DNA of 52,611 nt from a virus (Duplodnaviria > Caudoviricetes). Made by a program: the position numbers and the translations under genes. This document shows, piece by piece, positions 1-52,611 of this stretch (position 1 is the stretch's first letter; the number at the start of each line of letters is the position of its first letter). The stretch is taken from positions 1 to 52,611 of IMG/VR virus record IMGVR_UViG_3300047378_000193; one strand, written 5' to 3'. The notes under the pieces were generated by a model. It saw only the letters and a program-made list of their open reading frames with translations. It made no database searches and was not told the DNA's origin.

Positions 1-110
1 TCATAGTATATATCTATTACTTTAGATTTTTGTTCGCTAGTTAGATCACCCCAGTCTTTCTTGAAGAGGTTTCTTGATATTTTTAATAGTGCGTAAGATT
101 TTGTCGCCAT
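1..110 (-). CDS. Small hypothetical early protein, runs off the window edge (MATKSYALLKISRNLFKKDWGDLTSEQKSKVIDIYY...)
   Basis: ATG at 110-108 after an A-rich leader; open to position 1; translated by hand, not in the ORF track. Confidence 0.6.
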   Translation of the reverse strand, partial: MATKSYALLKISRNLFKKDWGDLTSEQKSKVIDIYY

Positions 111-134
111 AATTTTATAGTTTTATTAGTTAGT

Positions 135-174
135 AGTCGTTAGTGGAATCGAACCACCTCTAACCTTTACGACT
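135..174 (-). ncRNA. tRNA-like minihelix (acceptor-like stem plus T-arm, no D or anticodon arm)
   Basis: Minus strand reads AGTCGT-AAAGGTTAGA-GGTGG-TTCGATT-CCACT-A-ACGACT: canonical T-loop, 5-bp stem and 6-bp terminal stem. Confidence 0.5.
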
Positions 175-190
175 TAGTTACTCGATAGTA

Positions 191-418
191 CTATTGTTCT
201 AGTACTTCTCGAGCGATCACTGGTACACTTGTACTTGAAGTATAAGATTTATACTTGATGAAGCACGCCATTGTGTCTAGTTTTGACTTCATTACTTCAT
301 ACACTTTATCGTGATTGTAAGTAACTGTTTTACCATTTTTGAAGTTGACAGTGATTAGTTGATTTTTACCGATTAAAGATTTTCTTATTACAAATCTTTT
401 TGAAATTAAAGTTGACAT
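191..418 (-). CDS. Small basic early protein, paralogue of 777..1007
   Basis: 75 aa; shares SKRF..RKSLI, FKNGKT..YNHD and KYKSYTSSTS with 777..1007; preceded by a promoter-like repeat. Confidence 0.85.
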   Translation of the reverse strand: MSTLISKRFVIRKSLIGKNQLITVNFKNGKTVTYNHDKVYEVMKSKLDTMACFIKYKSYTSSTSVPVIAREVLEQ

Positions 419-447
419 AGTTATTATATTTAAAAGTTATTAATTAT

Positions 448-486
448 TTACATAGTTATTATCCATTGAGTACTGTATTTTGTTTG
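448..486 (-). promoter_or_regulatory. Early promoter-like repeat, copy 1
   Basis: Plus strand TTACATAGTTATTATCCATTGAGTACTGTATTTTGTTTG; aligns without gaps to 577-615 and 1045-1083; about 30 bp upstream of a minus-strand ATG. Confidence 0.7.
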
Positions 487-576
487 AATACGAGTGTACT
501 TTTGTTTATTAGTAGAGAAGTAGTAGATAGTCTTACTCTAAGTCTCTTTGTTTGTAACTTAACTTATTAGTTGTTG

Positions 577-615
577 TTACATATATATTATCAGAGAGCG
601 ACCGTATTATGTTTG
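577..615 (-). promoter_or_regulatory. Early promoter-like repeat, copy 2
   Basis: TTACATATATATTATCAGAGAGCGACCGTATTATGTTTG; same two conserved blocks and spacing. Confidence 0.7.
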
Positions 616-654
616 TAAGAAATATAAAGAAAAGAAGAGCGAAGTGCAGAGTTT

Positions 655-719
655 CTACGAAGTGCTATACACGAGGTGTATTACCTCCACACTCGCGTAG
701 GACGGAGTCTACTCTTCCG
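655..719. other. GC-richer structured intergenic element (nested hairpins)
   Basis: CTACG/CGTAG, AGTG/CACT and GAGGT/ACCTC nested stems, plus a CGGA/TCCG hairpin. Confidence 0.45.
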
Positions 720-776
720 ATTCTATTTCAAGATCAGGCCAATGTAGTTTATTAGATTATCTTACTAGTGCAGTAA

Positions 777-1007
777 TTAGTCTGTAATTAATACAGATCT
801 AACTACTACTGGAATACTAGTTGATGAGGTATATGACTTATACTTTTCCCAACAGTTCATAGTTTCAAGTTTTGCTTTCATAACATTGAAGGCATCGTCA
901 TGATTATACTTTGCAGTCTTTCCATTTTTAAATGTTACTTCAATAATAGTGTTAGTGTTGATTAACGATTTGCGAACTAAGAATCTTTTTGATTGTAATG
1001 TTTTCAT
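777..1007 (-). CDS. Small basic early protein, paralogue of 191..418
   Basis: 76 aa; clear end-to-end similarity to 191..418. Confidence 0.85.
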   Translation of the reverse strand: MKTLQSKRFLVRKSLINTNTIIEVTFKNGKTAKYNHDDAFNVMKAKLETMNCWEKYKSYTSSTSIPVVVRSVLITD

Positions 1008-1044
1008 AATGTAAGTATTTAAGTTTGTTATTAATATGTTTAAG

Positions 1045-1083
1045 TTACATAGATATTATCAAGATTGATCCGTATTTTCTCTG
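1045..1083 (-). promoter_or_regulatory. Early promoter-like repeat, copy 3
   Basis: TTACATAGATATTATCAAGATTGATCCGTATTTTCTCTG; about 38 bp upstream of the ATG at 1007. Confidence 0.7.
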
Positions 1084-1330
1084 AAAAAAAATAGTTTGTA
1101 AATAAAAAGTAAAACATAAAATATATAAAACATAAACAACTGAAAATCAAGGGTATATATACAAAAAACTAAAAAAACAAAGGGGGCCCGCAATTGTAAA
1201 AGTAAAAAGGTAAAACGCTGGTAGTCAAGAAGTTAGGGGGCAACCCCATACCCCTCTATACGTAACGTGTTTTTTAAAACAGTGACATAAGCCTGTTAAG
1301 GTTATATAGTAAGGGGCTATTGTCACACTT
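1084..1330. other. Divergent non-coding region (candidate genome terminus, packaging site or origin)
   Basis: A-tracts at 1084-1215; GGGG-GCAA-CCCC hairpin at 1236-1247; inverted repeat GTGACATAAGCC/GGCTATTGTCAC at 1282-1326; coding strand switches here. Confidence 0.4.
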
Positions 1331-1361
1331 TTTATAATTGTTAGTTGTATTGAACATACAA

Positions 1362-1390
1362 GTAAATAACCGCCTTTTCATGTAAGTATA
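1362..1390 (+). promoter_or_regulatory. Putative late promoter
   Basis: GTAAA...CATGTAAGTATA; the two conserved G residues are 20 nt apart, as at 14465 and 34876 (19 nt at 18830). Confidence 0.45.
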
Positions 1391-1415
1391 TAATGTATAC
1401 ACTAATACTAATCAT

Positions 1416-1685
1416 ATGCCACAAAAACTATCACCTAAAGCTTCAGCAGCTAAAAAGAAACGGGATTTAGCAGCAGCTAACTCAGCAGACAGGAAAGCTA
1501 AAAGAGCTGATAGCCAGAAAAAGCGTAGAGCAGCTACAAAAAAGTATGGTGCAAACTGGCTAAAGGGTAAAGACTACGACCACAATACAGGAAGATTCAC
1601 ATCGACATCTCATAATAGAGGCGGAACACAGTCGAAGAATAAGAAAGATGGTACTAAAGCAGAGAAAAAACAATCAAGAAAGTAA
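1416..1685 (+). CDS. Small basic protein with a truncated HNH-like motif
   Basis: K/R-rich; GKDYDH...SHNRG resembles the GKDVDH...SxNR motif of small phage HNH proteins. Confidence 0.6.
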   Translation: MPQKLSPKASAAKKKRDLAAANSADRKAKRADSQKKRRAATKKYGANWLKGKDYDHNTGRFTSTSHNRGGTQSKNKKDGTKAEKKQSRK

Positions 1686-2384
1686 ATGGCAATAATATAT
1701 TCATATCCTTACGATCAAACAGTAAATGATGCAGACGCATGGGTAGGTACTGACTCCATCACTAGGAAGACTAAGCAGTATACAGCTAAAGCTATAGCAG
1801 ATTATCTAAATATAAAAGGTAAGATAGCTGTCGCTAGTCAAATGAATTATCAATTTATCACAATACCATCAAATAAAGCAGGTACTTTTGCTTTTGCTTC
1901 CGGAAGTGGTGATGGTACAGCGTGGTCAAACATAAGTTCCATAGTAATATCAAACAAAGATCTATCCGGTCAGGTAGTTTCACCTTTTTTAAATTATTTA
2001 GTAGGAGAAAACATATTATTTCAAGACGTATCTGCTAAAGGATCTTTTGGTCATTATAAAATGACAGGGTATACTCAAATCGGTACAACAGATTTCTACA
2101 CATTGACTCTACAATACATAGGTGGTAGCGGTTCTATAAATATAGATCACTACTATACTATTGTAAATTTCACTCTTCAAAGCCTTTCTGATAAAACTTT
2201 CGTATATGAGCAAGTGGTACCAGGAATAACATGGAATATTCAACATGATTTAGATAAGTTTCCTTCTATAACAGTAGTAGACACTGCTGAGACGGTAGTG
2301 GTAGGAGATTATACTTATATAGACAAAAACAACGTAACACTAAACTTCTCAGCTCAATTCGCTGGTAAAGCATACTTAAACTAA
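1686..2384 (+). CDS. Virion structural protein (tail or fibre base)
   Basis: 232 aa; C-terminal WNIQHDLDKFPSITVVD...FAGKAYLN domain typical of phage tail-associated proteins. Confidence 0.65.
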   Translation: MAIIYSYPYDQTVNDADAWVGTDSITRKTKQYTAKAIADYLNIKGKIAVASQMNYQFITIPSNKAGTFAFASGSGDGTAWSNISSIVISNKDLSGQVVSPFLNYLVGENILFQDVSAKGSFGHYKMTGYTQIGTTDFYTLTLQYIGGSGSINIDHYYTIVNFTLQSLSDKTFVYEQVVPGITWNIQHDLDKFPSITVVDTAETVVVGDYTYIDKNNVTLNFSAQFAGKAYLN

Positions 2385-2406
2385 AAACAATATAAAATAA
2401 AAAACA

Positions 2407-4101
2407 ATGGCAATTAATTATTTAAACACGGTTAATCTTAATAAGAACCAATTAGAAAACGCCGCAATACAAAATCTATCTTCGGATCCAGCTTCAGGGG
2501 TATTAGGTCAAGTATACTTTAACACAAGCGACGGGGTATTAAAAATATGTACAACAGCAGGTAGTCCAACTGGCGCTGTTTGGTCTGAAGTAGGTGGTGG
2601 TGTTGAAACACTGATCACAACTGATGGTACTTACATCGATCTAACACCTAACGCAGCATCTACTGGAGATGTAACAGTTACCGCTGATTTGTCCGCTGTA
2701 GATGGGACAGCTGCTTCAACAGTTAGATTCTTAACTAAAGATAACAAGTGGGCGGTACCCGCTTTTGATGATTACTCAAGTTGGTCATTAGAAGGTGATA
2801 GTGGAACCGCTGAGACTGTAAGTTCTGGAGAAACTGTAGATATTGCTGGTGGATTAAAAATAACCACTGATATAGCTGCTAATAGAACCTTAAACATAGT
2901 TCACGACTTACAAGCTCAAGCAGATACCACATCGACTGCAACTCCAGCTTATGGAGGAACTTTCACCACAATTGATACTGTTACAAGAGATACAACAGGT
3001 CACGTTACTGGTATAAACGTAAAAACAGTAACAATACCCGCAGCTGAAGATTACACGTTTATTGTAACAGCTGATTCAGGAACTGATCAAACAATAGATA
3101 ATGGCGATACTCTAGATATAGCCGGTGGTACTAATATAACCACAGTTGTTGGAGCAACAGATACGGTAACGGTAAATTTAGATGATAGTATAGATCTAGC
3201 AGGTGAATTAACAGTATCTGGAACCGGGCAATCAAGTGTTGCGGGTCAATTAACAATACCACAAACTCCTTCAGCTGATACAGACGCTGCTTCAAAACAC
3301 TATGTTGACCAAGCGGTAACTGGAGCATTAAGCTATCAAGGTGGTTATGACGCATCGACAAACTCACCTGATCTAGATACAAATTCTAGTATTGAAGTTA
3401 AAAAAGGTTGGACATACACTGTTACAGCGGATGGTTTATTCTTTACAGAACAGGTAAGAGTAGGTGATGTACTTATTTCTGAAGCTGATCAAGCCGCAGG
3501 TGCTAGTGCTTTAGCTAACTGGACAACGGTTCAAAACAATGTTGATCTAGCTGATGCTTCAACAGTTGGTATTGGAAATGTAGTTCCTGGAACTAGCGCA
3601 ACAGTAACTGCACCATACTCAAACGGTACAGCTACTTTAGATGTTGTAGATTCTACAGCTAGTCAAAAAGGTGCTGTAATAGTCGCAGAGTCAGATCCTA
3701 TAGAAGTTTCATACGCGAGTGGAACTGCAACTGTTAGTATAAAAGATTCAGCTGCTGCTCAAAAAGGAGCTGTGATCGTTGCTGGTGGAACTGGTATATC
3801 AGTTGCTTACGCTTCAGGTACAGCTACCGTGTCTGCTACTGCTAACGGTGCAAGACAAGATTTACTTTCTACTGATTCTAATGTTACTAGAACAGAGGCT
3901 AACGGTATAACAACTTTCGCGTTAGATGTCGGAGCAATACTAGGTTCAACTAGTGCTTTAGATGTTAAAGCTGAAATTATATCTGCTGCGGGTCAAACAG
4001 TTTACACAGATATAACAAGATCAGGTACTACTTTAAATGTTATATTTACAGGTTCTGTAGCTGATTCTGCTTACCAAGCTTTGCTTATTGACATAGCGTA
4101 A
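2407..4101 (+). CDS. Tail fibre-like structural protein
   Basis: 564 aa, T/G/A/D-rich; internal repeats (DSGT.QTI..G.T.DIAGG; SQKGAVIVA); DAASKHYVD fibre motif. Confidence 0.75.
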   Translation: MAINYLNTVNLNKNQLENAAIQNLSSDPASGVLGQVYFNTSDGVLKICTTAGSPTGAVWSEVGGGVETLITTDGTYIDLTPNAASTGDVTVTADLSAVDGTAASTVRFLTKDNKWAVPAFDDYSSWSLEGDSGTAETVSSGETVDIAGGLKITTDIAANRTLNIVHDLQAQADTTSTATPAYGGTFTTIDTVTRDTTGHVTGINVKTVTIPAAEDYTFIVTADSGTDQTIDNGDTLDIAGGTNITTVVGATDTVTVNLDDSIDLAGELTVSGTGQSSVAGQLTIPQTPSADTDAASKHYVDQAVTGALSYQGGYDASTNSPDLDTNSSIEVKKGWTYTVTADGLFFTEQVRVGDVLISEADQAAGASALANWTTVQNNVDLADASTVGIGNVVPGTSATVTAPYSNGTATLDVVDSTASQKGAVIVAESDPIEVSYASGTATVSIKDSAAAQKGAVIVAGGTGISVAYASGTATVSATANGARQDLLSTDSNVTRTEANGITTFALDVGAILGSTSALDVKAEIISAAGQTVYTDITRSGTTLNVIFTGSVADSAYQALLIDIA

Positions 4102-4118
4102 CAACAAACTCAAATTAA

Positions 4119-7100
4119 ATGGCGATAAATTTTTTAAATACAGTCGCGGTAGACGAAAGCGTACTATTCGTAGATACAATTAATGACCGAGTAGGTGTTG
4201 GAACTTCCACACCTGGCTCGGTATTAGATGTCCAGGGAACGCAAGGGCAATTATTTTCTGTAACTGACGACTTGTCAGGAGAGATATTTGCCGTGTCTGA
4301 TATTTCGGGAGTACCTATTATGACCGTTAACTCAAGCGGTGTATCTTATTTTGACGGTAATGTAGGTATAGGTACTACTAGTCCTACAGCTCCGTTAGAT
4401 GTAAACGGGGTAATAAGATCTAGAGGAGGTTCCTACTCAGCAGATACTGACACTAAAACAGATGTTGGACTTGTAATACCTGAAAATGATTTTATATATA
4501 CAGCTGATGGTTCTGATTATTTAAGACGATTGATTGGGAAAACTAGTGATGTTATTCAGATTGGAGAACCTGGAACTTCCCTTATAGATGGTATAAATTT
4601 AAAACCTGGAACCACAGGAGGTTATGTACAGGTATTTAACAATAATTCTATTGTTGCTAAATTTGTAGATGGTAGACTAGGTATCGGAAATACTAGTCCT
4701 GGGGCTAAGTTACATATTGACAGCGGGGATTTAGGTACAACAAACAACAACACAACTACTCAAGCTATATTTTCTGCAGACAATGCTAACGTGTCTAAAT
4801 TATACATACAAGATTATAGAACTGCAGATGGGAGCGATTGGACGACTTCTGGAAAAAGAATTCAAGAAAAAATTGATTCTACTTGGATGGGGTATGTTCA
4901 GTTCAATGGAGATTCGAACAATGGTGGTATGTCTTTTGGAACAGGAACAAATTCAACCCAAGGAAGTGTAGCGGAAAGAATGCGTATCACCTCCACTGGT
5001 AGTGTAGGTATAGGTGCTACTAATCCATTAGAAGAGCTAGATGTTAGATCTACATCATTCTCTACAGTAGCTGTTTCAACAGATAGAAATTCAGCTACGG
5101 AGAACATTGGTTCTTTTGCTTTCTATGGTCGTAATAATGCTACAACTCCAGAGAGATTACTATATACAAGGGTTATGTCAAGTATGTCAAGTGTCACCGA
5201 TGGAGCTGAAAGCGGTGATATTTACTTTCAACAAATAGACAATGGAACAGTCGGTGAAACTGTTAGGATTTTATCAAGTGGAAATGTAGGTATAGGGACT
5301 GCGAGCCCTACAGCTGATTTACATGTTCAAGGATCTTCTGAAACAGATGTACCAATATTAAGAGTCGGAGGTTTTGGAAATTCAGGATCCAAACTAGAAC
5401 TTGCTGAGACTTTAACTAATGGAGATATGAACTACGGTTTTTCGTTTTTTAACGACGGAAACAGTAGTAATACTCTAATGATTAAAGCTCACCAAAACAG
5501 CACCACTGGTACTACAGCTATAACTATAAATAGAACTAACGCCCTTACTACTTTCAGCACAGTTCCAATAGTAGGTACAAGAACCGCTGGAGATAACTCA
5601 ACATACGCAGCTTCAACTGCTTATGTAGATGCGGCAACAGGGGCTATTCCTATCGGGGACTACTTACCACTAGCTGGTGGTACAATGTCAGGTGATATAA
5701 ACATGGCAGGTAATAGTATAACTGGTTCCAATTACAATATAAGTGGAGTAAATCAACTTACCATAAATGATCCAGGTGAAGGTATTGTGTTTAGTGGTAC
5801 TACAAACGTAAATCTTTATGTTATAGACGACACTACAGACAGTATTGTAAACTTTGATAACGCTAGTGAAATAAGAAGAAATGGTGTTAGAGTAGCTGAT
5901 GTCCCTTATGTAGCTTCAAGAAGTCAACAATTAATGACAAATTACAATGGGTTGCTAGGAAACAATTATAATTTTCCTGGCTGGACTTTTGACGGTGAAG
6001 AGGCTAATTATTCCCCAGGCTCTTTTAAATTTGTCGGTAGTTCTGGTAATTCATTTACTTCAGAGTATATGGCAGTTGACACTGCTTATAAATATAAAAT
6101 GTCTCTTGACGCTAAAACTTTAAATGGAGTAGGAAGATACTATTGCATGACTCTATGTTATGATGTTGATAAGAACCAGATCAACGCACAACATCACATG
6201 TATAGAGCTAATACCTCTACTACTTTAGCTGTAGCTTTAAATCCCGGAGATACAACTGTAACTTTAGCAGGTACAGGATCTAATTGGTACGATGGAGGTA
6301 CAGCGGGTGTAAGTACACATCTAAGATCTCTTATAATATGGGAATACACAAATAGTCATGGTTATACTTACCCTCCAGAAACATACTCAAGATTATGGTA
6401 TGGTAACGCTTGGGATCCAAACAGTATAAATGGCAACGTTATAACGCTTAGAACTGCGTGGACAGGGCCTTCTTATCCAGTAGGTACTCGATTAAGCAAT
6501 GGTAGTGCAGGTGGATCTTACAAATACAATGTAATGTCTAACACCTTGTTAACTACTGATTGGGTGCAGTACTCAGGTTTTATGGACGGTGTTGATTTAT
6601 CAGGTACTAATGTGTCTAGTAAATTTCCTCCAGGTACAGCTCAAATCAAGATGGGTTTTTTACCTAACTACAATTCTGGTGCCACAGGTGCTGATACCAT
6701 TTGGATTACTAATTTTAACGTTGGAATTGATACTGTACTTACTAAAGGTGATCAGAGCATTGCCGGCACAAAAACGTTTACAACAGTACCGGTTGTTGGG
6801 ACCATGGCGGTAACTGATGATTCTACCTCTGCTGCTTCTACTGCTTGGGTAAAAGATCAAGCGTATATAACTTCAGCTTCAGTTGGTGACGGGGAAATAA
6901 ACGGAGCAACCTCTGGTCTTGGTATTTCTGGCTCAATGAGTGCTACAGCAAATCAAGCTGGTAATACTACATTTACAGTAACATCAAATGCTGCAACAGC
7001 TGCAACGGCTAATACTATCGCGTATAGAGATAGCTCTGCTGACCTTACCGCAAGATTATTTAGAGCTAATTATGCAAATCAGAACACAATAAGCGGGGCA

Positions 7101-7799
7101 ATGGCTTTTAGGGTTAACAATGGTACAGATAATTACACGCGTTATTGCAGTAGCTCTTCTGCTATTAGAACGTTTTTAGGAGTACCTGCTTCAGGAGATT
7201 TAAACAATTACTTACTAAACACAACAGATACGTTTACTGGCTCATTAATTATAGACGGAGACATAAGAGGTAATGGCCAGCAGCTTATATTAAACGCAGG
7301 TGAATCCGGTAGCTACGCTACGGGGCAGACAAATGAACATGTTTATATTAACGCAGAAGGAGGATTAATTGTAAGCTCTTCTCCGGATAACTGGGGTAGT
7401 GGTTGGGCAGGTAGAAATACAGCTCATATAAATAAAGCAGATGCATCATCATATTTACCTGGTGATTTATCAATAGCTTCAGCTTTACTCTCTAACCAAG
7501 AAAACACAGATATAGATACAGGAGCTGAAGTAGTTGCTCAGGTTGCACACGCTACCTATACAGCAGCTTTCTTTGACTTTGTAGTTAAGAAAGGTACAAA
7601 TGTAAGATCAGGTACAGTTTATGCTTGCCACAATGGAGATACAACTCCTTTAGTAGAATTTACAGAAACATCGACAAATGACTTAGGTGACACATCGGAT
7701 GTTACATTAAGTGTAGATATATCAGGAGCTAATATGAGGTTGTTAGCAACAGTGACTTCAGATGATTGGAGTGTTAAATCATTAATAAGAGCAATATAA
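4119..7799 (+). CDS. Tail fibre / receptor-binding protein
   Basis: 1226 aa; multiple GNVGIGTTSP repeats; YLPLAGGTMSG and ASTAYVD fibre motifs; possible carbohydrate-binding insert. Confidence 0.85.
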   Translation: MAINFLNTVAVDESVLFVDTINDRVGVGTSTPGSVLDVQGTQGQLFSVTDDLSGEIFAVSDISGVPIMTVNSSGVSYFDGNVGIGTTSPTAPLDVNGVIRSRGGSYSADTDTKTDVGLVIPENDFIYTADGSDYLRRLIGKTSDVIQIGEPGTSLIDGINLKPGTTGGYVQVFNNNSIVAKFVDGRLGIGNTSPGAKLHIDSGDLGTTNNNTTTQAIFSADNANVSKLYIQDYRTADGSDWTTSGKRIQEKIDSTWMGYVQFNGDSNNGGMSFGTGTNSTQGSVAERMRITSTGSVGIGATNPLEELDVRSTSFSTVAVSTDRNSATENIGSFAFYGRNNATTPERLLYTRVMSSMSSVTDGAESGDIYFQQIDNGTVGETVRILSSGNVGIGTASPTADLHVQGSSETDVPILRVGGFGNSGSKLELAETLTNGDMNYGFSFFNDGNSSNTLMIKAHQNSTTGTTAITINRTNALTTFSTVPIVGTRTAGDNSTYAASTAYVDAATGAIPIGDYLPLAGGTMSGDINMAGNSITGSNYNISGVNQLTINDPGEGIVFSGTTNVNLYVIDDTTDSIVNFDNASEIRRNGVRVADVPYVASRSQQLMTNYNGLLGNNYNFPGWTFDGEEANYSPGSFKFVGSSGNSFTSEYMAVDTAYKYKMSLDAKTLNGVGRYYCMTLCYDVDKNQINAQHHMYRANTSTTLAVALNPGDTTVTLAGTGSNWYDGGTAGVSTHLRSLIIWEYTNSHGYTYPPETYSRLWYGNAWDPNSINGNVITLRTAWTGPSYPVGTRLSNGSAGGSYKYNVMSNTLLTTDWVQYSGFMDGVDLSGTNVSSKFPPGTAQIKMGFLPNYNSGATGADTIWITNFNVGIDTVLTKGDQSIAGTKTFTTVPVVGTMAVTDDSTSAASTAWVKDQAYITSASVGDGEINGATSGLGISGSMSATANQAGNTTFTVTSNAATAATANTIAYRDSSADLTARLFRANYANQNTISGAMAFRVNNGTDNYTRYCSSSSAIRTFLGVPASGDLNNYLLNTTDTFTGSLIIDGDIRGNGQQLILNAGESGSYATGQTNEHVYINAEGGLIVSSSPDNWGSGWAGRNTAHINKADASSYLPGDLSIASALLSNQENTDIDTGAEVVAQVAHATYTAAFFDFVVKKGTNVRSGTVYACHNGDTTPLVEFTETSTNDLGDTSDVTLSVDISGANMRLLATVTSDDWSVKSLIRAI

Positions 7800-7800
7800 T

Positions 7801-8520
7801 ATGGGATTTTATAGAGGGCCAAATATAGTAACGGATGGATTAGAACTTGTAGTTGATATTGCAAGTGAAAGATCTTATCCAGGTTCAGGTACAACAGCAA
7901 CTTGTTTAATTTCCGGAAAAACATTTACCCCAGATGTTAATGCACCTACTTTTGTTACAACGGGTATAGCGCATATGGATATGGAAAAAGACAACCCAGA
8001 TAATTTAAAATCTACTTCTGGCTACACGGGTATAAACACGCAAAATGCTTATACAAGAATTGGTTGGTTTAATATAGAGTCATCTGATGGTAATTTTAAA
8101 CCTATTATTGGTAACGTTGTAGGAAACAATATAAACATGGGTTTAACTATCGCTAATTATAGATTACATTTTCGTCAATACAGTAATTCTGCGAGTGGAG
8201 GAACAAGTAGTGGAGACTATGGTGTTAGTGGAACTGCACAAATACCTGCTAATACTTGGGCACAAGGAGCTATAGTTGTTAATAGATCAGCTCAAACATT
8301 AAAGTTTTATATTAATGGTGTTTTAGATAAAAGTACATCTATACCAGCAATAGGAAACTCAAATAGCGATTATGTTTTAATTGGTGGACCTGATAGTGAT
8401 TCTTATAGTGGAGCAAGATATTTTGACGGTAAAATAGCTCGCGTATCACATTACAACAGAGAACTAACAGTAGCAGAAATTGCTCAAGACTATAACGCAT
8501 TAAAATCAAGATTTATATAA
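7801..8520 (+). CDS. LamG / concanavalin-A-like lectin-domain virion protein
   Basis: TDGL.L..D, FYINGVLD and FDGKIARVSHYNREL are LamG_3-type motifs. Confidence 0.75.
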   Translation: MGFYRGPNIVTDGLELVVDIASERSYPGSGTTATCLISGKTFTPDVNAPTFVTTGIAHMDMEKDNPDNLKSTSGYTGINTQNAYTRIGWFNIESSDGNFKPIIGNVVGNNINMGLTIANYRLHFRQYSNSASGGTSSGDYGVSGTAQIPANTWAQGAIVVNRSAQTLKFYINGVLDKSTSIPAIGNSNSDYVLIGGPDSDSYSGARYFDGKIARVSHYNRELTVAEIAQDYNALKSRFI

Positions 8521-8521
8521 C

Positions 8522-9154
8522 ATGGGAGCATACGGAGGACCAAATATAATAACGGATGGGTTAGTGCTAGCATTAGACGCGGGTAGTGAAAGAAGCTATC
8601 CAGGTACGGGAACTACTTGGTATGATTTATCAGGGCAAAACGCTCATGCAGAAGCTGTTAATATGCCTACCTGGAATTCAAATGGGTATTTTGAATTTGA
8701 TGGTACAAATGACGAATTTCATAGTGTAGATATGTCTCAAGAATATAGAGATTTATTTTTTGTATTTGAATCAGATGATGCTGGTGGCGGATTGAGTATG
8801 TTATTTGGAAAATATAACGATCAAGATGACTCAATGAGATTTAATAATGGTGAAATAAATTCAGTTCCAGATATAAATGATTGGCAGTATGGATCAGTTT
8901 CTGACGTTTTTATAAATGGTGAAACAGACGCTTTATCTTCAGGTAACTATGATCTGGGTGGAAAAATGAACTTTGTTAGAAGCTATAGAAGTAACACTAG
9001 CGGCTTTGGCACTTCGTTTAGATACGAAATATCATCTTCTTTTTACGATAGAAGATTAAAGGGGAATTTAGCGCTAATACTTTGCTATAATAGAAAATTA
9101 ACTGATGCGGAAGTATCTAAAAATTATAACGCACTAAAATCAAGATTTATATAA
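8522..9154 (+). CDS. LamG-like lectin protein, paralogue of 7801..8520
   Basis: Shared GPNI.TDGL N-terminus and YNALKSRFI C-terminus; YFEFDGTND. Confidence 0.75.
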   Translation: MGAYGGPNIITDGLVLALDAGSERSYPGTGTTWYDLSGQNAHAEAVNMPTWNSNGYFEFDGTNDEFHSVDMSQEYRDLFFVFESDDAGGGLSMLFGKYNDQDDSMRFNNGEINSVPDINDWQYGSVSDVFINGETDALSSGNYDLGGKMNFVRSYRSNTSGFGTSFRYEISSSFYDRRLKGNLALILCYNRKLTDAEVSKNYNALKSRFI

Positions 9155-9804
9155 TGTACGTAGGGCCAAACTTAGGAGTATATGAAAACAACCCAGCTAA
9201 ATCTGGGTATGATATTTTGCAGAATAACAAATCTGTACCTAGTGGTTCTTACTGGGTGAAAACATCTACTATGTCTTCTGCTCAAAAAATGTATGTAGAT
9301 ATGGTGACAGCGGGAGGCGGGTGGACGTTAATAGTTTGTTCTGAAACACAAGGATCCGCATGGAATACAACAACTGTACTGTCATTAAATAGCTCAACTC
9401 CCAGTATAACAAGTAATTACTCTATACTTAGTTTAGCTGATTCATTAAAGACAAATTTAAGTGGAAAACTAAATTATAGAATAGATGCAGAAACAATGGG
9501 TACTTGGGGCGGAATATGGGAAGCGGATTTTGATAATACCTTTATAGCAACAGACATGTCCAATGAAATTGCTACTAATCTTGTAAAATGGAACACTTGG
9601 ACTATAAATAGCACAGTTGGATCAAATCAAGCTGTATCAAATAGGATGCCTTGGATAGGTACAGGAAATAAAACTTTAAGTACTTGGAATAACACGGGAT
9701 CCTGGTGGGGTACATTAGTTTCTAAATATAGCGGTTACAACCCTGCTCCTTACATATCACCACAAAAACAACAACCAGGTATAATTTGGTACTGGGTAAA
9801 ATAA
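9154..9804 (+). CDS. Fibrinogen-like (intelectin-type) domain protein
   Basis: SGSYWVK...YVDMVTAGGGWTLI is the fibrinogen-related domain signature. Confidence 0.7.
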   Translation: MYVGPNLGVYENNPAKSGYDILQNNKSVPSGSYWVKTSTMSSAQKMYVDMVTAGGGWTLIVCSETQGSAWNTTTVLSLNSSTPSITSNYSILSLADSLKTNLSGKLNYRIDAETMGTWGGIWEADFDNTFIATDMSNEIATNLVKWNTWTINSTVGSNQAVSNRMPWIGTGNKTLSTWNNTGSWWGTLVSKYSGYNPAPYISPQKQQPGIIWYWVK

Positions 9805-9839
9805 AATAATAACTTTTTGGATATTGAAAAAAAGATAAT

Positions 9840-12800
9840 ATGGCAAACGAATTTAAAGTAAAAAAAGGATTAATTGTTGCAGGCGCATCAGGCGGAACTG
9901 TTGTAGATGTTCAAGGTTCACAAGGGCAACTGTTTTCAGTAACCGATGACTTAAGCGGATCTATATTCGCCGTGTCAGATATATCTGGTGTACCAATACT
10001 TGATATTAACTCAAACGGAGTTTCATACTTTACCGGTCCGATTGGCATTGGAGTACCGTCACCTAGCACACCATACTATCTACAAATGACATCTGGAGCT
10101 GGAGCAAATGGGGATTGTATTTTAGGTATTTTCGCAGACGCAGATGGCACAACCACTCAAAGTAGCCCTAAAATAGTAATGGGTAAAAATGGAAATGCTA
10201 ATTTCTTCGTTGTTGAAATGGATGACAATCATAGAACTTCATTTGCAAACGCAGTAGGTCACTACTTTCAGAGTGGCTATGTTGGTATAGGAATGACTGC
10301 TCCATTACAACCGTTGTCTATAGAAAACTCTTCTTCGCCTTTAATAAAGATAAGGAATACAACCAACGGAGGTGGAGCTGGTATTGAGTTTAATGACAAT
10401 GGCACATCCACTGCAACTCAAAACGGTAGAATAACATACTATCATAGTGATAGTAATTCTCAAGGAGGCGGTTCTTCTTTTTGGCTTACAGGTGAGGATG
10501 ATCAAACTTTAGTACTTGCTAACAATGGTAGAGTAGTTGTTCAAAAATCTGGATCTGCCTCAGAAGTAGGTTATGGTTTTTATGACGATGTAAATACTGG
10601 TATGTACCGCGTTTCTGCTGACGCATTAGGTTTTTCAACCGGTGGAACTAGAAGATTAGATATGAACAACGGTGGTGTTCGTATAGGTACAGGTGCAAGG
10701 GTTACAACAATACTAGATCAAGACGATATGTCTAGTAATAGCGCTACAGCGCTTGCTACGCAACAAAGCGTTAAAGCTTACGTTGACAACGCTATCGCTG
10801 GCGTGCCGCAAGGTGATATAACAGAGGTGGCTGCTGGTACTTTTTTAACGGGTGGAGGTACTTCTGGTGCTGTAACGCTTAACGCGGACGCGTCAAAATT
10901 AGCTCACATTGTTGATAGCTCTAGTGGCTCTGCTGCTGCTGGGTGGATAACAGTAGCTCAAGCGTCAGGTTCTAGAAAAGCTGGAGAGATTTATGTAACA
11001 GACGGGGACTCTGGTGATCATTCTTATATTAGGATAGAATGGATGCGTAGCTATAATGATAGTAATTTTACAGTGCTAAATTGTGGAGGTCACCAAAATA
11101 GAATACAAGGAGTTAGAGTATTAGAAGAGACCGCAGATACAACGTATGGTAAAAAATATATTCAAGTAAAAGTTACAGTAGCTAGTACTTACTACGTTAT
11201 TGTAACAGCGCCAGGGACTATACCTGCCTATGGGGACTTTACGGCAGAAACACCGGTATTAGAAAATAGTAAGACCGGTTACAATATAAAAGGTAACACG
11301 CTAGAAGACTTGCAGAACTCAAGTATTGGATCAGAACAAGGTATTACTTCTGGAGGTAATATAGAATTAAATGACGCACGTTATGTTTTCACTAAAGGAG
11401 ATGTATTATCACTTTCAGCTGGTGGCGCTGGATCTGGTACAGAGATAGAGGTGGATGACGCTGAAAGTATAATAAAGATAAAATCAGACTTGATAACTAG
11501 TGGGCAAGTTATCATGTCTAGTGCGGTTACTAATGGAGACGACGTGTTTAGAGCAAACCCAGCGCTTGGTACCTTCACTTTAGGTGATATAGAAGAATTA
11601 GGAGATGGTGCTTTAATACAGTCTGACACGAGTGTTATTAAATTAGTGAACACAAGCGTTGACTCATTGACAGCAGATAGTAGTAATAACGTATCAATCC
11701 CTAATGGAAATCTTGTAGTGAGTGGAAGCACAACCGCTAACTCACTAGTTAAAGATGGTGGAACAAGTTCTCAATTCTTAAAAGCTGATGGAAGTGTTGA
11801 TTCAAACACGTATTTAACAACTGAGACTGGTGCTAGAATGATTCAGTTCAATAGATCAGGTATAAACTCTAGTACATACACTATGCTAGCCACTGTTAAT
11901 GGTGATCGCCTTGGTTCTATTTTAAAGATGACAATGACTGGTACAAGTGGCAACGTGGTATTTGCTTGTACTTTTGATATAACAGTAAATCATTCACAAG
12001 ACATACACGTTAAATCTTCTAATGGTGATTACACAGAAGTTACATTAAGAATAACATCTGACAATAATGAAGATTTTTCTATTGAAGCTAAACACAACGG
12101 TTCAACTACTACAGAAGCTGAAGTATGTATATATCCATTAGCTGATGAAATAGTTACACCAACAACTACAGATCCAGGTTACACAGGCGCTGCATACGAA
12201 CATACAGCTACCGAAGGTTGGCGTTATGGTGGAGAAGATGGAAACGTAGAATCTTCTAATGTTATTGTTGATGGTAAAATAGGTATAGGAACGACTAGTC
12301 CTGCTACTGGGTTAGAAGTTAATGGAGATATTGGAATAGGTCGAACTGCTGGAGGTTACACATTTAGAGAAACTGTTGGAGGGGCTGAAAGAGCTTCCAT
12401 TAAATCAAGTGCTACTAATGAATTAATATTTAGTTATGGTGCCAGCGATGAAGCTATGCGTATTGATGATTCTGGCAATGTGGGTATTGGAACGACTGAC
12501 CCCCAGGCAAAACTAGAGGTACAGGGAGGCGCTCCATTTATCTACATTACCGATACTACAGAAACAGATTCAGGTATAATATTTAGAGATCTACAAGCGG
12601 ACATGAGTCAAGCTGCCGCAATAAAATTTAATTCAAGCGACAATAAGCTTAAATTCTATAATAACGATGCAGCAACTGTAAGGATGACTATTGATACCGC
12701 GGGTAGCGTAGGTATCGGAACTACTACTCCTGGCGATAAATTACACGTCAATGGCACCGTTAGATCTCAAGCTCCAACAACTAGTGATTGGGCAGTTTTA

Positions 12801-13556
12801 GGTTATAATAGCTCAGGGAACGCCCCGTCGGGGTTATGGTTTGACAATGGAGACGGTGAGCTGCTACTTAGAGATGATAGCGGTAACCTAAATGTTAGAT
12901 TAAGATCTGACACTAGTAGCTACATTAATGGAGGTAATTTAGGTCTAGGAACTACAAGTCCTAACTTGAAACTCGATGTAATATCGGGAACTAATAATGG
13001 TATTAGAATATCAGCAACAGATACCACTAGTAACTGGAGAGATATTGACATAAGATCATATGTATCGCAAGCACAAGCAGATGCTTTGCCGGACGGATCA
13101 GCCATATACACTACAAATCCAACATCTCAAACAGAAACAGCATTTTCTAAATACGGTGGATTAGTACTACAAGGTAGAGATGATGGAAACTCTAGTTTTG
13201 CTATTAGACTAGGTAACGGAGGTGGTTATGCTACTAGAATGTTCATGGGAGCAACTGGTGCTACTGTTTTTTCAAATACGGTTACAGCTACAAACTTTAT
13301 ATTATCCTCAGATGAAAGATTAAAAGAAAACGTTAAGAAAGTATGTGATAATAGAGTTAAAGCGGATTGGAAAACTTTTGAATTAAAAACAGATAAAGGG
13401 CAGAAAAGATACGGTGTTATAGCTCAAGAGTTAGAAAAGTCTCACCCTGAATTTGTTAATACAGACACAGAAGGATTTAAATCAGTCAAGTATATAGATT
13501 TACTAATTGCTAAAATTGCTGAGCTAGAAGCAAGATTAGAAAAACTAGAAAAATAA
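9840..13556 (+). CDS. Tail fibre with C-terminal peptidase S74 intramolecular chaperone
   Basis: GxVGIGT repeats; SSDERLKENV...YGVIAQELE...coiled-coil end. Confidence 0.9.
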   Translation: MANEFKVKKGLIVAGASGGTVVDVQGSQGQLFSVTDDLSGSIFAVSDISGVPILDINSNGVSYFTGPIGIGVPSPSTPYYLQMTSGAGANGDCILGIFADADGTTTQSSPKIVMGKNGNANFFVVEMDDNHRTSFANAVGHYFQSGYVGIGMTAPLQPLSIENSSSPLIKIRNTTNGGGAGIEFNDNGTSTATQNGRITYYHSDSNSQGGGSSFWLTGEDDQTLVLANNGRVVVQKSGSASEVGYGFYDDVNTGMYRVSADALGFSTGGTRRLDMNNGGVRIGTGARVTTILDQDDMSSNSATALATQQSVKAYVDNAIAGVPQGDITEVAAGTFLTGGGTSGAVTLNADASKLAHIVDSSSGSAAAGWITVAQASGSRKAGEIYVTDGDSGDHSYIRIEWMRSYNDSNFTVLNCGGHQNRIQGVRVLEETADTTYGKKYIQVKVTVASTYYVIVTAPGTIPAYGDFTAETPVLENSKTGYNIKGNTLEDLQNSSIGSEQGITSGGNIELNDARYVFTKGDVLSLSAGGAGSGTEIEVDDAESIIKIKSDLITSGQVIMSSAVTNGDDVFRANPALGTFTLGDIEELGDGALIQSDTSVIKLVNTSVDSLTADSSNNVSIPNGNLVVSGSTTANSLVKDGGTSSQFLKADGSVDSNTYLTTETGARMIQFNRSGINSSTYTMLATVNGDRLGSILKMTMTGTSGNVVFACTFDITVNHSQDIHVKSSNGDYTEVTLRITSDNNEDFSIEAKHNGSTTTEAEVCIYPLADEIVTPTTTDPGYTGAAYEHTATEGWRYGGEDGNVESSNVIVDGKIGIGTTSPATGLEVNGDIGIGRTAGGYTFRETVGGAERASIKSSATNELIFSYGASDEAMRIDDSGNVGIGTTDPQAKLEVQGGAPFIYITDTTETDSGIIFRDLQADMSQAAAIKFNSSDNKLKFYNNDAATVRMTIDTAGSVGIGTTTPGDKLHVNGTVRSQAPTTSDWAVLGYNSSGNAPSGLWFDNGDGELLLRDDSGNLNVRLRSDTSSYINGGNLGLGTTSPNLKLDVISGTNNGIRISATDTTSNWRDIDIRSYVSQAQADALPDGSAIYTTNPTSQTETAFSKYGGLVLQGRDDGNSSFAIRLGNGGGYATRMFMGATGATVFSNTVTATNFILSSDERLKENVKKVCDNRVKADWKTFELKTDKGQKRYGVIAQELEKSHPEFVNTDTEGFKSVKYIDLLIAKIAELEARLEKLEK

Positions 13557-13984
13557 TGGGTGTACCTAATACAAGCACTTTCTCACTACAGGATGTTGTT
13601 GATGAAGTAAATCCAACTACAGATGATCTAGTTGATTGCTTTGCTGACGCTGTAGCTAGTAGCTTTGACTCTACTTACAGCGGATCAAAAGATAATTTAT
13701 TAAACTTTAGGAACTACGGAGCGGTAAGTTTAACCCTATTTAAGATTGACAATAGTGCCTCTTATGGAAATGCTGTCACAGCTTGCTCTCTTGGTAGTAG
13801 TACTACACTAAGGAACCTTTGGCACAACGGTTCCGGAACATACCCTAGCGTCGGAGACACTATATATCAAGATAGTGCTGGTCTTTATACTTATATTGCC
13901 CCAAATTACTGGTATGTCCCCGCTGGAGATCTTACATTTGATGTAAATAATTCGGGAGTTGTAATAGATGTAGTTGACTGCTAA
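13556..13984 (+). CDS. Small tail-fibre-associated protein
   Basis: 142 aa; coupled to the upstream gene through TAATG; composition like a fibre-tip protein. Confidence 0.6.
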   Translation: MGVPNTSTFSLQDVVDEVNPTTDDLVDCFADAVASSFDSTYSGSKDNLLNFRNYGAVSLTLFKIDNSASYGNAVTACSLGSSTTLRNLWHNGSGTYPSVGDTIYQDSAGLYTYIAPNYWYVPAGDLTFDVNNSGVVIDVVDC

Positions 13985-13996
13985 CCCTGATAAATA

Positions 13997-14030
<34 letters not shown>

Positions 14031-14032
14031 AA

Positions 14033-14464
14033 ATGGCAATTACTTACAAATGGGATATCCCAGCAATGAACGCGCACATTCAAGCAGAAGGTGAAGAAAA
14101 CGTAATCTACACAGTACATTACAGGTACACTGGTTCCGAAGAATCTAATGGACAGGTTTATTCATCAACTACTATCGGTACTCAATCTTATACATACGTG
14201 GCAGGAGAGCCTTTTACACCTTACGAAGACACTGAGGCTTTTGAAAATGTAGTTATAGGATGGTTAGAGGATTCTTTAGACGTGCAAGCGATGCAAGCTA
14301 GTATAGATGCAAACATACAATCTCAAATTACACCTGTAAACGAGGACTTATACTTCACTTGGCAAGACGTAGTTCCAGACCCAATTGTTGAAGAGTCTCC
14401 AGTGGTACAGCCTTCAGATCCTGAAGAGGGTGATCCAGAAACAACTGAATCAGTTAGTAGTTAG
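14033..14464 (+). CDS. Putative tail fibre assembly protein
   Basis: ITYKWDI...VHYRY...VIGWLE...QITP pattern common downstream of S74 fibres; acidic tail. Confidence 0.55.
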   Translation: MAITYKWDIPAMNAHIQAEGEENVIYTVHYRYTGSEESNGQVYSSTTIGTQSYTYVAGEPFTPYEDTEAFENVVIGWLEDSLDVQAMQASIDANIQSQITPVNEDLYFTWQDVVPDPIVEESPVVQPSDPEEGDPETTESVSS

Positions 14465-14493
14465 GTAAAAAACTACTATTTCAAGTGATGATA
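14465..14493 (+). promoter_or_regulatory. Putative late promoter upstream of groEL
   Basis: GTAAAAAACTACTATTTCAAGTGATGATA. Confidence 0.5.
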
Positions 14494-14528
14494 TAAATAT
14501 ATCAAATCAAATCAAATTCAATTAAATT

Positions 14529-16085
14529 ATGTCAGACAAAATTGTTAAAAACTTGAATTTTGGAGAAGACGCCAAGATTACAGTGTTTAAAGGTATAGAG
14601 AAACTAACAAAAGCAGTTAGCTCTACATTAGGAGCTAGCGGTAAATGCGTTATATTAGAAGACGGTAGTGGTAAACCAGTTATAACCAAAGATGGTGTAA
14701 CTGTAGCTGATTCAATAGTATTATTAGACCCCGTAGAGAATATGGGTGCCACTCTTTTAAAAGAAGCCGCTAGAAAAACAGTTAAAGAAGCGGGAGATGG
14801 GACGACTACTGCCACGGTATTAGCTCACTCTATACTCAAACAAGCTTACGAGCTTGACAAGGATTACAATAGTAGAGACTTAAAAAACGGTATTAACACC
14901 GCTGTTGAAAAAGTTGTTAAATATTTAGAAAAAAATTCCATACAAGTAACTGGTGACATGATTGATTCTGTGGCCACTATATCGACAAATAACGATCCAA
15001 GCTTAGGTAAGGTTATTGGAGATGCTTTTAGATCAGTAGGAGAGACCGGTGTGGTTATGATGGAGCCTACAAGTGAGTCTGAAACTTATGTTGACGTTGT
15101 AGACGGAATACAATATGAAAAAGGATTAACAAACTCTAATTTTATAACAAACAGGTCAACCAAAGAAGCTGTACTTGAAAACCCTTTAGTATTGCTAGTT
15201 GATTCACCTATAGAAAGTATTAGGCAAATTCAATCTGTATTAGAGTACGTTATTAAAAATACAAAGTCATTACTTATTGTTGCTGATATAGATCAGCCAG
15301 TCTTATCAGCGTTAGCGATGAATAAGGTTAAAGGAAATATAAAGGTAAATGTTATTAACGCACCTACCTTTGGTATCAATAAAAAAGATACACTAACGGA
15401 TTTATCTATGTTGACTGGAGCTACTATTATCAACGAGGATCTTGGAGATGATTTAGATCTTATATCGGTAGATAAGCTAGGTGAATGTGTTAGAAGTGTA
15501 ACTGGTGAACAAGATACTATTATACAAATAAAAGAAACACCAGAAGAAGTAAATGAACTTATTCGTAAAATTAAAGAACAGCTTGAGACTGAAAAATCTC
15601 CTGCAAATGTTATACGACTTGAAACTAGACTTGCACGTTTATCTGCTAAGGTTGCAATTGTCAAGGTTGGAGCGAATTCAGACATTGAACTTAAAGAAAA
15701 AACAGACAGAGTCGAAGACGCTATCTGTGCTACAAAAGCCGCAATCAAAGAAGGTATAATTCCAGGAGGAGGTATTACTCTGCTCAACGCGTCTACGTAC
15801 ATAAAAGCTAAGAACAAAGGCGAAGAAGTTTTATTAGAAGCTATAAAAGCGCCTTACGAGACTATACTATCTAACGCTGGTTTAGAATTAGTTTATCCTG
15901 ATAGAAAAAATAGAGGTTTAAACGTGGTTACAGGTAAAGACGTAAATATGGTACGAGCTGGCATTATAGATCCGCTACTGGTTACTAAAAGTGCCTTAAG
16001 AAATGCGGCTTCAGTAGCAACTACTATATTATCTACAGATTGTGTAATCAATAATTTAAGAGTTGGAGATGAAAGCAATAGGTAG
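14529..16085 (+). CDS. groEL: Group I chaperonin GroEL (no GGM tail)
   Basis: ITKDGVTVA, AGDGTTTATVLA, EKTDRVEDA, GIIPGGG, GIIDP. Confidence 0.97.
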   Translation: MSDKIVKNLNFGEDAKITVFKGIEKLTKAVSSTLGASGKCVILEDGSGKPVITKDGVTVADSIVLLDPVENMGATLLKEAARKTVKEAGDGTTTATVLAHSILKQAYELDKDYNSRDLKNGINTAVEKVVKYLEKNSIQVTGDMIDSVATISTNNDPSLGKVIGDAFRSVGETGVVMMEPTSESETYVDVVDGIQYEKGLTNSNFITNRSTKEAVLENPLVLLVDSPIESIRQIQSVLEYVIKNTKSLLIVADIDQPVLSALAMNKVKGNIKVNVINAPTFGINKKDTLTDLSMLTGATIINEDLGDDLDLISVDKLGECVRSVTGEQDTIIQIKETPEEVNELIRKIKEQLETEKSPANVIRLETRLARLSAKVAIVKVGANSDIELKEKTDRVEDAICATKAAIKEGIIPGGGITLLNASTYIKAKNKGEEVLLEAIKAPYETILSNAGLELVYPDRKNRGLNVVTGKDVNMVRAGIIDPLLVTKSALRNAASVATTILSTDCVINNLRVGDESNR

Positions 16086-16329
16086 AAATTTAATTATAAA
16101 AAAAATAAAAGAAGGGACCACTAAAACTAAAGGTGGTCTACTTCTTGCTGAATCACATAGAGAAGATATTAGATATATAGAAGCTAGTGTAATTTCTATC
16201 GGAAGTGATGTAGTTGGCGTTAGTGAAAATGATAAAATATTTTTCGATAGACACGCCGGTCACAAGATAGAAATAGATAGAGATTTTTATCATGTCATTA
16301 AACTAGAGGATATAGTTGTTGTTTTATGA
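16069..16329 (+). CDS. groES: Co-chaperonin GroES
   Basis: TKTKGGLLL mobile loop; VISIG; EDIVVVL end; ATG at 16069 overlaps the groEL 3' end. Confidence 0.9.
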   Translation: MKAIGRNLIIKKIKEGTTKTKGGLLLAESHREDIRYIEASVISIGSDVVGVSENDKIFFDRHAGHKIEIDRDFYHVIKLEDIVVVL

Positions 16330-16772
16330 AAAGACTAGACGCAAGAGATGTCAAAGACATGAACTTGTTAAAACATTATCGTATAATACGTAAATGGGCC
16401 TGCAAAAACAACAATCTAAATGACGCTGATTTAGAGCTTCTAATATATCTTGATTGCATAGAGCATTTCTCTAAACAAGATTTTAAAATAGGTTCATATT
16501 CTTACAGTTGGGACAATAGACGTTGGAACAAGCTGTTAAAAGCCGGTTGGATAAAAGTTTGGAGACCTAGAAATAGAACAACTCAACTATATAATATATA
16601 TCAAGTTTCTTTTAAAGGTAAGCAACTCATAAATAGAATATATAGAATAATGCTAGGTGAAGATGATATACCAACTAGTTCTAGAAGAAATAAAATAATA
16701 AGCGGTAATAGTTATACAGATAAAGTTTTAACTACAGCCATACATAATGTTAATAACGATAAAGAAAGATAA
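16326..16772 (+). CDS. Putative winged-helix DNA-binding protein
   Basis: LNDADLELLIYL...LLKAGWIK...YQVSFKGKQL resembles a MarR-type winged helix. Confidence 0.6.
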   Translation: MKRLDARDVKDMNLLKHYRIIRKWACKNNNLNDADLELLIYLDCIEHFSKQDFKIGSYSYSWDNRRWNKLLKAGWIKVWRPRNRTTQLYNIYQVSFKGKQLINRIYRIMLGEDDIPTSSRRNKIISGNSYTDKVLTTAIHNVNNDKER

Positions 16773-16774
16773 CT

Positions 16775-17107
16775 ATGCCTACTTACAAACAAGACTTAAA
16801 AGCTACAACAGGCAACGCACCTATAAAGTATGTTGACCCGTTAACTGGACAACAGATCCCAGATCAACAACTAACATACGCTACGCCTACTCCAGGTAAT
16901 CAAATGGGTTTAGCTAAGCCATTATTTAACCAAGCTGTCACTAATGCTGGTGAACAAATATTTGGTAGTGTAGAGCAAAGACAAAAATCTATGCAAAATC
17001 AAGCTGGTGTAATTCAGACTCCAATGTACTTTAAAGATCAAACAGGAGATGGAAAGATCACTAAAGCAGATGTTATAAAAGCAAGAACTGAAGGATATAA
17101 AGAATAA
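16775..17107 (+). CDS. Small virion protein with a C-terminal EF-hand/dockerin-like loop
   Basis: DQTGDGKITKADV matches the DxxGDGxIxxxD pattern. Confidence 0.6.
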   Translation: MPTYKQDLKATTGNAPIKYVDPLTGQQIPDQQLTYATPTPGNQMGLAKPLFNQAVTNAGEQIFGSVEQRQKSMQNQAGVIQTPMYFKDQTGDGKITKADVIKARTEGYKE

Positions 17108-17118
17108 ATATATAAATT

Positions 17119-17319
17119 ATGGCAAAAAAAGTAACAAAAGCTGACACTAACGCCGGAGGCGTTGTTGGTGAAAACACTATATGGGACGGACCACTAAGTC
17201 AACTAGGTAGACCACATGGTAAAGGGTCTAGTAGTGGATCTAAAGGTATGAAGTTAAAGTTAGCTGATTGCGGTTGTGATTCGTTAAAAAAACCAATAAC
17301 TCAAAGAGCTAAAGGATAA
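17119..17319 (+). CDS. Small basic hypothetical protein
   Basis: 66 aa; tight gene packing; A-rich leader. Confidence 0.7.
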   Translation: MAKKVTKADTNAGGVVGENTIWDGPLSQLGRPHGKGSSSGSKGMKLKLADCGCDSLKKPITQRAKG

Positions 17320-17320
17320 C

Positions 17321-17473
17321 ATGGGGTCACTAGGAGATATAAAACTGTATATGATAAACGCTAGCGCTTTAGCTGTGTCTATGTCTAACATAGATGTAGT
17401 ATTAAAACTAACATTATTAGCTGTTTCTATTGGTTATACTATTCAGAAATGGTATAACTTAAATAAAAAGTAA
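17321..17473 (+). CDS. Small membrane protein (holin or antiholin candidate)
   Basis: Hand translation MGSLGDIKLYMINASALAVSMSNIDVVLKLTLLAVSIGYTIQKWYNLNKK; fills the intergenic gap exactly. Confidence 0.7.
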   Translation: MGSLGDIKLYMINASALAVSMSNIDVVLKLTLLAVSIGYTIQKWYNLNKK

Positions 17474-17474
17474 T

Positions 17475-17738
17475 ATGGCAAAATTAGATAAATCTAAAAT
17501 GGCTTGTAATAAGCCTAAAAAAACACCAAGCCACGCTACTAAGTCTCACGTAGTAAAAGCTTGTTCAGGTGGTAAAGAGAAAATAATTAGGTTTGGTCAA
17601 CAGGGAGTTAGCACTGCTGGAAAGAAAACTGACGCTAAGTCTAAAGCTAGAAGAGCTAGTTTCAAAGCTAGACATGCTAAAAACATAAAGAAAGGTAAAA
17701 TGTCAGCTGCTTATTGGGCTGATAAAGTTAAATGGTAA
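17475..17738 (+). CDS. Conserved small basic phage protein
   Basis: KIIRFGQQG...RRASFKARH...SAAYWA..KW pattern seen in aquatic phage virion proteins. Confidence 0.75.
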   Translation: MAKLDKSKMACNKPKKTPSHATKSHVVKACSGGKEKIIRFGQQGVSTAGKKTDAKSKARRASFKARHAKNIKKGKMSAAYWADKVKW

Positions 17739-17751
17739 AAACAAAATAATT

Positions 17752-17880
17752 ATGTACGGAAAAAAATCACCAGCCAAAATGACGCACGGTAAATCGCCAG
17801 TTAAAAAGAAAGTATCTTTTGTTTCTAAGCACTGCGCTAAAAACACTCCTTTACAGAAAAAAGGTTGTAAAAAATACTAA
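17752..17880 (+). CDS. 42-aa basic peptide with SPxK repeats
   Basis: Hand translation MYGKKSPAKMTHGKSPVKKKVSFVSKHCAKNTPLQKKGCKKY. Confidence 0.7.
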   Translation: MYGKKSPAKMTHGKSPVKKKVSFVSKHCAKNTPLQKKGCKKY

Positions 17881-17881
17881 C

Positions 17882-18190
17882 ATGTCTTTTAAGCTTAAAC
17901 CACCGTTTGATTGCAATAATACTCCTATATATCGAGTTGATATGGAAGAAGGTGTTTTAGGTATGGCTAATAATAATGGTACTATACTTATAAATAAGTA
18001 CCTAAGCCCAGCTCAGTCTAAAAAAGTTATAAGTCATGAAATGATCCATATAGACCAAATGAAGCGCGGCGATTTAGATTATGATGACAACAATGTGTAC
18101 TGGAAAGGTAAAAAATATTCAAGAGCTCAAATGAAAGAAGGAGCTAAAAACCTACCTTGGGAAGCTGAGGCGTATAAGAAAGCAAAATAA
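17882..18190 (+). CDS. Small zincin (HExxH) metallopeptidase
   Basis: ISHEMIHIDQ...PWEAEAY; start reassigned to ATG 17882, directly after the 42-aa ORF. Confidence 0.8.
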   Translation: MSFKLKPPFDCNNTPIYRVDMEEGVLGMANNNGTILINKYLSPAQSKKVISHEMIHIDQMKRGDLDYDDNNVYWKGKKYSRAQMKEGAKNLPWEAEAYKKAK

Positions 18191-18192
18191 CT

Positions 18193-18432
18193 ATGGCATT
18201 TAAAGTAAAAAGATTCATATCACCTCTTCATGTGAAAGAAGATCCTAAAAAACCAGAGATAAAAAAACCAAAGGCAGCAAAAGACGTCAAAGGATTTGAC
18301 GAGCAGTTTGAAACTGTTAAAGCAAAATATCCAAAATCAATGGTTACAAGAGTGAAAAACAAATTAGGTTCATATAGTGTTAGAAAAGGATCTGGTCAAT
18401 TTACATATACTCCAGGAAAACCAGTTGACTAA
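18193..18432 (+). CDS. Small basic hypothetical virion protein
   Basis: 79 aa; MAFKVK...SPLH N-terminus. Confidence 0.7.
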   Translation: MAFKVKRFISPLHVKEDPKKPEIKKPKAAKDVKGFDEQFETVKAKYPKSMVTRVKNKLGSYSVRKGSGQFTYTPGKPVD

Positions 18433-18833
18433 TGAAAAAGATATTAGAATTTTTCAGTACTAAAGTTTTTAAACAAGTTGGTGATGTAGTCGATGACTTA
18501 TTTACCAGCGAAGAAGAAAGGCTAGCCGCTAGAAATAAAATATTTAAAGTATTACAAGATGCACAATTAGAACTGCAAAAAATGCAAACCGAAATAATTG
18601 TAGCAGAAGCTAAAGGTAACTGGTTACAAAGAAGCTGGAGACCGATACTAATGCTTTCATTTGGTTTTATAATTATATATACTAAATTTATATCACAACT
18701 ATCTACACATTTAATAACACCTGCGTTAGAACCAGAATTCTGGAATTTACTTGAAATAGGTATTGGAGGTTATGTAATAGGTAGAAGTGGTGAAAAAATA
18801 GTAGATAAATTAGCACCAATGTTTAAAAAGTAA
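18432..18833 (+). CDS. Holin (GTA 3TM-holin-like)
   Basis: EAKGNWLQRSWRPILM followed by hydrophobic segments and GGYVIGRSGEK. Confidence 0.8.
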   Translation: MKKILEFFSTKVFKQVGDVVDDLFTSEEERLAARNKIFKVLQDAQLELQKMQTEIIVAEAKGNWLQRSWRPILMLSFGFIIIYTKFISQLSTHLITPALEPEFWNLLEIGIGGYVIGRSGEKIVDKLAPMFKK

Positions 18834-18857
18834 AAATAATAGAAACAAGTAATAATA
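18830..18857 (+). promoter_or_regulatory. Putative late promoter upstream of the packaging operon
   Basis: GTAAAAATAATAGAAACAAGTAATAATA. Confidence 0.5.
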
Positions 18858-18889
18858 GTAGTAATAGCAACCAATTAAATTAAATCAAA

Positions 18890-19156
18890 ATGTTAAAAAT
18901 CAAAGAAGAACAATTAGAAAAAATTAAAGAGCAACAAGGTAGGCTTCAAAACGTGTTAACTGATATAGGAGTTATCGAAGTTCGTAAACATGAAACATTA
19001 CATGCTCAAGCAGCTATTTCTCAGGAAATACATGAAACTAAGAAAGAACTCGAAGAAGAGTATGGAGCTATCAATATCGATATGACAGATGGTAGTTATA
19101 CTTTAATTGAACAAGAACAAGAAGCTGAATTATCAGTTGTTAAATCAGAAGACTAA
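18890..19156 (+). CDS. Coiled-coil hypothetical protein
   Basis: 88 aa, E/Q/K-rich; ends in YG.INI..DGSY. Confidence 0.75.
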   Translation: MLKIKEEQLEKIKEQQGRLQNVLTDIGVIEVRKHETLHAQAAISQEIHETKKELEEEYGAINIDMTDGSYTLIEQEQEAELSVVKSED

Positions 19157-19383
19157 TGAGTTCTGTAATTAGAAAAATAAGTATAGGTTCTGATTACAAA
19201 AATGATGCAATGCATTACGCTGTAAGTCAGCAAGTTTATGGAGGTCATACTATATCAGCTATACTATACTCCGAAGAAGATGACTCTTACAGTATATATA
19301 TTAAAAAGAAAGACGAGATAATGCCATGGAAGAAGTTTAATTCTAACATGGCTATATCCGTTGAATACGACTTAGAATATTAA
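19156..19383 (+). CDS. Hypothetical protein
   Basis: 75 aa; TAATG-coupled on both sides. Confidence 0.75.
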   Translation: MSSVIRKISIGSDYKNDAMHYAVSQQVYGGHTISAILYSEEDDSYSIYIKKKDEIMPWKKFNSNMAISVEYDLEY

Positions 19384-19988
19384 TGAATAGTTTATTTGAC
19401 TTTATCGTAAAACCCATAAAAAAGAGATACGACAACGAAATCAAAGTAGGTGACAAAAGCCTAATAACTAATGCAAATACTGAAGACTTTAAAGCTGTTA
19501 GCAATAAAGCTGTTGTAGTCTCTACTCCATCAGCTTATAAAACGCTTATTAAAAAAGGCGATATTGTTATTATACATCACAACGTTTTTAGAAGTTTTTT
19601 TGACATTAGAGGTAAAAGAAAAGATAGTAGATCTAAATTTATAAATGATCTATACTTTTGTTCACCTGATCAAATATATTTATACAAAAACTCTGGTCAT
19701 TGGAAATCTTTTCAAGATAGATGCTTTGTAAAACCATTGTTAGATAATAATGATCTAACGCTGGATAAAGAGAGAAAGCTTATAGGAATACTAAAATATG
19801 GTAATAGTTCCTTAGAAGCCGTTAAAATTGCTCCTGGAGACTTAGTAGGTTATACGCCTTACGGTGAGTTTGAATTTATAATTGATGGAGAGCGATTATA
19901 TTGTATGAAATCAAATGATATTGTAATTAAATATGAATACAAAGGAGACGAAGAAGAGTATAATCCAAGCTGGGCAAGCAGCAGTTGA
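19383..19988 (+). CDS. Tandem double GroES-like protein
   Basis: Two units starting FIVKP and CFVKP, each with a GD-hydrophobic motif (KKGDIV, PGDLV); C-terminal EFIIDGERLYCMKSNDI parallels GroES EVKIDGEEYLILRESDI. Confidence 0.7.
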   Translation: MNSLFDFIVKPIKKRYDNEIKVGDKSLITNANTEDFKAVSNKAVVVSTPSAYKTLIKKGDIVIIHHNVFRSFFDIRGKRKDSRSKFINDLYFCSPDQIYLYKNSGHWKSFQDRCFVKPLLDNNDLTLDKERKLIGILKYGNSSLEAVKIAPGDLVGYTPYGEFEFIIDGERLYCMKSNDIVIKYEYKGDEEEYNPSWASSS

Positions 19989-20205
19989 AGAATTGATAAA
20001 GGTAGCTAAAGAAGCTATTGTAGATTCTGATGATGATATTTCTGCTGACAGATTGAAAAACGCTGCAGCTACAAAAAAACTAGCTATATTTGATGCTTTT
20101 GAAATACTTAAACGTATTGAAGACGAAGAGAATATGCTTAACGAAAAACCTGTAGAAAAGAAAGAAAAAGCTTTTAAAGGTTTTGCAGAAGGAAGATCCA
20201 AGTAA
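19933..20205 (+). CDS. Putative terminase small subunit
   Basis: 90-aa helical protein coupled directly to terL; positional call. Confidence 0.55.
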   Translation: MNTKETKKSIIQAGQAAVEELIKVAKEAIVDSDDDISADRLKNAAATKKLAIFDAFEILKRIEDEENMLNEKPVEKKEKAFKGFAEGRSK

Positions 20206-22415
20206 TGTACGAGCAATCACTATATAAAATACTACCTAATTATATAAAACCTAAAGTTTTAAATAAAAACAACAGGTATAACAAGTGGGCTTACGGTTAT
20301 AACAGTGAATTTGATATGATTGTTATCAGCAAGACTGGTAAGATAGGTGAAATTTACGAAATACAAAACATAAAAATAGCTTTACCTAAAGATGAAGACG
20401 TTGTCGCGTTCGAAGGAAATAAATGGAAACACATTGAATATCCTAAAGAGCTTTCAAAGATAAAATCAGTATTTGATTGGGACGAGCATCCTGTGCAATT
20501 TAAAGAAAAATGGTATGACTATATTGACGAAGAGTTTAAAAGACGTGAAAAAGGTTTTTGGTTTTATAACAAAGATAAGCCTTGTTACATTACTGGTACT
20601 CACTACATGTACCTGCAGTGGTCCAAAATTGATGTTGGGCAGCCAAACTTCAGGGAATCGAACAGATTATTCTTTATATTCTGGGAAGCTTGCAAAGCAG
20701 ATGTACGTTGTTACGGAATGTGCTATCTTAAGAACAGACGGTCAGGGTTTTCTTTCATGGCCTCAGGCGAGACGGTTAATCAAGCTACAATATCCACAGA
20801 CTCTAGATTCGGAATTTTATCAAAGTCTGGCCCAGATGCGAAAAAGATGTTTACTGATAAAGTTGTACCCATCTCGGTTAATTATCCCTTCTTCTTCAAA
20901 CCAATCCAGGACGGTATGGACAGGCCGAAGACGGAGCTTGCCTATAGAGTACCCGCGTCAAAATTCACCAGAAAAAAACTTGACACCAATGAAAAGCTAC
21001 AGGAAATCACCGGGCTCGATACAACGATCGACTGGAAGAACACCGGGGACAACTCGTACGACGGTGAAAAATTAAAGCTTTTAGTTCACGATGAGAGTGG
21101 AAAGTGGGAAAAACCTACAAATATACTAAACAACTGGAGAGTTACAAAAACCTGTTTAAGATTAGGTTCTAGAGTTATAGGTAAGTGTATGATGGGAAGC
21201 ACGTCAAATGCTTTAGATAAAGGTGGGGAGAATTTTAAAAAATTATATTATGATTCCGACGCAACAAAAAGAAACCGCAACGGACAGACTAGCTCGGGAC
21301 TATATAGTTTGTTCATTCCTATGGAGTGGAACTACGAAGGATTCATTGATTCTCATGGATTACCTGTATTCGATACACCGGAAGAGGAAGTTTTAGATCC
21401 TTTAGGTGATATTATAAATCAAGGAGTAATAGAACATTGGCAGAATGAAGTTGATGGCTTGAAAGATGATCAAGACGGATTAAATGAATACTATAGGCAG
21501 TTTCCAAGAACAGAGGAACACGCTTTTAGGGATGAGGCTAAAGAGTCTTTATTTAATCTAACTAAAATATATGAGCAAATAGATTATAATGCTGATCTAC
21601 AGAATACTTCTACTGTAACAACAGGTAGTTTTATGTGGGAAAACGGGGTAAAAGACAGTAGAGTATTGTTTTACCCTAACAAAGATGGAAGATTTAAAAT
21701 ATCTTGGGTTCCACAGGTTGAATTACAAAATAGAATAGTTGTTAAAAATGGTATTAAATACCCTGGTAACGAGCACTGTGGAGCTTTTGGCTGTGATAGT
21801 TATGATATATCAGGTACTGTTGATAAAAGAGGTTCTAATGGATCTCTACACGGTTTAACAAAATTCTCTATGGAAAACGTACCACCAAATGTATTTTTTC
21901 TAGAGTATATAGCTAGACCTCAAACTGCTGAGATATTTTTTGAAGATGTGTTAATGGCTTGTGTATTTTACGGTATGCCTATATTAGCAGAGAATAATAA
22001 ACCTAGATTATTGTATCATTTTAAAAGAAGAGGATATAGAGGTTTTTCAATGAATAGGCCAGATAAAATATATAATAAATTATCTATAACTGAAAGAGAA
22101 ATTGGTGGTATACCTAACTCTAGTGAAGATATAAAACAAGCACACGCTGCAGCTATAGAATCATATATAGAAGAGAACGTAGGTAACACACCTAATGGTT
22201 ATGGTAGTATGTATTTTCAGAGAACATTAGAAGACTGGGCTAAATTTAATATAAATAACAGAACAAAACACGATGCTTCTATAAGTTCCGGTTTAGCTAT
22301 AATGGCTTGTAACAAGAATAGATATATGCCTACCGCTAAAAGAGAACGTAAAAATATAGACTTAGGTATAAAACGATACGATAACAAAGGAATGTCGTCA
22401 AAAATTATAAGATAA
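20205..22415 (+). CDS. terL: Terminase large subunit
   Basis: Walker A-like KNRRSGFS; Walker B LLVHDESGK; GSTSN coupling motif; nuclease motifs FGCDSYD and HDASIS. Confidence 0.93.
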   Translation: MYEQSLYKILPNYIKPKVLNKNNRYNKWAYGYNSEFDMIVISKTGKIGEIYEIQNIKIALPKDEDVVAFEGNKWKHIEYPKELSKIKSVFDWDEHPVQFKEKWYDYIDEEFKRREKGFWFYNKDKPCYITGTHYMYLQWSKIDVGQPNFRESNRLFFIFWEACKADVRCYGMCYLKNRRSGFSFMASGETVNQATISTDSRFGILSKSGPDAKKMFTDKVVPISVNYPFFFKPIQDGMDRPKTELAYRVPASKFTRKKLDTNEKLQEITGLDTTIDWKNTGDNSYDGEKLKLLVHDESGKWEKPTNILNNWRVTKTCLRLGSRVIGKCMMGSTSNALDKGGENFKKLYYDSDATKRNRNGQTSSGLYSLFIPMEWNYEGFIDSHGLPVFDTPEEEVLDPLGDIINQGVIEHWQNEVDGLKDDQDGLNEYYRQFPRTEEHAFRDEAKESLFNLTKIYEQIDYNADLQNTSTVTTGSFMWENGVKDSRVLFYPNKDGRFKISWVPQVELQNRIVVKNGIKYPGNEHCGAFGCDSYDISGTVDKRGSNGSLHGLTKFSMENVPPNVFFLEYIARPQTAEIFFEDVLMACVFYGMPILAENNKPRLLYHFKRRGYRGFSMNRPDKIYNKLSITEREIGGIPNSSEDIKQAHAAAIESYIEENVGNTPNGYGSMYFQRTLEDWAKFNINNRTKHDASISSGLAIMACNKNRYMPTAKRERKNIDLGIKRYDNKGMSSKIIR
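20473..21075 (+). CDS. Candidate overprinted +1-frame gene inside terL (signal-peptide or lipoprotein-like N-terminus)
   Basis: 200 stop-free codons; local shift to C/G third positions in terL; likely start ATG 20515. Confidence 0.45.
   Translation: MIGTSILCNLKKNGMTILTKSLKDVKKVFGFITKISLVTLLVLTTCTCSGPKLMLGSQTSGNRTDYSLYSGKLAKQMYVVTECAILRTDGQGFLSWPQARRLIKLQYPQTLDSEFYQSLAQMRKRCLLIKLYPSRLIIPSSSNQSRTVWTGRRRSLPIEYPRQNSPEKNLTPMKSYRKSPGSIQRSTGRTPGTTRTTVKN
21250..21396 (+). CDS. Second candidate +1-frame ORF inside terL (48 aa)
   Basis: MIPTQQKETATDRLARDYIVCSFLWSGTTKDSLILMDYLYSIHRKRKF; coincides with a GC-richer patch. Confidence 0.3.
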   Translation: MIPTQQKETATDRLARDYIVCSFLWSGTTKDSLILMDYLYSIHRKRKF

Positions 22416-24806
22416 ATGAAAGTATACACCAATGGTAATAGCTCTTTCCCTAGCCAAGTAGTTAGCGATGAAGTCAAAGCAAGCTTAGATTATGGTATTC
22501 AAGTAGCTAGGGCTATCGAGGGAGAGTGGTTTCAAGAAGGTCGTTCTGGAAACAGATACGCTCAAAGCTATAGCAGTTACCACCAACTTAGATTATACGC
22601 TAGAGGTGAGCAATCTATAGCGAAGTATAAAGATGAGTTATCAATAAATGGTGATTTATCTTATTTAAATTTAGACTGGAAACCAGTACCAGTTATACCT
22701 AAGTTTGTAGATATCGTAGTCAACGGGATGTCTAATAAAGAATACGATATAGTTGCTTACGCGCAAGATCCTGAAAGTCAAAAGAAAAGAACAGATCATG
22801 CTAATGAGATAGCGGCAGATATGGTTGCTCAAGACTTGATACAGCAAGCAAAAGAAAACACTGGATTAGATTTTTCAAGATCAAAATTAAAACAAGACGA
22901 ACTACCTTCTAACCTTGAAGAGCTAGAGTTGCATATGCAATTATCTTATAAACAAGGTGTTGAAGTTGCTGAAGAAGAAGTTATAAACAACACTTTAGCT
23001 AGAAATAAATATAATCTAACAAGACGTAGATTAAATCATGATTTAACAGTCTTAGGTATAGCTGCGGTAAAAACAGGTTTTAACCCTTCAAACGGAGTTA
23101 CTATAGATTATGTTGATCCAGCTTATATGGTTTACTCGTATACTGAAGACCCTAACTTTGAAGACATATACTATGTTGGTGAAGTAAAATCCATAACTAT
23201 ATCTGAATTAAAAAAGCAGTTTCCAAACATATCTGAAGAAGAATTAGATTCTATACAGAAAATGCCTGGCAACTCTCAATACGTAACAGGTTGGGGTAAC
23301 TATGACTCAAACACTGTTCAAGTCATGTATTTTGAATACAAGACTTATATGAACCAAGTGTTTAAAATAAAAACAACAGACAGTGGTTTGGAAAAAGCTA
23401 TAGAAAAAACAGATAGCTTTAATCCACCGTCTAATGACAATTTTGAAAGAGTAAGTAGAAGTATAGAGGTTTTATACACTGGTGCTAAGGTTTTAGGTAA
23501 CAACCATATGCTAGAGTGGAAACTAGCTGAAAACATGTCTAGACCTTATGCTGATACAACAAAGGTGGAGATGAACTATTCTATATGCGCACCTAGAATA
23601 TACAAAGGAAGAATAGAATCTATAGTTAGTAGAATAACTGGTTTTGCTGATATGATTCAGTTGACACACTTAAAACTACAGCAAGTGATGTCTAGAATAG
23701 TACCTGACGGTGTGTTCTTGGATATGGACGGTTTAGCAGAAGTTGACTTAGGTAACGGTACAACTTATAACCCAGCTGAAGCTTTAAATATGTATTTCCA
23801 AACAGGTAGTGTTGTAGGTAGATCGCTTACACAAGACGGTTCTCTAAACGCTGGTAAAATACCTGTTCAAGAATTAGCATCATCATCAGGACAATCTAAA
23901 ATACAAAGTTTAATAGGTACTTATCAGTACTATCTACAGATGATAAGAGATGTAACTGGTTTAAACGAAGCTAGAGATGCTTCTACTCCAGACAAAGATT
24001 CTTTATTAGGTTTACAGAAAATGGCTGTAAACGCTTCAAATACAGCTACTAGGCACTTGATGCAGGCTCAGTTGTTTTTAACTTTAAGAGTTTGCGAGAA
24101 TATTTCTTTGAAAATTGCTGATTCTTTATCATACCCATTAACGGCTAATTCATTAAAGCAAAGTATATCTAATTACAACTTTCAAACCCTTAAGGAAATT
24201 GAAAGCTTAAACTTACATGATTTTGGTATATATCTAGAATTAGAACCTGACGAAGAAGAAAAAGCTAAACTAGAGCAAAACTTACAAATAGCACTTCAGA
24301 CTCAAAGTATAGATCTTGACGACGTTATAGATATACGACAAGTTAGGAACTTAAAAATGGCTAATCAGTTATTAAAGCTTAAAAAGAAAAAGCGTCATCA
24401 ACTAAAAATGGCTGAGCAACAGGCTAATATTCAAGCTCAAGCACAAGCAAATGCTCAAGCAGCGGAGAAAGCAGCGATGGCTGAAGTACAAAAACAGCAA
24501 GCACTTACTCAAGAGAAAGTTAGTGTAGAGCAAGCTAAGTCACAGTTTGAAATACAGAGAATGCAGACAGAAGCTCAAATAAAGAAAGAGTTAATGGCTG
24601 AAGAATTTAATTACCAATTCCAGCTAGCTAAAATAAAAATCGATGCAGAAAAAAGCAAAGATGCTGAAATAGAAGATCGTAAAGACGAAAGAACAAGAAT
24701 ACAAGCTACACAGCAATCAAAAATGATAGCTCAAAGACAGAACGATGAGTTACCTAAAGATTTTGAATCATCAGCTTTTGATGACTTAAATGGCTTTGGT
24801 TTATAG
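22416..24806 (+). CDS. Portal protein
   Basis: 796 aa directly after terL; PVIPKFVDIVV; TGLNEARD; long Q/A/E-rich coiled-coil C-terminus as in P22- and crAss-type portals. Confidence 0.85.
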   Translation: MKVYTNGNSSFPSQVVSDEVKASLDYGIQVARAIEGEWFQEGRSGNRYAQSYSSYHQLRLYARGEQSIAKYKDELSINGDLSYLNLDWKPVPVIPKFVDIVVNGMSNKEYDIVAYAQDPESQKKRTDHANEIAADMVAQDLIQQAKENTGLDFSRSKLKQDELPSNLEELELHMQLSYKQGVEVAEEEVINNTLARNKYNLTRRRLNHDLTVLGIAAVKTGFNPSNGVTIDYVDPAYMVYSYTEDPNFEDIYYVGEVKSITISELKKQFPNISEEELDSIQKMPGNSQYVTGWGNYDSNTVQVMYFEYKTYMNQVFKIKTTDSGLEKAIEKTDSFNPPSNDNFERVSRSIEVLYTGAKVLGNNHMLEWKLAENMSRPYADTTKVEMNYSICAPRIYKGRIESIVSRITGFADMIQLTHLKLQQVMSRIVPDGVFLDMDGLAEVDLGNGTTYNPAEALNMYFQTGSVVGRSLTQDGSLNAGKIPVQELASSSGQSKIQSLIGTYQYYLQMIRDVTGLNEARDASTPDKDSLLGLQKMAVNASNTATRHLMQAQLFLTLRVCENISLKIADSLSYPLTANSLKQSISNYNFQTLKEIESLNLHDFGIYLELEPDEEEKAKLEQNLQIALQTQSIDLDDVIDIRQVRNLKMANQLLKLKKKKRHQLKMAEQQANIQAQAQANAQAAEKAAMAEVQKQQALTQEKVSVEQAKSQFEIQRMQTEAQIKKELMAEEFNYQFQLAKIKIDAEKSKDAEIEDRKDERTRIQATQQSKMIAQRQNDELPKDFESSAFDDLNGFGL

Positions 24807-24857
24807 TAGCTAGCTTTAATTAAAAGCAAATTTTTAACTATTTAATTATATTATATT

Positions 24858-26021
24858 ATGTCACAAGAAAAACAAGAGGGAGATTTCTCCTTAAAGGGTA
24901 AAAAAATTAAACCTAAAAATTTAGGTAAAACGCAAAGCGAACCTATAAAAGTTGATTTATCTAAAAACAGTGAGGAGCAAGATGTTACTAAAGTAGTAAT
25001 TAACGCTGAAGAAGATACAACAGAGGGGGTTGTTCAAGAGGTTGTTGAGGAGGTTGTTGAAGAAAAAAACCTTCAAGAACAAGAAACAGTACAAGAAGAT
25101 ACACCTATTATACAGGAAGTAACTAACGAAGAAACTGAAGATGAAGCAGAAGTATTAGAGGAGCAGTTAGAACAAGCTATAGTCGAGCAAAAAGCTGGGA
25201 TTGATTTGCCAGAAAATATTGAAAAGTTAGTTTCATTTATGAAGGAGACTGGTGGTACAATAAACGACTATGTTAGATTAAACGCTGATTACTCTAATGT
25301 CGATAATGATACATTACTTAAAGAGTATTACAAAAAAACAAAACCTTACTTAGATAGTGAGGATTTAAGTCTTTTACTTGAGGATTTTTCTTATGATGAA
25401 GAAATAGACGAAGAAAGAGATATACGCAAGAAGAAACTTGCATTTAAAGAAGAAGTTGCGAAAGCTAGAAGTTTTTTGGAGGAAACAAAGAGTAAGTACT
25501 ACGACGAGATCAAGTTGAGACCGGGCGTAACTCAAGAACAACAAAAAGCTGTAGACTTTTTCAATAGATATAACGAAGAGCAAGGCAAAGCTGAGCAACA
25601 ACATGAGTTATTCAAGGACCAAACTAAAAAACTATTCTCACAAGATTTCAAAGGTTTTGATTTCAATTTAGGAGATAAGAAATTCAGGTATGGTGTAAAG
25701 GACCCTAGTAAAGTTGCAGAAACCCAGTCAAACATTAATAACATCGTAGGGAAGTTCCTTAATCAAGATGGTAGTGTTAAAGACCCAGCGGGTTATCACA
25801 AAGCAATGTACGCCGCTGCTAATGTCGATACTATTGCTAATCATTTTTACGAACAAGGAAAAGCTGATGCTGTTAAACAAGTTGTAGACAGTTCAAAAAA
25901 TCCAAGTCAAACCTTAAGGCAATCGCCTCAAACAGGTTTTAAAGATGGTATCAAAGTAAAGGTGTTAAACGAGGATGCTTTAAGTTCATCGAAATTAAGA
26001 ATAAAAAAAATAAAAATTTAA
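24858..26021 (+). CDS. Putative capsid scaffolding protein
   Basis: Very acidic N-terminal half; located between portal and capsid. Confidence 0.7.
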   Translation: MSQEKQEGDFSLKGKKIKPKNLGKTQSEPIKVDLSKNSEEQDVTKVVINAEEDTTEGVVQEVVEEVVEEKNLQEQETVQEDTPIIQEVTNEETEDEAEVLEEQLEQAIVEQKAGIDLPENIEKLVSFMKETGGTINDYVRLNADYSNVDNDTLLKEYYKKTKPYLDSEDLSLLLEDFSYDEEIDEERDIRKKKLAFKEEVAKARSFLEETKSKYYDEIKLRPGVTQEQQKAVDFFNRYNEEQGKAEQQHELFKDQTKKLFSQDFKGFDFNLGDKKFRYGVKDPSKVAETQSNINNIVGKFLNQDGSVKDPAGYHKAMYAAANVDTIANHFYEQGKADAVKQVVDSSKNPSQTLRQSPQTGFKDGIKVKVLNEDALSSSKLRIKKIKI

Positions 26022-26040
26022 CATTTAAAATCATTTAAAA

Positions 26041-27468
26041 ATGGCATTAAACAACGCATTCGGTTCAATTAAGCCGAGTCAAAAACAACAATTACTGTCT
26101 GATAACTATTTAAGTTTTACAGACGGATCAGGAAACGATTTTGCACAACAATATCTACCTGAAATTTATGAACAAGAAGTAGAGCGTTATGGAAACAGAA
26201 CGTTATCTGGATTCTTACGTATGGTAGGTGCTGAAATGCCTATGAGCTCTGATCAAGTAGTATGGTCTGAACAAAACAGATTACACGTTGCTTACAATGA
26301 CGTAACTGTTGCTACAGCAACTACTTTGACGTTTGCTATTGGAGCGGCGACTGAAGTAAACAACGTTATTTCTAAAAACGACACTATTGTAGTTATGGAT
26401 CCATCTAATGGATTAGAAGTAACAGCATTGGTAACAGATAGTGTTAATACGTCTGCTACTTTAGCTACTCTTACAGTTGCTACTTATACTGGAGCTGATC
26501 TTGACGCTACTTTCAACGTTGCTGATACTGGACTTAAGATTTTCGTATATGGATCTGAGTACAAAAAAGGAACTGGAGACGCTGATATTAAATCAATCAC
26601 TCCTTCTTTTACGCAGTTTTCTAATTCACCTATCATCATTAAAGACAAATACGCTATCTCTGGATCTGACGCTGCTCAGATTGGATGGGTTGAAGTTGCT
26701 ACTGAAGATGGAACTGGAGGATATTTATGGTATCTAAAAGCTGAATCTGAAACTAGATTACGTTTTGAAGATTACTTAGAAATGTCTGTAGTTGAGGGAA
26801 CTAAAGCTGCTGCTGGATCAGGGGTTGCTGCTATCGCTGGAGATGTTAAGTACAAAGGAACTGAAGGTTTATTTGCTGCTGTAAAATCAAGAGGTAACAT
26901 TTATTCTGGATTTGCACCTGCTGCTGGGGTATTAACGGATTTTGACGCTATACTTAAAAACTTAGATACTCAAGGAGCTATCGAAGAAAATATGTTATTC
27001 GTTAATCGTCAACTTTCTTTAACTATCGACAATATGTTAGGTGGAGTATCTGCTGGACCAAACGGTGGTGTTGCTTATGGGTTATTTGAAAATTCAGAAG
27101 ACATGGCATTAAACTTAGGTTTCTCAGGATTCAGAAGAGGTTCTTATGACTTCTACAAGACTGACTGGAAATACTTAAACGATGCATCTACAAGAGGAGC
27201 TGTTTCTGACGCAGGTATCGAAGGTATCTTAGTACCAGCTGGAACTTCTACAGTTTATGATCAAATTTTAGGAACTAACATTAGAAGACCTTTCTTACAC
27301 GTACGTTATAGAGCATCTCAAAGTGATGACAGACGTATGAAGTCTTGGTTAACTGGATCTGTTGGTGGAGCTTACACTTCTGATCTTGACGCAATGGAAG
27401 TACACTTCTTATCTGAAAGATGTTTATGTGTACAAGCAGCAAACAATTTCGTATTGTTTACTGACTAA
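26041..27468 (+). CDS. Major capsid protein
   Basis: 475 aa; codon usage of a highly expressed gene; follows the scaffold and precedes a strong terminator. Confidence 0.85.
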   Translation: MALNNAFGSIKPSQKQQLLSDNYLSFTDGSGNDFAQQYLPEIYEQEVERYGNRTLSGFLRMVGAEMPMSSDQVVWSEQNRLHVAYNDVTVATATTLTFAIGAATEVNNVISKNDTIVVMDPSNGLEVTALVTDSVNTSATLATLTVATYTGADLDATFNVADTGLKIFVYGSEYKKGTGDADIKSITPSFTQFSNSPIIIKDKYAISGSDAAQIGWVEVATEDGTGGYLWYLKAESETRLRFEDYLEMSVVEGTKAAAGSGVAAIAGDVKYKGTEGLFAAVKSRGNIYSGFAPAAGVLTDFDAILKNLDTQGAIEENMLFVNRQLSLTIDNMLGGVSAGPNGGVAYGLFENSEDMALNLGFSGFRRGSYDFYKTDWKYLNDASTRGAVSDAGIEGILVPAGTSTVYDQILGTNIRRPFLHVRYRASQSDDRRMKSWLTGSVGGAYTSDLDAMEVHFLSERCLCVQAANNFVLFTD

Positions 27469-27485
27469 TACAAGAGTAAATTACT

Positions 27486-27531
27486 GTAATTTTTACCCTC
27501 GTTATATCAACGGGGGTAATTATTACCTTTA
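27486..27531 (+). terminator. Intrinsic terminator after the capsid gene
   Basis: TTACCCTCGTT-ATATC-AACGGGGGTAA stem followed by a T-rich tail. Confidence 0.75.
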
Positions 27532-27555
27532 TTAACATTTTTATTATATTATATT

Positions 27556-28374
27556 ATGGCAAATCAAGCTAAAAAAGCAGTAGTAAAAGCAGAGGTTGCA
27601 CCTCAGCATATTAAAACAAAACAAGCACCAGCTGAACCAAAATGGGAGATAAAAGATAGAACTTATATTTTAAAGGGTTCATACACTCCATTAACAGCTA
27701 CTCTACCGTCTAGACACTCTAGTAGATTCCCTTTACTATGGTTCGATGAAAAAACCGGGGAGCAAAAAGAATTAAGATACGCAACCAATCAAAATTCACC
27801 ACTTGTAGAAAAACAAAAAGGTGAATCAACACTTGGTCATGTGGTATTTAAAAACGGTACTTTATTTGTACCTAAACAAAAACAAAATTTACAGAAATTA
27901 CTATCTATTTACCACCCTTCTCTAAATGTTAAATACTATGAATTTAGCAAAGTAGAAAAAGCTACTGACGATCTAGTTTATTTAGAAATGGAAATAGAAG
28001 CTTTAAATGCGGCTAAGTCAATGGATGTTGATCAAGCAGAAGCTATATTAAGAGTAGAAGTAGGATCTGAGGTTTCAAAAATGACTAGTAGAGAAATAAA
28101 AAGAGATCTTTTAATGTTTGCTAAGAGCAATCCAGATTTATTTATCGATCTAGCTAATGATGAAAACGTACAATTAAGAAACTTTGCTATTAAAGCGACA
28201 GAAGCAGCTATAATTAAATTATCTGCAGACCAAAGAACTTTTGTTTGGGCTTCTAATGGAAAGAAACTTATGACAGTACCTTTTGATGAGCACCCATACT
28301 CAGCTATGGCGGCTTTCTTTAAAACAGATGAAGGCTTAGAAGTTTTCAAATCTATAGAGAAAAAGTTTCTATAA
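27556..28374 (+). CDS. Conserved hypothetical protein downstream of the capsid gene
   Basis: 272 aa; clean ORF with an ATTATATTATATT leader. Confidence 0.8.
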   Translation: MANQAKKAVVKAEVAPQHIKTKQAPAEPKWEIKDRTYILKGSYTPLTATLPSRHSSRFPLLWFDEKTGEQKELRYATNQNSPLVEKQKGESTLGHVVFKNGTLFVPKQKQNLQKLLSIYHPSLNVKYYEFSKVEKATDDLVYLEMEIEALNAAKSMDVDQAEAILRVEVGSEVSKMTSREIKRDLLMFAKSNPDLFIDLANDENVQLRNFAIKATEAAIIKLSADQRTFVWASNGKKLMTVPFDEHPYSAMAAFFKTDEGLEVFKSIEKKFL

Positions 28375-28392
28375 CATGTAATACTAATATAT

Positions 28393-28416
28393 AGAAGATC
28401 GCTTCGGCGGTCTTCT
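28393..28416 (+). other. Stable cUUCGg hairpin (terminator or 5' stabiliser)
   Basis: AGAAGATCGC-TTCG-GCGGTCTTCT; weak U-tract; just downstream of promoter-like CATGTAATACTA (28375-28386). Confidence 0.65.
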
Positions 28417-28442
28417 CTGTATTATAATAAAAAAACTAACAA

Positions 28443-29135
28443 ATGGCAATAAGCGTAGACACGGTTTATAAAACAGTCTTATTAATACTAAATAAAGAGC
28501 AAAGAGGTTATATGACCCCTGACGAGTTCAATAAGATAGCTACTCAAGTTCAACTTGAAACTTTTGAAAACTACTTTGAAAGTCTAAACCAACAGCTTAG
28601 AGTGCCAGATAACGATAGTGAATACGCTGATCGTATAAAAAATATTGATGAAAAAATAGCTATATTTAAAAAATATGCAACAACTAACTATTCAACAGAT
28701 CACTTCGAACTACCAAGTGACTTATATAGGTTAGGTACTGTTATTTATAAAGATGAGATAGAAGCTCAGTTAGTGCAAAGAAACGACCTTCTATACGTTA
28801 ATCAATCGCCTTTAACCAAACCCACTGAACATTACCCGTTATATTTATACGAGGATAATAAACTTTATTTAAAACCTAACACTATACAATCTAACATTAG
28901 TATTTCTTATGTTAAAAAACCAGCTAATGTTGTTTGGAATTTTGAAATACCTGATGGGCAGAACTACTACCAATACATACCTTTAGGTTCTCAAGATTTT
29001 GAGTTAGACACATCAGAGCAACCTGAGGTTATTATAAAAATATTACTATATGCTGGCGTTGTGGTTAAGGACTACAACCTAGTAAACCTTACTGCTCAAC
29101 AAGTACAAGCAGAACAAATAAACCAAAAAAGCTAA
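28443..29135 (+). CDS. Head-tail adaptor / tail ring protein
   Basis: 230 aa; LNKEQRGYMTPDEFN...ISYVKKP pattern; position. Confidence 0.65.
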   Translation: MAISVDTVYKTVLLILNKEQRGYMTPDEFNKIATQVQLETFENYFESLNQQLRVPDNDSEYADRIKNIDEKIAIFKKYATTNYSTDHFELPSDLYRLGTVIYKDEIEAQLVQRNDLLYVNQSPLTKPTEHYPLYLYEDNKLYLKPNTIQSNISISYVKKPANVVWNFEIPDGQNYYQYIPLGSQDFELDTSEQPEVIIKILLYAGVVVKDYNLVNLTAQQVQAEQINQKS

Positions 29136-29141
29136 TAAACT

Positions 29142-30365
29142 ATGTCTATACCTAATGGAGGTTTAATAACCGAAAATAACCGTCAGTATTATGCAGGAGC
29201 ACAAAGCTTTTTGTCCACTGCTAACCAGACATTGTTTGGACCAACAACGTTTGATACAAATTTAGTTTTTGGTAGCTATAATCCTGTAGAACCTGAGTAT
29301 TCTAACAATAATTTTAAACTATATACAGCTGCACCTGGGCAGCAAGTTTACACAGAGTACACTGCAGGTTACAGTGTTGAAAATAATACTATAACTTTCA
29401 ATACAGGTTTAGCTGAAAATACTTCTGTAGCTGTTCAATTAAAATCTCAAACAGGTGGCGAGTATGGAAATAGAGATGCCTACGGTAACACTGTTGAAGA
29501 AAACTGGGGATCTTACTCGTATACTAAATTAAATGATATAGTAAGTAACTTCATGGTAGCTTATGTTGGAGCTGGTAAAATAGTGTCTGATGTGAAAAGA
29601 ACAGATGTTGTTTTCTTTGCTAAAAGAGCTATGCAAGAATTTAGTTATGATACATTGAAAAGTGTAAAATCACAAGAACTAACTATACCACCTAGTCTAA
29701 GTGTTGCTATGCCACAAGACTATGTTAATTACGTAAATATGTCATGGGTAGATAACTCAGGTATAAAACATATCATATATCCAACTACACTAACAAGTAA
29801 CCCAACAGCTATACCTTTACAAGATGATAATGGTATACCAGTACAAGATGGTTTTGGTGAAAACATACAAGGAACCTCTATAACAGAAGAGAGATGGGAC
29901 ACTAACGGTATTGGTGTAATTAACAACCAAATACAAGATGGATCACCTGTCTGGGCCAACATATATGGTGGAGGCTTTGGTCAAGGTTTTGCTTGGCAAA
30001 ATGGATTTTACGGTATACAACCAGAGGTTAGTCAAATTAATGGTTGGTTTACTATAAATGAAAGAGAAAATACTTTTTCTTTCTCAAACGACTTAGTTGA
30101 TCGTCTGATCATTTTAGAGTACATTTCTGATGGTTTAGCTTATGACTTAGATACTAGAGTCCCTAAGATGGCTGAAGAAGCTATGTACGCTTATATACTG
30201 CATGCTATAGTTTCTACTAGAATAAATCAACCTGAGTACTTAGTTCAGAGATTGAAACAGGAGAAAAGCGCTAAATTAAGAAATGCTAAAATAAGATTAT
30301 CTAATATTAAACTAAGCGAATTTGTTCAAGTTATGCGAGGTAAATCTAAATGGATAAAACACTAG
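29142..30365 (+). CDS. Tail ring / tubular protein
   Basis: 407 aa; MPQDYVNYV and ILEYISDG resemble tail tubular protein A-type rings. Confidence 0.6.
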   Translation: MSIPNGGLITENNRQYYAGAQSFLSTANQTLFGPTTFDTNLVFGSYNPVEPEYSNNNFKLYTAAPGQQVYTEYTAGYSVENNTITFNTGLAENTSVAVQLKSQTGGEYGNRDAYGNTVEENWGSYSYTKLNDIVSNFMVAYVGAGKIVSDVKRTDVVFFAKRAMQEFSYDTLKSVKSQELTIPPSLSVAMPQDYVNYVNMSWVDNSGIKHIIYPTTLTSNPTAIPLQDDNGIPVQDGFGENIQGTSITEERWDTNGIGVINNQIQDGSPVWANIYGGGFGQGFAWQNGFYGIQPEVSQINGWFTINERENTFSFSNDLVDRLIILEYISDGLAYDLDTRVPKMAEEAMYAYILHAIVSTRINQPEYLVQRLKQEKSAKLRNAKIRLSNIKLSEFVQVMRGKSKWIKH

Positions 30366-30371
30366 AATTAA

Positions 30372-33300
30372 ATGGCTGAGATTAAAAATACTTTTCTAAA
30401 ATCTAAGATGAATAAAGACTTAGATGATAGACTTATACCTAATGGTGAGTATCGCGACGCACAGAATATATCTGTAGGTAAATCAGAAGACGCAGATGTT
30501 GGTGCTTTAGAAAATATTATAGGTAATGCTAATATAACTGAAAACCTACCAGAAGGTTATGCGAGTACTTGTGAGATTGTAGGTTATTTTTCTGATAACA
30601 CTAACAATAAAATAATAACTTTTGTAACAAACTACAAAGATCCTAACCCTTCTAGTCCCACTTACTTATCAATAGCTAATACCTATAGTCCATCAACTGA
30701 TTTTCCTTTAGCTGGAAGCTATCAATCACATATATGTATATATGATCAGGATAATCCAGATTATTCAATAATAGTAAGCGGAGATTTTTTAAACTTTTCA
30801 ACTACTAATAAGGTTTTAGGTGTTAGCTTGATAGAGGATTTACTTTTCTTTACAGATAATAGAAACCAACCTAGAAAAATAAATATAAACTCAGCTATAA
30901 ATAACTCTAACTACTATAACACTGAAGACACTATATCTGTAGCTAAGTACAATCCATATGAGGCTATAAGTTTATTGAAAAAAGTTAGCAAAAAAACAAC
31001 CTCAGCATCAACTAGTAGCTCAACTATTAATGTTGAAAACACTGATGATATAGAAGTTGGAATGATTGTTGTGGCTAAAAACGTAGATGGTACAACCGCT
31101 ATAGAAGGTTTAAATTTTGTAACCGTTGACAGTAAAACAAGTAACACTGTTACTTTATCTACTCAAATCGGCGCAACTACGGTTTTGATTCCCTACAACG
31201 CTACTGTTAGCGACAATGCTACTGTTACTTTCTTAAAGTCAACCATGACTAAGGAAGATCCCGCAGATGGTTGGCCAGGTGATCCTGACTTGCTAGAAGA
31301 CAAATATGTTAGATTTTCTTATAGATTTAAATTTGATGACGGAGAACATTCTTTGATGGCTCCTTTTACTCAAATAGCTTATGTACCTAAAAATAAAGGT
31401 TATTTTAGAGAAGGTGATGAGGACGCTTCGTATAGATCAACTATATTAGAGTTCATGGAGAACGAAATGAATAACATGGAACTGTTAATACCTTTACCGT
31501 CTAAAGGTGCTGATCTAGAAAGTCAATACAAGATAACACATTTAGATGTACTGTATAAAGAATCTGATGCTTTATCTGTTAAAGTTTTAGAAACACTACC
31601 TATTAATACTATACCCTCATCAGATTTACAGACAAACATATATTCTTATCAATATCAATCTAGAAAGCCATACAAAACGCTACCTGAGTTTGAAACAACT
31701 AGAGTGTATGACAAGGTTCCAATTAGAGCTTTATCTCAAGAAACTTCTGGTAATAGAGTTATATATGGTAATTTTTACGATAGATACTCTTCACCTAACT
31801 CTATTGATTACTATGTTGGTTCTTTTGCAAAAGGAACCGTTAACTTTGATTCTTGGGTGGAATACCCTAACCACACGTTGAAACAGAATAGAAACTATCA
31901 AGTTGGTTTTATCTTATGTGATAAGTTTGGTAGACAAACTCCTGTTATATTATCTCCGGTAGATTTAACAGGTATAGAAACTGGAACTAGTGAGTTCAAA
32001 GGTGGATCAACTATTTACAATCAGTACTACGACGGGTCTAATCAACCAGTAATAAAGAACTGGTTTGGTGACGCTATTAAAGTTGTTGTACAAAATAAGA
32101 TATCAAATGGTGTTAACGACACTAATAATTTGAGTCAAGCTGGGCTTTACGCTATACAGTATCAAAATACAGCTTTTTCTGGTATAGGTTTTTCTATTGA
32201 TTCTGCTTCTTTTACCGATAGTTCTCAAGATGAATTAAGTTTTACTTTAGATTCTTCAAACTCAGACAATGCTAGTATACCAAGAATTGGTGATTACCTA
32301 AGAGGTGAGTATAGAGACTACGTAAAAGTAACCAGCGTGGACAGCACCTCCGCTCCTACATATGTAGTTCAAGCCGACGGAGCTATAAGCGATAGTTATT
32401 TACACAAAGATAACTTAAGTAATGATATAAAATTTGCTTACATAATAAACCAAGTTGGTTGGTATTCTTATAAGATTGTTGTAAAGCAAACCGAACAAGA
32501 ATACTACAACTGTTATTTACCTGGTATATTGGATGGTTACCCAGCTCATGTTGGAACTTCTCCTTATCCTACTAATGAAGACGGTAAAACAGCTCATATC
32601 GTTTTAATAAACGACAATATAAATAAAATACCTAGAGATTTATCTGAAGTCGGGCCAGATCAAAAACAGTATAGAAGTTCTGTACAGTTGTTTGGTAGAG
32701 TTCAAAACAATTTTGTATCAGCAACAACTTCTAATACACAATACTTTCCAGGTTCTTCAACAGATACAGCGTCTACAATAGCTACAGCTAATGATTTAAA
32801 CATGGGTTATGCACATGTTCAAACCGTTAATAACTTCTATCAGTTAGATACAAATCCACTTATAGCTAGAATATCTACACTACAACAATCTATAGGTGTT
32901 ACAAATGCTAACATGGAGCCTTTTTTAGCGGTGTATGAAACAGAACCAGTAAATTCTTTGTTAGATATATTTTGGGAAACTACAACAACTGGTTTAATAT
33001 CTGATTTAAACGAAGATATACTAACTGGCTCTAACGCTCCTATAGGTATAACACCAACTGGTTTTTTGTTTAAAGAAAACCAAAATCCTAATGGAACTGG
33101 AACTACTACGGGAGCTTCAGACTCTCCTTATATTACAGATTACTTTTATCCATTATCACCAGAAGGAGCGTCGCTAACAAGCACTACAAACCCAGTACTT
33201 GCTGTTACAGATAACAATAGCCCAGCTAACCCTCTATATTTCTTTGATGTTGAACAAGAGACTAACGCTGGACCAAACTACGGTGCTTATAGAATTAAGA

Positions 33301-34874
33301 TAAACAACAGTTATTTTGCTTATTTCTCTAAAGATTTTAACACTACTGATAGTTATAATTTTTCTTTAACTGTTACCGATGTTGATAGTAATGTGGTTTC
33401 TATACCTTTTACAGGTTCTTTAACTAACATTCAACCTTTTCTTTCATCTACAACCCCACCAACTCTAACGCCATCGCCACAGGTTTTACCTTTATTAACT
33501 ACGCCACTTTATGAAGCTCTTGATCCTAACGCTAGTTTTCACATTGGTAATGTTGGACTACCTGCTAATGGATCATTAAGTATTAGTGATTTTGGTCAGC
33601 AGACAGGTGTATTCCTACACTCTGTACCTCCTCCTGCGACAGCTTTTGGACTTCCTTATTCTACTATTTTAATAAATTCACAAAGCGGAAATATTTCATG
33701 GGGAGGTTTAAAACTTGAAGGTTATTATGAATCTCAAGTAAAAGTAAAAGATGCTTTAATAAGTTATCAAACTACTGGAGGAATATCCTCTCAAGGTACA
33801 GAATCTACAGGAAGCTTAACAAGTATCATATACGATCAACCTATAAGAGTAGTACCTGCTGACTGTAATTTATCTACTAGTTGTCAATTAAGTTCTAGTA
33901 ATGGTAATCAAAGAGATCAAGTATTTTCACAAACTGAATCTTCATTTGGTTGGAGATTTGGATCAGCGCTGGGTGGACTACCTCCTGGTTTTGTAGCAAA
34001 TCAAAGTAATGTTCAGAGTATTTCTTTTGATGGTCTACAATCTGGTACCGTGTTATTTGATCTAATGGTTCAAACAATTAAATCTAGTGGTGTTAACTGT
34101 AAAGCCGCGTTTAAGTGGAGAATATGGAAAAGAGCTAATAGTGGTAGTTCTTGGAGCACTCAAGGTGTTGTAAGCACTAACGCTGTTGATTTGAATTCAG
34201 ATAATGGAACTGTTGGCTTAGGTTCAGGTTGGATATCTGATTCAGGTTCTAGGTTTATTTGTACAAGTATTAATCTTAATACAAATTCTCAAATACATAT
34301 ACCTATAGCTTTGTCACAAAAAGGAGAATACTTTATAGAGTGTAGAGGTTATAGAATAGGTACAGGTGTCGCTAGTTGCTGGGTAAATGCAACCGATGCA
34401 AACTACCCTACCTGCGTACCAGTAAAAGGTACTAATTTAATAAGTGGTACTGGTAGAGACGCCGACTACTTTCAGTACTCAACAGCGAGTGGTTCTTCTA
34501 GTGGTCTTTCAACTGCTTGTGCTTTTACTTTAAACAATACTGCTTACGCTAGAACCCCATATTCACATGTTGTAGAACAATTTTTTTCAGACACGACATT
34601 GGCTAGTGGTACATATACAGGCGCTTCATCAGCTTATCTTACCTCTTACGATTACGTACCTGATTCTTCAACTACAAACGGTAGCGATATAGCTTTACAA
34701 TATGCTTCTAACTTTAAAAATGTCATAGATGATCCAAACGACGGTAGAACTAGAATAGGTTTTATTGATCCTTTCCAAGGTTCAGGTAATAGTTCACTCA
34801 AGAGACAACCGTGTTCTACTAACGGAACTTACCAGAATCTCAGGTACAGGGTATACTACAATGAAGATTACTAA
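30372..34874 (+). CDS. Tail stabilisation / nozzle protein, N-terminal part with added beta-rich domains
   Basis: KMNKDLDDRLIPNGEYRDAQNI, LFFTDNRNQPRKIN, RFSYRFKFDDGE and GNRVIYGN are crAss-like stabilisation-protein motifs. Confidence 0.75.
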   Translation: MAEIKNTFLKSKMNKDLDDRLIPNGEYRDAQNISVGKSEDADVGALENIIGNANITENLPEGYASTCEIVGYFSDNTNNKIITFVTNYKDPNPSSPTYLSIANTYSPSTDFPLAGSYQSHICIYDQDNPDYSIIVSGDFLNFSTTNKVLGVSLIEDLLFFTDNRNQPRKININSAINNSNYYNTEDTISVAKYNPYEAISLLKKVSKKTTSASTSSSTINVENTDDIEVGMIVVAKNVDGTTAIEGLNFVTVDSKTSNTVTLSTQIGATTVLIPYNATVSDNATVTFLKSTMTKEDPADGWPGDPDLLEDKYVRFSYRFKFDDGEHSLMAPFTQIAYVPKNKGYFREGDEDASYRSTILEFMENEMNNMELLIPLPSKGADLESQYKITHLDVLYKESDALSVKVLETLPINTIPSSDLQTNIYSYQYQSRKPYKTLPEFETTRVYDKVPIRALSQETSGNRVIYGNFYDRYSSPNSIDYYVGSFAKGTVNFDSWVEYPNHTLKQNRNYQVGFILCDKFGRQTPVILSPVDLTGIETGTSEFKGGSTIYNQYYDGSNQPVIKNWFGDAIKVVVQNKISNGVNDTNNLSQAGLYAIQYQNTAFSGIGFSIDSASFTDSSQDELSFTLDSSNSDNASIPRIGDYLRGEYRDYVKVTSVDSTSAPTYVVQADGAISDSYLHKDNLSNDIKFAYIINQVGWYSYKIVVKQTEQEYYNCYLPGILDGYPAHVGTSPYPTNEDGKTAHIVLINDNINKIPRDLSEVGPDQKQYRSSVQLFGRVQNNFVSATTSNTQYFPGSSTDTASTIATANDLNMGYAHVQTVNNFYQLDTNPLIARISTLQQSIGVTNANMEPFLAVYETEPVNSLLDIFWETTTTGLISDLNEDILTGSNAPIGITPTGFLFKENQNPNGTGTTTGASDSPYITDYFYPLSPEGASLTSTTNPVLAVTDNNSPANPLYFFDVEQETNAGPNYGAYRIKINNSYFAYFSKDFNTTDSYNFSLTVTDVDSNVVSIPFTGSLTNIQPFLSSTTPPTLTPSPQVLPLLTTPLYEALDPNASFHIGNVGLPANGSLSISDFGQQTGVFLHSVPPPATAFGLPYSTILINSQSGNISWGGLKLEGYYESQVKVKDALISYQTTGGISSQGTESTGSLTSIIYDQPIRVVPADCNLSTSCQLSSSNGNQRDQVFSQTESSFGWRFGSALGGLPPGFVANQSNVQSISFDGLQSGTVLFDLMVQTIKSSGVNCKAAFKWRIWKRANSGSSWSTQGVVSTNAVDLNSDNGTVGLGSGWISDSGSRFICTSINLNTNSQIHIPIALSQKGEYFIECRGYRIGTGVASCWVNATDANYPTCVPVKGTNLISGTGRDADYFQYSTASGSSSGLSTACAFTLNNTAYARTPYSHVVEQFFSDTTLASGTYTGASSAYLTSYDYVPDSSTTNGSDIALQYASNFKNVIDDPNDGRTRIGFIDPFQGSGNSSLKRQPCSTNGTYQNLRYRVYYNEDY

Positions 34875-34875
34875 T

Positions 34876-34904
34876 GTAATATGTTAATAAAATAAGTGAT
34901 AATA
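34876..34904 (+). promoter_or_regulatory. Late promoter-like motif
   Basis: GTAATATGTTAATAAAATAAGTGATAATA; same 20-nt spacing. Confidence 0.4.
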
Positions 34905-34909
34905 AAACT

Positions 34910-36262
34910 ATGTCAGCAACTTTAGAAGTAAAATACTTTAACTCTTTCTGGATAAAGAAGATGAAATCAATAGTTGACGCTGGGGATGCGGTCGTAGAAG
35001 ACTTAGTTCCAGGTGGTTATAACTCTAGTGTAGCAACTCCAAACGAAGACTGGTATATTGAAGAGGCTAGAATACGAGGTGGCTACAATAATACTTCTGT
35101 AGATTTTGGAGTTAAAGCTTATTTAGTTGAAGAAGATGATCAACAACAACATAGATTTAACTCTATGATATATTCTGGTGTATTTAATTCTAGAACCGGA
35201 GTAAATAGAACTAATGTTTTCTCAGTGGGTGATGATATAACTAGATCAGCAGATCCTGCCAACGGTAGTATTCAAAAGCTTTATGCTGAAGACTCTAACT
35301 TAATAGTTTTACAAGAGGATAAAGTGAGTAGAGCTTTGATAGATAAAGACGCTATATATTCTGCAGAGGGTAATAGAGCTATAACATCCTCAACACAAGT
35401 TATTGGTGAAATAGTTCCTTACGCAGGTAAGTATGGTATAAGTGATAACCCAGAGTCTTTCGCTGTTTATGGTTATAGAAAATACTTTACAGATAGAAAA
35501 AGAAATGCTGTTTTAAGATTATCTATGGATGGTTTAACAGAAATATCATCTTATGGCATGCAAGACTTTTTTAGAGATAATCTAGGTCACTTAAACTCAT
35601 CAGACAACATTATTGGAGCTTGGGACATACATAATAAAAACTACGTAGTATCAATACAAAAAAATAACGGAGGGAATCAAGGTTATAAAACTTTAAACTT
35701 TGATGAAAGCGTAAATGGTTGGACTAGTTTTTTAAGTTTTGAGCCTGGTTTTATGTTTAGTTTAAACACATCGTTTTACTCTACTAAAAATGGTAAAATA
35801 TGGCAACATTATATTTTTAATGGTCAACTTAAAAGAGGAGTGTTTTACGATACAGTGTACTCATCTTCTGTGGAGCTTGTGTTTAACGCTAATCAATCCT
35901 TAGTTAAAAACTTTAAAACAGTTAACTATGAAGGTAGTAAAGATTGGAAAATGGATTCAATGGCTACCTCATCAGATAGTGCGTTACCTATATCTAGATC
36001 TATAAACGTACTCACAGAAGCATCAAACTTACAGGATTTAGAGAACCAATTACTACACAATAACTTTAAAGTGAAAGAAGGTAAGTATTTTGCAAACATT
36101 ATAAATAATAGTGTGTCTAGAGCGGGTGAGGTTACATGGGGTCAATCGAGTTCTGGTATTAAAGGTTTCTTTGCTACTATTAAAATGAGTGTTGATAACA
36201 ACTTGGTTGGTAAAAAAGAATTATTTGCTGTATCTACTGAATATGTAGAGTCATCATACTAA
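34910..36262 (+). CDS. Tail stabilisation protein, C-terminal-type part
   Basis: GSIQKL, YGISDNPESFA, YFTDRKRNAVLRLS, GWTSF, KEGKYF. Confidence 0.75.
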   Translation: MSATLEVKYFNSFWIKKMKSIVDAGDAVVEDLVPGGYNSSVATPNEDWYIEEARIRGGYNNTSVDFGVKAYLVEEDDQQQHRFNSMIYSGVFNSRTGVNRTNVFSVGDDITRSADPANGSIQKLYAEDSNLIVLQEDKVSRALIDKDAIYSAEGNRAITSSTQVIGEIVPYAGKYGISDNPESFAVYGYRKYFTDRKRNAVLRLSMDGLTEISSYGMQDFFRDNLGHLNSSDNIIGAWDIHNKNYVVSIQKNNGGNQGYKTLNFDESVNGWTSFLSFEPGFMFSLNTSFYSTKNGKIWQHYIFNGQLKRGVFYDTVYSSSVELVFNANQSLVKNFKTVNYEGSKDWKMDSMATSSDSALPISRSINVLTEASNLQDLENQLLHNNFKVKEGKYFANIINNSVSRAGEVTWGQSSSGIKGFFATIKMSVDNNLVGKKELFAVSTEYVESSY

Positions 36263-36272
36263 ATTAAATTAA

Positions 36273-36680
36273 ATGAAATTAAATGTACGTAAACTTGCTG
36301 ATAGCGATTGGGAAACTCTTTGTTATTGGTGGGAACAATGGCCTAAATGGCAAAATCCGCCTAAAAGTTTTCTACCAAATAACGGAACAGGTGGTTTAAT
36401 GGTTGAAAAAGATAATCAACCTATTGTTGCAGGTTTTCTTTACTTTACAAATTCCGATGCTGTATTACTTGAATGGATCGTTTCAAATCCAGACTACAGA
36501 GATAAAGATCGTAAAAAAGCTATAGAGCTTTTAATAGCTACAGCAGAGAACGTATGTAAAGAATCTGGTAAAAAATACATGTTTAGTATAGGTAGAAATA
36601 AACATTTGATAGAAACACATAAAAAATTAGGTTGGACTGTAGATGACAGCTCATCATACGAAATAATAAAAACAATATAA
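36273..36680 (+). CDS. GNAT-fold acetyltransferase-like protein
   Basis: WIVSNPDYR...HKKLGW; typical position before podovirus ejection genes. Confidence 0.75.
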   Translation: MKLNVRKLADSDWETLCYWWEQWPKWQNPPKSFLPNNGTGGLMVEKDNQPIVAGFLYFTNSDAVLLEWIVSNPDYRDKDRKKAIELLIATAENVCKESGKKYMFSIGRNKHLIETHKKLGWTVDDSSSYEIIKTI

Positions 36681-36681
36681 C

Positions 36682-37443
36682 ATGGGACTAGTAACAGCAA
36701 TAGCAGCGGGAGGCGCGTTGATATCAGGTATTGGAGCAGCGGTTGGAGCTAATGCAGCTTCAAAAGAAGCAAGAAGGGCTGGAAACGCGCAGAGAGCAGC
36801 TCAAGCAGAATTAGATCGCTTAAAAAGAAGTAGGCAAACAATTATAAATCCATACGAATCAACAACTGATTTGTCTGGTTTAGCTACTGATCTTTCAGAT
36901 CAATTAACTAATCCTTTTGCTAGTTTAGGTGTTGCTACGCAAGCTGCTGAAATACAAATAGAACAAGCTGACATAGCTTTAGCTAATACACTCGACACTA
37001 TTAGAGCAACTGGATCAAGTGCTGGTGGCGCGACAGCTTTAGCTCAAGCTGCTTTATCATCTAAGAAAGGAGTAGCTGCTAATATAGAAGCTCAAGAAGC
37101 TCAAAACGAAAAACTAAGAGCTCAAGGTGAACAGCAACTTCAGTCTCAAAAAATGTCAGAGCAACAGCGTTTACAAAGCATCGCTATATCTGAAGGTCAG
37201 AGAGTACAAGCTGCTGATGCCGCTGGAAAACAATTTGAGTTTGGTGCTCAAGAAAACAGAACAAACGCTGACTTAGATAGAGCCGCTAGTCAAATATCGC
37301 AAGCTCAAGCACAACGAGCTCAAGCAAATCAAGCAAAAGCAAGCGCTATAGCTGGAGGTTTTTCAGCTATTGGAAGTATAGGTAGTAGTTTAATTTCGGC
37401 TGAGGGAATGGCTCAGTCTGGAGGCGGTTCAATCTTTGGCTAA
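36682..37443 (+). CDS. Internal virion / DNA ejection protein (small)
   Basis: G/A-rich hydrophobic termini with an A/Q-rich helical core. Confidence 0.75.
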   Translation: MGLVTAIAAGGALISGIGAAVGANAASKEARRAGNAQRAAQAELDRLKRSRQTIINPYESTTDLSGLATDLSDQLTNPFASLGVATQAAEIQIEQADIALANTLDTIRATGSSAGGATALAQAALSSKKGVAANIEAQEAQNEKLRAQGEQQLQSQKMSEQQRLQSIAISEGQRVQAADAAGKQFEFGAQENRTNADLDRAASQISQAQAQRAQANQAKASAIAGGFSAIGSIGSSLISAEGMAQSGGGSIFG

Positions 37444-37444
37444 T

Positions 37445-37460
37445 AAATAAATAAATAAAT
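37445..37460 (+). repeat. (AAAT)4 in a gene leader
   Basis: Four perfect units ending 4 nt before the ATG at 37465. Confidence 0.8.
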
Positions 37461-37464
37461 AAAC

Positions 37465-39129
37465 ATGAGTTATAGAAATCCACCTATAATCGTAGATAGA
37501 TCTACAGACGTCTGGGGAAAAGCAATAGCTAATTTCGGTAAGCAAGTAGCACAGGGAATACTAAGTATTGGTGAGGCAAAGAAAAAAGCTGGACAAGCTC
37601 AAGCTGCAAAAGCTGCAAAAGACGCTGCTGCAATGCAAAAGTTAACGACAGCTACTAGAGAATCTTACATGAGTGAATTTAGAGATAAATACATTGCATT
37701 GAAAAAGAAAGATGGTAATTTAGCTGAGCAGTTTAAGACACAGACAATGATTGACCTAAATGGTGCTGACGGAAAGGTAGGAGCTATTGATGCTCAAGTG
37801 CAGTTGTCTTTAAATAGCAATTTAAGTGCTGATCAAATAAAAGAATACAACGATATAGTTGATAGTGCTAAAATGTATCAAGCTCAAGCTGTTGATGGTT
37901 TTGGTAAGGTTATATCTGGTATAGATAATGTAAACTCTAAATCAGATCAATTGTTAGCTAAACCTGGTGGTTGGACGTTTAAAGGTAATAACAATTTTGA
38001 AAGACTACAAAATCAATTAGCATACTACGCTGTTGATGTTGACAAGATGATAAACCCTGATGTTAAAGAGTCTAGGAAATTAACAAAAGGTGAAAATGGT
38101 GAAAACTTTTTAGAAGCTACTACGTTGGTTCCTGTGGATCAATTTAATGAAGGTGGTGCTTTCTCAGGTCAACTAACCTCAGAGCAAGAAAAAGGAATGG
38201 AAAAAGTTGTTGAAGACGGTAAAGAGTATTATAAGTTTTCTTTTAAAAGAGATGCAAATGAATGGGATGGTGAATTTATAGTAGATATAGATGAACTACC
38301 TAATTACTCTGAGGTTTACCAAGAGGCCGGAATAGAAGATAAGAAAGGTACAATAAATCAAAAACTTACTGGGCAAATTGAAATAGCTGAAGGTGGCTAC
38401 GAGGATAAGGAGGAATTAATAGATATTGAAGCCATAAGAAACAACAGAGGTTTAAACGATATTATGTTAGGTAAAGCTGGTGCAATAGAGGAAGGTGATG
38501 ATGCATCAAAGCAGGCTTTTCTTAACTTTGCACTCGGTAAAGGTGGTACAACTATTAAAGAGTTTAACAAACAATACACTACATCTGAAGGTAGAATACA
38601 GCACATAAAAAACTTATTAATAGATGATTCTATTAGTAAGAAATTTGGGGAAAAATATAGTAGTAGAAAAGCTACTTCAGATGACGTTGAACGTTTAAGA
38701 GCTTTCAACCCTGCTTCCACAGTTTCCGAAGGTGATGAAATTTTATTCAGTAACATTGGTAGTAAAAAAGCTAAAGTAGAAGATCCTGATAAAGTAACAG
38801 AAGGCGATATAAAGAGAGCTGAGTATAAAAAAATGGTAGAATACCTTGACACTAGATTTACACCTGATAATCTAACATTTGAATCAGTTGAAAGTTTAGC
38901 TAACGAAGAAGGTATAACAGTTGTGCCTATGTATGCTGGAGAAGATGATGAAAAACCTTCAGAGATAAAAGTAGGTAAGCTAACAATAAAGCCAGGTGAT
39001 AGCCATGAGAAAATAAAGAAAATACTACTAATAGCCGGCGGTGTTAAACCTAAAGACGCACAAGCTTTAATTGACGGTAAAGAAATATTATTTAGACCAA
39101 ACACAGGTAATCTACCAATAAAAAAATAA
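37465..39129 (+). CDS. Internal virion / ejection protein (middle)
   Basis: 554 aa; amphipathic N-terminus; lies between the small and giant internal proteins. Confidence 0.65.
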   Translation: MSYRNPPIIVDRSTDVWGKAIANFGKQVAQGILSIGEAKKKAGQAQAAKAAKDAAAMQKLTTATRESYMSEFRDKYIALKKKDGNLAEQFKTQTMIDLNGADGKVGAIDAQVQLSLNSNLSADQIKEYNDIVDSAKMYQAQAVDGFGKVISGIDNVNSKSDQLLAKPGGWTFKGNNNFERLQNQLAYYAVDVDKMINPDVKESRKLTKGENGENFLEATTLVPVDQFNEGGAFSGQLTSEQEKGMEKVVEDGKEYYKFSFKRDANEWDGEFIVDIDELPNYSEVYQEAGIEDKKGTINQKLTGQIEIAEGGYEDKEELIDIEAIRNNRGLNDIMLGKAGAIEEGDDASKQAFLNFALGKGGTTIKEFNKQYTTSEGRIQHIKNLLIDDSISKKFGEKYSSRKATSDDVERLRAFNPASTVSEGDEILFSNIGSKKAKVEDPDKVTEGDIKRAEYKKMVEYLDTRFTPDNLTFESVESLANEEGITVVPMYAGEDDEKPSEIKVGKLTIKPGDSHEKIKKILLIAGGVKPKDAQALIDGKEILFRPNTGNLPIKK

Positions 39130-39137
39130 CTACAATT

Positions 39138-42100
39138 ATGTTTAAATTAGAAGGTGAACAATACTCATTAGAGCAAGTAACTTCAGCTGCAGAGCAATCT
39201 AACATGTCTCTTGAAGATTATTTAAAAGAGTATAACATTAAAAAGTTAGAAGAAACTGTAGAGCCAGTGGAAAAGCTAAAAGATGTTGTAGAAAAGGATG
39301 CAACTGTAACATCGATAAAACCGGAGCAAGCATCCGAGAATACGGAATTAGAGCAGGTAGATACTTCTTTGGAGTTACAAGATCCTGATCCAGACAAACC
39401 TTTATCTGCTAGTGAAAAAAGAATAGCAACTAGAAAAAAGAGAAAGCAAGAAAAAATAGACGCTTTAAAAGCTGAAGCAATTTCAGCCACTAATGAGATA
39501 CAAGGTAGAGTTAATAATATACCAGAGCAAGATATAATAAGTGCTCAGGCTAATAACTATTTTGGACCTATAAAGAGTAGAGAAGACAGAACAACCGTGA
39601 GTAAAACCATGGTTGGAATGATGGGGCCAACAGTGTCTTTTGAACCTACATTTGAATCAGATGAAAGTTATACTAAATACTTGAAAGAAACCTTAGGTAA
39701 AAAGTATGATCAATATCTAGGTTATTTAGATACAAAAAAAATAAAACCTTTAGACGTACAGAATAAAGCTCAGTTAGAAGAAATATATAATGAATCTGAA
39801 TTACAGGTTAAAGACAAAGTGTATAGCAACAGCTTGTTTAACGTGCCTGAAGATGTGCAAGAGTATATGGTGGCTAGTCCAGACTTTGCTAGTGGCGCAG
39901 AAAGCTTAGAAGCTCAAAAGTTTTTAATTCAAGAGCAAAAAGAAAGTATAGATCAAAACTACAAAAGTTACGAAGAGGCTAAAAAACAATGGGAATCTGA
40001 AGCCTTACCACTTAAACAAGATGTTGAAGACATTAAGAATCAAATAGATAGATTTAAGTTTTATTCCGCCGGTGCATCTCAAGAGCAAGCGGATCAATAC
40101 AATGAATTAATAGAAACTTATAACTATAAAATACAGCAGTGGGAGGAAAAAGGTTTTAACGACTTACCTGTGTTTTTGAACTCACAAGCTAAACTAGTAA
40201 ACTCACAGCAAAAAGATTACTCTAAGATGCTTGATGACTCTAGAAAAGCTTTAGTGGAGTCTGATTTGTTTGAAAAAAATCTAAAAAAAGATTATTCAGT
40301 AAGCGCTAGAGTTGGTAGAGCTTTCGATGAGTTCTTTGTGCAGTCTGGTAGGAATTTTATAGATTTAACAGCTGAGATAGGATTAAAAGCTGCTAGAACA
40401 GCTGGTTTTGCTTATCAACCTCTTTCTTTCTTAACGAGTCCAGAGAATTCAGCAAAAGTAGATTCTTTAATAGAGACTATACAAAAGAACAACAAAAACT
40501 ATAACCTAGGTATGACTTCTAAAAGAGAAAACATACCTACAGCACCATCAATAGATGATATAGGTAAAGATGGTTTATCTGTGTGGGACTGGACTTCTAT
40601 ATCTCTTCAAGATAGTTCACCAACAATATTAACTACCTTTGTACCTGGTGGTCTTGGTATAAAAGGAGCTGCTAATGTTTCTAAAGCAGTGAAAACTGGT
40701 AAAGGAGTAAAAGACGCCTTACAAAAACAAAAAGCCCTATGGCTAGCTGGTAAAAGGACTGTTCAAGGAACCTTTTTTGTCGCTGAAACAGGTGGTAAAT
40801 ATGGAGAGTTGCAAACTGACGAAGCTTCTAGGGAAAAAGAAATAAAGTTTTTATACTCAAAACTAGACAATACGGAAAGTGTAGAGGATAAGACCAAGAT
40901 ATACGATAGAATTAAAGATCTAGAAGAAGTAGAAGATTATAGTTTACTACAAAAAGCGTTTACATCATTTGGAGCTGGGGCTACAGCCACTTATCTTGAG
41001 AGTATAGGTACTTTAAAGATGCTAGAACCAGCCAAAGGACTAGCAAAGCAAATAGGTATAAGTGCTGCTAAAAAAGAACTTTATAAGCAACCTGTCAGAT
41101 TTAGCGCTAATTTAATAGGTAAAACTTTATCAGGTTTAAAGTCTCTACCTAAAAATTTAATTGGAGAAACATTAGAAGAAGCTGCTACAGAAATATCTCA
41201 TAACGCTTTAGATATACTAGTGTTAGATGAGAATAAGTCCATGTTTGAAGGTGTAGACAAAGACTTTATAGCTAATACTATGGTTAGTAGTTTTGGTATC
41301 ATGGCTCCTAAAACAGGTGGTAATATACTAAACATTGTTAAAAGTGAGTTTAGAACTAAAAGTGAAATATTTGATAACCAAAAACTAGCTAGTGAACTTA
41401 TAGAGTTAAACGAGTCAACAACGCCAGAAAACTCAAAACAACTTAGAGATAGAAAAAAACAAGTGCTAAAAGAGTTAGCTCTTAGCGACGCTATTAGTTT
41501 GCATAAGTTAAGGTATATGACAGCGGCTCAAATAGAGGAAGTTGCTGACATTAACAGGCAAATGAGGCAAGTTAATGGTAAGTTTGCACAGTTAGGTGGT
41601 TTAGGTGATTTAGGTGAAGCTGAAAACAAACGTGTTAAAAAACAACTAGAAAATGAGTACTCTAGCTTAACCACTGCTAGGCAAGAACTTCTAGACGCTA
41701 AACAAAGATCAAACGCTAAGAAAGCCGCAAATATAAATGAAGCTTTAGGTAACGCTGCTAGAAATTCTGAATCAGCTTTTTACTTCGGTGTTAATAACTT
41801 TTACAACGATCTTACTATGACTCAAATGGGTGACGGTGATTTTATTTCTATAAAAGGTGAAATAATAAAAGATAAAGATGGTAAAGCTATAATAAAATAT
41901 GAAAACCTAGACGATCAACTAGCTAAGTACAAAGAAAAATTATCTGAAGAGGAATTCAACAAGTTTAAAAAAGAAATTGAAGACGGAGACTTTAATGCTA
42001 AGCAGTTTGGAAAAGATATAATAGTAAACCAACCTGTTATAGACAGGAATATAGCTTTAGCGCCTACAAAAACAAGTGCTCAGTACGCGGCTGTTGCTCC

Positions 42101-45100
42101 ACTAGAAGAATTATTCCACTTAAGTGTAGCTCAGAAAAGTATAAAATTTGACTCTACAGCTAAAAATGCTGTTTTAGAAGCTGAAAAAGTATTAAAAGAG
42201 AAAAAAGATCTTGGTGTTATCTCTGAAAAAGACTACAATGGTTTAAAGAAAAGATTTGATCTTTATAGAGACGGCAAAGATTTTAATGCTGAAGAATTTA
42301 TAGCTCAAATTAATAACGCTATATCTTTAGGCGCTATAAACAGATCAGACTTAGAATCAACACCATCATTCAAAAAGTTTTTAAATAACACTATTAGATC
42401 TACATTTGGTGATATGTCTTGGATGCTAAGGTTAGAAAACTCTGACGATGTTTTTAATCTTGTTAAAAATTTCCAAACAGATGTTTCTAAAGGTGTAACT
42501 TTCCAAGCACCTGATAAGGAGGAGGTTAAAACTTCTTTATCTGAAGATATTCAAAACGATTTAGAAAAGCTAGAAGATAGTTACTTTGATGGAGAGATAG
42601 ACGAATATCAATTCGAACAAAAACGTGATGATTTAGAGCGTAAATTAAAACAAGCTGAAGAATCAGAAACTGTAGAAAAAGCAGAAGCTAAAGCTGTAAA
42701 AGAAATTGACTCTGTAGATAAAATAGTTAAAGAAGCTACTACAAGAGTATTTAAAAGCCCTGAGGTTTCTGAAAAAAATAAAAAGATAGCTTCAATTAAT
42801 GAAGACATCGTAAAAGAAATGACAGCTTTAGGTGCTAATAGAATTTCTGATATAAAAGATCCTGATGTTAAAAAAGCTATAGTCGACAAATTAGGTAAGA
42901 ATAATATTGGTGCTGTTACTGAGTTAGCTAAAAAAGCAGCAGCCACTAGTAGAAACCTACCTATAGACGAAAACTTAAAAGTAGGCTACGAAGAATTCTT
43001 TTTAGGTTTTAGTGAAGAGTTATCTGCTCTTATAAATTCCTATAAAGTTAATGTTGATGGTAAACAAGTTCCTTTCGGTGCTTATATGAATCAAAACTTA
43101 CCTATTAGATATGGTAATATACTAGAAAGATCTTTAAAAGGTAAATTAAAAGGATCTGAAAGTTTATCTAGTGATAAAAATGTAAAGAAAGAAGTGGGGT
43201 CTTTCACAGCAGAACCTTCAATCGAAACAACTACCGCTAGTCAAGAAACTGTATTAGATCAAATAGATGTAAGAAAGTTTGGCCCAGCTAAGGATAAAGT
43301 TGATGAAGTATCTAGTATAGTGCAAGTTGAAGATGGAGAAAGACCTACTTATAAACAGTTAGCGGATAAGTTTATAGAACCTGTTTCTATGGAGCTGTTC
43401 AATGTACCTGGTAAAAAAATACAGGGTAAAGCAACTTTAACAGATGCTGAAGCAAAATCCCTACAAAGATTGTTTGTTAGTCCTGATAACGTTAGAAAGC
43501 TTGTAAAGACTATGCCTCCTTACAACGTTGCCACTAGTGAAGCTGTTGTTGGTGATCAAGGTGAAATAATAGATGTATCTAAAGATATTAGAGGTAGATC
43601 TATAGGTTTATCAAATAAATTTATCAAACAATTTTACCAACCAGTTAATAGAGCTATACCTGGTATTTCTAGTCCAAAAGGTAGAAGCTTAGGTCAAACA
43701 AGTCAAGGTCAAGTATATGAGTTAAAGCCCGAGTTTAAGGGTAGAGTCTCTAACGAAGCCATAAAACAAATTCAAAACAGTGTAGGTGTTACAGAAGCTG
43801 GTGTACCTAATGAAAAAATATCCGCTGATAATAGAACTAAGTATGGTACTACTCTAACAGGTTTTGCTAAAACTTATATAGCTAATGTTATAAATATAAC
43901 AGGTAGATCTAAGCAAGCTATTAAGCAAGAGCAAGCTGATACAGCTGCTGGTAAAGCTAACATGATGCTTAGTAAAGCTGATAAAAGTTTTTTAGCTATA
44001 ACTGGTAAAGAGGCTAATATAGATTTTAATGATAAAAAAATAGTTAAAAAATTAAAACAAGATGTTTTTTCTATACTAGGAAACTCAGAGTTTGGTGATT
44101 TTAACGAAGAAGAGTTTGTTAAATACTTACTACCTTTAGCTACCAAAGGTTATGATTATAGATTTAAAACAGTAAATGGTAAGAGAGTTTTAGTTGATGA
44201 TTCTAAAAACACTAGAAATGTAATATTTCAAGGTAGAAGAGACTTCTTTAAGTCATATAATGAATATAGAAAAAGTAAAGGCTTAAAGCCTGTAAAACAT
44301 ATTAAAAACGCTAGAACTATTACTTTTAAAGACTCTTCAGGTCAGAATAAAACAATAAAACTAGCTATCTTAAAAAATCAATCAACTATAGGTTTAAACT
44401 CAGGTAAGTTTGGTGAGACGTTAGAGGATAGAGTTTTAACGGCTCAGGATCAAAGGAACGGCTTGAAAAGAATTATAGTGAGTTTGAAAAAGTTTGCAGA
44501 TGAAAATCCAAACGATTTAACCACTGTACCAATGTTTTTAACCATGTTAAATAGTAACACTGACGGTTTAGTTAGAACAGCGGCTATACCTAAGTGGATA
44601 ATGTACAAAGAAGGTTTAAAAGACTCTGACTATGTGTATGAACACACTCAAACAGCTTCTGACACTATAGTAGAGCTTATGAGAGCTATATATAAAAGCA
44701 AAAACAATGCTGAGTTATTAACGGAGTTTGATAACATAATGAAGCACTTTGATGTTGCTATTATACCTAAAGAAAATGATAAGAAAGTAAATACACTTTA
44801 TAAGCAAAACGGTCCTAAAGAAGGTGATGTTTCTAAAACAAGGTATGATGTTAAAATTAAATACCCTGGAGAAGATGGCTTCCCTGTTAGATATGAGTCA
44901 GCTAACAAATTAAACGATGCAGGCATAAAGCTACAGTCTCTAAATGATTTTGTAGATACTAAAAAAGAAACAACATTAGGTAAACAAAGTAAAGCTGAGA
45001 AAATAAATTTAAGCAAAACTTTTAACGATATACTAGAGAGCAAATCAGGTATACCTAGTAAAAAGAAATACGGTATTGTTGAGGCTATAACAAAAGGCGC

Positions 45101-47012
45101 TAGTAAAGGTAGATTTAATTTCTTTATACCGCCATCTGCAGAAGATTTTGTTGGTTTATTATATCCTACACTTGGAAAAGGGAAAATTGGTGATGCTCAA
45201 ATGTCTTGGTACAAGGCTAACTTAATAGATCCATACGCTGAAGCTATGAATAAATTAAGTAAGGCTCGTGTGTATTTAACAAACAACTATAATCTATTGA
45301 AAAAACAATTAGGTGTTGTACCTAAGAATTTATCTAAGAAAATAGAAGGAACAGATTACACTAAAGAACAAGCAGTGAGAGTGTATATATGGAATAAACA
45401 AAAAATGAATATTCCTGGTATTAGCAAAAGAGATATTAACAAGTTAAGTAAGTTCGTGAAAAACGATGCTAACTTACAAACGTTTGCTGATCAATTAATA
45501 AACATGCAATTAGGTGATGGCTACGCTAAACCAAAAGAAGGTTGGCCTGCTGGAACTATAACAACAGATATACTCGAAGGATTAAATACCACCAAGAGAG
45601 CTAAGTACTTAAAAACATGGCAATCAAATGTAGACGCTATATTTAGTGAAGATAACCTAAACAAGTTACAAGCTATATATGGTTTAAACTATAGAAAAGC
45701 ATTAGTGAACATGTTAGAGAGAATGAAGACTGGTAGGAATAGAAGTTTCCCAGGTGATACATTAACAGGTAGGTTTACTGATTGGTTAACTGGTAGTGTT
45801 GGTGCTATAATGTTTTTCAACACTAGATCAGCAGTTCTACAAACAATATCAGCTATAAATTTTATTAACTTCAAAGATAACAATGTGTTCGCAGCTGCTA
45901 AAGCTTTTGGTAATCAAAAACAGTATTGGGCAGACTTTATGACGCTAATGAACTCTGACTTCTTAAAAGAGAGACGTGGAGGTTTACGTATGAATGTAAA
46001 TGAAGCTGACATTGCTGATATGGCTAAAAAAGGTGGTGTTAGAGGAGCTATAAGTAAATTACTAGAACTAGGTTTTGCACCTACACAGATAGCGGATAGT
46101 TTTGCTATTGCTTCTGGTGGATCTACTTTTTATAGAAATAGAATAAATACTTACAAAAAACAAGGTTTATCAGATAAGCAAGCTGAGAAAAAAGCTTTTG
46201 AGGATTTTAGAGAGACAGCTGAAGAGTCACAACAATCATCTAGAGCAGATAGAATATCTATGCAGCAAGCAAGTCCGCTAGGGCGTGTTGTATTAGCTTT
46301 TGCAAATACTCCAGCGCAATATGCTAGAATTATAAAAAAAGCCGCTAGCGATCTTAAAAACAACCGAGGTGATCGTAAAGAGAATATATCTAAGATAATT
46401 TATTATGGAGCTGCACAAAACTTAATATTTAATGCTTTACAACAGGCTTTATTTGCTCTTGCTTTTAGCGATGAGGAACCTGAAGATGAGAAAAAAGAAG
46501 AAAAGTACTTAAATATAGCCAATGGTATGTTAGACTCAATACTAAGAGGTGCTGGAATTGGTGGAGCTATTGTTACTGTTGGTAAAAATACAGTTATTAA
46601 AATAGCAAAAGAACTTAAGAAAAGTAGACCTCAACTTAAAAATATAGCTCTTGAGTTAGCAAAAATATCACCTCCTGTTTCAGCTAAGTTATCTAGACTA
46701 CAACAAGCTGGTAGATCTTACGATTGGAATAAAGACGAAATGATGGAGAAAGGTTTTAGTTTAGACAATCCAGCTTACTTGGCTGGTGCTAATGTTATCT
46801 CTGCTCTTACAAATATACCACTTGACAGAGCTATTAAAAAAGCTAACAATGTTGTTTCAGCTACTTCACAGGATTTAGAAGCTTGGGAACGTATTGCTTT
46901 AATAGGTGGTTGGCAAGACTGGGAGTTAGGTATTAAGAAAGATGAAAAACCTAAAAAATTAAATAAAAAGAAATTAAGAAAAAAACTTATAAAAAAGACT
47001 TTAATAAAGTAA
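39138..47012 (+). CDS. Giant multidomain internal virion / ejection protein with sigma70-like, degenerate zincin-like and HNH-like segments
   Basis: 2624 aa; last of three ejection-type genes; motif details in findings. Confidence 0.75.
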   Translation: MFKLEGEQYSLEQVTSAAEQSNMSLEDYLKEYNIKKLEETVEPVEKLKDVVEKDATVTSIKPEQASENTELEQVDTSLELQDPDPDKPLSASEKRIATRKKRKQEKIDALKAEAISATNEIQGRVNNIPEQDIISAQANNYFGPIKSREDRTTVSKTMVGMMGPTVSFEPTFESDESYTKYLKETLGKKYDQYLGYLDTKKIKPLDVQNKAQLEEIYNESELQVKDKVYSNSLFNVPEDVQEYMVASPDFASGAESLEAQKFLIQEQKESIDQNYKSYEEAKKQWESEALPLKQDVEDIKNQIDRFKFYSAGASQEQADQYNELIETYNYKIQQWEEKGFNDLPVFLNSQAKLVNSQQKDYSKMLDDSRKALVESDLFEKNLKKDYSVSARVGRAFDEFFVQSGRNFIDLTAEIGLKAARTAGFAYQPLSFLTSPENSAKVDSLIETIQKNNKNYNLGMTSKRENIPTAPSIDDIGKDGLSVWDWTSISLQDSSPTILTTFVPGGLGIKGAANVSKAVKTGKGVKDALQKQKALWLAGKRTVQGTFFVAETGGKYGELQTDEASREKEIKFLYSKLDNTESVEDKTKIYDRIKDLEEVEDYSLLQKAFTSFGAGATATYLESIGTLKMLEPAKGLAKQIGISAAKKELYKQPVRFSANLIGKTLSGLKSLPKNLIGETLEEAATEISHNALDILVLDENKSMFEGVDKDFIANTMVSSFGIMAPKTGGNILNIVKSEFRTKSEIFDNQKLASELIELNESTTPENSKQLRDRKKQVLKELALSDAISLHKLRYMTAAQIEEVADINRQMRQVNGKFAQLGGLGDLGEAENKRVKKQLENEYSSLTTARQELLDAKQRSNAKKAANINEALGNAARNSESAFYFGVNNFYNDLTMTQMGDGDFISIKGEIIKDKDGKAIIKYENLDDQLAKYKEKLSEEEFNKFKKEIEDGDFNAKQFGKDIIVNQPVIDRNIALAPTKTSAQYAAVAPLEELFHLSVAQKSIKFDSTAKNAVLEAEKVLKEKKDLGVISEKDYNGLKKRFDLYRDGKDFNAEEFIAQINNAISLGAINRSDLESTPSFKKFLNNTIRSTFGDMSWMLRLENSDDVFNLVKNFQTDVSKGVTFQAPDKEEVKTSLSEDIQNDLEKLEDSYFDGEIDEYQFEQKRDDLERKLKQAEESETVEKAEAKAVKEIDSVDKIVKEATTRVFKSPEVSEKNKKIASINEDIVKEMTALGANRISDIKDPDVKKAIVDKLGKNNIGAVTELAKKAAATSRNLPIDENLKVGYEEFFLGFSEELSALINSYKVNVDGKQVPFGAYMNQNLPIRYGNILERSLKGKLKGSESLSSDKNVKKEVGSFTAEPSIETTTASQETVLDQIDVRKFGPAKDKVDEVSSIVQVEDGERPTYKQLADKFIEPVSMELFNVPGKKIQGKATLTDAEAKSLQRLFVSPDNVRKLVKTMPPYNVATSEAVVGDQGEIIDVSKDIRGRSIGLSNKFIKQFYQPVNRAIPGISSPKGRSLGQTSQGQVYELKPEFKGRVSNEAIKQIQNSVGVTEAGVPNEKISADNRTKYGTTLTGFAKTYIANVINITGRSKQAIKQEQADTAAGKANMMLSKADKSFLAITGKEANIDFNDKKIVKKLKQDVFSILGNSEFGDFNEEEFVKYLLPLATKGYDYRFKTVNGKRVLVDDSKNTRNVIFQGRRDFFKSYNEYRKSKGLKPVKHIKNARTITFKDSSGQNKTIKLAILKNQSTIGLNSGKFGETLEDRVLTAQDQRNGLKRIIVSLKKFADENPNDLTTVPMFLTMLNSNTDGLVRTAAIPKWIMYKEGLKDSDYVYEHTQTASDTIVELMRAIYKSKNNAELLTEFDNIMKHFDVAIIPKENDKKVNTLYKQNGPKEGDVSKTRYDVKIKYPGEDGFPVRYESANKLNDAGIKLQSLNDFVDTKKETTLGKQSKAEKINLSKTFNDILESKSGIPSKKKYGIVEAITKGASKGRFNFFIPPSAEDFVGLLYPTLGKGKIGDAQMSWYKANLIDPYAEAMNKLSKARVYLTNNYNLLKKQLGVVPKNLSKKIEGTDYTKEQAVRVYIWNKQKMNIPGISKRDINKLSKFVKNDANLQTFADQLINMQLGDGYAKPKEGWPAGTITTDILEGLNTTKRAKYLKTWQSNVDAIFSEDNLNKLQAIYGLNYRKALVNMLERMKTGRNRSFPGDTLTGRFTDWLTGSVGAIMFFNTRSAVLQTISAINFINFKDNNVFAAAKAFGNQKQYWADFMTLMNSDFLKERRGGLRMNVNEADIADMAKKGGVRGAISKLLELGFAPTQIADSFAIASGGSTFYRNRINTYKKQGLSDKQAEKKAFEDFRETAEESQQSSRADRISMQQASPLGRVVLAFANTPAQYARIIKKAASDLKNNRGDRKENISKIIYYGAAQNLIFNALQQALFALAFSDEEPEDEKKEEKYLNIANGMLDSILRGAGIGGAIVTVGKNTVIKIAKELKKSRPQLKNIALELAKISPPVSAKLSRLQQAGRSYDWNKDEMMEKGFSLDNPAYLAGANVISALTNIPLDRAIKKANNVVSATSQDLEAWERIALIGGWQDWELGIKKDEKPKKLNKKKLRKKLIKKTLIK

Positions 47013-47474
47013 ATGGATAAAATAAGCGATCATATAACATTACGCGAGGGTATAAATTCTTATACAGCTAAAAGAATGGGTATAGAAAACATACCTGATG
47101 AGTATCAGATTACTAACATGTATATATTAGCTCATAAGGTTTTTGAACCTTTACGTAAATGGGTTGGCGGTCCTATAAAAATAAACTCTTTTTTTAGATC
47201 AATAGAGTTAAACGAAGCAATAGGAGGTAGTTCAACATCACAACATTGTGAAGGCAGAGCTATGGATATAGACGATACTTATGGTTGTAAAACTAACTCT
47301 GAGATGTTTAACTATATTAAAGACAACTTAGATTTTGATCAGTTGATATGGGAGTTTGGAGATGATGAAGAGCCAAATTGGATTCATGTAAGCTACTGTT
47401 CAACAGATGAAAATAGAAAAAGATGCTTAAAAGCATATAAAGATAACGGAATAACTAAATACGAAATAATATGA
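47013..47474 (+). CDS. Peptidase M15A-family endolysin
   Basis: INSFFRS, SQHCEGRAMDI and WIHVSY zinc-ligand motifs. Confidence 0.9.
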   Translation: MDKISDHITLREGINSYTAKRMGIENIPDEYQITNMYILAHKVFEPLRKWVGGPIKINSFFRSIELNEAIGGSSTSQHCEGRAMDIDDTYGCKTNSEMFNYIKDNLDFDQLIWEFGDDEEPNWIHVSYCSTDENRKRCLKAYKDNGITKYEII

Positions 47475-47602
47475 AAACACCATTGTATAAAAAAGCAACT
47501 TGCTGGAAAGGATATAAATCAGTAGGAAAGAAGAAATCACCTAGCGGAAAAAAGACTAAAAGTGGAAGAATAAAAATGGTAAACAACTGCGTGAAGAAAT
47601 AA
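47471..47602 (+). CDS. 43-aa basic peptide with a CWKGY...NCV motif
   Basis: Hand translation MKTPLYKKATCWKGYKSVGKKKSPSGKKTKSGRIKMVNNCVKK; ATGA overlap with the endolysin stop. Confidence 0.75.
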   Translation: MKTPLYKKATCWKGYKSVGKKKSPSGKKTKSGRIKMVNNCVKK

Positions 47603-47652
47603 GGAACAAAAAACATATAGGCGTACCATACCTAAAAGTTCCTGTAACCAAG

Positions 47653-47682
47653 AAAGGGCCCTCGTATTGAGAGCCCTTTTTT
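47653..47682. terminator. Intrinsic terminator between convergent modules, probably bidirectional
   Basis: AAAGGGC-C-CTC-GTATT-GAG-A-GCCCTTT-TTT. Confidence 0.8.
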
Positions 47683-47761
47683 AGTATACATGTGTATAGC
47701 ATATTGAGTTTTTTATACATATTAGTTTTTATATGTATAAAAAAGTCATAACTTTTAGCCT

Positions 47762-49480
47762 TTAGCCATCACAAGCTAAACAATCTTCATTCATTGCTTG
47801 CTGAGCTATATCACCACGTAAAACAGATTCTGTTCTAGTATAATATAAGGTTTTAACACCTTTCTTCCAAGCATCAAAATGAACTTTATTCAACCACTTA
47901 GGTGTAGCTTCAGACGGAAAAGCTAAGTTTAAACTAACCGACTGATCTATATATTGTTGCCTCAGTCCAGCTTGATTAACTAATTCCAGTTGATTAATCT
48001 CTTTAAACGTTTTAAAAACTTCCTTAGCAGGTATGTCGTGAAGTAAAGTAACACCATCAAGAGCATCGATACCCTGTACGCTACCTCCGTCAGCCAATAT
48101 TTTATCCCATGTTTCATTGTTATTAATTTTTAGTTTTCTTAATAGCTTTACTAACGTCGGATTTTTCCTAATAAAAGTCCCCTTTGCACTCTGTTCTGTA
48201 AAAACATTTGCAGCCCACGGCTCAATACCTGGACTAACATTACCGCTAAGCTTACTATTACTGACAGTAGGAGCGATAGCCCTAAGATGAGTGTTACGCA
48301 TACCCGTGCCAACACACCAAAGAGGTTCCCCATAGATCTCAGCAAGATCTCTAGAGGCTCTTTCACTTTCGATTTTAATCTGGCTAAATATCTTCCTTGT
48401 TTCAAACTGAGCAAGTAAACCTTCAAAAGGAATGCTTTTTTCTTGGAGATAGGTGTGCCATCCAAGTACACCCAGCCCAAGTGCTCTTCCTTTTTGAGCA
48501 GAACGAACGGCATTTTCAAAACCTCTAAGTCCTTTTGCTCTTTGAATAAACTCCTCCATAACGCCGTCAAGAAACCACGTAGCGTCGTATATAAGGTTAG
48601 TGTCTTTCCATTCTTCATATTTTGCTAAATTTAATGATGACAAACAGCATACAAAGCTATGATTCTCATCTGTTGTTAATGTTATCTCCGAACATATGTT
48701 AGTCATATGTACTTTTAATCCGTTGTCTTTATATGCTTCTGGATTTGCTTTATTAACATTTCCTTTAAACATAATATACGGTTCTCCAGTTGACTTTCGT
48801 TTTCTAAGTAATTTACTCCATCTAGATCTTGCTTCTTTATCTCCTTGTTCAAGCTTACGCATAAACTTGTCACCAATAATTGCGCACTGATGTAAGTTAA
48901 GCGATTGTCTGTTAACATCTCCTTTAGGTTCCCTGATTTCAAGCCACTCCTCGAAGTCATCATGTTCAATGTTGATATTAACTGAGGCAGCTCCACGACG
49001 GACACTCCCTTGATTAGTTGCAAGAATTGTTGAGTCATATATCTTGCAGAAAGGTACGACTCCATCTGATGTTCCATTACCTGTTATTCTAGCGCCAGCG
49101 GGTCTAATTTGATTTATACCGATACCAACTCCACCGCCATGCTTAGCGAGTAGCATCATCTCTAAATTTTTACTACCTATGTCCTGTATCGAATCTGCTA
49201 CATCAATCCCAAAACAGCTAATAGGCAAACCGCGGTCAGTACCAGTGTTGCTGAGTACAGGGCTAGCAAGACAAAGCCAGCCATTCCAGATGTATTCAAA
49301 AAACTTTTCAGCCATTTCAGGTTTATAAAGTCTACGAGCAACCGTTTTAGCGACTCTTTGGTATGCTTCTCTAGGCGTTTCTCCGTCAAGTAAATATCCC
49401 CCGGATATTGTCTTCTTGTATACGTCCGTATTACCCCACGCAGGGTAATCTTCTCCTTTGATCCATTCATTATTCCACAT
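47762..49480 (-). CDS. nrdA: Class I ribonucleotide reductase alpha subunit (compact, no ATP cone)
   Basis: PISCF, TNICSEI, AIAPTVS, IDQSVSLN, KTLYY and C-terminal CLAC. Confidence 0.95.
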   Translation of the reverse strand: MWNNEWIKGEDYPAWGNTDVYKKTISGGYLLDGETPREAYQRVAKTVARRLYKPEMAEKFFEYIWNGWLCLASPVLSNTGTDRGLPISCFGIDVADSIQDIGSKNLEMMLLAKHGGGVGIGINQIRPAGARITGNGTSDGVVPFCKIYDSTILATNQGSVRRGAASVNINIEHDDFEEWLEIREPKGDVNRQSLNLHQCAIIGDKFMRKLEQGDKEARSRWSKLLRKRKSTGEPYIMFKGNVNKANPEAYKDNGLKVHMTNICSEITLTTDENHSFVCCLSSLNLAKYEEWKDTNLIYDATWFLDGVMEEFIQRAKGLRGFENAVRSAQKGRALGLGVLGWHTYLQEKSIPFEGLLAQFETRKIFSQIKIESERASRDLAEIYGEPLWCVGTGMRNTHLRAIAPTVSNSKLSGNVSPGIEPWAANVFTEQSAKGTFIRKNPTLVKLLRKLKINNNETWDKILADGGSVQGIDALDGVTLLHDIPAKEVFKTFKEINQLELVNQAGLRQQYIDQSVSLNLAFPSEATPKWLNKVHFDAWKKGVKTLYYTRTESVLRGDIAQQAMNEDCLACDG

Positions 49481-49758
49481 TATGTTAAATATAATATTAT
49501 GTAGGCTATTGCTACGTTTAAATTAACTGCAACTAAGTTCCATTGCTTAGCCACAAATACTTGCGGTATTGATATTATACCTGCTATTACATATGTTACC
49601 ATACCTATCTTGTCTGGTAGTAAATGAGGACTCATCATCATAAATGAAGTCCCCATATATCCTAATCTACTTGATAACCTCTCTACTGGAGTCAGCTTTT
49701 TCTGCCTCACTAGACTCTTGAGCCACTTTTTCTTTAAGCTTTTCGATAGCTTTTTCAT
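49480..49758 (-). CDS. Small membrane protein (true start possibly GTG 49710)
   Basis: About three hydrophobic segments; TAATG-coupled to nrdA. Confidence 0.65.
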   Translation of the reverse strand: MKKLSKSLKKKWLKSLVRQKKLTPVERLSSRLGYMGTSFMMMSPHLLPDKIGMVTYVIAGIISIPQVFVAKQWNLVAVNLNVAIAYIILYLT

Positions 49759-49906
49759 ATCCTTCCATGTTTTTTATTGTCTCTAATGTACCTACAGCTA
49801 AATCTTTTAGATAACTATTTTCATCTAACAGTTGCTGAGCTACTCTTACTAATGCTTCTATTTTTTTCTCTAATAGATCTAATCTACTTTGTTTTTGTTT
49901 TGTCAT
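49667..49906 (-). CDS. Coiled-coil hypothetical protein
   Basis: 79 aa; A-rich leader. Confidence 0.7.
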   Translation of the reverse strand: MTKQKQSRLDLLEKKIEALVRVAQQLLDENSYLKDLAVGTLETIKNMEGYEKAIEKLKEKVAQESSEAEKADSSREVIK

Positions 49907-49924
49907 TTTATAATAAATTATTTG

Positions 49925-50893
49925 TTACCATATGTCTTCAAAGTCCTCTCCTTCATTCGCTTTCGAATAATCCGTCGGCCTAATAGCAAAAAAATCAGTA
50001 TGAGTGACGCCCCCGGTAAGATGATAAAACCAATCGAGATTATTCGCTGCCTTTTGGTCGTATGCAAAGTAGTTACCCAAATCGACATAACCAAGTTCCA
50101 CAAGTTTTTCATTTGTTCTTTTCTTTATAAAGTGTTTTAAATCATTAGCAGATATTCCCTCTATATCACCCATCTCAAACATCTTATTGATATACTTTGT
50201 TTCTAAAGATACCATTGTCTCAGCAGCTTTTATAACATCTTCTCTACATAAATGCAACAGTTGATCATCTTCTTCACACATATGTCTAAACAATTTACAA
50301 CCCATTTTACTATGTAATGATTCGTCTCTTACAGACCATTTCATTTGTTGCCCAATACCTTTAAGCAAATTTCTAAGCTGAAAAGAATAAAGTACCGCAA
50401 AAGCAGAATATAAAGAAACTCCTTCGGCAAATGCAGAAAATACAGCAAGAGACTTAGCGATACTAGTTCTACTGTTGCCAGTATAAGATACGAGATTATC
50501 AAATCTATCTGCTGTAGCAGGTTCATGTAAAAACGCTTCATAGTCTTCTAGTTTTAAAGTTTCATTTAAATAACTATAAGCAACAGCATGTATTGTTTCT
50601 TGAGAACCAAACATCATTGCCATTTGTTGGATCTCGTGTTTTGGAAACCATCCAACAACTTTTTGAGTCCAATAATCGGAAACTGCGCATTCTGTTTGAG
50701 CGAACCCAAGTAAAATATTTCCGACGAGGTTTTTTTCTTTTTCGTTAAGTTTTTCATTCCAATCTTTTATATCGCTTTGCATTGAGATCTCTGTGTGTAA
50801 CCAAAATGCTTGTGCTTGTTTTAACCAGCCCTCAGTATAATACTCAGGATATTCAAATGGTTTATACGCTACGCGCTCATCAAACAATCCCAT
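49925..50893 (-). CDS. nrdB: Class I ribonucleotide reductase beta subunit
   Basis: FWLHTEI, ETIHAVAY, EGVSLYSAF, RDESLH. Confidence 0.95.
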   Translation of the reverse strand: MGLFDERVAYKPFEYPEYYTEGWLKQAQAFWLHTEISMQSDIKDWNEKLNEKEKNLVGNILLGFAQTECAVSDYWTQKVVGWFPKHEIQQMAMMFGSQETIHAVAYSYLNETLKLEDYEAFLHEPATADRFDNLVSYTGNSRTSIAKSLAVFSAFAEGVSLYSAFAVLYSFQLRNLLKGIGQQMKWSVRDESLHSKMGCKLFRHMCEEDDQLLHLCREDVIKAAETMVSLETKYINKMFEMGDIEGISANDLKHFIKKRTNEKLVELGYVDLGNYFAYDQKAANNLDWFYHLTGGVTHTDFFAIRPTDYSKANEGEDFEDIW

Positions 50894-51045
50894 TATTTAA
50901 ATACTTTTAATGATATATCAAGGAATGGTATATAAAATACGTGTATTGAGAAATCCTCCTCTATATAAGATCTAAACCCTAATAATACCCCTGGATAAAG
51001 TCCAAACTCTATAATCCAAGCTGTTTCGTTTTCTTTGTCTTTCAT
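50893..51045 (-). CDS. 50-aa hypothetical protein
   Basis: Hand translation MKDKENETAWIIEFGLYPGVLLGFRSYIEEDFSIHVFYIPFLDISLKVFK; TAATG-coupled to nrdB. Confidence 0.7.
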   Translation of the reverse strand: MKDKENETAWIIEFGLYPGVLLGFRSYIEEDFSIHVFYIPFLDISLKVFK

Positions 51046-51212
51046 GTGCATATAATATTATATCTTTTATGTAATTGTTCTATATCTGTTGATCTTACTC
51101 TACCTTTTGCTTCCCAGCTCCATTTAACAAACTTGTCAATCTGACGCTCAGCATATTTTTGTCTTGCTATCCTTTTTGCTTCGAAAGGATTAACCTTACT
51201 GTCTCGTCGCAT
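51042..51212 (-). CDS. 56-aa hypothetical protein
   Basis: Hand translation MRRDSKVNPFEAKRIARQKYAERQIDKFVKWSWEAKGRVRSTDIEQLHKRYNIICT; ATGA overlap with the next gene. Confidence 0.6.
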   Translation of the reverse strand: MRRDSKVNPFEAKRIARQKYAERQIDKFVKWSWEAKGRVRSTDIEQLHKRYNIICT

Positions 51213-51625
51213 TCTTTTTGATTTTGTGGTTTGTATAATGTGTGTCCAGGAAACTGCTTAGATACCAGTAACTTAAACATTTTCCATCGCATAGGAAAAG
51301 ATTCATTTGCTCTACCTTTTGTTTCAATTATAAAATCATCGCCTATGAAATCAGGTGTGTACTTAATAGGTAGTATACGTTTACAACCTCTATTTTTATA
51401 CTCACCCTTACCGTTAGATTGTCTTTCATAGACTTCATTTTCAAAATGAAAACCACTTAATAAAACAAATGTTTCTCCTTCATATTTTGTTTTTATCCTA
51501 GCCTTCCTTAACGCGATGTACATGTACTTTTCAAGCCCTGAAGCAAAGTCGATACCGTCATACGATACCTTCTTTGCTCTTACTGGACCACGTTTACCGC
51601 TTTTTCTTTTATAAGTTTTCTTCAT
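51167..51625 (-). CDS. T7 endonuclease I-like PD-(D/E)xK nuclease / junction resolvase
   Basis: FASGLE, YTPDFI, IIETKG. Confidence 0.85.
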   Translation of the reverse strand: MKKTYKRKSGKRGPVRAKKVSYDGIDFASGLEKYMYIALRKARIKTKYEGETFVLLSGFHFENEVYERQSNGKGEYKNRGCKRILPIKYTPDFIGDDFIIETKGRANESFPMRWKMFKLLVSKQFPGHTLYKPQNQKECDETVRLILSKQKG

Positions 51626-51902
51626 AATGTTTACCAGTGTTACCGTTTTGACCTATAACGTCCATTCGGTTAATCATAACCTCTTCTATTTCATCAGTCA
51701 AACAACGTCTTGCAGCTTCAATATATAATAAAGCATCCATTAACTCTTCTTGAACATCAACTAAAAACCTATCAAGATCTTTTTCTTGACCCTCTATTTC
51801 CTGCATCATTGTAGCGCCATACTTTTTTTGACCTATTAAACTACGTTGATCCATTTTAGCTAGTACTTTCTGAACTATCTTATCTTCTGTTTTTATTCTC
51901 AT
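51609..51902 (-). CDS. Small all-alpha NTP pyrophosphatase-like protein
   Basis: GQKKYG...QEELMDALLY motif. Confidence 0.6.
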   Translation of the reverse strand: MRIKTEDKIVQKVLAKMDQRSLIGQKKYGATMMQEIEGQEKDLDRFLVDVQEELMDALLYIEAARRCLTDEIEEVMINRMDVIGQNGNTGKHYEENL

Positions 51903-52611
51903 TATAATGTCTGCTTTACAAATGTTCCATTAATCATTTTACCTTGCCTAGATTTTATAACATCGTAAGCGCTACTTATACAGTCTTCTATATTATGACC
52001 TCTTAATTTAGCTAGGTTTGTTAATACAACAACCATATCACCAATAGCATCAATTACTTCAGGCTCGTCGTTTTTTAATATAGCTTGAGCAAGCTCACCA
52101 GCCTCTTCCATGAGCTTAACATATTGAGTTCTAGCATCACCTGATTTATATATTCCTTTATCATCAGCCCACTCTCTTATTAACTCAAACTGATTTTTAT
52201 ACGAGTATAGTTTCTCTGGATATGTAGAGTTGGTTGTATCTTTTAGACTAAAACAGGCTTCGTGAAAAGCCTTATTGTAAATGTAGCTTCGATTGTCATT
52301 GTACATCGAAGTGATTGCGTTTTTAATTATCCAAGGTATAGTATCTTTTGTTAATTCAAAATTATAACCTTGTGGTGTTTTCCATTTTAACCCTATGTTG
52401 TCCATAAGATGTCCTTTTAATTTATTGACTGGAACTGGAAACGTACTTGTTTGTTCTGTTGGATTAATTTTCATGTTTAATTTAAATAGATTTTTATAAA
52501 GTGTTCTGTCTTTCTTATAGCCATAAGACTGTTGAAGCTCTATTTCGCGGTTAGATACATAATCTATATCTTCTGACTGCTCAAGAACTTCATACTCACC
52601 CTCCTTATAGC
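51902..52611 (-). CDS. MazG-like NTP pyrophosphohydrolase with an N-terminal extension (5'-partial)
   Basis: KLMEEAGELA...DAIGDMVV; the frame stays open upstream of ATG 52474 to the window end. Confidence 0.8.
   Translation of the reverse strand, partial: YKEGEYEVLEQSEDIDYVSNREIELQQSYGYKKDRTLYKNLFKLNMKINPTEQTSTFPVPVNKLKGHLMDNIGLKWKTPQGYNFELTKDTIPWIIKNAITSMYNDNRSYIYNKAFHEACFSLKDTTNSTYPEKLYSYKNQFELIREWADDKGIYKSGDARTQYVKLMEEAGELAQAILKNDEPEVIDAIGDMVVVLTNLAKLRGHNIEDCISSAYDVIKSRQGKMINGTFVKQTL

What the first reader, a model, noticed from the sequence alone, without database searches (positions are those of the whole stretch)
20473..21075. 200-codon overprinted ORF inside the terminase ATPase domain with a lipoprotein-like leader
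Seen: the +1 frame is stop-free for 603 nt. In this AT-rich genome, TTA/ATA/GTA codons followed by a purine normally close that frame quickly, and the ORF track shows no plus-strand nested ORF of 60 aa or more in the 2.4-kb portal or 7.9-kb giant gene. terL codons here shift to C/G endings (for example ACC GGG CTC GAT ACA ACG ATC GAC). From ATG 20515 the product reads basic, hydrophobic, Cys (KKVFGFITKISLVTLLVLTTC), an imperfect lipobox. Established: lambda Rz1 is a +1 nested lipoprotein, and terminases are sensed by Avs defences. Inference: a hidden gene, possibly a spanin (none is otherwise evident) or a co-expressed counter-defence factor.
Basis: partly seen in the sequence, partly recalled or inferred. 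Interest (0 to 1): 0.72.

Follow-up and report, generated by a model that had tools for sequence, protein, structure and literature searches.

The report
Hidden gene inside a terminase gene
A second, unannotated protein-coding gene is written in another reading frame inside the DNA-packaging (terminase) gene of a widespread group of marine phages; it seems to encode an exported, membrane-tethered protein and is a clear case of a virus making a new gene by overprinting an old one.

Summary
The +1 frame of terL (20205-22415) is stop-free for 203 codons (20464-21075), and no synonymous shuffle reproduces this (0 of 5000). It is a real, lineage-restricted overlapping gene. Of 81 close TerL sequences, 47 have no +1 stop in the span, against about 0.06 expected; 25 have 4-13 stops. 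In a sister clade, 0 of 81 are open. A local rise in third-position GC ends exactly at the nested stop codon, and it ends about 28-30 codons later in relatives whose nested ORF is longer. TerL-silent sites are pushed in opposite directions along the ORF: towards Leu/Val in an 11-residue hydrophobic core, and towards Ser/Thr/Pro/Arg in the tail. A C-T-C-S motif is fixed in 43-47 of 47. The product (186 aa from ATG 20515) has a basic leader, a hydrophobic core, an invariant Cys and a basic, disordered tail. That fits an exported, probably lipid-anchored protein. No family matches, and a classical dN/dS test gives no signal. The function is inferred. A canonical lipoprotein gene that some relatives carry in their lysis cassette never co-occurs with the nested ORF (0 of 21). 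This is suggestive but not significant after phylogenetic control. A spanin-like or other envelope role is plausible, not shown.

The parts
20205..22415 (+). terL (large terminase subunit, 736 aa), the older host gene
   Evidence: phrog_6681 E 2.4e-164 over residues 26-733. More than 600 relatives in IMG/VR. terL-frame dN/dS proxy 0.08-0.13.
20464..21075 (+). stop-free stretch of the +1 frame (203 codons, ending in TAA 21073-21075)
20515..21075 (+). nested gene as proposed: ATG 20515 to stop, 186 aa
   Evidence: Among 49 ATG-started nested ORFs of 150 aa or more, 47 have an ATG 31 codons before the first Cys. Met at this site occurs in 45 of 47 open sequences against 13 of 25 closed. In some relatives a stop lies just after this position and a new ATG follows 4-5 codons later.
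20515..20574 (+). basic n-region of the leader (residues 1-20, MTILTKSLKDVKKVFGFITK)
   Evidence: Read directly from the sequence. The AF2 model places a helix at residues 2-34 with pLDDT 53-69.
20575..20607 (+). hydrophobic core (residues 21-31, ISLVTLLVLTT)
   Evidence: The TerL four-fold sites P125, T129 and T131 carry T in 46-47 of 47 open sequences, giving Leu. Closed sequences show a T/A mix. Kyte-Doolittle hydropathy is 2.68 in open against 1.39 in closed sequences.
20608..20622 (+). C-T-C-S-G motif (residues 32-36); Cys34 is the candidate lipidation or cleavage site
   Evidence: TerL Y135 is TAC in 47 of 47 (Thr, not Ile). L136 is xTG in 47 of 47 (Cys, not Tyr/Phe/Ser). Q137 is CAG in 43 of 47 (Ser, not Asn). 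Closed sequences are mixed at all three sites.
20623..21072 (+). polar, basic tail predicted to be disordered (residues 37-186; whole protein net charge +23)
   Evidence: pLDDT below 50 for residues 36-186. Tail hydropathy is -0.66 in open against +0.14 in closed sequences. 42 of 144 TerL-silent sites differ between open and closed after Bonferroni correction, mostly towards S/T/P/R. Composition.
20595..21075 (+). span of raised third-position GC in terL
   Evidence: GC3 is 0.35-0.79 here against about 0.2 elsewhere. The rise ends at terL codon 289 in the 19 short-form relatives and at about codon 317 in the 28 long-form relatives, which matches each form's nested stop. It is absent in closed relatives.
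18432..18833 (+). context: holin gene 1.7 kb upstream
   Evidence: PF11351 E 3.9e-11; phrog_3427 E 1.1e-31
47013..47474 (+). context: endolysin gene, directly after the 7.9-kb gene. The secreted-protein / TM96 / thioredoxin cassette seen in relatives is absent here.
   Evidence: phrog_894 E 2.8e-25; synteny

Best explanation
Window 20515-21075 is a genuine protein-coding gene overprinted in the +1 frame of terL.

Shown: selection keeps this frame open, and it shapes the encoded protein at TerL-silent sites.

Inferred:
- The gene is transcribed with the late packaging genes.
- It is translated from its own ATG.
- Its N-terminus works as a Sec export leader: a basic n-region, an 11-residue hydrophobic core, then T-C-S.
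- Cys34 is most likely lipid-modified and the leader removed by signal peptidase II. The imperfect lipobox (Thr at -1) is the best residue that the overlapping Tyr codon of TerL allows.
- The result is a membrane-tethered, strongly basic, disordered periplasmic polypeptide of about 150-185 residues.

The gene is accessory. It has been lost repeatedly, its length varies, and its start shifts by a few codons.

Most likely job (odds about 0.3 within this explanation): an envelope function late in infection, equivalent to that of the canonical lipoprotein that some relatives carry in their lysis cassette. That would mean outer-membrane disruption or regulation at lysis.
For: 1. Frame-specific stop avoidance.
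- 47 of 81 sequences (the window plus 80 IMG/VR relatives at 76-85% TerL identity) have no +1 stop across the span.
- Local synonymous shuffles predict 2.8-6.5 stops in each. The mean P(0 stops) of 0.0012 gives about 0.06 such sequences expected.
- The 9 'few' sequences are still depleted (2.7 observed against 6.1 expected). The sister clade is at the null (8.3 against 9.2).
- TerL-silent sites are saturated among open pairs (p = 0.75), so openness is not inherited inertia.
- In the window, 16 TerL-silent single-base changes would create a nested stop.

2. High GC3 alone does not open the frame.
- In the sister clade 0 of 81 are open, even at GC3 0.55-0.66.
- L077 and L081 (GC3 0.42-0.52 throughout) carry 9-10 stops.

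3. The GC3 rise tracks the nested ORF. It ends at codon 289 in the short form (n = 19) and at codon 317-319 in the long form (n = 28). It shrinks in truncated forms and is absent in closed ones.

4. Silent-site selection runs in opposite directions along the ORF.
- T is favoured (Leu/Val) in the hydrophobic core.
- C/G is favoured (Ser/Thr/Pro/Arg) in the tail.
- T33, C34 and S35 are fixed.
- 42 of 144 silent sites differ from closed relatives.
- Codon identity in excess of shuffle is 0.131 in the region against 0.088 downstream in open sequences. In closed sequences it is 0.059 against 0.073.

5. Start codon. An ATG lies 31 codons before the first Cys in 47 of 49 ATG-started ORFs. Alternative forms place a new ATG directly after a stop.

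6. Leader type.
- The relatives' secreted proteins end their leaders in [AGS]-Q (by eye, more than 20 examples). This is the Bacteroidetes SPI 'Q-rule' (PMC5837995, abstract and passages).
- The nested ORF instead has Cys after its core, like the canonical lipoproteins of these phages.
- Apart from the holin and one small minus-strand protein, it is the only leader- or TM-bearing product found in the window.

7. Abundance.
- 213 called proteins match in a 5.8-billion-protein set.
- There are 153 representatives at E <= 1e-3.
- 582 of 600 candidate stretches in IMG/VR encode a relative.
- No other family matches.

8. Relation to the lysis cassette.
- A 145-aa canonical lipoprotein (basic, +10 to +12) sits between a secreted protein and a 96-aa type-II membrane protein, just before a secreted thioredoxin and the endolysin.
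- Of its 25 IMG/VR contigs, 21 hold the terL 5' part, and 21 of 21 lack the nested ORF.
- All 14 ORF-bearing records whose cassette region is covered lack that lipoprotein.
Against: - An OLGenie-style test shows no purifying selection on the nested protein. dNN/dNS is 0.89 (0.74-1.11) in open sequences, 0.90 in closed and 0.96 in the sister clade. The signal is in composition and a few sites, not in sequence.
- There is no expression evidence. RNA-library contigs cover the region but give no strand, start or frame.
- The AF2 model is poor (mean pLDDT 40.8).
- The lipobox fails the [AGS] rule at position -1. No signal-peptide predictor could be run.
- 25 of 81 close relatives lack the gene. Complete or near-complete relatives exist with neither the ORF nor the lipoprotein (for example G047 at 100% and G060 at 91%). 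The function is therefore dispensable.
- The lipoprotein/ORF exclusion rests on only 5 phylogenetically independent pairs: 4.1 go the same way and 0 the opposite way, with a median sign-test p of 0.125. The raw Fisher p of 5.6e-6 ignores relatedness and biased sampling.
- The window's own genome type (G000, G043, G045) lacks the 96-aa membrane protein that would be the obvious partner.
- The ESM Atlas 'Lipoprotein' neighbours score only 0.77, which is within the range that shuffled proteins reach.
Confidence: 0.6

Rival explanations
1. The product is an exported lipoprotein or membrane protein, but its job is superinfection exclusion or receptor masking (like T5 Llp or the Cor proteins), not lysis.
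For: It shares the leader and tail architecture described above. Its accessory, patchy distribution (20 state changes on the TerL tree) is typical of host-interaction genes. Window-type genomes keep the ORF although they lack the TM96 cassette.
Against: It is embedded in a late packaging gene, whereas exclusion genes usually act early. The gene it excludes sits in a lysis cassette next to the endolysin. There is no homology to any exclusion family.
Confidence: 0.15
2. The hydrophobic segment is an uncleaved anchor or is irrelevant. The basic tail acts in the cytoplasm, for example as a decoy or inhibitor of terminase-sensing defences (Avs), or as a nucleic-acid binder made alongside TerL.
For: Net charge is +23 and the tail is predicted to be disordered. 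Co-expression with TerL is built in.
Against: Silent-site selection specifically maintains a leader-like core and a small-residue/Cys motif. An 11-residue core is short for a stable transmembrane helix. There is no PADLOC or anti-defence family hit.
Confidence: 0.07
3. The frame is reached by programmed +1 frameshifting from terL, giving a TerL N-terminus fused to a new C-terminus, rather than by independent initiation.
For: The frame stays open upstream of the ATG for up to about 70 codons in some relatives.
Against: Many relatives have a +1 stop 6 codons before the ATG. The alternative-start forms have the stop directly before a new ATG. Met is kept in 45 of 47 open against 13 of 25 closed sequences. 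No conserved +1 slip site was seen.
Confidence: 0.04
4. There is no gene. The open frame is a by-product of a local GC-rich nucleic-acid element (a packaging signal, an RNA structure or a recombined segment) or of chance.
For: A classical dN/dS test gives no signal. The protein sequence is poorly conserved wherever TerL does not force it (mean column identity 57%).
Against: Stop depletion is frame-specific: +2 carries 15-38 stops in the same span. It exceeds what local codon usage predicts. GC-rich relatives are not open. Silent-site bias points to T in the core and to C/G in the tail. The GC3 boundary moves with the nested stop.
Confidence: 0.06

Closest known systems
Lambda Rz1 (o-spanin nested in the +1 frame of Rz)
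   Same: Fully nested on the same strand in the +1 frame of a late gene. N-terminal export leader with a Cys after the hydrophobic core. Polar mature part rich in Pro/Ser/Thr. Gram-negative host. (The properties of Rz1 are recalled, not tested here.)
   Different: The host gene is terL, not an i-spanin gene. The product is 186-220 aa rather than about 60 aa. The lipobox is non-canonical (Thr at -1). No adjacent i-spanin exists, and the window lacks the 96-aa type-II membrane protein seen in relatives. A lysis role is not shown.
Single-gene lysis proteins overprinted in small phages (phiX174 E in D, MS2 L)
   Same: A de novo gene in the +1 frame of an essential structural gene. A hydrophobic N-terminal segment carries the constraint. 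The tail is basic, loosely constrained and tolerates change in length. (Recalled.)
   Different: This is a dsDNA tailed phage that already has a holin and an endolysin. The product is much longer. The leader looks cleavable rather than like a functional transmembrane domain.
The 145-aa cassette lipoprotein of relatives (L166:8104-8538; alignment A2), function unknown
   Same: Export leader plus Cys. Basic (+10 to +12) and rich in S/T/P/G/N, with a low-complexity tail. Never found with the nested ORF (0 of 21).
   Different: No homology (hhalign probability 0.3%). It has a canonical lipobox (..VSSC / ..FASC) and a strongly conserved 60-residue core. It is a free-standing gene that overlaps the TM96 gene by about 30 nt.
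Long overlapping genes reported in bacteria and viruses (overprinting literature: PMC8227390, PMC6195259, PMC8850804; search listings and abstracts only)
   Same: An orphan, disordered, compositionally biased product. Detected through an open frame and silent-site bias.
   Different: None of the three literature searches listed a gene nested in a phage large-terminase gene.

Membership tests
Overprinted (nested, de novo) protein-coding gene | ORF lies wholly inside an older gene in another frame | tested here: met
   20515-21075 lies inside terL 20205-22415, offset +1.
Overprinted (nested, de novo) protein-coding gene | Open frame exceeds a synonymous-codon null and is kept across diverged relatives | tested here: met
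   0 of 5000 shuffles. 47 of 81 sequences have zero stops against about 0.06 expected. 0 of 81 are open in the sister clade.
Overprinted (nested, de novo) protein-coding gene | Constraint at silent sites of the host gene | tested here: inconclusive
   Site-specific codon bias and a GC3 rise bounded by the nested stop are present. However, dNN/dNS is 0.89 against 0.90 in controls, and silent sites are saturated.
Overprinted (nested, de novo) protein-coding gene | No relatives outside the overlap (orphan) | tested here: met
   All 153 hits at E <= 1e-3 are the same family or its fragments, apart from one low-complexity match. No Pfam, PHROG, NCBIfam or PADLOC hit.
Overprinted (nested, de novo) protein-coding gene | Translation demonstrated | not testable with these tools
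   Only RNA-library contigs without strand or start information are available.
Bacterial lipoprotein (signal peptidase II substrate) | Basic n-region and uncharged hydrophobic core before the Cys | tested here: met
   Residues 1-20 carry +5/-1. The core ISLVTLLVLTT is kept hydrophobic by silent-site choice.
Bacterial lipoprotein (signal peptidase II substrate) | Lipobox [LVI][ASTVI][GAS]-C (PROSITE-type rule, recalled) | tested here: not met
   Before Cys34 the residues are (T/I)-C-T. Position -1 is Thr in 47 of 47 sequences; only Thr or Ile are reachable under the TerL Tyr codon. My own lipobox scan found Cys32 only under a relaxed rule.
Bacterial lipoprotein (signal peptidase II substrate) | Invariant Cys at +1 | tested here: met
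   Cys34 is present in 47 of 47 open sequences although Tyr, Phe and Ser are TerL-silent alternatives. Closed sequences show Y14, C10, F1.
Bacterial lipoprotein (signal peptidase II substrate) | Lipid modification and cleavage | not testable with these tools
   No predictor (SignalP, LipoP) and no experiment was available.
Two-component spanin, o-spanin subunit | Gene embedded in, overlapping or next to an i-spanin gene in the lysis cassette | tested here: not met
   The gene is embedded in terL, 1.7 kb from the holin and 26 kb from the endolysin. No i-spanin-like protein was found in the window.
Unimolecular spanin (T1 gp11 type) | N-terminal lipoprotein signal plus C-terminal transmembrane domain | tested here: not met
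   No hydrophobic segment follows residue 34 in the short or long forms.
Signal peptidase I substrate of Bacteroidetes | Gln directly after the leader (Q-rule, PMC5837995) | tested here: not met
   After the core the sequence reads C-T-C-S-G-(P/V/A)-(K/R). The first conserved Gln lies 10 residues after Cys34, preceded by N/S/H/Q.

The most novel reading that the evidence does not exclude
A lipoprotein gene born de novo inside terL has taken over the role of a canonical free-standing lysis-cassette lipoprotein (an o-spanin analogue) in a cosmopolitan lineage of marine Bacteroidota phages. That would be non-homologous replacement of an ordinary gene by an overprinted one. The two solutions would alternate between sister phages, and the lipobox would be shaped by the codons of the terminase it overlaps.
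Probability: 0.25. Interest if true: 0.85.

Novelty: new variant of a known kind. Interest (0 to 1): 0.75.

Why it matters
- Long same-strand nested genes are thought to be rare in tailed dsDNA phages, and annotation pipelines discard them. Here one sits inside terL, the most conserved phage marker gene. It is present in hundreds of marine viral contigs and is supported by natural controls: sister phages with and without it.
- The case offers a dated gain-and-loss series for studying how an overprinted gene is born, how it constrains its host gene (GC3, codon choice, possibly TerL residues) and how it decays.
- It warns that terL-based phylogenies and codon-usage analyses in this group carry a second layer of selection.
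- If the link to the cassette lipoprotein holds, it also points to the still unknown outer-membrane step of lysis in Bacteroidota phages.

Tried and rejected
- tblastn of the nested product against 50,697 phage records found no match at E <= 1. The cultured relatives (TerL 64% identity or less) do not carry it.
- The region-only TerL tree could not tell recombination of the segment from in-situ loss. Only 9 of 75 inner branches were supported.
- The OLGenie-like dNN/dNS test gave no signal and is insensitive here, since controls gave 0.68-0.96.
- ESM Atlas: the nearest clusters are named 'Lipoprotein' but score 0.77, so this is only a lead.
- Sequencing runs: near-identical DNA is held by runs from several marine studies. 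Four metatranscriptome runs hold contigs at least 90% alike over the region. Contigs give no strand, start or level. The uncovered stretch 20232-20447 coincides with the variable part of terL, so nothing is concluded from it.
- Complex prediction on the cassette lipoprotein (residues 21-145) with the 96-aa membrane protein (residues 38-96) returned no verdict: score 0.00 against a mark of 0.32. This is not evidence either way. The nested product itself was not sent.
- hhalign of the nested family against the cassette lipoprotein: probability 0.3%.
- 'Any canonical lipoprotein' versus ORF status across 27 whole records gave no clean complementarity. Three ORF-bearing records carry other small lipoproteins, and five closed records carry none (my own regex, not a validated predictor).
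- Of the 15 ORF-bearing records searched for the lipoprotein, only 3 cover the cassette region. The other 12 are uninformative and were not counted.
- The antisense 235-aa ORF at 38397..39104 is not unusual (z = 1.5).
- Supplementary files of papers were not consulted.
Full report
**What is in the window**

The window is a 52.6-kb linear IMG/VR viral record, about 82% complete.
- terL runs 20205-22415 (736 aa; phrog_6681, E 2.4e-164).
- A holin gene lies upstream (18432-18833) and the portal gene downstream.
- An endolysin gene lies at 47013-47474.
- The nearest cultured relatives of this TerL infect Flavobacterium, Cellulophaga, Tenacibaculum and Maribacter, at 64% identity or less.
- The secreted proteins of related records end their leaders in [AGS]-Gln (by eye, more than 20 cases). 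This is the Bacteroidetes signal-peptidase-I 'Q-rule' (PMC5837995; abstract and passages read).
- A Bacteroidota host is therefore inferred.

The +1 frame is open for 203 codons (20464-21075). The listed ORF is 20473-21075.
- Shuffling synonymous codons across terL never gives more than 141 open codons (0 of 5000 reach 203).
- Shuffling only within the span, which keeps its own codon usage, gives a mean of 5.8 stops and never zero (0 of 5000).
- Third-position GC is 0.47 in the span against 0.24 elsewhere in terL. Positions 1 and 2 are unchanged.
- Across 120 gene-by-frame tests in the window, this is the top outlier (z = 10.6).

**Comparative test**

I fetched 80 IMG/VR relatives with 76-85% TerL identity (more than 600 exist) and built a codon alignment. 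The result is bimodal.

| Group | n of 81 (window included) | +1 stops in the span | GC3 in the span | GC3 in the rest of terL |
|---|---|---|---|---|
| open | 47 | 0 | 0.35-0.52 | about 0.2 |
| few | 9 | 1-3 | intermediate | |
| closed | 25 | 4-13 | no rise | |

Local synonymous shuffles give these expectations.

| Group | Observed stops | Expected stops |
|---|---|---|
| open | 0 | 2.8-6.5 per sequence (mean P(0) = 0.0012, so about 0.06 zero-stop sequences expected against 47 seen) |
| few | 2.7 | 6.1 |
| closed | 7.6 | 9.8 |
| sister clade | 8.3 | 9.2 |

- TerL-silent sites differ in 75% of comparisons among open pairs, so openness cannot be inherited inertia.
- A sister clade (81 sequences, 62-68% identity to the window's TerL) has 4-15 stops in every member, including those with GC3 of 0.55-0.66. 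High GC3 by itself does not open the frame.
- The ORF does occur in some other 65-67% relatives (G055, G056, G061). It is therefore old and patchy.

**The GC3 rise follows the nested ORF**

- In the 19 relatives whose nested stop is at terL codon 289 (as in the window), GC3 falls from 0.49-0.79 to 0.27 at that codon.
- In the 28 whose stop is at codons 317-319, GC3 stays at 0.66-0.75 for about 25 more codons and then falls.
- Truncated forms lose the rise earlier. Closed forms never show it.

**Protein-level selection**

In this overlap, terL position 3 is the nested codon's position 2, so every silent terL change alters the nested protein. Open sequences choose silent bases in opposite directions along the ORF.
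- In the hydrophobic core, the four-fold sites of TerL P125, T129 and T131 carry T in 46-47 of 47, giving Leu. Closed sequences show a T/A mix.
- Directly after the core, Tyr135 is TAC in 47 of 47 (Thr, not Ile). Leu136 is xTG in 47 of 47 (Cys, not Tyr/Phe/Ser). Gln137 is CAG in 43 of 47 (Ser, not Asn).
- In the tail, C/G endings dominate and give Ser/Thr/Pro/Arg instead of Leu/Ile/Met. For example, Ile274 is ATC in 43 of 46 open sequences, while it is ATT in 20 of 23 closed ones.
- 42 of 144 silent sites differ between open and closed after Bonferroni correction.
- Core hydropathy is 2.68 in open against 1.39 in closed sequences. Tail hydropathy is -0.66 against +0.14.
- Codon identity in excess of shuffle is raised only in the open group's span (0.131 against 0.088 downstream; closed 0.059 against 0.073).

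Against this, an OLGenie-style estimate finds no classical purifying selection: dNN/dNS is 0.89 in open, 0.90 in closed and 0.96 in the sister clade. Selection therefore acts on openness, composition and a handful of sites, not on a defined fold. That matches the AF2 result: a helix at residues 2-34 and pLDDT below 50 for the rest (alignment A1 held 42 of the 47 open sequences, with L052, L056, L058, L061 and L064 left out).

**Start and length**

- Of the 81 sequences, 49 have an ATG-started nested ORF of 150 aa or more, and 47 of these have the ATG 31 codons before the first Cys (window 20515).
- Seven more are open for 150 codons or more but have only GTG or TTG candidates.
- 25 are closed.
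- In several relatives a stop lies just after that ATG position and a new ATG follows 4-5 codons later. This argues for independent initiation and for an N-terminus whose exact length does not matter, as expected of a cleaved leader.
- Lengths cluster at 186 aa and at 214-220 aa.

**What the product looks like**

The N-terminus reads MTILTKSLKDVKKVFGFITK-ISLVTLLVLTT-CTCSG. A 150-residue polar tail follows, and the whole protein has a net charge of +23.
- An 11-residue core is short for a membrane anchor and typical of an export leader.
- There is no Gln at a plausible SPI site.
- The three residues fixed by silent-site choice (Thr33, Cys34, Ser35) are what a lipobox would need at positions -1, +1 and +2, given that the TerL Tyr codon permits only Thr or Ile at -1.
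- The canonical rule ([GAS] at -1) is nevertheless not met, and no predictor could be run.
- I put export at about 0.65 and lipidation at about 0.4-0.5.

**Family searches**

- The family is abundant: 213 called proteins, 153 representatives, and 582 of 600 candidate stretches in IMG/VR (intactness was checked only for subsets).
- It is orphan, with no Pfam, PHROG, NCBIfam or PADLOC hit.
- The window's own ORF is not among the called proteins.

**Function**

The nested state is scattered on a TerL tree built without the span: 20 changes, of which at least 13 are forced by supported branches. Sister pairs differ, such as L013 (open) and L014 (closed). The gene is therefore accessory and is repeatedly lost or exchanged.

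Comparing a complete closed genome (G001) with a complete open one (G002) showed a shared cassette between the giant gene and the endolysin. It holds a secreted 400-aa protein, a 96-aa type-II membrane protein with an acidic helical ectodomain ('TM96'), and a secreted thioredoxin. G001 has an extra canonical lipoprotein gene (145 aa, basic) inserted just before TM96 and overlapping it.
- That lipoprotein occurs in 25 IMG/VR contigs. Of these, 21 hold the terL 5' part, and all 21 lack the nested ORF.
- On the TerL tree these 21 sit next to ORF-bearing relatives in several places.
- All 14 ORF-bearing records whose cassette region is covered lack the lipoprotein.

The caveats are substantial.
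- In an endolysin-selected sample, 30 records were searched and 27 held the terL 5' part. Of those 27, 8 had zero stops, 6 had one, 2 had two or three, and 11 had five or more. None has the lipoprotein.
- Closed genomes without the lipoprotein therefore exist, including complete ones.
- Only 5 phylogenetically independent pairs are available (median sign-test p of 0.125, which used the 19 of the 27 whose whole records I had fetched).
- The window's own genome type lacks TM96 altogether.

The exclusion is suggestive of functional equivalence or incompatibility, no more.

**Comparison with known systems**

- The arrangement works like lambda Rz1: a +1-nested lipoprotein-type gene. It also resembles the overprinted lysis genes of small phages, which have a hydrophobic head and a loose basic tail.
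- It fails the membership tests for o-spanins (not associated with an i-spanin gene) and for u-spanins (no C-terminal TMD). It fails the strict lipobox rule.
- Three literature searches (listings and abstracts only) returned no gene nested in a phage large-terminase gene.

**Verdict**

This is a real, new overprinted gene inside terL (about 0.85-0.9). It encodes an exported, probably lipid-anchored, disordered basic protein (about 0.6 for gene plus export). The function is unproven. A late envelope or lysis role is the leading guess, and exclusion or a cytoplasmic role are alternatives.

Noticed in passing
window 48151..48618 (-), inside gene 47762..49480 (-): A second candidate nested gene. 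The +1 frame of the 572-aa gene is open for 157 codons (z = 5.9, 0 of 300 shuffles reach it). It gives a 155-aa ATG ORF ending in a long hydrophobic stretch. In 16 relatives examined, 10 show at most one stop over the homologous span (the count includes the ORF's own stop), and G001, G002 and G007 show 5-7.
   Followed up: partly
window 14529-16085, 16063-16329, 19383-19988: The phage encodes a GroEL-like chaperonin (phrog_5725, E 2e-133) and two GroES-like proteins. The GroEL gene's +1 frame also has an unusually long open stretch for its composition (68 codons, z = 5.8).
   Followed up: no
L166:6197-8797 (G001) and L170:4981-7832 (G002): Relatives carry a cassette just before the endolysin gene. 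It holds one or two Sec-leader proteins, a 96-aa type-II membrane protein with an acidic coiled-coil ectodomain (phrog_1009, unknown function), and a secreted thioredoxin (PF00085, E 1.6e-7). In some there is also a basic lipoprotein whose gene overlaps the membrane-protein gene. This may be an undescribed lysis or envelope module of Bacteroidota phages. The window lacks it.
   Followed up: partly
window 38397..39104 (-), antisense in 37465..39129: A 235-aa antisense ORF looks striking but is expected from the host gene's composition (null mean 189 codons, z = 1.5).
   Followed up: yes
G002 (record behind L069), 939-1394 and 67374-67826: The endolysin gene and neighbouring genes occur at both ends of this 77-kb record. 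This suggests an assembly that runs past the genome's start (terminal redundancy or a concatemer), not a true duplication.
   Followed up: no
protein P0120: One member of the nested-ORF family was called on a 72.5-Mb ENA contig. This is presumably phage sequence inside or contaminating a large eukaryotic assembly.
   Followed up: no
L013/L014, L049/L057 and other sister pairs: Sister pairs that differ in nested-ORF state show relatively more TerL amino-acid change inside the span than pairs that share the state. By my arithmetic on the identities printed, the ratio of region to outside divergence averages about 0.87 for differing pairs against 0.56 for same-state pairs. This hints that the nested gene constrains TerL residues or that the segment recombines.
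   Followed up: no
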